The notes under the pieces: model-generated
What the model was told of the DNA's origin: nothing
The model's database searches: none
Seen by the model: only the letters and a program-made list of their open reading frames with translations
Source: Paramecium tetraurelia
Taxonomy: Eukaryota
Direction of reading: 5' to 3'
Assembly (NCBI GenBank): GCA_000165425.1
Contig: CT868097.1
Span: 440,867-504,866, forward strand
Length of the DNA stretch: 64,000 bases
Part shown: positions 1 to 64,000 of the stretch, one piece after another
How the letters are laid out: the number at the start of each line of letters is the position of its first letter
Position numbering within the stretch: the stretch's first letter is position 1
Made by a program: the position numbers and the translations under genes

Positions 1-3000
1 TGTTTAGTTCTGAGAGCTGCTGCCTTTCTTGCTTCGTTCATAATGGCAAGATATCTTTGTTTAAGTTCTGATTAATATTGATTAAAAAGCCTTGACCATT
101 CACTCTAAGTTAATCTCAATTTTAATTTTGGTTTTATGTCAGAACACATATTTTCCGCTAATTTTAGTATCAAATTTGGAAATGGTTACTAATCTTATGG
201 TAATTAACGAATTTTATTAAAAATTATTTCTTTAAAGACTACTGAGTTTTATCCATTTCTTCTTCTTGAAAATTCCCTTTTTTGTAAAATGTATTTGATT
301 TCTTAATCATCCTTAGCCTTCAATTATTTAATTTCAGGTCCATCAGCTTTAAATCTAATCATTAATTTCCCTCTATCTGTATTTATCTATTGCTTATGAG
401 TTTCTTTATAATCATTTATTTTTGTATAAAACTTAATTAATAAATAGATAGATTACTTCTCTCATTTATAGGGTATATTCTCTTCTAATTTTTTGGAGAT
501 GTTCTTTTAGAATTTCATATTTGACCACTAATTCTTCCATGAATACTTTTTCATGAACTTACAATTATATCATCATTTGATAATCAAATCTTATCTTAGC
601 TGCTACACTAAGTGCAATGTTATCGATGTATTTAGTATATGGTAGTAGGACTCTTCCTAAAATTTTAGGATCTATATCTTTAATGTCTTCATCTATTTAT
701 ACAAAGGTCTTGACTTTTTTTAATAAATTTGTCCTCAATTCAGTTGCTTTAAATACTGGATTGAGTTTAAACTTTAGATCATTCCAATTTTATGATTTTT
801 AAGGTGCAATCAGTCTTTATAAAATATGATGCTACTTTTCCAGGAGATGTGGTAATTCATGCAATTTTAATTCTTCTCTATCTTTTTCGGTCATTTGACC
901 TTTAAAACTTTGTTTTAAATACTCATCCCATTTATAATTAAGATAACTTAATTGCACTTGGAAGTTATGATTGTACCATTTCCAAAATCGTTAAATTGTT
1001 AATGTTTTGGCTGTGATAGTCTTTAAATTGACTCTAAATTTAACAAATAAGGAGCTTCTCAAATGATATAAGTTGATTTTTCTGATATAAGTATATTTAG
1101 ATTTAATTCTAAAATGAATTTTGAATCTAAATATAAATGATAATAAAATTTTCTTTTATCTTAACCCTAGTTTCGATTTAATTTTTTTGATGATATTCCT
1201 TTTTCTGATTGTATTTTGAATGATTCTAGCTTTCATATGTTCTTTAAACATTAATCGTTTCAATTCTAAACCTCTTTGAGAAGTATCCTACATCATTTGA
1301 AAGATATTTTCCATATTAAAATAAGTCAAAATCATCCTAAAAAATTACATGTTTTGTTGTTATCTAATAATTTCTAGTCTCTTTTTGTATCTAAATTCTG
1401 GGGATTTCTCTTGGATTTATTGTTGGATGTGATGGATCTTCTCTACAAAGTTATCTTACTTTTTTTATTGAACAATTCTTAATTTCATCTCTCTTTCATA
1501 GGCTTAAGTTTAAATGGCTTTAATGATGTCTTCTTTGTTTTGAATGGGAACCTTTTTTAACTGCATTTTATCAGTAATTTCCTTATTGAGTTCTTCTCTT
1601 AATTTTTATTTCTTCAAAAAGATTTCTTTTCTCTTTTATGATAATTGTTTGAGATCTCTTTTGACATTATGAAGGAAATAGGGATCAAACTGATCAAATT
1701 TATCGTGATACTTCTTCTTATCACTTTGATTGAGATCATCGCTTTTATTTTTGGAAGACTTCGAATGAGTTTATAAATTATTCTGGTTTTCAAATGATTG
1801 CTTATTGTTATCGTTTAACAGAGTCTTCATAAATTTAGATTCATCCTAAGACTTAACCATTAGGATGTATTAATACTTCAAAACATCATTTTCATGACTT
1901 AACAGTTAATCTATGTCTTTGTGCTATTCCCAAGTTTGTGATGTTGGAGTTGAAGTATTGCACACAGGTATGTATAGGTAATTTTGATATTCTAATTATT
2001 TTAATTTGGATTACACATCATCATAGTCCTAATTTACTTGAGTATGATAATTAATGATATCAGTGTCCAATCGTAAAGATTTCGTATTCCATTTATTCTT
2101 CGATGCACCCTTGAGAGAATCAACTTGGCTCTTCATCTTCCTTAATAACCCAGCAGTTTACTCATATTACGTGTTTTTCAAGGGGGATTCTACGGTATCA
2201 CAAAATTATTGAATCGAAGTTTGCACTTAAATTTGATCAATCTTATTTTTTTTATCAGCAAAATCCTTCATAAAGGCAGCCTCCTCTTTGACTCTCCTCT
2301 ATTAATGCGAGGTGTACTAATCAACATTCAAACTTGGCAATTTGTACTTCGAATTAGCCGGAACAATAAGAACAGTAAAAGTGCTACCCATAGCAGCGTC
2401 AATTACTTTTACATTCTTCAATTCTATCAATTAAGGATACCTGACTTTATCATCCAAATCCCCTAAACAGTTTTTAATATTTATTCCCCAACCAAACAAT
2501 TAACCTGATAAATCCAATGCTCCAAAATGAGAATCCCCAGCCATTATCTTGATGAACGGTTTCTGTTTTTAGCATAGTTTGGCCGGTATAACAGCTTTGG
2601 ATAAATCCATCTAAAAAGGACCTTTGCCCCACCCATAGATATCTCCCTTCACATCAAGTGCAATGCTATAATTGGTACCACATACACAAGATACTATTTT
2701 GGTTGAGAAATCCTCGATTAATTTTGGAACCAATTGTTCCTTCTAGATAAAATCCATATAACCTAACTTCCCATCTGCAAACTCTCCCCAACTCCACACC
2801 TTACCTTAATCATCCCAAGCCAGTACATGCTTCTAACCACAAGCAATTCCTATAAATTATACTGCAAATTGCTATTGCAAGCCCAAACAAAACAATTTAT
2901 TTGGAGTCAAAAGATATGTGGTTGTGCCTACACATTTCAGTGCTACAACCTCAGCTTGGTGAACTGGCAAATGACTGGATCTTCTCTCCAATTCATTGTA

Positions 3001-3574
3001 TCTATTGATCGAAAAATTATAAGTAATATCAAGACTGCTTATCTAATAAAAGGTGTCAATTTATTCGGTGAAGCCTTGTTTCTCTGAAAGTTTCAAGACT
3101 TCTCCGTAATTCAATTGATGCCAATTGCCCCAGACGTAGATCTTTTTGTTTGTCGAGTAGGCAACCACAAAGCCAGTTCCAGCATTTACTAATTTATAAG
3201 AATTTTGGGTTATTTGTGATATGTTGACAGGCATGCTAACAGAGGGCTGTTATAAACCTAATTAAGCGAATTGAGAATTTCCGAACCCCCAGAGATCGTA
3301 TTAAGCTATTTTATATCATAAACGTACTATCTATCAGGAATGTATTTTATTCACAACATATGGCACTGATAAAACACAACTCCTGCTCTCCCTTTTTGGA
3401 TGTTTTAGCAGGATCTCGAGAATATTTGTTCTGTGGGAACACAATCCTTTGCAATCTGAATAACCAATAAAAAATTACTTCTAATTGTCATTCATAATGG
3501 TCTACATCTATAAGGCAAAATCACCTACTCCAAAGTAAAGCACTAAATTACTCAATCAAAATACCATGAGTCAT
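1..3574 (-). CDS. RCC1-repeat (RLD) protein with long coiled-coil/low-complexity C-terminus; runs off the window edge
   Basis: Code-6 translation gives RCC1 repeats such as IACGQKHVLAWDDQGKVWSWGEFADGKLGY, YDLWGFGNSQFAQLG and KIYVWGNWHQLNYG, with several 21-25 nt GT-AG introns. The start is approximate. Confidence 0.75.
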
Positions 3575-3828
3575 TATTTAACAAAAACTGAATTATAATT
3601 GCAATTTTATTTATAAATTTTGTCTTAATCAAGAAAGAATAGTCTTAAGAAATGTAATATTATACCAATTAACCCTAATTTCAACAACAATGTAGATTTG
3701 TCTAATCCTAACCTTGCTGATTGATAGGATCAATTGGTAGTAATTAAATTCATAAATCATCGTTACTTAATTAATGAAAAATAGTATCATATAAATTTAA
3801 AGAATGTATAAAATGATATATATGTCTT

Positions 3829-5229
3829 TCAAGCTATGATTATTATCAATGTTAGGAACAGAGTAAACGTGATTCCTATTCCAACATAAATATATGTTTG
3901 GGCATCTTAGAGCATTGGCTTAAATTTTGCTAGTTCTTCTAGTTCTTTTTTTGCATTGATTTCAAGTGTGTCATACAAGTTCTTACCGCTCTCTTGTATT
4001 TCTGGTGGATTGTAGCTATCACTTTCCTTAATTGCACTCGGAGGGTTCAATTTAGTTGTTTATGTGATTTGATTGGATGTTATGAAGTCCCTTCTGATTT
4101 CAGATTACTCATTGTCACTAGCCACTCCTTCATTACCATTTAAGTTGAAGTATTTTATCTCGAGGTTATCAATTTGCTTTTAGACATCTTATTTAACTCT
4201 TCTCTCCAAGTCATTTGGTTGAATGGCGTCATAATTTGGAATTTAAATAAAGGTCTTTTTCAAATCTTCCAAAGCCTCTATAACATTCTTCTTTGTTGTT
4301 GATGGAAAAGTCATCATCAGAAAGTAGCATGCTTTGAATATTAATTACATTTTACATTTTTTTTCATCTAATATTCCATGCCATTCGCATCTTTAATTTC
4401 CTTAAGCAAATACTTCAAATTTGGTAGTTTCTTACAATTGTTTCTTTAATTAATTTATAATAGATCCTTTGGTATCATCAAAGGATTTTGAGGTTCCTCT
4501 TTTTAAACAGAAAAGTGTCTTGTTGCCAACTACATTGTATATCATAAAGCATCTGTAGACTGATTGTTTTCTATACTACTCCTAAATCTTGGATTATTAT
4601 GCAGGTTGTCTAATTGAATTAATTCTAAAGATTTTAATAATAGTAAATACTAAGGAGTGCTTACGAGGAACTAATTGCTAGTTGACCTCTATTATTCTTA
4701 TTGGATTCCCTTTTCAGTTTCATCTGGTTGTCCTTCTGGTCCGATGTCTTTCACATATTGTTGTTCCAGTTCATCTAACTTGGCCAGGAGATCATTTTTT
4801 TTTGTAGGTGGAAAATTGGATTCATTCAACTAGGATTTGTAAAATACATTTGTACATTCTAGTAGTTGGGCACATAGAGGACGATTTGTTATAATTCGAG
4901 TAAGGATTGCAGAATGGCACTTTGATGTGATCCAGGGAAAGTCATCATTAAAAAATAACAGTCTTAACTTATATGATAAATTGTAAACTTGTCTTTTCGT
5001 CTAATATTCCATGCCATTCACATCTCGATCCACCAGGAATGTTTACTTAATTGCGTTGGGAATCGTAGAGATTTTATTTAACATATTCTTTAACTTTCAA
5101 TATGGTTTCTGTAAATAGGTTGCCACAGTGACGTTTAATAGAAATTAACACTTATTGCTTATTGCAATCATAAACGACAAAGCATCTAAACACCCTCCCT
5201 TCATAATCTAAGGCTGATTTGGATTGCAT
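3829..5229 (-). CDS. Tail-anchored protein with two tandem longin-like domains
   Basis: Starts MQSKSALDYEGRVFRCFVVYD. Internal repeat RCEWHGILDEKxxCYFLMMTFP occurs twice. Ends in a hydrophobic anchor YIYVGIGITFTLFLTLIIIIA-TGA. The longin assignment is inferred from the pattern only. Confidence 0.7.
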
Positions 5230-5474
5230 ACGTAGATCTAAATTATTTTTATTATTAATTTATATTTGTTATATTGTTTCATATCTTTTAATTCTATTTT
5301 GATAAAATCAAGCCTCTTCGAACTTTCCTTCGTGAGTGCAGTAATTTAATGTTATTATCAAAATACTCATTTGTTTATTAAACTAAAAAAGTTCTGAAAA
5401 AATGGAAAGCTATAATCATATTAAAATTGAAATGCTTGATTTTTATACAAAAAATATGTCAACTAATATATAAA

Positions 5475-7160
5475 TCATGCTACCAAGTGCCTGCATAGCA
5501 TTCTTTATTTTGATATTCAAATTGACCCTTCCCATGAGCTTAATCACATGAAAAAACTCCCATAAACTTAGAACCATCGGCAAAATAGAGAACTCCGATG
5601 CCATGCTTTTATCCATGTTTGACCTGTCCTTTGTATTGAATCCAATCCTTCCTTGCTAAATTCTTATATGATTTCTCCGACTCCTACTTTGGTTTATTAA
5701 AAAAGGTAACTTCACCGTCAGGGATATCAAAGACCCACATCCCCTCTGTTACCTTTTCGTTTTCAGAATCATAATAAGTGCCTTATCCATGTCTTCTTTT
5801 ATTGCAAATTTATCCAATGTAATAGAAACCGCCTGAATATTGCAATTTCCCCTATGTGATAGCATTTTCAAAAGTGTTTCTTGTCTCCTAGGTTCTGCCA
5901 TAGTCTTTGATCGAGGCCTGACTCATGTCTTGTTGCTTGTTTCTTTGTTACTCTGCCTATTAGTTTTTAGACAAATGTTAACTAGATCTAATCATAATTG
6001 GAGATGTAGCTTAGCCAGAAGGATGCTTTGATTAAAAGATATTCTAATGCAATAGATTGTCAAATGAGGAAGGCTTGTTATAACCATTAACAAAGAATTC
6101 TTAAGGTTGATGCTATTCTAATAGGCGATGCTTCTTTAGGTCCAGGAACAATTTATTGACCATTTCATCCAACTGTATGAAATCAGGTCTCTCACTTTCA
6201 TCCAATTTTAGCATCAATTCAATCAAGTGTAATATTTATTCATTAAAATTGGTGGTTATGAGATCATCTTAAACCTTCCTCAATTGGAATTCATCTATTG
6301 TCCATCTCTTCCAATCATACACTTCTGGCTTCTTGGCTTGAATCAAATAGATGATCATCAATCCAAAATTGAAAACATCTGATTTATATCGATTGTGTTT
6401 CAGATACTAGAGTATTAATATAATATAGGCATTACTTTGTCTTTCTTAGGGATAGCCTCAATTTGTGCTGGAGAAAGAAAGGCTGTCTTTTTCATTTCAC
6501 TCAAAGCTTGAAATATCTTAATATATACTTTGTTTATCATCATAAAATGAGATGAACTCTTGAAATAGATTTTATCGAATTGGTTTTTAATACCTATCCA
6601 CTAATTTGAAGACGTCAACGTTGAAAGGAGTTTTAACCATTACGATATCATCGATATCAAAGCCTGATGGGTAAATTTTGTTTGCTTGTTGAAATGAAAA
6701 TGCTGAAACTACGCAATCCAAAAGAAATAAGATTTCGTTTTGAGTAAATTGCTATTTCATTATGACCTTCTTGTGTCGAGATAAAGGTTCTATTGGTTAA
6801 TCAATGAGAAGTGTTATTTCAGTATATGGGATGAAAAGTTTCATTGATTCTATTATGGAAATATTGTGAATTGATAATAAATTAGGGTGATTGTGCTATT
6901 CACTCTTTGTTCTCCACTTCCTCACAAACTCTCTTAGTTTATTCTGGGAATCTGTTGCTTTTGAATAGATCAATCCAAAATTTGGTAAACTATTATGTTG
7001 AATTCTATGATTTAATGTTTGATTACATTTCCACCCAATCCAAGGTTTAAAATATTTTATACTCATCCGTATAAGGCATTGGAACCTAAAATTATGACAT
7101 TATTTCCCTCATTCGTAAATCTTGCTCGATATCTTAAGTTGTCCCTTAACAAGAACCCAT
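5475..7160 (-). CDS. Kinase-like (pseudokinase) domain plus C-terminal MORN repeats; N-terminal MGSC acylation motif
   Basis: C-lobe motifs YKSDVFNFGLMIIYL and LMLKLDESERPDF. MORN repeats RHGQGTYYD, KHGIGVLYFADGSKFMGVF and AHGKGQFEY. No HRD or DFG seen. Confidence 0.8.
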
Positions 7161-7320
7161 TATTCCAAAATTTTATATATTATTATTTTATAAACTATCT
7201 GTTTTTTTAAACTATCAAGAAACCAAAAAAGATCTGTTAGCAAATAGAACTTTATTTTTTAATAAAAGCATTTCCATTGTACATTAGATACTTAATAAAA
7301 TATAAAAAATATGTTGATAT

Positions 7321-7933
7321 TCAAATCTCCTTAGATGACGTAATTTTCTCAAGAATTCAATTTTATAAATACGATAATGTTATCTTCAATTTTAAATTAG
7401 ATATCTCTCAATAGTTCATTCTTTTTTTAATAGGAATTTTAATGCTAACTCTGTACTAACTCCTTTATCAAAGACCTTTCTACCTTTAAATTCATTTAAA
7501 GAGTATGAAATATGAATTCTCATACTCTATGATTGACATAGAATTAAGTTGGGGTTCATCTCAATATATAAATCTCCTAATCTACTAATCTTTCGTTAGT
7601 TCTTCAGTTGCGTAATATGGAATTTTTTGATTTTTATGAAATTATATTTTAGAATCTAAACCTTAAAATTTGTTGCATTTTCAGTAATGAAATTTCTACT
7701 TTGAATTTAAATGGATTTATACAAATGCTTAGAGTTTACTTACCTTATTGTTTAATTTGAGAGGTTAAAATAAAAATCTGAAAACTAAAAAACAGGTGAT
7801 GCAGATAGTGTTAATTATTAAATAATGCTGAGCTATTTTATTATACGTATTCTGCCTTCTATCATTTTTAAAATGATTTCTTATGAATATGTAACTTAAC
7901 AAGGGTTCTGTATTTAATAGATCTACTCATCAT
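7321..7933 (-). CDS. Possible small hypothetical protein; exon structure unresolved
   Basis: Open code-6 stretch QLKNQRKISRLGDLYIEMNPNLILCQ...KGRKVFDKGVSTE; start, end and introns could not be fixed. Confidence 0.3.
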
Positions 7934-7989
7934 TTTTATATTTCAGTCTATTTTGTATTTTATGTAAGGCTTTAAACATAAATAATATT

Positions 7990-8494
7990 TCATAAAATTT
8001 TGGTAAACATCAATATACTTGAAATTTGGAATACAAACATACTGAATATAAAGACATAAAAGTATCGCTTATTGTGTCTGCCAACACATTTGCCAATCCA
8101 GGGACAGTGATGATCATGACCTTCAATACAGACTCCGCATGCATCGCAGTGTTCTGTTTATTTTTGTTATCTTTGCTTGCAAATTTCACAGTATTTAGTT
8201 GGTTATATAAAATACTTATAACTATAATTGCTAACTCCTTGATTCATGAAGGCTGCCAGGAAGTAGTTTGTTAAGGTTGAAGTATAGGACACTACGCTTA
8301 AGGATAATCTAATGAATCCGAGATGCCTTGAGTATAACAAAATCAATATGATGAAGCCATAAATTGCATATGCGATGTAGGCCCACAAAAATAGTTGAAC
8401 TAATGGTTAAGCCTCTTTTACAATTAGGTCCGAGGACGATTACTGGAATGCATTCGTCCATGTACAAATAAGGTTTGCATTTCCCCCAATTCAT
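7990..8494 (-). CDS. DHHC-type protein S-acyltransferase (short form)
   Basis: YCEICKQ...EHCDACGVCIEGHDHHCPWIGKCVGRHNKRYFYVF, preceded by two hydrophobic segments; 22-nt intron after ...VLGPN. Confidence 0.9.
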
Positions 8495-8516
8495 TTATTA
8501 TTACATCATATTAATA

Positions 8517-9304
8517 ATGAAAAATTATAATTATCTCTTTAAGTATATTATTGTGGGAAGCACTAGTGAGTAATTTTATTATTGATGAAGGTGTAGGAAA
8601 AAGTTGTTTGCTTCTACAATATGTGGAACAAAAATTTAGAAATGCTTACCAAGTCACCATGGGAGTAGAGTTCGGAACCAATCTTATCAAATCTAATGGG
8701 CATGTTATTAAGTTATATATATGGGACACTGTAAGTTAGTGATCGCTTATGATAGGCTGGATAAGAGTCCTTTTCATCCATGATTCGATCGTATTATAGA
8801 AAGTATATTTGGATTAAATTAAGTGCTATTGGATGTATATTGGTCTTTGATTTGACAGACAGAAAATCGTTTGAGTCCCTGGTCAAATGGTACAATGAAG
8901 TGTTGAGTTGCACTGGCAACGACATTCAAATAATTATTGTCGGAAATAAAAGTGATTTACAGAATAAGTATGTTCTTTCCATATTAAAGGCAGTCGGGAA
9001 GTTCAAGAAAGAGAGGCTTTGGATCTTGCCAAAAGGTTCAATGGAAAATATGTAGAGGCATCTGCTTTAACAGGATCTAATGTCACCCAGATATTTGAAA
9101 CTCTAACTGAATAGATACTTTAGGAAATCTAAAGTGGTAAAATTGATCCACAAAATGAAGTATAACAAATCTCTATCAAAGATTTATGGGATAAAAATAG
9201 GTGATTTTGAAAAGAGAAGAAATTCAGAGTTTGTTCCTAAAACTTAAAGGTAGTCCGTTTAGGTGAGTTATCCAATTCAATCACAAAAGTGGGAGTGTTG
9301 TTGA
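8517..9304 (+). CDS. Rab family small GTPase (Rab2/4/14-like)
   Basis: YNYLFKYIIVGSTSVGKS, TMGVEFG, WDTAGQESF, GNKSD and EASA motifs; C-terminal ECC-TGA prenylation site; several short introns. Confidence 0.95.
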
Positions 9305-9455
9305 ATAGTTGATATCATAAATTTAATTTAAATGCTTTCAAATTTAATTTATAAAATTTATCCCAAATCAAAGTTAGGAATTCCATAACAATCTTATTTA
9401 TAATACATTCAGAAAACCTATATGACTACACATAAGCCAATTTATTTAATATTTT

Positions 9456-10237
9456 TCATTATAAATGTTTGATCACAAACTCTTTCATTAATTTAAAATT
9501 CTCCATCATCATAGCATGTTCGATCCCCTTAAGTTTGATTAAATGGAATTCATTTTCTATTTTTACTAAAGGTTCTAAGGACTTCTCAGCAAATTAATAT
9601 GGAATAACCTCATCCTCCTCACCATGCAATATTTATATAGGAGTCTTGTTATTGATTTCTGTGAATGGGAACAAAAAGCCCGAGTTCCCAAGTATGCCAC
9701 CTAAGGATTCTCTAAGTTAATTTAAAATCATAAATAAACTTGTATCCTAATCCTGCCAATAATGACATACAACATCCTTAAGAAAATCCTCCAATGAAGA
9801 TATTCCTCTTTGGGACTGGTTCCTAATCAATCAGACTCCAAATGAAATTTCTTGACTCTATAGCCTAATCTACACCCCACAATTCCTTGTCAGATTTGAT
9901 CCCCCAATACTATTTCCAACTTGGGATCATTATATCATACCATGATGTCATCATTTCCCCTTAATTTTTGGTTAATGGTCTGACAGGAGCACATAGTAAA
10001 ATGACCTTGGTTGTTTAATTATCAAAAGGGTTCAATTCTGGATTGTTGAAACCTGCCAGAAAACTTTCAGGGACATCTTCTAATCCATGCATCTAATTTT
10101 AAAGTGGGAGGTATTACCCAAATGAAAGTGTATTTATGTTCTTTCTTAGGATGTATATAGATGTGCTAATCTACTCGGGTGATTCCTTAGGTGAAATCTT
10201 TAGTAAGGGCTGGAATCAGTTCTTTGAGGGATAACAT
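9456..10237 (-). CDS. Acyl-protein thioesterase / lysophospholipase (APT1/LYPLA-like)
   Basis: W-MHGL, CAPVRPLTKN, SWYDI, IFIGGFSQG (nucleophile Ser), LHGEEDEVIP (Asp) and GIEH (His). Confidence 0.92.
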
Positions 10238-10260
10238 TATAAGATTATTAATTAAGTTAA

Positions 10261-10729
10261 ATGGGAACTTGCTCGAATAGACCTGAGCAAAAATAGATTT
10301 CAGAAAATCTAAGACTAAGAGCAATAATGATATTTCAAAAAATTGATGTTCAAAATAAGGGTTATATTGATAAAGAAAGGACATTATAATTTTGGAAATC
10401 GAATTTTGCAAAAATAAACACAGATGCCTTGTTTTCATAGGTTGATTATCATAAAAGTGGGAACATAACAGTTTAGGAATGGTTGGCCTTCTGGGATATA
10501 GTAAAATAGTAGGGTTACACCGAATAAGAGATATCAGATGAAGTAAATATGAAAACAATTTATAACTGTTTAGCTTGATGAATTGCAATAAGGGAAGGCT
10601 TGGGTGTAATTCTAAAAGGTTGAGGCTTTTATCAGGGCAGATACTCAGAGACACAAAACATAAATTGATCAGATAGTGCAGATGGAGAAAAAAACATTAC
10701 TTAAGTCAAAGTCTTTTAATTAGAATTGA
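10261..10729 (+). CDS. Small two-EF-hand protein with N-terminal MGTC acylation motif
   Basis: MGTCSNR...IFQKIDVQNKGYIDKE...LFSQVDYHKSGNITVQEW; one intron; TGA at 10727-10729. Confidence 0.85.
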
Positions 10730-10941
10730 TATTATATAAAGATGGTTTAAAATCTTTATTATAAAATTTATAATTCCAGATTGAATAAGATTTTAAGTTA
10801 TAATAAAATCTAACTTGAGATCTCAATTAGAGCAATTAGAGCAATTTTCATAGAAAAGAGTAGATAAATCAAGAGTTAAACTGTTAATAATATATTCAAC
10901 TCAATTGAAATTTTTATGATACACATTCAATAAAAATTCAA

Positions 10942-13798
10942 TCATTTTCGCTTTATTGCTATTTCCAATTGCATATAATTGATTTCTTCTTCGCTCATAG
11001 GTCTTAAATTTTCAAGTAATAATTTCAGGTTCCTACTTACTTCACCTTATTCAGGTTTTATTAAGTATGAAATTATGGCTTGACTGACTAATTTTACTTT
11101 CTAAACTGGTTTATCCTTTCCCCAACTTTGTTGTAATGTTTAATAAATTAACTCCTCTAGTTCATTGGGATTCACTTATTTTTACAAAACCAAAGTTAAT
11201 ATCTATACTACTTAAAACACAATCGCAGGATTGATATCACTAATGGACATAAACAGAGTCTTAATAATCTTGACCACCAATGGATTGAAGTATTCTTAAC
11301 TATTCTCTACACACTAAAATAAAATTCTAACATATTAAATTTATATGATACTTAAAAAAATAGAGAATTTCTCTTTGCATTTCATATGAATTAAGTGTTA
11401 AAAATGCATCGCAGATCACATCAATTATTTTTTACAAGTATGGTGATTCAAATAGCACAGATTGACAACATCTTATACATTCTTTGACATATTCAACATA
11501 GACCTTCATTAGATCTGGATCTTTCCAACATTTGAACTATTCTATACAAAATAAATGAATTTAATAATCATTTACTTTGGCCCACTGAGCAACAAATTAA
11601 TGATCAGCAGATCTACCAATAGCTTAAGTTATTAACTATAGCCAATTATGTTTTTATATTGGATCAGAATGAAATACTTAATAGGAAATTTACAACAGAT
11701 GAATGACCTATTATTGATTTTAGTAGTTTGACACCTTCAGTATAATTCGAATTAATTTGAAAAATTCATCATATAAAGAACAACTTTATTACCCTTACAA
11801 GACAACAATCAATGGTTCAAATATTGATTGACACAATAGATCTAATAATTACTTTATTTAATCGTTCTCTCTGGCATTCAAATTCATCCATTAAAGTATG
11901 GTGATGACTAAAGTGTTATTGTAGTTGAATTCCTTCTCAGTTACTTAAGGATTCTTAACTTGTTAAAATTGATGATTTGCAAAATTGAATAACTAAAATT
12001 ACTCCAATTTTTACTTATATTAAACACTCTGTGCTGCCTTATGTAAACAATCTGTAACACAACTTTATTATTCCCTCAATGTAGTTACTCACTTGGGATT
12101 AATTGATGAACTCACTAAAATGCAACTCTAAGAATTTGACACTCTCAGTAATCAATTAAACATTATTCAAAGTACTTAGATTGCAAATCTATTCAAATGC
12201 TCTAAAATCATATATTAATATATAAATACACTCCTGCCAAAGGTCCCAATAATGGATGGAGCATGTATTTGAAGAAGTATTAAGTAATTTGAAGCAAAAT
12301 CTCACTATTCAATTACAATTGATTGGTGAACTCACTAAACATTTATAAGGATGTTTTAACGATGATGTCAAAGTTTTGATGAACTGGTAATGACAAAATA
12401 AATTGAACTATTTGTAATATGAGTTGATTGTTGATTTAGATATCAGCCTCATCTATGATTGAGCATAATGAAAACAATGCTGACTCACTTTGAATTATTT
12501 ACATTTAGGAATCAGGGCTTGAAATAACTAAATTAGTTAACACAATCTGAAAGTATTAGTCTGATTGCATATTCATTTCAGCACTTTTATAGATGCTGTA
12601 AAAGATATCCTTAGAATGTTCTCTGAAATCAGAAGTCGATATGAAATGTTAGCCTCCCTCATAATACTTAACATTATAATCGGCATCTTCCTCTTCAGGC
12701 TCTCCTAATAGAAACTCCTTTGTCAATTTGATTGTTTTCATTCTACATTTATCAATCATTGTTTATAATATGTTCAAACCGAACCCTTATAATTTATTAT
12801 ACTCTCTCATCTAGCTCCAAAATTCGAATGTTTAAAATGCAATCTTCCTTGATGGATTACTCACAATATTACCCATCAAATTAAACACTGCTTGTTCATA
12901 TGTTGAGTTGAAAACTATGGCATAGAAATCACATATAAATTTAGTTACAAAGGAGGCATACCCCTTTGACAATTGAGGACTGTAGATTTTAATGATGAAT
13001 TCAAGAATCAAATTTAAATTTTATAACACTCCAGCTTCAATCGAATTTACATTCTATTATCTATTGTACTATGAGAAGATGACACCTTCATTTAATAAGG
13101 CAAATAATTTATCACTATATTCGGTAGCATTTGTTGAAAGTGTTTGATGTAATAAACTTAATATTTATTGAGTTAATTTGAGGTCTTTGAATATATTATA
13201 TGAGAATTGCACCCAACATTCAATACAATACACGGTTTAGTTAAATACACTCAAGTCTTACACCCAGAGCAAATTCAGAAATATCTCAGACAATGTGTTT
13301 TCTTAAGTTATGAATTCCTATTACAATCTTAACTATTCACTTTTCTTATACCATTCCTTGCCCTATATTGCAATCTATGTTAAAATTTCAATTCCTATTG
13401 TCATTTTGGCTTTCATCAACACAACCAACTCTTATAATATTCTAGCTTTATTATAAATAATACCCCTCCCATAGTGATCGATTACCAACTATGATCACGG
13501 CTAAAGAAGAACAGACCTAATTCAGAGCAACGGTTGGTAAGGGTCTTGCTAATAATTCTAGGAGATATGGTTGGATTGCAATATTGCATTCTTCTTTCAA
13601 TCTTCTGTATATCATCTAACATGCAATGAATTAATATTCTTATTGTATATTCGGTTGGTCTAACAATTCTTTTGCAATTGTGAATGCCTCATTGCTTTGT
13701 TGTAGTTTGAGAATGTATTGATTTGCTTGATGACTAATGGTTTTATCAGCATTAGCTAGGTTTTAATATTGTCGAATAAATTCCTCCGTACTAAACAT
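10942..13798 (-). CDS. Importin-beta superfamily karyopherin (transportin-SR/importin-13-like)
   Basis: N-terminus ANQYILKLQQSNEAFTIAKELL...YQFIACQMIYRRLK resembles the IBN_N domain; later segment DFREHSKDIFYSIY; long helical HEAT-like ORF with short introns. Confidence 0.7.
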
Positions 13799-14435
13799 TT
13801 TAGTTAATTAATAATTAAAATTAATCAATTTTTTTACACATTTTTATCCTACAATTTTTAATGACCATTAAAAATGGATTCCTCGTAGTGCTCTCAACCT
13901 AAGATAATTTTGAAAGCACATATAATTATAAAATTGATTTCTAAACCATGCTTAGAAAGCATTGAGGAGTTTTGATTTTTAAATTAAAATGCCCATCGAT
14001 GTGTTTGAGTGAAGTAAATATAAAATGTTAACAATATCATTAATTTATTAAATTGATTTTTTTCTGTAATTAAAGCATCTATAAATTAATTTCTTGATTA
14101 AAATTATAAACTTATTAAAATATCTATCGAAAAACCACATCGTTTACTTTTGTCAATTTTGAAGGTAAGTTTGATTTCCTTTGTAAGTTCTCTCTACGAA
14201 TGAGGCTGATTTGTAAATATATATCGTAATAATTTCTTATTTAACTTTCCAAGAATTATATATAACTGGCAAGAATCAAATATTTAATTTATTAGCCAAC
14301 CCTTTCAAAAATTTTCTTTTCCCAATCTAAATTACATTTGAGCTTTCTTAATTCTTACTTTATGTTTATCTTTGATGTAAATTTCAGAATATATACTATA
14401 TAAGGAGCATATTTTAAATATAAAAAAGATTTAAT

Positions 14436-14861
14436 ATGGGGAATGCTTGTTATAATCAACCCTAAAATGCCACTTAAATGCATACTTAGGAGGAAGAAAG
14501 CCTTGTAAAAGAAGGAAATTTAATAGTTATTCAAAACATGTGTCCAATTATTAAAAAACATGAATACTAACTTGAAAATTTGAATGAGGGAATTGGAGTA
14601 GGCACAATTACTGCTATCATCATTAAACCTAAAGATTAGAGTTAAGTAGTAGAAATTTTAAGGGGGATAAAAAACACAAACACAGAAATCCGATATAATA
14701 ATCGATAGGATTACAATTTTGGTACTCCGTCTTCAAAAAACGATTCAAAAAGAAGCACTATGGGAAAATGTAATAGTGAAAGACACGTTCATTTTTAGGT
14801 TCCCTAAATGTAGATAGTAAAGCATGAACATAAACAATTGAAGTATTCTGTCAAGAAATGA
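14436..14861 (+). CDS. Hypothetical protein with N-terminal MGNAC acylation motif
   Basis: Uninterrupted code-6 ORF MGNACYNQPQ...RHVHFQVP...YSVKK-TGA. Confidence 0.7.
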
Positions 14862-15081
14862 ATAATTAAGCTTTATATATATATAAATATTTAATTGGCA
14901 TAGACAATCTGGAGTGAAAAATATTAAATATTTTGTGCATCCTAAAAGTATTGTTCAGTGTATGTTTGATTTTGCTTTTGCTTTTTAGGGTAAGTTGTTG
15001 AGGTATGAATTAAAATATATTATTATATTGCAATAAGTATTATGTAAATGTATTAAGATTTATTTAAATTAATTTCAAATC

Positions 15082-15846
15082 ATGGATTAACCTTAGAAGG
15101 AAGCTCTCTGTATTCATGTGCATTATTCATAGAGTGGGATCAAATTTAAGATGAGGAATCCCAGCCCCAATAGCCTGAGTAAAAACATTACACAAGCAAC
15201 AAGCCGAAACCCAAAATGCAATCCAGAGGGGAGATTGAGAGATTAATTGATGAATGTCCTGATGAGGAAATCCTACTCAACATTGTGAAATGCCATTTCG
15301 ATGCAACCCTTGAGGAAGTGAAACTAGCATTTCCAAATTTCGAATTCCTCAAAGTTGAAAATTACAATCCAGGCAGTTTTAGTTTGCTCTTCAAGAATAA
15401 GGAATAGGCCAAAGAATTCCTGTTCACAACCAAGGAAACTGTATAAACTCATCTTCTATCATCAGAAAATTAAAGACAGAGGCTTCTGGATCAAATTCCC
15501 CCCTAGGTTTTAGAAGTCCTCCTAGAAATTACCTGATAATCTCAATAAGCAAAATCCCTTGCCCCAAACAGGCACCAAATTTGTAGATGCCCCATAGAAG
15601 AATAGGGATCAATATAACAGAAAAGGTATGTTTGATTTAAAATTGTAGAGCATGATGGAAAGCAATTCAATAGAAGTGATGGATAGAAGAATTACAAAAA
15701 GAAAGACGACGAGGATGATGTAATAGTTTTATGAATAAAATAAGGGTTGGGAAACAGTTATGCCTCACAGAATGCCAAAACCATACAAGCCATACAGAAA
15801 GCCATAATAATAGTAATAATAATAGCAGGGTGTTAAGAAAAATTGA
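15082..15846 (+). CDS. RRM-containing RNA-binding protein
   Basis: RRM-like LNIVKCHFDATLEEVKLAF...SFSLLFKNKEQAKEFL; acidic DDEDDGWETV motif; poly-Gln tail encoded TAA TAA TAG TAA TAA TAA TAG CAG; four short introns. Confidence 0.75.
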
Positions 15847-15889
15847 GAAAATATATATCTTTTAACAAGTAAATTTATTAAAATAATTA

Positions 15890-18800
15890 ATGGGAGTACC
15901 CAATTTCTATTCTTGGTTATCTAAACGATATCCAATGTGCAAATACCCTTTCACCAAACATCATGGGCATTAAATAGATTTCCTCTATCTTGACATGAAT
16001 TAAGTCATCTATAAGTGCGCAACCAATTAAACCATTTTAAAGGACTATATGATAGAAAAGAGTATCGAATCCCTTTGGACATCCATCTTAAATTACATTG
16101 ACACCATAATTAATTTAGTGGATCCACAATTAGTCATTTATTTGACTTTTGATGGAGTTGCACCAAGAGCAAAGGCTAATTAATAAAGATAGCGCCGATT
16201 CGCATCTTCAAAAGGGGATGCCAAAATCAAATAATTGCTCAAGTAGTTGGATTTGGAGTAATAAAACCACACCTTTAAAAATAATTAGATAACTGCAGGT
16301 ACAGAATTTATGTATGAATTAAATGAACAAGTCAAATTTTTTATCAATCGTAAATTCAAAGAAGATGAAAAATACGCTAACTTATAAGTCATCTTCTCAG
16401 GCAGTGATGTTCCTGGAGAAGGTGAACACAAGATACTAGAATTCATGAGAGGAATCAAAAACCAATAAAATTTCAACCCAGATTGGACTCATTGCATTTA
16501 TAGTGCTGATGCAGATCTAATTATGCTTGGATTAGGAATACATCTCAAATATGTGTCTATCATAAGAGAACAAAGCAATATGGATTAAATCAAAACCTAA
16601 ATAGCTTGCAAGAGAAGCATTGAAACTGTTAAATTTGAGTTGATTAACCTATAAATCGTTAAAGAATATTTGGACTTAGAATACAAGACCATCCAAATGA
16701 AGATTCCTTACAACATAGATAGGGTAATAGATGATTTTCTTTTACTGTTCTTTTTAATTGGAAATGACTTCTTACCACGTGTCTATTGCTTCGATATTAA
16801 GTAGGGTACTGTGGAATTGTTAATCGATACCTTTAAATCATTCCTAGAACAATGTGATGAATACGTGACTCAAGATGGATGGATAAATTGGAAATCAATG
16901 TCATTATTAGTTTAAGTGCTGTCTAAATTTGAAATCAAGGCCATTGAAAAAAGAGTCGAAGAATTGAAAAAATAAATCAAGGATACTGATAATCCAGAAT
17001 ACTAAGATTATAAAATTCAATGGGAAAGTGAATTGAAGATCCTCGATGCCTTAAACATCCAATTTTCTAATAATAACTCAGTTGTGGCTAGGAAATTGTT
17101 TTATGAAAGCAAATGCTAAATCGATATAGACACTGAAGAAGGTAAGAAAGAATTAGATAAGATAATTCTAAAATATTTGGAAGGATTTTAATTTGTTTTG
17201 AGTTATTATTATCATGGAGTGCCTTCTTGGGAATGGTATTATAGCTATTATTATTCACCAATGTGTTTCGATTTATGTGTATATTTGAGTAAGAATTAAA
17301 TAGAAAAAATGTAATTATTACCTTATTATTATATTTAGATAATTTGGATAAAGCAAACCTTATGATCCATTTCAGTAATTGCTCCTTATCTTACCTCCTC
17401 ACAATGCTAATTTACTGCCTGCTCCTTTTAGAGGACTTTATGATTTGGAATCCCCATTAAGGAAACCATTTGATTATTACCCTGATGAATACGAGATAGA
17501 TCCATTTGGAGCAATATGGGAACATCAATTTATATGCAAGGTTCCATTTATGAATTCTGATTTGTTGATTTCAGAATATAAGAAAATAGATCAAAGTCAA
17601 TTGAATGAATTAGAGAGAGAAAGAAGCAAATTTGGTCATGCATATCTGTTTGTCCAAACTAAAATCAAAGGAGATTCCATTTAATCTAAATTACCAAAAA
17701 TATTTAAGAACAAAAAGTATAGAACAGAATAAATTTAATTAAATGGAAATATACATTAGGATGCTTAAGAAGTCTTATCAAGAATTAAAAATTAAAAGGT
17801 TAAACAGAATGAATTACCTATTCTACCTTCTTTACATGTTCTAAAGATTAATAAAACATGGTTATAAAATAAAAAAGATAAACACAAAAATCAAAGAGTA
17901 TTAAAGGTTGAGTTGGCTTCAAAGAATTTAGATTTCTTAGATAAGATTGAAAGTGCCAGTGATCAAACTTAAACATTCGATTGTTATTGCGGATATCCAT
18001 AAAATTATTATGGAGAAGTGGCTTTGGTAGTTAGTAAGAAATCATTTTTGTTCCTTAAAAACTATTAGCTTAAAAATATGCAAATACTGTCTGAATTCAG
18101 AGATGACATTTTAGATGAAGTCAAAAATGACATTTATGATCATTTGAAATATACAATGTAAACTAGATTAGAGAATTAGGGGATATTTTTAGAGTCAATT
18201 AATGCCATTGCAGTTGTTTATTTTTATAAGGAGATCATAAGAAATCCAGATAGAACATTAGGTTATAATATGTTGAACGTTAGAGAGGAAGTGATGCCAT
18301 TAGAATGGATTTCAGATCAGAAGATTGTTGAATTGGTGGATTACAGATTAGAGAATCAAATTGATTTAATAAATTAAAAAGTCATTGTAGTTAATAATGA
18401 TAAGAATTAAATCTGTGGGTCGATTGGCTGTGTTGAAAAGAAGATTAATTAAGATTAGTATATCGTCAAGATTCTTAGATAACCAATTTTACAAACAGAC
18501 AATAATAAAATCAAAGTGTAAAAGTTTTTCGATATTGGATTTGTGTCTGAAAAATTAAATATACCTCCAGAAATAATTCATTATATTTTAGGATGCATTA
18601 AAATCTTCATTGGGGATAAGAAAAAGTAAACTGACATTATAGTTTAATAAATTGATATTGGTTTTAATGCAGTACACAAAGGTAAAAACTAATTAGTACC
18701 TGAATTACTGAGAATAAATGAAGCTCAATTTGATTCAGAAGGATATGAAAAATTCAAACAGTTCGAAAAAGCTTAGCTTTCCGAAACCTTAGTAACAGAT

Positions 18801-19566
18801 TTGGAAGAGTATGCTAAAAGGTTGCCAGAATTGATTAAGTTTCTAAAATCTGTTGTATGGTTATTTGATATATATTTAAGGGTAAAGAGAAGTTAAGGTC
18901 TCTACAGTAGATTAAAATTACAGACATTTTCAAAGATGATGTTCAAGCCGGTATTAATACTATTTTGAAGCATTACACTTGGCTTCTTATGCTCCCAACT
19001 TCACAATATACTTTATGTAATGTTGCGTCATCAACATATTCGAGTCAAACCATTAAAGCTTTAGAGGAATCAAAGTAGTCCTAAAAGGTTCAGAGGACTT
19101 TGTTTACTCATAAATTTTGGTTATTAAATCAAGAAAAGTTTTATGTTCCCCCACTGATGACTGAACATCCCAAAATCCATAAATTAGGGGATAGAGTAGT
19201 AGCATTAAATGTAAAATCTTAGTTAATAAATAGAATAATTATACAAATTTCGGTGCTTATGGAGTTGTAGTTGGCGTAATAGATAATGGAGAAATAATGA
19301 TTGAAGTTCTATGGGATAAACCTCGTTTTGGATAAACAGATTTAGGAGGAAGATGCTCTCCTTTGAGAGGATCATTGGTTCGCTTTTTAGATATTTTTAA
19401 CATTACACAATAATGGCAAGAATAATTAAACACATATAGTGGAGGTGCCAAAGGTCATTAAGTTGAGAGTTGGACTTATAAGTAAAAAGTATTTGTACCT
19501 TCTCATGAAAAACCTGATTATAAAAAAAAGAAATAACATCAACCAAAATAAGGGTAGACCTAATGA
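15890..19566 (+). CDS. XRN1: 5'-3' exoribonuclease, XRN1-type (divergent)
   Basis: MGVPNFYSWLSKRYP, YLDMN, DGVAPRAKANQQRQRRF, PGEGEHKI, DADLIMLGL, GNDFLP and SWEWYY; C-terminal LGDRVV SH3-like segment typical of Xrn1. Confidence 0.9.
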
Positions 19567-19725
19567 ATAAATACAAAATTAAAGAAATATTCTATTATTT
19601 TCTAGTTTCAATGGTTCATTCAATAAAGACCATAAACAATTATTAAATTAAAATATTATATATTGATAAAAATAAAATATTTCTTTTATAAATTATGAAA
19701 ATGAAGTGATTGATAATAAATTCTT

Positions 19726-20523
19726 ATGCAACAAACTTATATAAATTTTCATGCTTATTAGGTGAGGGTTTGTAGTTCAACTACTTTATTGGCTTCAGAC
19801 TATCCTTTCTATAGTAATTTCTAGGTTTTGTTCTCTTATTGATTCAGATACTTAATTATCAATATTGAGCATAAGCTTTACACTCCAATTCCACAAAGTT
19901 GTCCAAATGATGGGATTTATACTTTATATTAATATACATTTTATACATCCGAAAAGAAACTTAAAGAATATGTAGAAGGGAAAACACCAACCCAATTATG
20001 CTAAAATGATAGTTGCAGTCTCAATTGCAAATGTCCTTATCATTATTGGAAGGCCCACTATCAGGAGAACTCCTACAATCGCAAAAAATATCCACTCCAT
20101 CAAACCTGGTTATAAAAGACTATTGATTATTTCAATCGTAATACCCTTCAATTGGGAAGAATAACGGAACGAAAATCACCGTCATCAATCCTATAACATG
20201 AGTGATTGTAAAAAGATTTTCACTATCCACTTTCTTAAAGCAATCTGCTGAGTAGCATAAGAACAATCCTCCTACAATAGAATATATTATTCCATTAAGT
20301 TATAAGGCCTCTGGATTAGAAGCCAATTTTTAAAGGGTCTCTGTAGAGAATGCAGCCCCAATAAATATGCCACAAAGAGGTAAGAGAAGTTCTTTTCTTA
20401 ATTCCTATTTATATCTAAGGTTTTCGTAAACGTAATTCAAAGGCCACACACTTACAAAGAAGAATACGGAGACAAATCTATCATTCTATTTCAAAGAACA
20501 GATCAAAAGTACTAAAGCAATGA
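19726..20523 (+). CDS. Hypothetical protein
   Basis: Open code-6 segment KKLKEYVEGKTPTQLCQNDSCSLNCKCPYHYWKAHY... with intron-like inserts; 5' end uncertain. Confidence 0.5.
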
Positions 20524-21100
20524 TTAAAGAGAGTGCTTAAAATATTTTGAATTATTCTTACATGCATGTTTCACTTTCCAATTTAAACCATTTTCTTATA
20601 TGTATGGAAGAATGTTGCTTTGACTAATCATTTTAAAATTTGCACAAAACATGAGCAATACAGAAATAAATATTAGCTCTAAGTTTGGTAATGTACTTAA
20701 AATAAATTAAAAATACAAGCTACCTAAAATGTTTATCTCTCATTGTCAATATGAATGTAAGAACAGCTGATACTATAATTACATATAAACAGCCTGCTAT
20801 TTTGTAATATTTATATTCAAAGTTTTCAATAGCATCAAAAATTAGCAATAAAACTCTTGAAGATTAACTAGACTCTGTGTTTTCATTTTCATTGTTGAGT
20901 TAGTTTAACTTTTAAGTTAACTCCTGATTATCCATAATTTAGGAAATTAAAAATTTTAATTTATTTATGAAATAGCATAAGCCTTAATAAAGGAGAATTC
21001 ATTATATAAATGATTTCGTAATTCTATTGAAAATTATTGATTAAATACGATCAGACTATTAATAATATTATAAAAACTTAATAATAATTTAAATTGATTA

Positions 21101-24100
21101 TCAATATTTTCTAGGTCTTCTTTTTGTAGTCTTTCTCCTTGACTTTTTTGGCTATTATGCCTCTTCCTCGGGTTCTTCAACTACCTCTTCCTATAACTTA
21201 GTTTCAGCTCGTTCCTCTACCTCCTCAAAGATACCCAATTCATCAAACAACTTAAACATACTTTGTGAGTCTCCTAATTCAAAATCTAACAATTCATCAA
21301 TCAGTTCCAATTCTTATTTGTACTTATTCTCCTTGCCAACACTCTACCTTTTGTCTTACTCACTATCTGATAGATCACTATCCTGAATTTAGAGATTCAT
21401 CTCACTTGAATTCACATATTAATTAAATTTATTTATATGTTGAGGACATATTTCAAAACATAGGATCTCTTTTTCTATTTTCTTACTTAACCTTTTCTAG
21501 GATTTTCGTTTAATTACTTTCATTTGATAAATCTATCTCAAAGTCCGACTACTCTCACCAAAAATCTATTCTGGTTTAACTACAAGTTAATATGCATAAA
21601 ATAGTTTTAGAAGTATAGCTTTGATAATCTGATAATCTTTTTCAACGCTCAATTGTTACAGCTTTTTCTCTATTCTACTTAAGAAATCATCAAATCTGTT
21701 CAGCAAAGCCTTTAAAATTAGTTTAATCTCTTGCTTTGATAAGTATTATAAGTGTATTATTTAATATAAAATAAATTGAGCTTGATTAAAGTATGTTCTG
21801 CTATCAATCTTATTCAAAAAATATGATTCATCCAAATATAACAAAAAGTCACTAAACTTTTGAGCACATACATCATAGTAAATTGAATGACATAACACTT
21901 AATTATTAGAAATTGTATAATTCTTTAACAAATTGTCCAAACCTGTAAAATAGGGTTTAAGTGAAGCGTAATTCTGTATCATCAGTTTAATTCCCTTTGG
22001 AAATTGTAATAACATATGTTCAGGTCTAACTTCAATACACTTTTTCAAGATAGGTTCAGCGATGTCAGCATCATTCATTAATGCTACTATCAAATAATCT
22101 CCAAATTAAAGGGCAATAGAGAGTTAATTATCAAATAGCAATTCTATCAATTTTAAAACTAAGACCCTTATGTTTTTGTTTGGATGTAAAATATGCTACT
22201 AGAATACTACGTTAAATATGTCCTTAATCATAAATGCCAGCTAGCTTTTATCGACTATTTGACTAAATTATTATTTCTGTGCTTAGCTATTTGCCTCTAA
22301 AATTGATTCATAAAAAATTTAATAGATTGCAATTATGATAGGTTCTTAAAATGTATTTTCTTTTAAGTTTTCTTTCAAAAATTCACTGCTTTCAAACATT
22401 AATTAAGGCAGTTTCTCCCACATCTTAGATAAGGTGAAAATAATCTCCTCCTAAGCAGCCTTTTCTTTAGAAAATTCAAGCAAACTATTGTATAAGGTCT
22501 ACATTGACTCTAAGAAGGATTCTATATCTTTAGTAGTTTTCGTGATAAAATATTCAAAATATTCAAATATTTAACAAAATCCAATTAAACCAAATTAAAA
22601 GCTTACAGGATTCTCTTCAGCTTTTACTAAAATTAATTTCATTACTATTTCAAATTTTGAATAAATATTCTCATATTTTTTTGTATACCTCAAATCCAAT
22701 AACGTTGAAAGAGTAAAAATTGTTTTAACAAAAGGTGTTTTCGGATGAATTTTATATATTATCTTTTCTATAAAAATAATTAAGTAATCAAGTTAATTAG
22801 TTAACTTCTTAGTTAACTAAAAAGGAATTTTATCATAATTTCTTCTACCAGTAGAATTGAGATCTTCAAGACAAAAGACTAAAATCTTAAACAATCCATT
22901 TAGAATATTGACAAAAGGAGTATCGAGAAATTCTTCCTATTTATTCAAAAAATAGGATGTAATTTGCATTATATTATCAATTTATTTAATGAAGGTTTAT
23001 TATTAAGCCTAGTTCTTTTAATTAATTATGATTTATATCAGTTTTAACACGTTTTCTATTTGGTTAATTTATTACTTAGTTTCCTTAACATCAATACAAC
23101 TATTCGAAAGTTGAATTAGTCTCAATATAAAAGAATGCAAAATGCCCTATTTATCAATGATCTTATTGTTGTCAGACAATTTATCAATTAAACTTTATAT
23201 ACGATCGTAGTCTATTTTATAATTATTAGTCTCAATAGTTAATTCTAACAATTTATCTGCAATTTCCTAATCTCTATTTTTTGCATCTGTGGCTAAAAGT
23301 AAGAGAATCAACTAGGCTGATATTTCTCCAATTTCTCCTTTTTCTTCCAATCTTTTGGAGACTTCTTCGAAAAATCTGATTTGATCATTTGATTACAATT
23401 CCTTAAATAAGTCAATAAATTCTAAACAATATTTTATAGTCTTGTTCCTAACAAATATTTCAATGTCTTGCATTCTATTAATAATAATATCTAGGCATGT
23501 TATTTTACATTCCTTCCATAACTTCAACAATGTTTGCACTATCATGGCTCTAATTTGCTTAGATATGTCCTGTGCCCTCAATTTTATCCTTTCGATTATA
23601 TTCTAAGTATTAAATAAACTGAATTCTAGTATTTAAAATAACAATTACAATAATTTTTTGGAATTTGCATTTTAACTACTTTAAGGCAATAATTTTCAAA
23701 TTAATGAAGCACCTTTGCTCTAACCTAAATAGAATTGTCTTCAAAAAAAGCTAATAAGATCAATTCAATATTTTAATATGTTTAAAATAACTACTAGAAT
23801 AATAGACTCATATATGAGAAGTACCATAAATACATGTGTATATCTGATAATCTGCTATAATCAATGCACATTTATTCGAGAGACTATGCAATTTCATCTA
23901 ATTTTTAAATGCTAATGGATTTTGATTTTTTATTTTATTTCCCACTATTTACACTTTGAGTGATAAGATAATTTTCATAGTAGAGTTTCATCCAATTGCA
24001 CTTTGTTTTGCATGCATGACCATATGTGATAGTTGGCAAATACACTTAATCTTCATAATTATTGCTTAATTGTAATTGGGTACAAAAACATCCTTTGCAG

Positions 24101-25134
24101 CACTCTATTAACTTTTCCTTCTTTTCAGTTTCAATTTCAATTAGTTGATACATTTCTTAATCCTTATATTAACACAAATAGCAATCTCCGTCAGGTAATT
24201 GTTTGATATCGTAAAAATTGAAATAAAAATTAATCATATATAATCTATCTGCATTATATAAGTTTATTACTAATTCTAATAATTTTAACTTCTATTGGGA
24301 CATCAGTTTTTTCTCATATTATAAATAACTAATAGTATTGGCTATTTCATTTACTAATAATGTAATCAATTAAGTAGCACAAAATATGGAATCTATTTTC
24401 TCTGGAAGTTGAGTACTAAATTAAATTAGAAACTCTCCAACAGCTGAAGCCTACGATTAGGCAACGTAATTCCTTAATAAATCCCTAAAAAAATGTCTAT
24501 AAGCAGCCAAAATTAAATTGTATGTTTATTATGCTTGCTCCAATGATGGAGAGAATACTGAAACTATTTTAGTAATTAAATTCAAAAGTGGATGCATATC
24601 ATCAATCTTCTGATAAGATTTCTTTGGCTTCGCTAATTTTAATGTCGTTGTTATATGTTTTAAGATTAATTCCAAATTGAAATTTGTATTTTTCAAAATA
24701 AACACTATTATTTCGATCATATCACTTACATGATACTCTTTCATGATATATTCAATTAATTTTGGAACAGTCTCTTCAGCCCAATCTTCATTAAATTAAT
24801 ATTCTTTAGAAATTTCATCCATTACAAATGATAATATTTCTGGATTATTGATATGACTAATGAAACATTATAAAGCATTATTGAATATTTGATGGGAGCT
24901 ATCTAATTTATATAGTTTCATATAAGTTAGTAAGAAATCTTCATCATTTGTTAATTCTTGAAACTAATTTTTTTGTAATTTGAATTTCATTTTGGATAAA
25001 ACAAGAGGAAATTTTTCTTTAAAATACTGCTATGCTTCAGAACTATACTCGATGTTTTCTTTGGGGTATTTTACTCCTTCATCCCCTTTTATTTTTGAAC
25101 AAAGAAAATTGATATGCTTATCAATATTTTACAT
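21101..25134 (-). CDS. Large HEAT-repeat protein, probable cohesin loader Scc2/NIPBL
   Basis: FEDNSIQVRA and IIERIKLRAQDISKQIRAMIVQTLLKLW resemble NIPBL HEAT repeats. QHILHPNKNIRVLVLKLIELLFDNQL...DYLIVALMND resembles the Nipped-B_C region. Acidic/basic C-tail. Confidence 0.6.
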
Positions 25135-25327
25135 AAATGTTTGTATTATTAAATTTAAGTATTTATAAATAGGAATTACAATCTCATAAACTTACCAGAA
25201 AATCAAACCATTCATACTAAAGGGAATTCTTAAAAGAATAAAAAACAAAACTACCATTACATATTTGTAGAACTTTAAAAAAATATACTTTAATTTCATA
25301 CTCTAATTAGCATAATTATAATTTGAA

Positions 25328-26176
25328 TCATTAACAATTATTTGAGTCACAAATCTGACAATAGGATTCCAAATTATTAGCTAGCGGTGTTCCAATCCAA
25401 AAAAAGAAACATTTTTTGCATTTCTCAAATTTAACTGAGTTATGATATCTTTAAACAATGAATTTAATTTAATTTAAGAAGTATAATTCAAGAATACCTC
25501 TATTTAATATATTTCTCAATATATTGCTTTTTATTCTTTCATTGCAACTAATACAATTCAAATAGTATTATCCTTAGATTATTTATTATTAGAGTTACTC
25601 TCTTAAACAGTCCTTATGATAACTGTGTTTACAAAACAATTTATAATTATCATAATCTATATATGTAAAACATATTTTGCATTTAATTATATCCTAAACT
25701 GATTATCTTATTTGTATTCTATATGAATTACTATTACTAACATTTTGATTGATATATCTTGAAGACACATTTGGTAGTTTATAAGAATTTAATGAGCAGT
25801 TCTCACTGTTATGCAGTCTAAAGTTCTCCTTTTTCTTTTATTTCTTAAAGTTAATAGGTTTTAATAATTCCAGTAATTTATTTTGTGAATTCTATACCTG
25901 TTAATACTCCTTTAATTGTTTTTGAGGATTTTAGATTATTAATTCATTTATTGAATAAACATTTGATGCTTTATCTTTTTATTTGATTGATGATTCTTTT
26001 GCTTAAATCTTGTATTCTAAAGATTATATTATTGGTGCTGATTTCTTCAAACTTGGTTTCATATTGATTTTTGGAACATTCTAAGGTAAAGTCTTCTATT
26101 TTTAATAGCATTCATCAAAAAGTAGATCGATTAGGGTCATCCTATCCCTTGAACTATTTGGAAGTTATTTTGCCAT
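25328..26176 (-). CDS. RING-finger protein followed by a partial IBR-like Cys cluster
   Basis: CKIC...LFCKHSYHKDCL...CISC, then KCKKC...YCQICD near the TGA. Confidence 0.75.
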
Positions 26177-26365
26177 ATTTATTGATCTATACAAAATATA
26201 TTATTATATTTTTCTTATTATTTAAAACAAAATAGAAACTATATTGTTAATTTTGAATTAACATAATGTAGGTGTAGTTATTTCAATACAATATAGATTA
26301 ATAACAAAAATATTGTTAAAGACTCTAACTATCGATATTTAAAATACATATGACAAAAATATGTT

Positions 26366-27235
26366 TCAAAATAAGTTTTATGTTAAGAAATCGTATTAAT
26401 TTTTAAAGTATGTCTCCAAATAATCTTAGGCTGAATTTTAATGATCACTCTCAACTTTCTACTTTAAGACAAATGCAATAAATTTAGTTGGAATGACTTT
26501 ATTGCATATACAATTAATCTGTAATTATTTCTTTGAGATTTGTTAAGTAATTAATTCGTATAAGCAATTTTAATGATAATGGTGCAAACAATCTGGTTGG
26601 AAGATATTAGTTTAAATCTTTGTCTGACAAATGTAACAAATTATATCAATCTCTAAAAGTGAACACTGACTTTCGCTATTCTTTCTTGAATACTGACCAG
26701 CTACTTCTTGTTCCTCTAAGGGCTCTATAATCATCTATTAATTTATTTGTATTTGATTATTTTGTAAATTAGTTTATTATTATTCTTATATATGTTTATT
26801 TATTCTATTTTACATCCTATTTCTATTAATTTATCTATATTTTTAGTGAAGCAACTTGTTTTTAGATATTTAGTATCCCTCAATACATTTTTAAGAAGAA
26901 TATCTTTTTAAATCGGTTAACTTTTATTCTTGATTTCTTTTGGGAGACAAATCACGATGGATATTTTTTTTTTAAATCTTAGGTTTTGCCTATTTTTTTA
27001 AAAAAGCATTTCTAATTTATTCATCGAAATGTTTCATAGGTTAATTACTGCTATTATCGTCATCAATTGAAATAGAAGGCTCAATAACTATCTATTTCTA
27101 TATATCTTTGGGTGTATTATTTTCAAGGTCTTACTTATTTTGGATATCTATCTTTACATCTTCATGCGTTTAAGGTTATTCAGTATTTTAATTCGACACT
27201 TCTTTTGATTTATTCCGCGATTCAAAGCATCCCAT
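26366..27235 (-). CDS. RING-finger protein with N-terminal MGC acylation motif
   Basis: MGCFESR start; CYIC...PDCLHHYHQNCL...NCIC near the C-terminus. Confidence 0.75.
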
Positions 27236-27463
27236 GATTGGGAAAGATTTTATTTAAATTAATTACTCAATAAATATTCTGTTTTTGTTATAAAGTAATA
27301 TCTTGAATATCTAGAATATGTAAATTATAAAACTATTAAATATAATTTATTATCTCATAAATATTTAGCTAGATCAGAGAATACTAATAATTAATGAAAT
27401 AATTAATTATGAAAACACAAATTAAAGTAATTTCTTAATTATTTATTTTTGCTTTTATTATAC

Positions 27464-28756
27464 TCATCTAATTTTAGCTCTTAAGGCTTCTATTTCAGCA
27501 CACATAAGAACTATTAATGATTACAAATCTTATATTTATCTTTTTAACATTCTATCATCAAATGGTTTAGCATTTCTAAGTTTCTCCAATTCTTTTAACA
27601 ATTCCTGAATTTGTCTTTCATAATCAGCAATAATGTCTGAAGCATTCACTTATTACTATTTAATATTATTATTAGCATTGCTCATTTAAGATTACAATAA
27701 TTATTAAGCTTTAAGCCTATCCTACGCCAATTAATTCTATGCTTCCAGATCTTTGAGTTGTCTTTCTAATTGCTTAATCCTATTTTCAGCATCTCGAAGT
27801 TTATTGAGTGTATCTTATAAATTATCTTCTGTTTCTCTTAATTATTTTTACAGACTATAAATTAAATCTTACATCTAATCAACCTTTTTTTAATCAACTC
27901 CTTATGGTGCTGCTTAAACTGCTTGTTTAGCATTTTGTGCATCAGCTAATTATTTTTTTAATTTTTCAATCTCCTCCAAAGCCTTCTAAAGGTCAAGTTC
28001 AGCCTTCTTTGCTTTTTTTTCGTTTGCTTCTGCTGAAGTTCTCAAATCATCATTGGCTCTTAATTAATTATTGTATTTAGTATTTAATTCATCAATTTCC
28101 TATTGCTATAATTAAATTTTATTATTCAAACTTTAAATAATTTACTGCAATCTTATGATTTCTGTTTTTTGAATCAAAATTTATTTTAGAGCTTTTTCAG
28201 TGGGGGTTTCCGATTCCAATTCAGCTAATCTATCTTCGAGTAATTTAACCTTATTTCTTTCATCTTCTAATTCTTATTATGTTTAACTTAGTTCTATCTA
28301 GAGTTATTGGTAGTCAAGCTATTTTTTTGTTAATAAGTCTTTCAATCTTTCAACTTCCTCAGCCAATCTGGTTGCTTTAAGAACCATATCTCTATTGCTA
28401 AGTTCGAATTGTTTGTATTCTTGTAAAGCTAAATCCAATCGTTGTGCCTTGTTTTTCCATTCCTCTACTTCATTTCCTTATTGAAAAACGATAACATTCA
28501 ATCTTTCGATTTCTGCTATCAAAATATCATTTCTATGATTTGCATCTCTGAGCAACGCTTCTGCTTGTGTAAATTAATTCATTCTGTTCTCCATTTGATT
28601 TATTTATGTTTTATAACTTGATATCACTTATTTGTATTAGTTAATCTCGTCCTGTTAGTCTTTAATATTAATGATAACATTACGTTTAATAATTTAGTTT
28701 TAATCATCTATTTGGGCTTAAAGATCAATCCATTTTTCATTGTCAAAAGTTTCCAT
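27464..28756 (-). CDS. Coiled-coil protein (ciliate 'AEIERL'-type family)
   Basis: METFDNEKWIDLQAQ...; DILIAEIERLNV...EVEEWKNKAQRL; ends VLMCAEIEALRAKIR-TGA. Confidence 0.75.
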
Positions 28757-28808
28757 TTAATTGAAATAATAAATTTTATTTAATATTTATTGTAAAATTT
28801 TTACATAA

Positions 28809-29459
28809 TCATGGTCTTCTTTAATAATTTAAATGTGTTTATTGGATGTACATAGGTTGTTGCTATTATGGATATTAAAGCGGTTAACTTTGATAAACTT
28901 ACTTTGATTAATTGCCAATATGTTTTGATTGTGAAGATTACTATTGTTATGGTTGCTACTGCTACTATTGATGTTATTATATGTAAGGAGTCTACTATTG
29001 TTAATGACTTGGGTATTATTTAATGGTTGGGTTTCCTTTTATAGGTACGTTCTGCATAACAGTTTAAACCTGAGGTTTTGTATTTTGTTATTTACTTAAT
29101 AATTACTAGATCGTTTTTGGATCCAATTAGGGTTAAGATTTCACGTCCTTTGGTTATTAAAATTATTTGGAAGCACTATTAAGCTATTTTTAAAGATGTT
29201 CATTTTTTTATCTTTCTTAGTTTAATTCTTAAGTCAGCTATTCTAATTTTTTATCCTTAACTTCCAAAGCTTCTTTGAGTTTTTTTATTTAATTTTCATA
29301 TTCTTTAATTTAGTGATTATCCTTATTAGATGTATTGTTGTTATTTTTCGAAAGTTCTTCTTTTGATTTGATAATCTGCCTTTCATATGCCATTCTATTT
29401 AATTCCATTGTCAATAAGAGCATCTTAGGGTCTTCTGGAATTTGTTCTGGTTATTCCAT
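28809..29459 (-). CDS. Hypothetical coiled-coil/Gln-rich protein
   Basis: MEQPEQIPEDPKMLLLTMELNRMAYER...QPMYIQQTHLNYQRRP-TGA. Confidence 0.65.
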
Positions 29460-29911
29460 TATAATAATAATTTATTTATTGTAATAAATGATCACGTTAA
29501 AAATGATTTATTATTCATAAACATTTTCAATTGAGCTATTGAATCCACATTCTAATTTAATTTGGTATTTAGACAAACAACTAATAATATCTAGGGGATG
29601 AAAGCTTAGATATTTATATCAAAATTGAGGTTTAATAGAATTTGGACATTAATATATAATTTAAACTTTAATATTTGTTCATAATTGAATTTTGGACAAA
29701 GAGCTTCAAAATATGAATAGAAATTTATAATTATTTAATCCACTCTAAAGTTGCATTTAAATTTGAACCTATGATGAAATTACTATTATTTAGAGTTTTC
29801 ACTTTAATTTGTCGTTTTCAACGATTTAATTATAGTATGTTTTTTAATATCGGACAGGTAGTAAATATCTATTAAACCATTTTGTTTGGATCATTAAATT
29901 TGAATATTATA

Positions 29912-30302
29912 ATGGATCTTCCTATTTGTTATTTTAATGAAGTTTAAATTAAAGAATTGGGAGTAGAAACCTAGAAAATCAAAGTTAGTTTAGATTTGGT
30001 AATAAATATTTCATCTTTTAAAGAATTTCAGTTATTTTATCTAGATAACAATACTTAAGTTATTTAAGTGTGATAAGGGATCATTTGTTTGATTTAGGAA
30101 GAGAATTTGCTATGAAAAGATTTGCTAATTTGGATTCTAAAATGAAATTTATTGTTTAAACATTGATTGATTTTCGAATAAAAAAACTGGAAATTTTTGC
30201 ATAATAGATTTTGTAGAATGCTTTAGACTATATGAGGAGAACAATGAGAAAGGATCATTGAGGAATAAGTGTAATTTACGAGTTTGTAAGAAAAAGATTT
30301 GA
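29912..30302 (+). CDS. Possible small hypothetical protein
   Basis: MDLPICYFNEVQIKELGVETQKIKVSLDL followed by an intron-like gtaat...aaag; downstream frame unresolved. Confidence 0.35.
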
Positions 30303-30370
30303 ATATATTTAAGTAAATATTGAGTTTCTATTTTTTTAAAATATATTTTATACAACAACACATTTATCTA

Positions 30371-30929
30371 TCATAACATTTAATCTATTAAATATTCCAC
30401 AAATATCTTTGCATTAGGAGTCGAAGCGCGTTGTGCTATTGAATTTACAAGGTCATTTCTCTCCTAATGCAATAGACTACTGATTTTTTTTTATTTTTCA
30501 CATAATATTTCATAAGACTCATTAGAATGGTGGTTTTGTTTGTTTGTTTCTTTATTTTATTCAGTTATATTATTTTGTTAATCAAGTACTTCCCACCTAT
30601 ATCTTAAATATTTATAATATCGGTTCTTAACCATAGCCAAAGTTTTGCCAGGGAAATGCTTATGAATTTTTTGGAATTTTGGCCCAATACTTTGAACCAA
30701 TTCTAAAATTAATCTATCCTCTTCTGGTGTGAATTTTTATCCTGGCTTCCTATTGCTAAGACCTTCAGTAATTCTTCTATTATAATTTTATGATTGAATA
30801 CTCATATTTTTTTGGTTATTTCTTTTTTCCAGATAAGGTTCTATCTTGTTCCTCTTAATCTTCTTAATCGCCCCCATTCTCCTGTTCTTAATCTAATTCT
30901 TTGTCTATTTCTTATTCTTGACTAGACAT
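30371..30929 (-). CDS. Single Myb/SANT-domain protein
   Basis: KFTPEEDRLILELVQSIGPKFQKIHKHFPGKTLAMVKNRYYKYLR. Confidence 0.9.
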
Positions 30930-31078
30930 AAAAATTAAATAAATTTGTTTATTATTCAAACGCAATTATTTATTAGAAACTAATATTATTGAACATGTTC
31001 TCAAACCTACTCCCTAATTTTCTGTTCAATTAAGAGAGTTATTAAATAATTTAATTTGACATTTATTTTAAATAAAAA

Positions 31079-31359
31079 TCATTTGTTTCCTAATACTTTA
31101 ACCATTAATTCTCCTAATCTCTAAAATTCTGTTCGGCTTATCTTACTGTCATTGTTTGTATCCAAATAAGATAACATGTAATCAATTTCCTTTTTCGTTG
31201 GTTACTAGTGTATTTTAGAATACAAACCTGGGAATTCATTTCCATAGCCAAATTATACAACAATGTATTTAATTCATCTTTTTCAATAAATCCTGAATGA
31301 TTTTTGTCATAGCGATCAAAAACACGGTTTGAGAATTCAGATAGTTATAAACTGTTCAT
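31079..31359 (-). CDS. Small two-EF-hand calcium-binding protein
   Basis: VFDRYDKNHSGFIEKDEL and YLDTNNDSKISRTEF; one 23-nt intron. Confidence 0.9.
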
Positions 31360-31425
31360 ACTAAATTTGTATATTTTTTTTATTAAATACACTTAATATA
31401 ATATAAGTTTAAAATTTAGTGATTC

Positions 31426-32593
31426 TCATATTTTAAATGTCTAAATCTTAGTGTCAAATCTCATATGCATTTCTTATATAAATGTCTTGCTGATTTTGAC
31501 ATTGAGGGAAGCATCAAGCAACTCATCCCAATCCACCTCCAACTCATTATCATCAATTCGATAATTCTATTGGCTAAGAATGCAGATAATTCCAGTCATA
31601 TCTTCACTCATCAAAATCTCTTAATGATAAAGGAGAAAACCAATGATCAATTGATAGATGTATGTCCAACCATACCTGAAGATACAATCGAACAATTTCA
31701 CTTGTTTCTGGATTGGGATCATCATTCCAAATAATGAAAACAACCACGAGGCACAAAACATGTCCACTTTCACACCGTTGATACAGAAATGTTAGTATAG
31801 GTCTGGCATCTTGGTTAGGATGAGATAATCAATCAATTAGATATGTTTCGATAAACCAGGAGACCTACTATTATATTAACTTACATAGGCGAATAAAGAT
31901 CATTCATTTATAGTTGATCCATGAGTTTTCTGAGTAGTTCAAAAGCCACATAATTGTCAGAATGATAAATCAGTCCAGCGGCAACAAAGTTCATTCCTTA
32001 CATGTAACCAACAATTTTGTTGTATTTAGAATATGCACTCAAAACCTATTGTAAATCTGATAGTTTTTAAGGGTAATTCTTAAGTGGATGAGTTCTTTCA
32101 ACATCAAGATTTATTTGTTTGATGATCTTTGGTTCACATTTACTTTCCAATAGATTAGAGTATTTAGACTTTAATTTTTCAGTGTCGTAATTTCCTAACC
32201 ACTCCTTAGCCTTGATACAAGTATTATTTTAATAAGGCAAGCATTTACAAGGATCAACTTCCCGAGTGAATAGTCTCATTATTTTATTTATCACACTTTC
32301 CTCTTTCTCTTTTGGTCTAATATCATCATATGTTAATGTACTAAATCCTTAAACTGAACACACAGTTTAATTACTTCCACATCTTTATGGAACCTTGATT
32401 ATTTATATCTGCTAAATGAACTCAAGTTAATTACCTTAGGTTATTTTGGATAATGAATTGTCTTGGAATCTCTATTTACCCCTGTCACATTAATATTTCT
32501 AGTTTGTTGGGTATGCTTTGGATTCTCGATAGTCGGTTCGAATTTCTTTTCCAATTATCCATGGGAGGACCTACCTTAAAATTGCTCGGACAT
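31426..32593 (-). CDS. TBC-domain Rab GTPase-activating protein
   Basis: QINLDVERT (Arg finger), VLSAYSKYNKIVGYMQGMNFVAA (Gln finger) and MFCASWLFSLF. Confidence 0.92.
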
Positions 32594-32622
32594 TCGTTAA
32601 AATATTAATTAATTATAATATA

Positions 32623-33656
32623 ATGCATTCAAGTCGATCAGCTCCCTCATGTAACTTATGATTTAATCTAGTAATGACTATTGAATAAATGTACAGTGTT
32701 GTGAGAGGCGAAACAGGGGCTTGGGGTATTGAAGGATACGAAGTCCCCAAGAAGTATTGCGACCCTCTAAAGCAAGTCTAAGAAAGAGAGTTCTTTGCAG
32801 GCAAATTAAAGAAACCTCCCACAATTACAAAAAGAGGACATTTTTTAGATGACATTGCCAAACCATTTAGAAATCGTAAGGTCCCTGTGCAATATAATGT
32901 TGAATACAAGTGGGTAAACGAGAAAGATAAGGAAAGAAAAAGGTAAATGCATCATCATTCCATTTATTTAGATCGAAAAGTGAATTACTCAAGAGAAATA
33001 CATTCATAGATGATATATTCCTCCAGAATACTAAACAAAACTACCCTAAACCTGGGCCAGGAAAGTATGATGAGAATAGATCCATTGAGAATCAAGCTAA
33101 AAAATGGAATGGCAAAGCTAAAATTCAATATGGAGACAAACCAGACTTCGTTTAAGACTATTAACACTTAGGAGCTGTCTTACCAGCAGGTCCAGGCAGC
33201 TATAATCCACACGTATTCCTTCATTTTAATAATAAAGCCTATCCTACCCAAATTAAAACACAATAATACAAATCCAAAGGTTATGATTGCTAAACATAAA
33301 GATTTTGATAAGTTTAAGCTAGAAATGATTAAAAATTATCCTAAACCAGATTGTACTAAATATAAGCCATATCCTGTTGATTATAATACATTCGGTAGAT
33401 CTTTAGAATTGCTCTATGATAAAAAAAAAATAGAGCCAGCCAAAATTAAATATTGGGTACCATAAAATCATTAGTCTAGGGTAATCCTTCTAAACCAGTG
33501 ACAAGAAATAAGTCAGAGGCAAAGATTCCTCCCTAATATAACTTAATTGCTTATTGGCCTGGAAAAGATGATGGAAGTGCTAAGAATAAAGAGCAGAAAA
33601 AATTTAATTGGATGAATAAAGTCACAAAAGGAATTTAATCATCAATATATTATTGA
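32623..33656 (+). CDS. SHIPPO/PG-rich-repeat (STPG/ODF3-like) ciliary microtubule-associated protein
   Basis: Motifs PKPGPGKY and PAGPGSYNP; WGIEGYEVPK near the N-terminus; ends KGIQSSIYY-TGA; several short introns. Confidence 0.6.
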
Positions 33657-34457
33657 TAGAAAAATATAATAGTCATTATTTATAAATAATTTTTATCGAA
33701 TTAAGCAAACCTATTATGTCCTTGTATTAGTGTTATTATTTTATCTCAAAAGTCTTACAATTCCGATTGGTGCTTAAGAAAATGATGTGTTTAAAAAATT
33801 ATATAATAGACATAATTTTTCTTTCTGATAGATTAGGATTTTATTACCTTTCCAGAAGAACTATAAGGATTAATATATAAATGAAATGAGGATGATAACA
33901 ACTTATTGGTTAAAGTATAGAAGAGAGTATAAAAATAATAAAAATCTTATATTTCTAATTAAAAATGTGAACGAAAGATTATTGAGATTTTGAGAAGTTA
34001 TATATATGAATTGGGAAGTACTTTTGATATTCTCAGATTGATTTATGGAAAAAAATCCATTCTAGTGTTGGAGGATTTTTTATATTAAAAATGAGACCTT
34101 AAAATTAAGAAGAGAAGCATGAAACCTATCATGGTTGTTTGATAAATAGGAAATACAAAGATTTGGAATGAAAAACAATATTCATTTTTCGATAATCGCT
34201 TGAAAATTTAATATTTACTTTTTAGTTTGACAGGAGAATTATGAAGAAGATAGATGGAATAAAATGTTGTTTCATTTCATCAGAAGTGATTAAGAGTGTG
34301 TTGATTAAAATTTGAATGAGCATTAAAATAATAGTTATGGTTTATTAGTGATTTGGGGATGGTTGGCAATTGGAAATCTAAAGTAAATTCTTTATTTAAT
34401 GGTTTTGTTAAGAATATAAAGTATTTTATTAAAGATTTTTAAAAAATTTAAAATAAT

Positions 34458-34873
34458 ATGTAAATTTTTGTTAAGACCCTCACGGGCAAGACCATCACAC
34501 TCGATGTCGAGCCATCTGATACTATCGATGCTGTTAAGGCAAAGATCTAAGACAAAGAAGGAATCCCTCCCGATTAATAAAGATTGATTTTTGCTGGAAA
34601 GCAATTGGAGGATGGAAGAACTCTTTCCGATTATAACATCTAAAAGGAATCAACTCTCCATTTAGTATTGAGACTCAGAGGAGGTGGTATGGAGCCAACC
34701 ATTGCTGCTATTGCCAAAAAGTATAACGTTGAAAAAAAAATATGCAGAGTTTGCTATGCCAGGTATTGAATTGATTGATTATTGTTAGATTACCACCAAA
34801 AGCCCATAATTGCAGAAAGAGAAAGTGTGGACATTCAAACTAATTAAGAATCAAGAAGAAGCCCAAGGATTGA
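34458..34873 (+). CDS. UBA52: Ubiquitin-60S ribosomal protein L40 fusion
   Basis: [11 protein letters not shown]...LRLRGG with conserved Gln positions encoded by TAA, then [45 protein letters not shown]; 26-nt intron at 34763-34788. Confidence 0.98.
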
Positions 34874-34941
34874 TATAAATATGAATAGTACAATAATAAA
34901 TAAATATGTTTTATCATTCGAATTCATTTATTTAATTAGTT

Positions 34942-35324
34942 ATGAATCCTCCATAATAAACTAATCCCGAATACTTCCCCCCTCCAACCTATTACTGCAA
35001 CAAGAGTGGACATTAGTTGACTTGGAAATCAAGTAGTGGTCACCCATGTGCAGAATGTAAGAATAAAAATTGCAGATCTCGCTATTGGTGCTAGTAATGC
35101 TCAGAAGCATTCTGTTTGCAATGCATGCCTCCCCCCTTGTTTGGGATTATGTGTGGAGCAGGACATCCGTAAACTCTTAATTACTATTATAAAGGATGAA
35201 ATTGAGCATTGTACCTCATCACGTTTGCGATTACTGTAGTGAGACAATATAAAATCAAGCACATAGATGCTAAATATGTGACTTCGACGTATGTCCGAAT
35301 TGTCTACTGCAAAAAGAGGATTGA
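34942..35324 (+). CDS. Small Cys/His-rich protein with two C1/ZZ-like zinc-binding modules
   Basis: CNKSGHQL...CAEC...YWCQQCSEAFCLQC and CGAGHP-M...CDYC...HRCQICDFDVCPNC; one intron. Confidence 0.8.
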
Positions 35325-35458
35325 TTTTGTATTAAATAGTGCAAATATTTACTTATAAAAGTCTCAATTAAGTGTCTTTATGATAATTAATATTCATAAT
35401 TGGTTTGATCGAGAGATAACGTGCATTAAGGCTCAATAAAAGTTTTATATAATAATAT

Positions 35459-37531
35459 ATGAATAAGTTATATATTGAATCGATAAAGGTGTCGGCAGAA
35501 TTGATCCCTATTGACATTTATTTTCTCCTGAAGATCGGTGAACATTGTCAGTTTTCAAACATTCTAAGTGTAAACACGTCAATCGACATTTATATTCTAG
35601 TTGTAATAGCAATCTCAAACATGCAACATGTGCATTCAGTATTAAGCCAGGGAGAAGTAGCCCATTTCGATTGAATGTTGGGCATATGACTAGCATTTAG
35701 TACCTAAGGCATTCTTCGGCAAAGAAACATTGACGAATACTACACGCAAGATCACATTGGATGGAATGGAGATTTAAATTCGGCAATCTCAATAGGAAAG
35801 GAGCAGAACCCCAGAGATCGCTATGAAAAGAGATGCCTCGCCCTTCGGTAGGAGAGATTTAACTCCGAAAAGAGAGAAAAAATGATCTATACTCATCTTT
35901 TCAGGTGGGGTTGTAGAAGTTATTTCAATATCTTTTTTAATGTAAATATCAAATCGACAAAATTTGTGTTTTCTTCAATGTCTGTGTATCGAGATGAAAG
36001 CATTTTGAAAGGACTTCTGCGGGGTAAAACTATAGAGTAAGGGGCAGAGTTACACTTATTCATATTGGTTGAATAGAATGTGAGGAAGATCATTCAAGTG
36101 AATATTAATATGATGGTTAGGAAGCAATTAAATATCAAAGACACTTCAGAAAGAAGTAACTCAATTCCTAGGATATTGAATTGGCTATCAAGGATCAAAA
36201 TTTGCTGAAGGTACTGTGACCCTAATCATTTTAGTCTGAGATCTATGGGTTTTAATATATGGATAGTATTAATTTATCCAAAAGAATGGACGAGTATGTG
36301 CTCAACGATCAAGTATAGAATCTCAATATTCAAGAGCTTGGATCTAAGAGATCTAATTTCGCATTAGATGAGGACAGTTAAAATCCCTCTCGGATTTCCC
36401 TCTCTTTCCATATTCAATGTAATGAAAGAATATTAGATGATCAATTCCCAGGAGACACAATCCATAAGTAAATTCCCTCTCAATTTATTTAAGTGCAATA
36501 CAAGGACATCATGTAAACAGAGTCATTCTAGAATGTGGAGAGCAAAAAGACTTTCAATATAATAAAGGACAATGTGATGAGTATCTTGACAGTTCATTAA
36601 TAATCCATCGTGAAAAATTTTAAGGATTTATTTGAAAAAGAAGTAATAAGTCTGAAATTCAATTTTTCTCAAGAGTTTGTTTAATGTAATTCGATGTTCT
36701 ATGGCTTCTAGTGCTCTCTGATTTGGAAAGCTACAAGGACGTGGCTCAGATAGTTCCATTTATTGTTCAATATTTATATAGTTAGTAGGATTAGGTTTAG
36801 CTGTTTTATTACAAGCATAGATGTGTGATAATTGAATGTTTGAATAGATTGATAATCAACAATTAGATAAATCTGGAATTTTAGGTATCTCCTCTACAAA
36901 TTATAAACAATAGTTGCATCAAATCCTGAAAATCTTAGTTAAATTTTTAACTGCTAAAATCATAGAAATCAACATCAAATCATAGATAGAACTTCAAATA
37001 AAGACAGCCAGATGTTTGAATTATTTGCTTGATAAATTTAATTTGAAATATTAAGCATTAAGGCAGAATATTGATAGAGTGATTCTGGAAAAGTTCGAAA
37101 GAGTCAAAAGCAAAATTGAATAGAAATGCTCTCACAAATCACTATTAAAGGCGTATTCGATAGTTCAATACTTTATTGAGCAAAATGTGAGTGTTCAACA
37201 TCTGAAATTCATTGAACAAATGAGTGAATTGATAAGAAAGATGGAGCAAGGAAGAAAATCGATCACAGAATTGAATCCCGATTTTGACCACATTGCTGGA
37301 CTAATATGTTTATCCTTAGGAGTATTTATTCATTTGAAATGATAGACTATTTTGATCAAAATAATTAATGGATTGGAATATCTGTAGCCCAATTATGAAA
37401 ATCAATTTTATCATATTATCAATAATACAAGATAGTTGATGTAAGAAATGGGATTATATGAAATGCTTATAATGCAATATATGAAACGCTTATAATGCAA
37501 TAGTATGTTTTAGGAGCATATGATTTTATGA
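35459..37531 (+). CDS. Hypothetical protein (about 640 aa)
   Basis: Long code-6 coding region with several GT-AG mini-introns; no family recognised. Confidence 0.6.
37455..37502. repeat. 23-bp tandem duplication with one mismatch
   Basis: TATATGAAATGCTTATAATGCAA followed immediately by TATATGAAACGCTTATAATGCAA, then TA. Confidence 0.9.
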
Positions 37532-37589
37532 TTATTATATACCTTAATTTTATTTGAACACCAGTATTTAATAATTTAAATTAAATTCA

Positions 37590-38387
37590 ATGTCAAGGAG
37601 ATACGACTAAAAGACTAATACCTTCACTCCAGATGGCAGATTAAAATAGGTGGAATATGCCATTGAGGCAATTAATTAAACGGGATCCGCACTTGGAGTC
37701 TTAACTAACGATGGCATGATTTTAGCTACTGAAAAATAAGAAGTATCTCATTTACTAGAACATTCAAAACATTCTGAAAAAATCTATCCAATTGATCGAC
37801 ACATATTTTCAGTTGTCTCAGGTCACACTGCTGATGCAAATATTTTAATTAATTATGCCAGAGAAGCTGCTGCCAATCATAGGTATATTATTAATCAAAT
37901 CATAGATATTAGTTTTAAGATAACATTGGTTTAGAATAATTGATCATAAACATATGTGATTATAAGCAGAATAAAACCTAAGTGGGAGGACAAAGACCAT
38001 TTGGAACAGCATTCTTATTCGCAGGCTATGATAAGGAAAATGGTTTTCAATTATTCAGTACTGATCCATCAGGTAATTATGCAGGTTGGAAAGCAACAGC
38101 TATAGGAAAAAATAACTTAGCAGCCAATAGCTACTTAAAATAGGATTACAAAGATAATTTAACCTTAGAATAAGTAAGATCATCTTAGAATTTATTAGGG
38201 ATTGGATATTGCTATTAAAGCACTCGTGAAAACTATGGATACATCATCTCCTCAGCCTTCTAAAATTGAGATTGTCGTTATCAGCAAACTAGGAAAAGAA
38301 GTTAAGAGTAAAACCTATAATGAAAAAGAGGTTTTGAGTTTGCTTTAAAAAAATGGTTTTAGTAATGAATAAATGCAACAGGAATGA
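37590..38387 (+). CDS. PSMA4: 20S proteasome subunit alpha3 (alpha type-4, Pre9)
   Basis: [46 protein letters not shown] and LKQDYK; two introns. Confidence 0.95.
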
Positions 38388-38440
38388 TATATCCTTCAAA
38401 AAGGAAACATTAATTTGTTCATTAAATATTTATTATATTT

Positions 38441-39370
38441 TCATTATTTCAAATTTGCTACTAATTTGTGAACATTTTCATTCCAATTCATCTTTGTACC
38501 TGTTATTGGTAGAGGTCTTCTCATAGCTTTAAAGAAAAAGTCAGGCATAGAATTATATAAATTATCCATTCCTGCTAATTGCTTGTTTTCTAATTTAGCG
38601 ATTGTGTGAACAATCTATTTAGCACTTTCACTAGCTGTTGACAAGTCTACATTGATTCCTTCTGAAAAGGCATTTACATTTTTTAATTGCACATTACCAT
38701 CTTCATAATAGTGTGCTTACACTTTCAAATCACCTTTCAATTATGTTTTTGTTAATTCCCAAGTTGAGATCCAACTTCCGCAGCTAAAATATAATGGATT
38801 AATTTTACAAAAAGTTTGGCAAATTGATTGTTTTTGCAGTAATTCCTATGTAGAATGTGTAATCGGAAGCATCACCTTGATACATAACTAATTAAATGCA
38901 TTTTAAGTGTACCATAAGCTCCACAAACCTTCTCATTAAATTGTTAACTCAAGTAGAGATTTAATTGCTATTCAAGTGCATCTCTCAGTACGTTTAGTTC
39001 TGGATCTGATGGTAATTCCACTTAAGATCTGGATATTATTTCTAATTTTTCATGATCCACTTAAATTGTCTCATTGTTTTTCTAATCTACATAAAAGTCT
39101 TCCTAAGAATTCAGTACACTCGTAAGGATCTAAGTGATAAATATAGACTATTACTTGAGTGTTTTAGCCTTTAATCAAAGCCAAATGCTCCTCGTTATGA
39201 TCCCTCAATGCTTATAGCATAATAGCATGCTATGGATTAATATTCCCAATGATTTTGCACAAATCCTTAATCACTAAATTAGCTTATCCGAAAGGAGTAT
39301 TTTTGACAATGTACTTCACCACTTTCTCGTGTTAGTCATGTTCTGTGACTTCTCCCTCCCCTTAATTCAT
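38441..39370 (-). CDS. CAPZA: F-actin capping protein alpha subunit
   Basis: NTPFGQ...VIKDL, CGSWISTW, KVQAHYYEDGNVQL and FKAMRRPLPITGTKMNW. Confidence 0.93.
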
Positions 39371-39439
39371 TATATATCTTTTATAAATTAATATATAATC
39401 ATCTTAATAACATCATAAAAATATTCATTCTGTAAATGA

Positions 39440-39570
39440 GGTTGTTGTGTTGTATCTGTGTAGGTGTTCAATTCCTTCGAACATTCTACTAAGAGAAACA
39501 CATTTACTATTAGAGATCAATGCTAACTGACTACTATAGAAATAACCAATCATCGCTTTATCTCTCACAC
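39440..39570 (-). ncRNA. Box H/ACA snoRNA/scaRNA candidate (about 130 nt)
   Basis: On the minus strand: hairpin 1 (AGAGAU/AUCUCU lower stem, 12-bp upper stem with five G-U pairs), H box AUAGUA (plus 39505-39510), hairpin 2 (UGUGUU/AACACA lower stem, GUAG..UGUUC/GAACA..CUAC upper stem), then ACA plus 3 nt. The second upper stem is 14 nt from the ACA box. Confidence 0.85.
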
Positions 39571-39649
39571 GCAATTAATAAAAAGTTAATATTAATATTT
39601 AATATTTAATAATTATTATCTTCTTAATTAGTAAGTGCTAAATATGATG

Positions 39650-42038
39650 TCACCTCTTCTGCTTTTGCTTGAGTTTTGAATACCAAGATGGCCCTTCTTA
39701 CTCTTTTTATTTTTATTGATTATTTTGAGCAACATCTAAAAATAAATCCAATTTCTTACTCTTTTTCTACATAGCACTTTAAGGATCAATATATGTTTTT
39801 GTATTTAATGCTTCCGACATCTCGTTTATGGCACTCCTCAAATTTTGTCTCATATCATTTTAACTACCAGTGGCAATCCCTATTAAAATATTCTAAATAT
39901 TCTGCAAATTCTATCTTTTAATCCTCAATCTTTATAGATCTTCCTCTGCCCTCATGAATCTCTATTCAATTTATAAATTACTATTACATTAGCAATATCA
40001 TCATTTTCAGCCTTTAAAATCTAATAATCCTAATCATATTTTTTTAGCAATGACTTATATTTTAAGATCTCTCGGTCTCTCTCTTCAATATGGGCAACTA
40101 AATAGGAATGACTAATCATTATATATAAACTATTTACGGTTGATGTGTTTTATCAAGTACATCTCTCTACAATTTGGTCTCCTCTTATAATTTCTCAATT
40201 TCTTATTGCTTCTCTCTTAATTTTATTTGTAACTCTTCTGATTCTCTTTACTTTGCTTGCAGTCTTTAAGCCAAATTTAAAGCCTGTTGAATTCTCCTTT
40301 TAGAAGAAGTAGGCACAGTGCCCATAAATCCCAATAATGGATTCATAGCATCATATTCATTACCTGCTGATTTCATAATAGCATCATCAATTTCTCTTTC
40401 AATTCCTTCATAATTTTTGAGTTGTTCTTTTGCAACTTGTAATTGAGCATTTATGCCGCTCATCTGTTCCTTTGCCTCTACTTAACATTTATAATACTCT
40501 GCCTTTAAAACATTTATTTTTTCCCTTAGCATCTCATTCTCATATTTCATAGCCTTGAGATTGGCCAAAGTATCCTCATAGATATTCTAAACTCTATCCA
40601 ACTCCTCCACCTTTAACCTCAATTGAATTCTCTATTCAGATAAATCTCCATCTATTTTTCTTTATAAATTTCTATAATCAATTAATAAATGATCATATAA
40701 TATTGACTTTTCCTTCACTTACCCTTCTAGATTATCTTTTCTAAGTTAAATTTCTTCCTTTGCATCCTTCAAGAATTTTATCTAAGTTTCATAAATATCA
40801 ACTAAATTCTATTTGGCAATTTCCAATTCATGATGATGCTTTTCTTTAAGATCTGCAATTTCCGAGTAAATTCTTTTTTCATAAGCCTGAGTCTAATCAG
40901 TTTTAGAATTGAGCAATTAGAATAGATATTCTTAGGCTTAGTTTTTTGCTTCCAAATATTCCTTCTCTGTTCTATCCAATTTGTCCTCCAATCTCTTAAC
41001 CTTCTCCAATAGCTATATGTTCTCCTTAGTTAAATACTCCTTGTCTTATTATAAAAGATCTCCCTTTCTCTTGGCATCATCCTATGCCTTATATTGATCT
41101 CTTGCCTTATCCCCTGCTTGATTATTTTGATAGAAACCAGCCTTTTCTTCCAATAAAAACTTCTCTTATTCCAATCTCTTATAATCCCTGCTCAACTCAT
41201 CAAATCTCGCACCCTTCTCTCTTAAAAGGGCTAACTCTTCTTAAGACTTAATTAGTTCTAACTCCAAAGCTTTCCTAGCATTATCATAGTTTAATTTGTG
41301 TCTTCTGATATCCTCTTCTCTATCTACCATCATCTTTTATCCATGTTCCAAATCATTCAATAAGAATTAGTGTTTCTCTGTAATCTATCTAAGTTCTTCT
41401 CTCAAAGCCAATATCTCCTTTTTCTAAAATTCCCCTTCCTTTTTAAATGGATACACAATCTCCCAAACCTAAACCAGCACCCAATCTTAGATGGGCATCT
41501 CCTTCTCATTCATATCTCTCAATCTCAAATAAACAACCTCTGGAACTAACCCAGCTAACATGTCTCTGACTTATGCCAAAGCCTCCCTTATTCCTGGCAA
41601 TTGAGATTCTTAATATATCATCTTAGACTTAAGTTGTTTGATTTCACTTAAAAGCTTATCAGTTTCAATTCTATGATTAGCAAAAATCCTTTGTCTATCA
41701 GCATCGTTAGCTGCTTGAATCCGCTTTATTTCTGCATTTAGAAATGCTATTTATTTCTCTTGCATGCCCACTACAGAAGAATAATTCTATTATTGAATCA
41801 ATTATAATACATTTTTCATATTGACTGTGTCGTGAGTATCCCCTCCTCTATTATGTCTCTTCTATTAAAAATTCTCAATATCAGCTATGGATACAGAATC
41901 TCTCATGCTATCTGATTCACTGTCGCTCATAATCACTTAGCCTTGTTCGAATTGCCTAATATCTTCCTCAGAAAATGTAGTTGGGTCAATATTCATTGAT
42001 TTCATCAGTTTTATGAAATCTCTCCTCTTCAAGCTCAT
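39650..42038 (-). CDS. PIBF1: PIBF1/CEP90 basal-body coiled-coil protein
   Basis: YLRLRDMNEKEMPIQDWVLVQVWEIVYPFK, EIDDAIMKSA...VPTSSKRRIQQALNLAQRL and C-terminal PSWYSKLK match the PIBF1 pattern. Confidence 0.85.
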
Positions 42039-42428
42039 TTATCAGTTAATTATTTCAAATTTCGTTTTCTAGTTATAATATTCATAGATTAATTATGTCA
42101 ATCCCAACAACACTCTCCATTGATATGGTTCTAATGACAATATCGTTCAATAGTTATTTAATTAAATTCATAACCTTCCAAATATCCAAAAAATAATATA
42201 GATTTCTAAATAAAGACCAATTAAATTATTTATTATAATATTATAAATTTGTTTTTGTAATTGCAAGTTGCCCATATATTTCATAGTTGAATTTTATTTT
42301 CCAAATATCAATCTATTAAAACTGATGCAAGCACCTGTAAACCATAGCCAAAACTTAATTATGATTGTAAAGTGTAATTATTATAAGTAATATGAAAAAT
42401 TCAAATATTAACAATATAATTAAAAATA

Positions 42429-45108
42429 ATGTCTTAAACAAGAACAAGTTCCAAACACAAAAGAAAAAGTGAAACTCGTTTTCAATAACAAATTAATAGT
42501 CTCTTAAAAAATGTAAGTCATCCACCTTCCCCGCTCTCTAAACAGTGGATTAAGGATCGAGAGGGAGAATAAAAAAGTTTGTTTGAGGAAGCCAAATAAT
42601 GCGAATTTAATCATAAAAACCAAACACTAACATAGTTAACAGATATTGGAAAGAAATTATCCAGAATGAAAAAGAAGTTTAGAACTTTCATTACTGATGA
42701 TAATCGAAAAACACCAGTTTCAGAGAATAAAAGCAGAAAATCCACGAAGTCAAAGAAAAGTTAAAGTAAAAAGGGGAAGAGTTCACGTAGTCAATCAAAA
42801 ACCTAATTAAAAAGTCTAGAACAAAGCAGAAGCAAATCATCAAAAAAATTGAAAAAGTCTTTAAAGTCATCAAACCTTTAAAACACTCCAAAACTTATTC
42901 AGAAAACCTTTGAGACTAAACTTGGAAGTTTCTCTAAGGAAATACAACAATAAAGAGATAGTTCAAGACGTAATGTGAGAATCTAAGACTCAAGAAATTC
43001 AAAGAATACTGTTGGTAGAACTTCAAGGTAATTTTTGTAATTTATTAAAGTTCTTCTCGTAAAGTTGGTTCTTCAAAAAAAAAAATAAAAAATCAACGAA
43101 TTGAGTCTCCTTATGAAGAATCAAGTTCTTTTACAGATTCTAGCGATACAAAAGAAATTATGAAATTAAAAATGAATCCTTCTACTGCATAATCTAGATA
43201 TGAGGTATTTATGGACAATGACAAAAACATAAAAGAATTTGAAACAGGATAATTTAATAAAGAAGAGAATCACTTATTAACAGCTAAACTGGAATCTGTC
43301 ACAAAAGAAAAACTATTAAAAGAATATAGGATTTTGTACTACAGAAGTAAGGAAGTGAAAAATTTACTTACGGAGTATTATGAACAAAATTTACGTTTGA
43401 CTTAAGAAATCAATGAATTACAATAAATCATTTAAGATAAACAACTTGAAAATAAATAAGCCAGAAAAGAAGTAAAATCTCTAACAAAAGAAATGAAAAT
43501 TATGCAATCAGAATACAGCACTAAATTAGATCAATTGGGAAAATCTTACTAATAGTAAGAAATGAATAGTGTCCCATTAAACAATTTTGAAAGATTATAA
43601 TAAGAAAATGAAAAAGTTCTAATTGAAAATGAAATGTTAAGGAAAGATTATAAAGCTATTTGTCTTAAAATTCAGCAATTAGAAAATGGAGTCTATTTAA
43701 AGAGATAGTATGAAATACCAGAGTAAGAGATTTCCTAAAGATTTCAAAGGGAATTAGAGTCAGTCAAAGATTAAACAGATAGGATAAAAGAAGAAAATAT
43801 GAAATTGAAATTTCAATTAGATAGAGAATAGATTTCTAATAGAGAACTATCATAGTAAATCTAATAAAAGAAAAATGAGCTTGATGGAAATACGGAACAA
43901 AAGTAATATGAAATATAATCGTTGAAATCTCATTTATAAACGGCTAATACAAAAATTTAGAAACTAGAATTACAATTAACTTAAATGAAGTACCAATTGA
44001 ATTCAGAATAGGAATAATCATTTTAAATTCGTGAAAAAATCCTTCGATAAGAAGAGGAGTTAAGAATATCTAACCTGAAAATAGAAAACAGAGAAAAAGA
44101 AATAAATGAATAAAGATCAAAAGAATTGATTTTAAAGAAAAAGATATTAGATTTAGAATCTAAAATTTAAAATCAAACACAATTGCCTTAATAAAATTTC
44201 GAACCGATCATTACATTCAATAAACCAAAAAATTCTGAATCAAGTATATTAAATTGTGATTAAATTAGTTATTAATAAGGAATTATAAGTTGAGCGGTAG
44301 ATATTAGCAAAAACATAGGAGTAATTATTAAGTATTTAAGGAGAAAATGATCAATTAAAACGAAATCTTAAATAAATTGAGTTCGAATTATAATTTGAAA
44401 GGCAATAGAATGAATAAATCAAATTAAAATTCTCTTAATTGTAATAGGAAAAGGAATTTACATTTAAAAGAGCCTAAAAACAATTTGAAGAAACTGAAAG
44501 CAATCGTTTTAAGGAATTCTAATTTACTGAATAACAATATAAAAATCAAGAAAACTAATTATTATCTGCATAATAAAGAATAAGTGAATTGGAAAATGAA
44601 CTTAGAACATATCATAATAAGGAGTAAGAATATAAAGATTTGATAAATGATCAATAGATTTAAATCGAAAAATAATAATTAAAATTAGAGTAAAATTCAA
44701 CAAATTTAAGTGAACTTTCAAATTAGCTTAAAACAGTTGAAAATGCAAATAAAATATTGGATGAAAATAATAGACAATTAAAAATACAAACATAATAATT
44801 AATAAAAGATTTAGAACAAACTGATAAGTAAAAGGATAATTACAAAAATAAATACCTTAATAATGTGTACGAAAACAAAAAAATATTGGATTAATATCAT
44901 GAAGTAATTGTAATCTAATATTTAGAAAGAAAATAATCTGAAACAGACATATACAAATGAGTTGGAAAAAGTGAAATGTTAAAAGGAGTAATTAGAAAAA
45001 GTGAAGAATCAAGAGGAATCTTAGCGATAATAAAAAGATAAAAAGCTAAAAGTTATAAGTGAACTATAGCAAATGATAAAAGGACATAAAATGGCTTTTG
45101 ACAAATGA
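42429..45108 (+). CDS. Large coiled-coil protein with basic low-complexity N-terminus
   Basis: Long code-6 ORF rich in E/K/Q heptads, interrupted by at least two mini-introns. Confidence 0.7.
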
Positions 45109-45162
45109 AAATTAAATTCACTATTAAATTAAGCATTAAAATCTTAATAAATTTATAATGTT

Positions 45163-45884
45163 TCAAGGTTTATGCAAGCCTTTTTTACAACCAGGATTGC
45201 AATCTCTACATTAATTACAGCAGGTAAAGTATTCATCCCCTCCGCATGTTCTACAGGAAAAATATTTGAGTTTGCCTGGATGAAATACGCATGTCTCAAA
45301 TAAAATTTTTAATTACTTCCTCATTAAATCCTTCTTTTAAAGTTACGTTGCAACGAACACAATTCCAAAAAGCACCTGATTGTCTAAGAAGTTTAGATGT
45401 TTCTTCAATTTCTTATAATAGTCCTTAGAGCTGAATTATTGACGTTTCATCGTTCTGAATGGTTTTTACTAGGTCTTCACCCTATTGTTTTTTATGAATG
45501 GGGAAAGTCTGGATTTCTTTATAGGCAGGATTGGTGGAAATATCTATTTCAAAGGATTGATCTTTGCCACTAATTAAATCAATTAATAATGTTAGTTATT
45601 TAAGAAGAGAAGTTTTTTCTTTCTAATAGAATTCCCATTCATCATTTTCCCTTCTCAATAGCCGTTCTTCCCTTTCGAAAGTTTAAATTTTTAAATTAAC
45701 TTGATGCATTTTATCAGAAACTATAGAAAACATTTTCTTTAATTCTTGTTATTCAAACTAAGTGATCTCTTTGATTATTATAATAAATACCTAATGTCTA
45801 TTCACATTTTTAGATTATCTTATTTACAGGTAGTATTTCTTCTCTCTGATCCTTTGGCTTGCTTTTACTTTTTTCCTACTTCAT
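45163..45884 (-). CDS. Protein with C-terminal CHORD-like Cys/His zinc-binding domain
   Basis: WNCVRCNVTFKEGFNEE-TCVFHPG...YFSCRTC...YFTCCNQCRDCNPGCKKGLH-TGA. Confidence 0.7.
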
Positions 45885-45952
45885 TTAATTTTTGTTTATG
45901 AAAAATGATGAATAATTTATCAATTAATTTATATAAAAAATACACAAATTGA

Positions 45953-47648
45953 ATGAAATCCTCGGATCACTAACAATAAAATTCAGTTGGTTGGCTTTTA
46001 AATTTGGTTGGAAAATTTTCTCCAAAAGATTTGGAAAAATCAAATCTAAAGGAAATTGGAGAAGAATATATGAAAAAGATCTTACTCTATCCTCAACTGT
46101 AATCAGGGAATGTTTTTAGTTACAACTAATAAAAATAAGAATTCTCCGAAAAACTATTTCATATATACCCTAATATTCTAATATGTCAACATGACAAAAT
46201 TCATACTCATTTAATATTGAGTAATTGCAGTATTTAAAAAGAGTTAATCTAATACAAAGAAGCAAAAACCTATGGATTAATTATATCTAATAATTTAGGG
46301 AACACATATCTATTCTTTTCTTAATTCATTCAGTATCGAAACTGGTATAAATTGATGAAACAATATTGTAAATTGAATGACTTTTTTGGGAAGTACAAAT
46401 TAACAGATAGAATGCTGCCTGGAATATATCAATGCTATAAGAAATCCGTAATAATTGATTATCAATTTAGAATAATGCCTAATTCACAGTTCAAATATAC
46501 AAGATGGAAGACTTTGAATAATGGCCTGAGATAGAGGAGGTGGTTCATAATGAAATACAAATGCTACGTTCGATTAAGCATTCAAATTTGTTGCAACTAA
46601 GAAGAGTGTACGAAGATGACTCATATTTATTCATCCTCTATGAGCATTTCAAAGGAGAGTCCCTCTATAATTTAATATTAACAAATCCGTTACACGAAGT
46701 TCAAATAGCTTCAGTAATTAGCTTATCTATTAAATTAGATCGTTTATCAAATCTTGCAACTGCTTAAATTTTTGGATAAACATCAATTTTATCATGGAAA
46801 TCTCAATCCTCTAAACATAATTATTAACTCCAATAATTAACTCCTTTAGATCTTTTTGATAAACTTATCTTTCAAAGTATTGATTGTTTTGGTATCAATA
46901 GCAATACAGAATAAATGATAAATTAGACTGGATTTTGAATAGATAGATTGAAGGATTTATAGCACCTGAGTTTTATAATGGAGTACCCCCAAACATTACT
47001 TCTGATTTGTATAGTTTAGGAGTCCTGCTTTATTTCATGACATTTCCAACACAGTTGCCAAGTGAGAAACATTTTGATAAATATGAAATCGATACAACTA
47101 AAATTTAGAGATTATTGTAAAAGAAATTGTCTTAAATCCCTAATGATGCAACCTCCCCACTTGATAAATCAATAGAGAAGAACATCAGTTTAAGCGAATT
47201 AGATTTATTATCCAAATTGCTAGAAACCATTCCTAGTATTTATTTCTTAAATGATAGAGCAAAGAATCACAATATCTGACGGTATGAAACATCATTGGTT
47301 TGTGAATATTAAGAGCAAGATTAAATAGCTGAATGTTGTGAAAAAGAAAAAGGTAGAATTGCCTTCATTAAGAACAATTATAGAATTAAGATCCTAAAGT
47401 GAACTGGACCTTAAGGTTTAATCTTAACTATCCAATAACAGAAGACAGTCAAGATTAGCTCCAATCTAGGTTGATGATTTTGATGTAGGTAATCTAGGAA
47501 TGTATTAAAGTTAGTACCTGATGAAGGGCATCCTTTAGAGTAGGTTGCTGATCTAGATTTTTGTTAATTGCTAAGAAGCAGTACTTAATTAAGAAAAATG
47601 TAAACCTTAAGCAACAAATCCATTGGTTGATTTAATTCGAATGTATGA
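45953..47648 (+). CDS. PH-like domain plus CAMK-like kinase domain, probably catalytically inactive
   Basis: NEIQMLRSIKHSNLLQLRRVYED, YHGNLNPLNII (no HRD), INLSF (no DFG), GFIAPE and SDLYSLGVLLY. Confidence 0.85.
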
Positions 47649-47690
47649 TTTATAAAAATATATATATAAGATCTCAAATTATCAGCTTTT

Positions 47691-48329
47691 TCAAAATATG
47701 ATTTTCTTATCATACATACATATTAATAAGGATGAGTTCATCATCTTTGCTGTCACATAACACACAAATAAAGCCTTATTTGGAACTAAAGAACTTCCAG
47801 ATTATGGTCTAAAGAGTTTAAACTTATATTTACTTTTAGAAAAAAAAGTTATTTATTCTTAAATAATCCAGAATTATCCTAAACGGTATTAAAATCTTCA
47901 AATCATTCAATAAATTTGAGAAGATAATACCCATTGGTTTATTTTCTAAGAGACCAGCAAATAGATAATAAGGAATTGGAGCTAGAGGACTAATAACCTT
48001 GTATATAATATGTAGTACTAATTTAAATTTGGGGGAGTATTGTCTCTGTCCTAAAAATTGATTTAATTTCACATGCAATAAAGAATTGAAATTAGTTGAC
48101 ATAAATCCATAAGTAAAATTTCTAAAATAATTGATTTTGAATGGATCAGATATCTTATTATGTAATTTTTTACATCGTATTCATCTTATATTTATTAAAA
48201 TTGCTCTGAATACTTGCTTCTGTATGAATTATCAATGAATGATGTAATGTAATCCATTGAAATGAATCCTAATCCTACCAAAGAAAATGATGCGATTCTC
48301 CCGGACAATGTGGGTTTTATTTTATACAT
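47691..48329 (-). CDS. Small membrane protein, possibly divergent Mpv17/PMP22 family
   Basis: FSLVGLGFISMDYI, FRNFTYGF...LLH and KLVLHIIYKVISP...YYLFAGLLENK spacing recalls Mpv17/PMP22; the family call is weak. Confidence 0.5.
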
Positions 48330-48398
48330 AAATAAATTAAATATAATAATAAGAATTGTATATTATTAGTAAAATTCATATAAATTAATTAATAAGTA

Positions 48399-51287
48399 TC
48401 ATTCATTTACGAATTTTTCTTCATCATCATAATCTAACTCAAGACAATGTAATTATTTAGAAGAGAAATGAGAAGTTTCTTTGTTCTCAATTAACTATAT
48501 GCTACTAATAATTTCCTCTAAATTCTTTAAAGTGATTGGCTTAATATATACTTCCTTCATTCCTGCACTCAATAAATTAATTAAATCATCTTCTCCAGAG
48601 AATCCTGTCAATCCGAAAATAGGTATCTAGAATTTCGGCTACTCTCTAAATAAAAATTAAAGTTATTTTGTTGCTTCTTACCCATTCATAATAGGCATTT
48701 AGTAATCCATAATTATGGCCTTATATCCTTAACATTTATGATCTTCAAATTATGAAATGCTTTTCTCAATTAGATCTACACATTACTGACCATTATCTGC
48801 CTTTATAGATTGAAACCCCAATTATTTCAATAACGATTCCAAGACCAGTAGATTGTAGGGCTCATCATCTACTATGACAATTTTTTAATCGCAGTTACAT
48901 GGTGCCGACTAGAATAATATCCTACTCCCACCGCTATTTCTATGAATACTTGAAGTACCCCCAGAATATAACTGGTTACTTCCCTTTTTAACATTATTAC
49001 TTATGCTACTATTCTAAAAATTGAGATTTAATTAAGGTGATCTCTTAACCTTATGAAAGATATTTGTACGACTACTAATTTCTGGATCAGTCCAAGCATT
49101 ATATTTATGACTAAAAGTATCGAATTCGGCCACCTCTCCTTCCACTTATATTTAAGAGCCTTCTTTATTATATAAATCACTAGCCATAAATTCTGTCAAT
49201 TGTGCAATTCTACACTTTAAATGTATACAAACTGTGGTTCCTTAATTAACGATTGAATCTATTGTAATGTAGTTTTCTTCCTCCTTTCCTCCTAAAAATT
49301 TAATTAAAGTATTTGATGCTCTTAGACCAAGCATAATCCCTGAAGCTGCATCAGAATTCTATTCTTCGAAAAATTCTTCTTCATTTTTCAATAGATTTTG
49401 TATTGCTTCTAATTTTTATTAATTGATTCCAATTCCATTATCTTTAATTTCTAAAAGATAATAATCATAATTATTTGTATTCGTTTATTGGTTGTTGTTT
49501 GAAAACTAGCTGCTTGGATTTATGTATTATCTAAAATTAGTATTCTTTCTTAATGGAAAATGGAAGGAACTTTCATTTATATCCAAAGAGCTTTTAAAAA
49601 GTTGAGATGGATTGGAAGGTTAAATGAGTTTTTTTTCATATTCTTTTGAATTTTATAAATGCTTATCTTAACTATCTTTACTGAGAGTGATAAATATTTA
49701 ACCATTTGATCGATTAAATTTCAAACTGTTGGATATGATATGTATCAAAATACTTTAAAATTTTTCATAATCAAGCATCTCATATTAAGTTTAGTTTATT
49801 AATTTAAAGAAAATGATTTTCACATCTTTTAAGTCAGCTTCTTCCTAAAATAAATCTATCGTTTCTTAAACGACTTAAATTAATTTACATTTTTATATTT
49901 TAGTAACTAACTTCTATTCTCGAATCAAGTTGTAGTCTATTATGGAATTTATTATTAGGTTCTGTATTCTACAGTTATTAAAGGCTGCTCTTATTAATTT
50001 ATTTGTTTCCTTATCAAATAGTTAACTTTTGTATTAGATTACTTCAAGAAAGCCTTATATAACATTCAATCTGGTCCTAAGTTCATGAGAAATTGATCTA
50101 ATTACCTAACTTTTAAACCTATTCAGATTTTTGTAGTAGGAAGATTTGAAATTAGGGGAAATATCATAGAAGTTTAATAAAATTGCATTCTTATTCATTC
50201 CATATTGCAACCTTGTTTTAATTCTGACTTCAATCATGACAGGATATTCTGATGTTTAATTGTTTTCATATTGGCATTGCAATTGATAAATGTTTCCATT
50301 TGATAAACAATCAACATTGTTGATTATGTCTAGAGCCTAATTTAAATTTATTTAATTTAAATAATTTATTTCTTTTAACTCCTCAAATTTCTGCTGGCTT
50401 TCAACATTGAATTGCTCTTGTAATTGGGTTTAATTCAAATAAAGTCCTTAAAAAAACTAAATAATCTCATTTAATGAAAAAGTGATAAAGGATTCCTAAG
50501 AAGGCAGGTTCTAGTTTTAAAATACATTGAGTGATTTAGTTCCAGTCAAGCCTCCATTATTTAATTAATGTATCATCTTTTTTGTGAAGCTATTTGTAAA
50601 AAGGACGTCTTTGCTGTATGAATCAAGGACACAAACTGCACTTGGTATGCTTCTCAATGTTTAATCAGCAAATTGAGAGACTTTACTCAGACTAATTAAT
50701 TGTTAATCCCAGAAATACAATATCATTATTATGAATATTATAATGTTTAAGGAATGTAATGATTTGAAATGAAAGGTGATATTTCTGATTGCAAAATATA
50801 TGTAAAATTTCAGTAATAAAACAATTCTTAATTTTATCGTTCTTACTATTCCTAGAATCAATAACAAATTTATAAACATTTAACATATCGTCAGAATCTT
50901 ACCATCAGATTCATTGGATAGGAAGATTTCTGTCAAAAATAATTAGAATGATGTCTCAATCAGTATGAAAGTCAAATTGATCAGGGTTAATCGATGCTAT
51001 TCCTTTAAATGTGCAATAATATTTCTGACCACATACACTAATAATAGCACCCCAACAAAACAAATGTAAAAATAATAGGTAGTTAGTTATCTGTTGAAAC
51101 TTTAAAAGTACAAAGAGTTGTAAATTATTATATATACCAGTCCAATTATCGCATAAATTTTGACTAAAGTAATAAACGCAGGCCATATTTTCTCCAGAAT
51201 CATTTAATTGTGTTGAGCTATGTATCTCTGATTGGTATAATCATCAATTATAATCAGAATGTGCTCTTTTAATTTTTTTATTAACAT
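48399..51287 (-). CDS. Membrane-bound hybrid histidine kinase (TM region, HisKA, HATPase_c, receiver)
   Basis: RSISHELRTRLN, IISNSLKF, EIKDNGIGI, GIMLGL, IVIVDDEPYN, IIMDYQMPIMNG and YIKP. Span 2889 nt is a multiple of 3, consistent with no introns. Confidence 0.95.
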
Positions 51288-51648
51288 ATAAAAATTATTC
51301 ATAAGACCTCATTTGACAAATATCTAGACGAATTAATTTTTCAAATCATCTCATTTGAAGAAGGATAAATTCAAAAAGATTTCCTATCAAAAAATAATAA
51401 AATTAATATGCACTTTATCCAGAAATTAAGATTTCTTAAAGAAACATGCAATTTATTTACAATATATATTTAATTAAAAAATTAAGTAATTAGCAAAATC
51501 GATATAAAATTAGCGCTTCATTTTTTTAAATAATTAATAGTACTTAATTGATTTTCTAAAGATATATTTATAAATTAATTAATTAATACTTTTAATAGCT
51601 TTAATATATTAGTACGATTATTTATTACAAAATAATACATAAAAAATA

Positions 51649-52515
51649 TTCAAACCTTTTATTTCTAGTTTATTAATTAAATATTACATTTTCTCTGTCG
51701 GTATCAAACTCTTAATTGTTTGCTTACTTTCTCCTTCTTCTTGACATTTTAGTTTATTTAGTTTTATGATCAGAATTACTTGCCTCATATCCTTCTTCAT
51801 CACCCTCTTCGTTCTATACATCCTTATCTTTCTTGCTTTTTTAATACTAAAATTGGTTTTATTCTACATACCTTGTTCTTATTTTATTCATCTTCTTCGC
51901 TTTATTGTGGAGTTCTCTCTTCATCACCATCATAATTGAAAATACTAAAAAATATAAATATTCAAACCTTTTCCTCTCTTTTGTTTAATACCCACTTTAA
52001 AATTACTCCTTCAATATTTATGTTTGGTTGATCTAATTGGATTACTTATAAATTAAAATACTTCTTGAATGGTGGATATCTCAATGAACTCTTAAATCTA
52101 ATCCAACCATTGATCTTGAGTTAAATTCTTAATATATGGATTATCTTTCAAATCACTCAAAAAGTTTAAATATTAGTAGTCAAGTATTTGTTCTTAAAAG
52201 TAAGTTTTGAAGGAATCTTGAGTTTAAGAGATTAATTTCTTGTCATCGTGTTACTCATTTAAACATAATAAAGTTTCGTAATTCTTTCTGAGGACTGTGA
52301 CATATTGCTAAGATAACTTAGTGGAGCAGATTTATTCGGCATTAAGTAAGGCTATTGGTCCATAAACGATTATGTTTGCAAAATATGATATTAGATTGCT
52401 TATGATTAATAGAAGATTACTTAATTGTTTACTGTTTTTGGATTAAGTATGCATCAATTATTTAATTGGACAGGGAATTGTCCTTCAATAATTACAAATA
52501 TTAATCTTAAATCAT
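51649..52515 (-). CDS. Hypothetical protein with acidic C-terminal region
   Basis: Open segments WIRFKSSLRYPPFKKYFNL and acidic DGDEERTPQQSEEDE; exon boundaries and 3' end uncertain. Confidence 0.45.
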
Positions 52516-52563
52516 TTTAATATAATTAATAATAAATAAATAATCATAAATCGATAAATATCT

Positions 52564-53225
52564 TCATTCACTGCTTGAAGATAGATTGATTTAAATTAAC
52601 AATTTAGTCTTCCACAATTGTAAGCATTCTTTAAGTGGAATTTATTGTTTCCAACCATTGGTGATTGATTGAAGGGATTTCAATCTCAATGAAAACGAAC
52701 TAGGTTAATAGAATACAGTTTATGATTTGCAATCTTTCTTGATTTGCTCAACACTCCTGCTTTCATGGATAAACTAACATCTGGCTCCATAAAAGCATAC
52801 CTAATATATATTAATAGATTAACATATTCTTGATGGAAAGATCTACATAGTTTCGACTTATATTTCATATTAGATTACCGAGTTATCTTCTCGTTCTCAC
52901 CATGAGCAAATTAGCATTTATTACTATAATTGCATCTGCCAAGAAGACTCCAATTCTTACACATTTCTGTTTTGAATTTGGTGTGGCTCTAAGATTCATC
53001 ACTAGAGGAGGTCATTTCTTCGATGGGATCGTCATCTTGAACATAGAAGTCAGTGCTCATCGTTGTTAAGGTAGCTACGGTGCTCATGGATCCTCTTTTA
53101 TCTGAATCCGACTGATCGTTGAATGAAATTCTCTTGGCATTTTTTAAACACTTCTGTGTCCATGTTGGTTAACTGGGAACATAACTATTCAAATCAGCGT
53201 TCAGTGATCGTCTACTATTATTCAT
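52564..53225 (-). CDS. Tandem CCCH zinc-finger protein, TIS11/tristetraprolin family
   Basis: KFKTEMCKNWSLLGRCNYSNKCQFAHG and KYKSKLCRSFHQEY-VCFYGARCQFIH. Confidence 0.93.
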
Positions 53226-53397
53226 ATTTCAGAACCTTTCTGAATTTAATTTCTAACTTTTTGTTTGAACAGAGGTTCTTTATTTATAAGTTCTTAGCTT
53301 ATTTACATCTGACATGAACAAGATGAGTTTATTTAGTAAACAGAAAGGAAAATGTTTATATAAATAATATATAGATTTTATATTAAAATTTATATCA

Positions 53398-54486
53398 ATG
53401 ATTGTCAGAATGCATTTCAATGCAATCAAGATGGCTTATGCCATTTCAAATAAATTGGCTGCAAATAAGATCAACAAACTCTCTTCAAGGATTAAATAAA
53501 AATAATCTGTGGAAGATGTTCATAATCTATAAGATTTCTTAACCACTCAAATCTAAGAAAGTATCTCTACCATTTATTTACCTTAGACAAGCTCTATAAC
53601 ACTATTCACAGGACATCCAAATATGATGATGGATTCGACGAATTTTTAACTGAATACAAAAAGAAGCATAAAGACATTTTAGATCTCACTCATTATGCAG
53701 CATCTCCTCTGAATAAAACCAATCAATTGAGAGAAGAGGAATTTAGATAATTACAATCATTTCTTGATAAAAGAAAGAGATAATTAAAAAAGGAAATTAT
53801 TATCGATTAAAGTTAATTGGAGTCTGATCCTGCTAATGATAAATTTGTAGAAAAAAAACTAGGGTTCCAATACCCAAAAAATGTTAATCGTTCAGGATTC
53901 AAAATCAAAGATCAATTTTTTTGTATCCTTATTGATAGAGACACTAACACTTAAGTAACTACCTTATAAAGAATCAATTCTTTCAGACAACTGATTTTCA
54001 TTGGAAATGGCAATGGTGTTATAGGATATGGGTATCATATTAAATTTTGAAAATAGGAAAGGAAAGGGTAAAGATTTTGAAACTGCATTAAGAAGAGCTA
54101 AAGTAGATGCTTAAAGAAATCTAGTACCAATCAGTCTTGACTTATGGCATACATGTCCAATCCCACTCACAGGAAGATTCAATGATGCAGAAATTGAAAT
54201 TAATCCAAGACCATTAGGATTTAACGCCTATGGTAATCCTCAAATTGCATCTATGTTAATGCTAACTGGAATACATCATTGCAGCTTCAAGGTCAGATCA
54301 AGGAATTAGCTTCCCTATTCTTTACTTTATGCATTCATGCAAGCTGTGACAAAGTAATAGCAATCTTATTCTTTTAGTAATGCTACAGCTGAAGAAGTCA
54401 GTGAAGCTAGCGGTATGAAAATATATAGATAGAATTGGGGAAAAAAAATTGGAAGAACAGCTCCATTAACATTCGACGGAATCTGA
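53398..54486 (+). CDS. MRPS5: Mitochondrial ribosomal protein S5 (uS5m)
   Basis: Basic presequence-like N-terminus; RINSFRQLIFIGNGNGVIGYGKGKG...ALRRAK...RNLVPI; PRPLGFNAYG. Confidence 0.85.
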
Positions 54487-55028
54487 GTTGCTTGTTTTTA
54501 CAATATTCAATATGTAAATTCATGTATTTTTAATTCAAAAAATTATTAAATCATCTTTTCCCTATTTCTTATATAGTCTTGAATTGAGTAATAGTATTAA
54601 GTTGAAATATCAGAATGTTGATACTCTTTTTAGATTTTGATTTAATGTTGGTAATTAATTTATTCTCATATTAAAAAAAAATACTTCCCTAGAACTAAAA
54701 TTATTTTGTTAACTTTTAAGTTCTAATCTATCAAAAAAAATTCAAGTTTTCATTATTTTTCACTTTCCCTTTAAATCATTCCTAAAGTCTTAATTTTTAG
54801 AATATTTTTGTTATTTTTAGTAATTAAGGTAACAACAATCATTTTTTTGGAATACAATTAAGTTACTTTTTCTATTTTTTTATTTATTTCACTTTGCTAT
54901 TATAGATTTTCAATTATTAATAGATTTCTTGGATGCTAATTTGTTTAAACTCTTGGTTCTATAGACGTCTAATATTTTACATTCAAATTTGATATTATGT
55001 AATCTTTAATCCATTATTATTAATTGTG

Positions 55029-56525
55029 ATGAACGAATAATTCAATTAGGCTCATTATGATATAAAACAACAGATTACACATTATGAGCATGACTTGGAT
55101 CATTTTTGGACAACTCTAACAGGGTAACAAATACAACATTAAATTAAGGGCTGTTGTTCTGATTATGCAGTTGGGGTTTGCATTTCTAGAGGGTGGGTGT
55201 GTACGATATCGGAACATTCAAAGTATCATTATCAAAGTTTATGCTAACACTGCAATTAGCATTATTATGATGTGGATAGTATGAATAAGTTAAAATTTAG
55301 GTTGGTTATGGATTGATGATGGGTAAAACTAACGACTCATAATTTAATGGGATAAGTGGCTTTTCAGGTTTCAGATTTAAAGATCATCCTGAATCTTATG
55401 CCGATTTTGTATTTAATACTGCATTAGCAGCTGCAGCAAACAGTATTGTATCTGGAGGAGCAGCAGAAAGAATGTCAATACCTGGTTATATAGCTTTGAG
55501 TGTATTATTTTCTGGTTTTATTTATCCTATTTGTATCCATTGGGCATACAAAGGATGGTTATATGATTTGGGTTATCATGATTTTGCTGGAAGTGGAGCA
55601 ATCCATTTAACAGCTGGAATTGGAGCTCTTGTTGTCACTTTTATGCTTAGGCCAAGAACTAATAGATTTAATCCATAGTTTGAATCGTAATTTAAACCTT
55701 CAAATACTACTTTTATTTGTTTATCCTGTTTGACATTATACATGGCTTGGATGTGCTTCAATTCAGGATCTACTTTAGCATTGTCTGACGGTTCAGTCTT
55801 CACTGTTGGAAATTCAATTGCTAACACAATGGTAGGTGGTGCGAGTGGAGGATTATTTGTTTTCTTTTATCATTATTTTACTAACAGAAACACTGATAGT
55901 CGTTTTAGTTTAGTGATGGTTTGTAATGGCAATTTGGCAGGCCTAGTAGCAGTAACAGGGTAAAAGTTAATTATAGTATTTTTAAGATCCAATGATGAAA
56001 TAGAATAATGGGCAGCCTTTGTGATAGGGATTATTGGAGGAATCATTTATGTCTTGGTGGCTAAAATATTACATAAATTGCAAATAGATGATCCTGTTGA
56101 TGCCATTCCTATTCATGCTGGATGTGGTTTAGCAGGAGCCATGTGTCCAGGGTGGTTTGATAGAAGAAGAGGAATCTATTATGAATGGGGAGCATATCAA
56201 TGGGGAGTTTAAGTGCTTGGTTGTGTATGTTTTGTTGCATGGTAATTCTTTTATAGTAATTGATAGGTCTGTAGCTTGGCATTACGTGGCTTGCAAAATA
56301 TTGGAAAGACTCAATTTGCTTAGAGTCCATAATCGCATAGAAATGGAAGGGTTAGATCCAACGATCTGTGGAGGACATGCATTCTTTTATGAACCCGTAA
56401 GAGAATAAGAAATGAAAGAACCCTATTCATTTTAAAGAGATATTCAATAATTAGAATAAGTAAAATTAAGCGAAATGGAAATAGATGAGAGAAATCTATC
56501 TCTTTTTAAATAAGCTGATAAATGA
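55029..56525 (+). CDS. AMT: Ammonium transporter (Amt/Mep family)
   Basis: MQLGFAFLEGG, IVSGGAAER, IYPICIHWA, DFAGSGAIH, FNSGS, LAGLVAVT and IDDPVDAIPIH; both pore His residues present. Confidence 0.97.
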
Positions 56526-56548
56526 AAAATATTTTGGTGAATTAATAT

Positions 56549-58535
56549 TCATAAATCTATTTTTATTTTTCTTTCTCTTGCATTAACAACATAGGTACTA
56601 TTTTAAATAAATGTGTAATCTGGTTAAAATGCATTAAAATCTATTGTTTGATTTTTACCATATGATTTTAGTACCCAAAAATGATCACTATTATTTGTGA
56701 TTACTGTTTCAAAGATATCATCAAATGGTCTTCCTGGTAAATAAGTTTTAGATTCCTCTTCACAATTGACAGTTCTTATTCCCATAGCACCGTCTCCGAA
56801 GTACACAGTTCCTTTATCTGACTTTTTATTAGCCTTTAGAGGGTAAGTTCTCTTATATTAATGAACGTGATTTTCAAAAGCCCCCACAAACTCATAGGTA
56901 TCAAATAGAGGCACCCAAACAGCTCTAGCCTATAATAAATTATCCCAAGAGTTCATAAACGAATTATTATTATAACAAGTAGGGTAAATAGGAACATGAT
57001 AATGAGCAAATTTATTAAGTTAGGCGTAAGCTTCATTTTATAGAATTGAGATCATCCAATTTGATTGTGTTCCATTATGAGGATATAAATAGCCAGAGTC
57101 TAATCCAAAGAGCAGGAGATTTTGCATCTTTTAAATATTGAAAGTCACTCTATGTTTAATTGGTAGAACAGTATTGTTAGCAGACTTTCTCTAGGGAAAG
57201 TAGGTGAAATATAGAGGTCCCCTCTCATCAGACACTGTAATATTGTATTTAGCATAATCATTGAATCCCACATCATGATTACCAACTGAGAAAATGAATG
57301 GAATCAATCTTCCAACCTTTGTAAACTGAGTTTCAAAGACTGATAATAGTAAATCAAATGAGTAATAGCAATGTACGTTGCCATTATCATAAGCAATGTC
57401 CCCTCCAATCAAAATAGCATCGGGATTGACTTTGGTAATCTAATCCACAATCATCAATCCTTTTTTTTAATAACCCCAATCTCCTCCGAACAAAATCACA
57501 ACATCATCATCTGAATACTATTCTGCTATTGTTCGATACTTTGTAGAATTCAAGACTTTCTCCTTGTAGATTAGATCCACATCATAAAGAGTATATGATT
57601 TTAGACCTGTTAATAAACAGGTGAATACATTTCTCTACCCTCTTTCCTCAACAGATGATGGAAAGGGTATTTTGTCACACTTAGTATTTATTTTCGAATC
57701 TTAAAACTTGAATTATGCATTCAATTCCTCAATGTCAGTTCCAGAATGCACATTGATAAAAACTTCCGATGATGTCTCTTCAGGTAAAGTTGCATATATA
57801 TGACATAAGGTTCCTTTTGGGCATACTTCATCTGGCAACCAATTTGATCTAGTCCATTTTGATGAAAATTGTAAATCCAAAAATGTATCTACTCCATAAG
57901 CTTTATTATAAACACAGAGGCATCCTTTTTGAAAGGCTAATGGAAGGAAGATGGAGAAAAATACAACAGTGGTCACTTCGAATGCCAAAAGATACTTAAA
58001 ATATTAGGCTGCATTAGTGCATCTCTTTTTAAAAGATTTACCTAAAAATATATTATTATATTATTTACTTTTCCAAAAATTTGAATGTCTCCATATTTAT
58101 ACTAAAATTCCAAACATTCCAAGCAGAAATATTAACAGTCCACATACCCAAGAAGGGATCAAATTAAAAACTGCGTAACTAACCAAAGCCAAAGCCAAAG
58201 GGCCTATAATAAACCAAAATAGAACTATATTGATTGATTCCACTATAATTGCCGACAATGGTTTTTCTTAAAATCAATAAGATAAATTTTCTTACATTCT
58301 TTTTTTACCTCAAAAAATGAATCAGTAATATTAATCTGCCCCACTTATTTCTACTTCTTAGGCTTTAGTAAATAGTACACTATAACACTTAATATCACAT
58401 TAACTACGAAAATCCCCATTGAAACAAGCACAACTACCTAAACTTATATGTTTTAACTACCTTAGCAACTTCCATTGCAAATGAGTGATCATATGTCATA
58501 CCCTTACCATCCCAAAGCAAATCAAAGAACGTCAT
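56549..58535 (-). CDS. Purple-acid-phosphatase-like metallophosphoesterase with N-terminal transmembrane segments
   Basis: FGGDWG, GGDIAYDNG, VGNHD, HYHVPIYP and ENHVHQYKRT; FN3-like LTGLKSYTLYDV upstream; several hydrophobic N-terminal segments. Confidence 0.88.
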
Positions 58536-58881
58536 ATTTTGTGATTAAATATGTAATATTATATATATATTTTTAAGACTTTAATTAATATGCGTATGTA
58601 ATTAATGCAATTTATTCGATTTGAATCGTTACTTCAATTAACTATTCTTAAGGAAGTGAAAATTTAGATATTTATTATTGTCTTACAATCGTTCATTTTT
58701 AGGGTTACTTTTTCTGAAAAATGCAATTTACACATAAAATTACTCATTTCCATAATAATGTCTTCTGCATCCTTAAAGTCTATATATTGGCTAATATTTA
58801 ATCTGTAAACACAATATTAGGAAAATATAGAATTTAATACTTTCAGAATAATTTTATAATTAATAAATACAATTTACAATA

Positions 58882-60495
58882 ATGAGCGATAATTATTTTT
58901 CTATTGAAGAGCAGGTTCGTATTTTGAACTTATATACGCAAAGTTAGAAACTTTTGGCCTTTCAGGTTCAATAACTATCAGATTAAATCTAAATGCATAA
59001 AGAATAAATTAACAAATATTCCTAATTGGTTGGGGACTTTCTGCAATAATTATAAAACATAATGCCTCTTAACAATGAAAAGTTAAAAAAGAAATCAATT
59101 AAACATTAATGGATTAAATTATATATTAACAAATTTAAAATGCAATGTTGGATTCATGAAGATTATTGCACATACTTAACTTATAATAAAATTTCTATTA
59201 CAAATTCAAATATAAATAAGCTAATTTTAGAGGATGAGTGTAGCAATTTTGAAGAAAAGACTACAGATTACATTATTTTAATAAATGAGTTATTTGCAAA
59301 AAAAATGTTAGATGACCATCAAAATATTCAATAAAAAATACAAATGGATATAGATAATCTTCAACTCTTTGAAATAATAGAGAGAATAAGTGATTCAAAA
59401 GAAATTTTAACATAGGAAGAGATCGAATAAATTTATCTTAATTTTAATAAATACAAGTTAGATATAATAGAAAAATAGTATTAAAATGTCTAAGCTTTTA
59501 TTTAAACACACTACACAGATTTTTTACAGCAATCTGTAATACAGTAGCCCTAATACCCTTAAGAATTAAGGTATGAAAACTATGGTAATAATTTGGAAAT
59601 ATTAAAATCTATTGAAAAGTACATCAAAATACAAGAAACAGATGAAACTAAACTGCATAATCTTCAAAGAGGACTCTACCATTTGCGCTTAAAAAAGGGG
59701 AAGAAGATGTTTATCATTCTCGAAATTACATCAAAGAAAAAATAAAATGCATATATTATTAACTACTTCCAACATTATAAAGAGGCATCTCAAATCATTC
59801 ATAAACTTCAAAATAATTTTAATTGTTACTATATAAGAACAATAAAATTGCAAAAGGCTTAAGAGGCTTATTTAATTTGTAAACACCTAAAATTGAAAAA
59901 TGAATTTTAGTAAAAATAGAATTAAATCATAGAAATATATCGAGCAGAGAGTTTCTAATAAATTAATCTTGAAATAGAGAATATAATGAAATTTATTTTC
60001 TAAACTTAGCAAATGATCAGAAATTTTATGTCAAAAATAATTAACAATTCAAAAGATGTAAACTAAATATATACATTAAATTTTGTAAAGAGTTTGAGGG
60101 AGAAAAAAGCGCTTGAGATTACACTCATAGAAAGAATTTAATTTAATTAAAACATTAAGTCCATATAGTATTAACCATCAATGCTAGGGGCCATTTTGGA
60201 AGACTAAAATAAAATTACATAAGGAGTAGTACTTTACTTCAATCGAAGAATAATATTGTTCTTTCTCAACAACTTATAATATAATTATCAATAAGAGTTA
60301 GAGAAGGAACCTAATAAATTTGTAAAGATAATAAATACTAAGGTCAAAAATATTGAAGCAGAAGCTGCTTAATTTTATATTACATTATTACTCAAAAATT
60401 AAACAAAGAATGTGGCAAGGGATATAAAGAGTTTTTTAGAATAAAAAACAACAGCTTGGGTTAGCATTTTGAAGTTTTTAGAAGAAAAAAAATGA
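58882..60495 (+). CDS. Hypothetical protein (537 aa, apparently intronless)
   Basis: In-frame ATG to TGA, 1614 nt, MSDNYFSIEEQVRILNLY...WVSILKFLEEKK. Confidence 0.7.
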
Positions 60496-60517
60496 TTTTA
60501 TTTTTTATCGTTAAATA

Positions 60518-61679
60518 ATGCATAACAACAATTCTTTTTTCTAGAATGACATAAGTTAACAGTAAATTGATTAAGCACTCTTAAGATTGAATGCATTACT
60601 CAAGGATGAACCTCCAAAATAAGAAAAATAAAAGTTTAAAAAACCTCTACTTATTAATTAAGAAGATGCTTCAAGTATAGTTTCATCATAACCTAACTAT
60701 ACATATTAAACTAAAATGACATCTGAATAAATCAATCATTTTGTTGATAGAATGAATGATAAATTTAAACAGTAAATAGTATTTTAAAGTCATTCATAGA
60801 ACTTAGAATAAAATAATTGAGCTGAGAAAAGATAAGATATATTCTCCAATTAAAGTGAATGAAAAGAGTTAATCAATTCTCAAATAAAAAATACAAAATG
60901 GTGAATATTAATCATTATATGAAAGAGCTAAAATCAGGTAAATTGAAAAATAAGAGAAAATCAAAGAAAATCAAAGATTAAAACTGTTAGATGAAATGAT
61001 GAGTATGAAAACTAAATGCAGTGAATCGAAATCAGTGGATAATTTCTTACAAAAAATGGATTATTGGTAAGAAAAGAAGACTCAATACATCTAAAATTAG
61101 TAATAAGAAAAAATAGAAAAAGAGTTAGAAGGAGTTACATTTAAACCTAACCTTAATCCATTATCCACTAAGATAGCCAAACAATAAAATAAAGATAGTG
61201 ACTTATTAGAACGCTTTTAGAAATCCAATCAAAATAAATAATTGAATGAATAAAGATTATTAAAGGATGAACTAAAAAAAACACCATTTACGCCTAAGTT
61301 AAATAAAAACTCAATTCTAATTAACAACAAAGTGTAAAAATAATAGCAATTCAAAAATCACAATTATTTTTTAAACTAATAAGCATTGAACTAATCAAAA
61401 GACTCAAGTTTAATTAATTTTAATAGCACCGTTCAAAAATAACAATTATCAAATGATGCATTTCATTCAAAATAATCTAAATCATTGACTCCTGATAATG
61501 TTCGTTCTAGATATTCCACTGAAAAAATCAAAGATGATAACTCAATTAAAAAGAGATCGACCACTCCATTAAAACAAAATAAAATAATCCCAAATGTTTA
61601 AGAGGTCAAATATAATCCCAATCTGAAGTTTTTGATGACATTGGCCTAAAAAGATTTGAATTATTCATCCTTATTTTGA
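60518..61679 (+). CDS. Hypothetical protein with repeated TFxPxxN motifs (possible microtubule/cilia-associated)
   Basis: EGVTFKPNLNPLSTKIA and KTPFTPKLNKNS; one 24-nt intron near the start. Confidence 0.65.
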
Positions 61680-61896
61680 TTTTATAGATTGACCATCTCC
61701 AATTTATAACAATTCAATAGATATTATATCTTTAATTATTCAATTTTGATTTTATAAGAATTCAATTCTTAATTAAACTTATTTCTTATACTATATATAT
61801 ATATATAATTATTTTGATTGTTTTTATATAGAAAGAAACATTAATAGTAAAATAAAACAAAATGCCACAAAAGTTAAAATACTAATTAAATATACA

Positions 61897-62718
61897 TCAT
61901 TTTATAATAATATAACAAAATCCATCTGGGTTGATGAATGTTGACACTAATAATCTGACTGGGAAATCCAAATTTACCTATAAACCTAAGACATTGACAT
62001 TTAATTCATTATAATTCAAACTCTAAAATAATATGTAATAATATACATCTTCAAAAATTGGTTATAAAACATTTTACAGAGTTTCTTTCGCGTCCTTTAA
62101 GACATGGGATCTTTAAATCATATTTCCATCAATAAATATCCTAATTGGAATACTGAGTTATTATTCCTTCTTTAACATGGTTAAATCCCAGATTTTGTCA
62201 AAGAATTCATAAAATTGAGGTCTATAATTATGGTCAGAATAGTTTTGGAACATTTTATACTATTATTCTATAGTAATTGTCTAGAAGATTTATCGTTCCC
62301 ATTTATGACCATACCTAATCATGCATGCCTATTTTAGATTCCAAAAGTATCTATTTTTGATATCAACTTAAATGTTCTCAGAAATAGGTAATACATTTTC
62401 TGGTCTTTTTTTAAAATGAACAACCATTTCTACCTCCTCATTAATTCTATCTATTTGTACAAAGAAAGGAATATGCCACTAAATGGGTTAATCATTAAAT
62501 GATAACCACAGGGAGGATCTCGCTTTATTTGAGTATCTTATAAAATGATTGTAGATTGATTCAAAATAGAATCCAGGATACTTATTGTTGTAAACTATGC
62601 AAACAAAGGGGATGATATCCTCAACATCTTAAATGATAAATTTTCCAAGAAAAGATTATTCATTAATTTATTTGCGAATATCTTCTAAACTCATTTCTTC
62701 TAAGGGTTAATTATCCAT
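61897..62718 (-). CDS. ATG5: Autophagy protein 5 (divergent)
   Basis: LWLSFNDQPIQWHIPF, YFWNLKQACMIRYG (conjugation-Lys context), SIPIRIF and C-terminal VLGLQVNLDFPVRLLVSTFINPDGFCYIII. Confidence 0.8.
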
Positions 62719-63123
62719 ACTATTTTAATAATATATTATTTATATAAATATTTTAATATAACTTATTTTATTGATCATTTATTTATATGTAATAAAATGT
62801 CCTATTTGATTGTTGTTTAAGTGAACTAAAAACAAGAGAGTTATAATAAAAAATAGATAATTTTTTACAATAGGAAGTTAAATAATAACTCAATAAGAGT
62901 AGATCGTGAGCAGAGGATTTACAATTATAAAAGAGGCTTATATTTTAATATGAATAATAATTTAGAAATTTGTGAGCTATAAAATAAATATTTTAATGAT
63001 GTTAGAGTGTGAGGGATAATGAATTTGAAGAGCATTTGAATAGATTTCGTATAATATAAGTTTGTATTCTATTGTTTATCTAAATTGGGTGAGAAATTAA
63101 ATCTTTTTTTAAAATATAAAAAA

Positions 63124-63805
63124 ATGGTTAAAAACTCAGCACAAGACCCTTAAGATAATTCACTCTAAATGAAAGTAATTGATAAAAGTGCTATTGGCTT
63201 AGACTAGATAATATTTGGTTTCCGGAAGAAGACTTCCATCTAAGGAAGACCCAAATCCCAAAGTGATTAGTATGAGAATCTTTGCAAGAAACACAGTCGC
63301 TGCTAAAAGCAGATTCTGGTATAGCATGAGTTAATGGTTAGGTGGAATTTAAGAAGACTCAATAAACTCAGACCTTCACATGGATAGATCTTAGCAGTAT
63401 AAGAATTATTTGAAAGAAGAGACACAAATGTCAAAACATACGGAATCGTTCTTAAATATTAATCCAGAACAACCATTCATAATATGTACAAGGAATTCAG
63501 AGACACAACTTTAAATGGAGCAGTCTCTTAATTATGTAATAACATTTGCTGAAGAATATTTTAGATCAAGAAATGGCTGGAAATCACAGAGCTCAACCAT
63601 AAACAATTCATATTCTCAGAACATCAGTTTTAACAAAGAGTGCTGATATCAAGAGAGGAAAGACTAATTAATACAGAGTACAATTCAAATATAGTTTTAG
63701 GGTGACTCAATCAAATTCCCAATTGTCAAAACAGTCCCAAGAGCTAGTCACAAAAAGTTCAGAACAGTGTTCAAAGCCAAAAGACCCAACCTCTACAGAT
63801 CATGA
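63124..63805 (+). CDS. RPL18A: 60S ribosomal protein L18a (eL20)
   Basis: [56 protein letters not shown] and KFPI...FKAKRPNLY; four introns. Confidence 0.97.
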
Positions 63806-64000
63806 ACATGTTATTTTAGTACAATAATCATCATATAATAATATTTAATATTAATTAATCATTCCCATTAAGCCACTATTCAAACATCATTTGAAATTGG
63901 TTCATAAAATATAAATTTTAATATAATATATATTATCATTATTTATTAATCAATTTTTTAAAATTAGGCAATTTTTAAACAGGTTCTTGATTATGATGTA

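Follow-up and report, generated by a model that had tools for sequence, protein, structure and literature searches.

Box H/ACA snoRNAs that carry two hairpins and guide pseudouridylation are said to have been defined by Ganot, Caizergues-Ferrer and Kiss in 1997; they evolve fast and escape homology searches. In yeast and plants, snoRNA genes read by Pol II are independently transcribed, with precursors that are 3'-extended and polyadenylated. For ciliates, the available part of PMC3273799 describes the cloned two-hairpin H/ACA snoRNAs of Tetrahymena as canonical and 124-136 nt long, reports that, of 27 monocistronic Tetrahymena snoRNA genes, 22 are preceded by the element USE (AAACCCATAA), which Paramecium ncRNA genes also have, and suggests Pol III for some ciliate snoRNA genes. 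For Paramecium itself, according to the available part of PMC5485702, Rfam predictions supplied the noncoding genes of the v2 annotation, and a handful of introns of ~80 nt contain snoRNAs. The latter statement shows to be too strong a claim made in the first-pass annotation of the locus described here, namely that Paramecium introns are too small to host snoRNAs.

The locus lies on the minus strand at 39440-39570 of a 64,000-nucleotide stretch of Paramecium tetraurelia DNA, referred to as the window, to which all positions refer. Taking all the evidence together, a 279-nt spacer between two protein genes probably holds an independently transcribed, minus-strand box H/ACA snoRNA gene, of predicted ends and with a putative guide function and putative targets. 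The window has a GC content of 28.2%. Its ORFs are open only when TAA and TAG are read as Q and the first intron of CapZ alpha is 25 nt long, and its sequence features thus read as those of ciliate macronuclear DNA. Upstream of the candidate, on the same strand, is a gene composed of long coiled-coil-like ORFs (40116-42041 and 39650-39997) with its stop TGA at 39652-39650; downstream, the ATG of CapZ alpha is at 39370-39368. The space between this TGA and this ATG, previously put at 280 nt, measures 279 nt, and the candidate begins ~80 nt past the upstream stop. As for the names originally given to the two genes, CapZ alpha is borne out by two exons that match Pfam PF01267, the first at E = 2.3e-06 and the last at 1.3e-33, while PIBF1 is not: the upstream ORFs, of 641 aa and of 115 aa, gave no Pfam family with E up to 0.01. 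A tRNA scan found no tRNA in the window.

The candidate coincides with an island of higher GC in AT-rich intergenic DNA, as had been noticed at the outset. GC is 27-40% in 30-nt windows from ~39580 to ~39450, falling to 3-10% (39630-39600) and 7-13% (39420-39390) in the spacer on either side. With a GC of 0.34, i.e. 34% versus 3-13% in its flanks, the segment 39426-39568 ranks first among 20 islands of this sort in the window, each 50-320 nt long and lying between AT troughs. Neither strand of this island contains a C/D box pair (RUGAUGA, CUGA). A C/D snoRNA on the plus strand was considered and rejected: the match to Rfam snoZ267 scores 20.5 bits versus a gathering threshold of 43, the strand is not transcribed and it has no box pair. 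Further small GC islands between AT troughs, with GC of 0.29-0.31, are seen at 47670-47816 (minus), 14898-15003 and 29321-29449. The minus strand of 47670-47816 has an RUGAUGA...CUGA pair 59 nt apart and, from these motifs, could be a candidate C/D snoRNA.

Read on the minus strand, the candidate has the order hairpin, H box, hairpin, ACA and three nucleotides that was originally proposed, an arrangement reproduced by both a structural descriptor and the MFE fold. Hairpin 1 rests on a basal stem of six Watson-Crick pairs between AGAGAU (39560-39565) and AUCUCU (39512-39517), found with the descriptor and in the MFE fold. Above it, the descriptor places a putative pseudouridylation pocket with AAAGCGA (39553-39559) as 5' strand and GCAUUG (39518-39523) as 3' strand, the former being partly closed by a 2-bp GC/GC helix in the MFE fold. 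The upper stem (39524-39552) consists of 12 bp closed by the 5-nt loop UCUAU; its pairs are uninterrupted and include five G-U and one G-C. That all 12 positions pair only with the help of five G-U wobbles, and that the strand is thereby fixed, agrees with the earlier reading: a stem so rich in G-U is possible on the minus strand only, and the strand able to form it is the transcribed one. The hinge contains AUAGUA (39505-39510), which fits the H box consensus ANANNA; the descriptor identifies it, and it is unpaired in the MFE fold of 39566-39440 and partly paired with upstream sequence in a longer, 151-nt fold. Hairpin 2 has a basal stem between UGUGUU (39497-39502) and AACACA (39446-39451), again found with the descriptor and in the MFE fold, and a putative pocket, from the descriptor, formed by UCUCUUA (39490-39496), which lies inside the 9-mer UUCUCUUAG, and by ACAGAUAC (39452-39459), which contains AGAUAC. 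Its upper stem-loop (GUAG..UGUUCGA, loop AGGAA, UUGAACA..CUAC; 39460-39489) is supported by both descriptor and MFE fold. The ACA box (39445-39443) adjoins the basal stem of hairpin 2 and is followed in the sequence by the 3-nt tail ACC, the two together spanning 39440-39445, with the mature 3' end predicted at 39440. The distance from upper stem to box is 13 nt for hairpin 1 (to the H box) and 14 nt for hairpin 2 (to ACA), in line with the 13-14 nt reported before, and the predicted target U would therefore lie 14-15 nt upstream of each box, in agreement with the 14-16 nt that characterise the pockets of box H/ACA snoRNAs.

Thus, the candidate resembles eukaryotic two-hairpin H/ACA RNAs in its succession of hairpin, hinge, hairpin and tail, in its ANANNA H box, in the ACA placed right after hairpin 2, in putative pocket tops 13-14 nt before the boxes and in a predicted length of ~130 nt. 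This length, 126-131 nt when the possible ends are considered, falls inside the range of 124-136 nt given for Tetrahymena thermophila H/ACA RNAs in the available part of PMC3273799.

How unusual such a structure is was assessed by folding and by shuffling. For minus-strand 39566-39440, the RNAfold MFE structure is exactly hairpin, single-stranded hinge, hairpin and tail, with AUAGUA and ACA unpaired, at -29.7 kcal/mol (z = -2.52; 7 of 500 shuffles equally good). The reverse complement of 39430-39580, the wider range that the first-pass annotation had suggested for RNAfold, retains hairpin, hinge, hairpin and tail as its MFE architecture, with z = -1.65 and 10 of 200 shuffles as good. The plus strand yields a different fold with z = -1.43, and hairpin 2 by itself reaches -15.0 kcal/mol (z = -2.65), a value that 4 of 500 shuffles equalled or bettered. 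A loose descriptor, with basal stems of at least 4 bp, is common, being matched at 144 loci in the window and in 407 of 1500 shuffles. The strict descriptor, with basal stems of at least 6 bp in both hairpins, is matched at 13 loci on both strands of the 64-kb window (128 kb of strand), and only one of these 13, the candidate with its 12 bp, has an upper-stem run longer than 6. When the 206-nt transcript was dinucleotide-shuffled 1500 times, the strict architecture came up 27 times, or 4 times with at least 8 bp of upper stem as a further requirement; these small figures are optimistic because the descriptor thresholds were chosen post hoc, the candidate having already been seen. Uninterrupted hairpins of at least 12 bp occur at 18 loci on both strands of the window; the longest of all, with G-U allowed, have 15 bp and 14 bp and lie at 47419-47457 and 31663-31694, both on the minus strand. 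Together, these results indicate an architecture moderately beyond what chance would give; structure alone is suggestive, not decisive.

Four RNA or contig runs were mapped to 39250-39750. One of them, X22, is a stranded oligo-dT RNA library used as raw reads; two others, X17 and X19, provided assembled contigs, and that their libraries are RNA is a guess. X22 reads delineate a transcribed unit at 39403-39572 with a depth of 2 to 16.6: depth rises from 2.6 (39556-39572) to 16.6 (39505-39521) and declines to 2 (39403-39419). It is exactly 0 at 39573-39623 and at 39386-39402, the latter bin being flanked by bins at 7.2 and 2. By the sum of bins, this block corresponds to ~28 reads of 58 nt. All first mates over the candidate are on the plus strand, as they are for both flanking minus-strand genes, indicating that the candidate RNA comes from the minus strand. 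In the same library, CapZ is covered 80-330x and the 3' end of the upstream gene 0.4-3.2x; the candidate peak is thus ~5x the upstream gene's 3' end (last 100 nt) and ~5% of CapZ. X17 and X19 each contain a separate contig for the candidate (209 nt and 205 nt, respectively; 39379-39584, minus), with no link to the contigs of CapZ, whose ends are at 39364 and 39360, or to that of the upstream gene, which begins at 39642. Zero-depth flanks, a depth above that of the upstream 3' end and separate contigs all argue for an own transcription unit and against simple read-through. The locus is, therefore, a discrete minus-strand transcription unit.

The ends of this unit differ in character. At the 5' side, depth climbs steeply between 39572 and 39521, over roughly the length of a single 58-nt read, which locates the start of the RNA at the base of hairpin 1. 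At the 3' side, X22 reads and contigs run 20-60 nt past 39440 (to 39403-39379), and neither the oligo-dT library nor the contigs show an end at 39440; no species of ~131 nt was seen among the ~28 oligo-dT reads and the X17 and X19 contigs, libraries that are poly(A)-selected or of guessed type. 3'-extended precursors are known for independently transcribed snoRNAs of other eukaryotes, and we infer that the poly(A)-selected molecules would be 3'-extended snoRNA precursors of this kind. The candidate is like the yeast and plant units in standing alone between protein genes, in being found in poly(A)-selected RNA and in reaching tens of nucleotides past its predicted end. A T5 tract (39417-39421, minus) is located 19-23 nt downstream of the predicted 3' end, and read depth drops from 5.2 to 2 across it; judging from its sequence, it is a possible terminator or 3'-processing landmark. 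In contrast to what is seen in yeast and plant Pol II genes, this tract could instead mark Pol III termination.

Two observations were made at the CapZ side of the same alignments. In X17, a 136-nt contig matches CapZ as far as 39364, where it gives way to 29 nt that do not resemble the window; a chimeric contig, a paralogue or an alternative 5' end may account for it. In CapZ exon 1, ~16-26% of RNA reads have G>A or A>T at 39257, 39290, 39293 and 39296; the variants at 39290, 39293 and 39296 co-occur, in reads with at least three other differences, and these reads look as if they came from a diverged paralogue or allele that passed the 85% likeness cut-off.

The candidate has no sequence match to any H/ACA family in Rfam: no family was found either at gathering thresholds (whole window) or at E up to 10 (minus strand, 39440-39570), so that the Rfam check put forward with the first-pass annotation came back empty. 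Matches to the predicted pocket strings pointed to one RNA of the related ciliate Tetrahymena, TtnuHACA1. The candidate reads AUAGUA, 7 nt, UUCUCUUAG, 31 nt, AGAUAC, 6 nt, ACA and ACC; TtnuHACA1, as given in the available part of PMC3273799 (supplement S3), reads AUAGUG (H-box-like), 4 nt, UUCUCUUAG, 27 nt, AGAUAC, 10 nt, ACA and UUU. Compared by eye, the two thus have in common AUAGUR, UUCUCUUAG, ~30 nt, AGAUAC and ACA-N3. Across the whole supplement, in the form available, the UUCUCUUAG 9-mer occurs once and AGATAC three times, which makes coincidence an unlikely source of the shared order. AGAUAC falls in the 3' pocket in both RNAs, and the 5' hairpins, again by eye, are alike in a pocket strand of 6-7 nt, an upper stem of 10-12 bp and a 5-nt loop, with a 3' pocket strand that starts with GC in each. 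The match does not extend to every detail. The 5' pockets are AGAGUC/GCUUGC in TtnuHACA1 versus AAAGCGA/GCAUUG in the candidate, and the guide strings of hairpin 1 were not found in the available Tetrahymena supplement. Moreover, the 9-mer is a predicted basal-stem strand in TtnuHACA1 and a pocket in the candidate, so the two cannot be superimposed in detail. We regard the shared motif order, as read from the sequences, as a lead towards homology. The USE (AAACCCATAA, at most one mismatch) is absent from the spacer (39371-39649), and its 9 matches in the window compare with 10.03 expected; in this respect, the candidate is unlike most monocistronic Tetrahymena snoRNA genes as the available part of PMC3273799 describes them.

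Targets were sought as bipartite pairing around a U, following the criteria in the available part of PMC3273799, on the sense strands of surrogate rDNA. The latter was composed of eukaryote and ciliate contigs contaminating bacterial assemblies and is not P. tetraurelia's own rRNA, which, by Rfam, is not in the 64-kb window. At least 47 loci were retrieved with a eukaryote 18S primer and 32 with a ciliate 18S primer, 13 loci being Rfam-annotated; from the ciliate-primer set, 10 long bacterial contigs were dropped as chance matches and 22 were kept. With the pockets in fixed register, pairing on this surrogate rDNA was no better than that of shuffled pocket strands. Over 25 register combinations and 67,665 nt of surrogate rDNA, the best score was 12.5 per hairpin, a value that shuffled guides reached in 34 of 40 trials for hairpin 2 and in 27 of 40 for hairpin 1. 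Attractive individual pairings are therefore not claimed, since their scores do not rise above those of shuffled guides. Set aside in this way were LSU GGUG-U-C-CUAAGG, SSU helix-45 GUAUCUG-U-A-GGAGAA (locus L082) and SSU UUAAUGU-U-G-UUGC (locus L078). In Tetrahymena, eight pockets in five H/ACA RNAs are without a target according to the available part of PMC3273799. One of the surrogate loci, L045, an SSU rDNA contig of eukaryote origin that contaminates a bacterial MAG, has a group I intron inside its 18S gene (5472-5734; Rfam RF00028, 97.5 bits).

Relatives of the locus were sought through its neighbour. A CapZ-seeded scan of genome contigs gave 41 pattern stretches, none of which was confirmed. 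With CapZ exon 1, the metagenome scan gave 207 stretches and again none was confirmed, in what was a weak scan, five of the six query peptides holding Q (mostly TAA here). With the C-terminal 50 aa of CapZ, at least 599 metagenome stretches were obtained; four relatives were recognised among the matches listed, with 57-71% identity over ~20 residues, too distant to be fit to carry an orthologous spacer. No second copy of the candidate occurs elsewhere in the 64-kb window. In the literature outside the Paramecium ncRNA catalogue of Chen et al. 2009, our search found no Paramecium H/ACA sequences. Because the noncoding genes of the v2 annotation are Rfam-derived, as the available part of PMC5485702 has it, and Rfam is blind to the locus, the locus may well be unannotated.

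Three other explanations of these data were weighed. An ORF of 42 codons, which the first-pass annotation does not mention, spans the candidate (39425-39553, minus; ATG at 39553, TGA at 39427-39425), and the RNA might accordingly be a very small polyadenylated mRNA for a 42-residue peptide, its H/ACA-like fold being coincidental. The presence of the transcript in an oligo-dT library and a GC at coding level are as expected of an mRNA. So are a leader of 12-31 nt and a trailer of 22-46 nt, which match the mean Paramecium UTRs of 21.7 and 44.6 nt in the available part of PMC5485702. The in-frame codon log-odds of 0.89 lies inside the range of coding segments (31st percentile), but a score as good is reached by 10.6% of off-frame segments, so that the codon test barely discriminates coding from off-frame. 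ORFs of such a size are also ordinary, TGA being the sole stop: of 24 strand-readings made on comparable small islands, 12 hold an ATG..TGA ORF of at least 30 codons and 7 hold one of at least 37. No homologue was found. A comparison with 5.8 billion clusters turned up neither the peptide itself nor any protein of 23-74 aa that has three 5-residue words in common with it; HMMER against 1.84 billion representatives gave a single match, a 1151-aa leucine-rich-repeat protein that was rejected as an orthologue, the match consisting of six repeats that each resemble residues 16-35; and the ORF belongs to no Pfam family. The ATG is preceded by GCG, with G at -3, versus an A/T-rich context at the CapZ start, and the H/ACA architecture would have to be a coincidence of 0.3-1.8%. 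The ORF is thus weak evidence for coding, and we consider an mRNA of this kind rather unlikely. A longer, stop-to-stop frame (39425-39649, minus) starts right after the upstream TGA, in frame with the upstream gene; read-through of that TGA would append 74 residues, and no RNA coverage connects the upstream gene with this ORF.

The transcript might, alternatively, be noncoding without being a guide: a cryptic or unstable intergenic Pol II RNA, a CapZ promoter-upstream RNA, or a rare CapZ isoform with a long 5'UTR whose AT-rich link is under-sampled. Its low depth, ~5% of CapZ, would fit, as would contigs that extend to 39379, 9 nt from the CapZ ATG, and the spacers of 3-13% GC may be under-represented, as very AT-rich stretches may be in Illumina libraries. 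The lack of an Rfam match, of a USE and, on surrogate rDNA, of any target above shuffled guides also agrees with this. However, the bin 39386-39402 is at zero between bins at 7.2 and 2, the contigs are separate in two runs, and a cryptic RNA explains neither the GC island nor the architecture; in addition, the available part of PMC5485702 calls alternative start sites extremely rare in this genus. We therefore hold a non-guide transcript to be unlikely. Finally, an H/ACA snoRNA could be processed from read-through of the upstream coiled-coil gene, with no promoter of its own, as its position ~80 nt past the stop codon on the same strand would allow. This was one of two routes of biogenesis originally entertained, and it is the other, independent transcription, that the RNA data favour: depth is 0 over 39573-39623, the upstream-gene contig ends at 39642, and the candidate reaches 16.6 versus 0.4-3.2, ~5x the depth of the last 100 nt of the upstream gene in the same poly(A) library, where a processed, non-adenylated product is not expected to outnumber its host. 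Read-through origin is thus highly improbable.

For an independently transcribed H/ACA gene, we propose the following course of events. The primary transcript would start at ~39570-39584 and run to ~39420-39379, its 3'-extended form probably being what poly(A)-selected RNA detects. It would be trimmed to a mature RNA of ~126-131 nt, from 39570 or 39565 to 39440, in which two hairpins are parted by the H box AUAGUA and which ends in ACA-ACC. From what is common to the H/ACA family, this RNA would assemble with Cbf5/dyskerin, Nop10, Nhp2 and Gar1. The loops AAAGCGA/GCAUUG and UCUCUUA/ACAGAUAC would each base-pair with the sequence to either side of a target uridine, and this uridine, positioned 14-15 nt upstream of the box, would be isomerised to pseudouridine. 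A further-reaching proposal can be made, in which the locus would be the TtnuHACA1 orthologue, kept across oligohymenophorean ciliates by way of UUCUCUUAG and AGAUAC and belonging to a class that has no USE and arises from short, polyadenylated, mRNA-like Pol II transcripts; its precursor would possibly be read by ribosomes over the 42-codon ORF, making it a dual-use snoRNA/micropeptide. We judge this combination to be quite improbable.

The candidate leaves general concepts unchanged. If confirmed, it would enlarge the poorly charted modification map of ciliates by one guide RNA and as many as two pseudouridine sites, and a GC island taken together with a discrete small transcript and an H/ACA descriptor would prove to be a usable recipe for finding the remaining genes.
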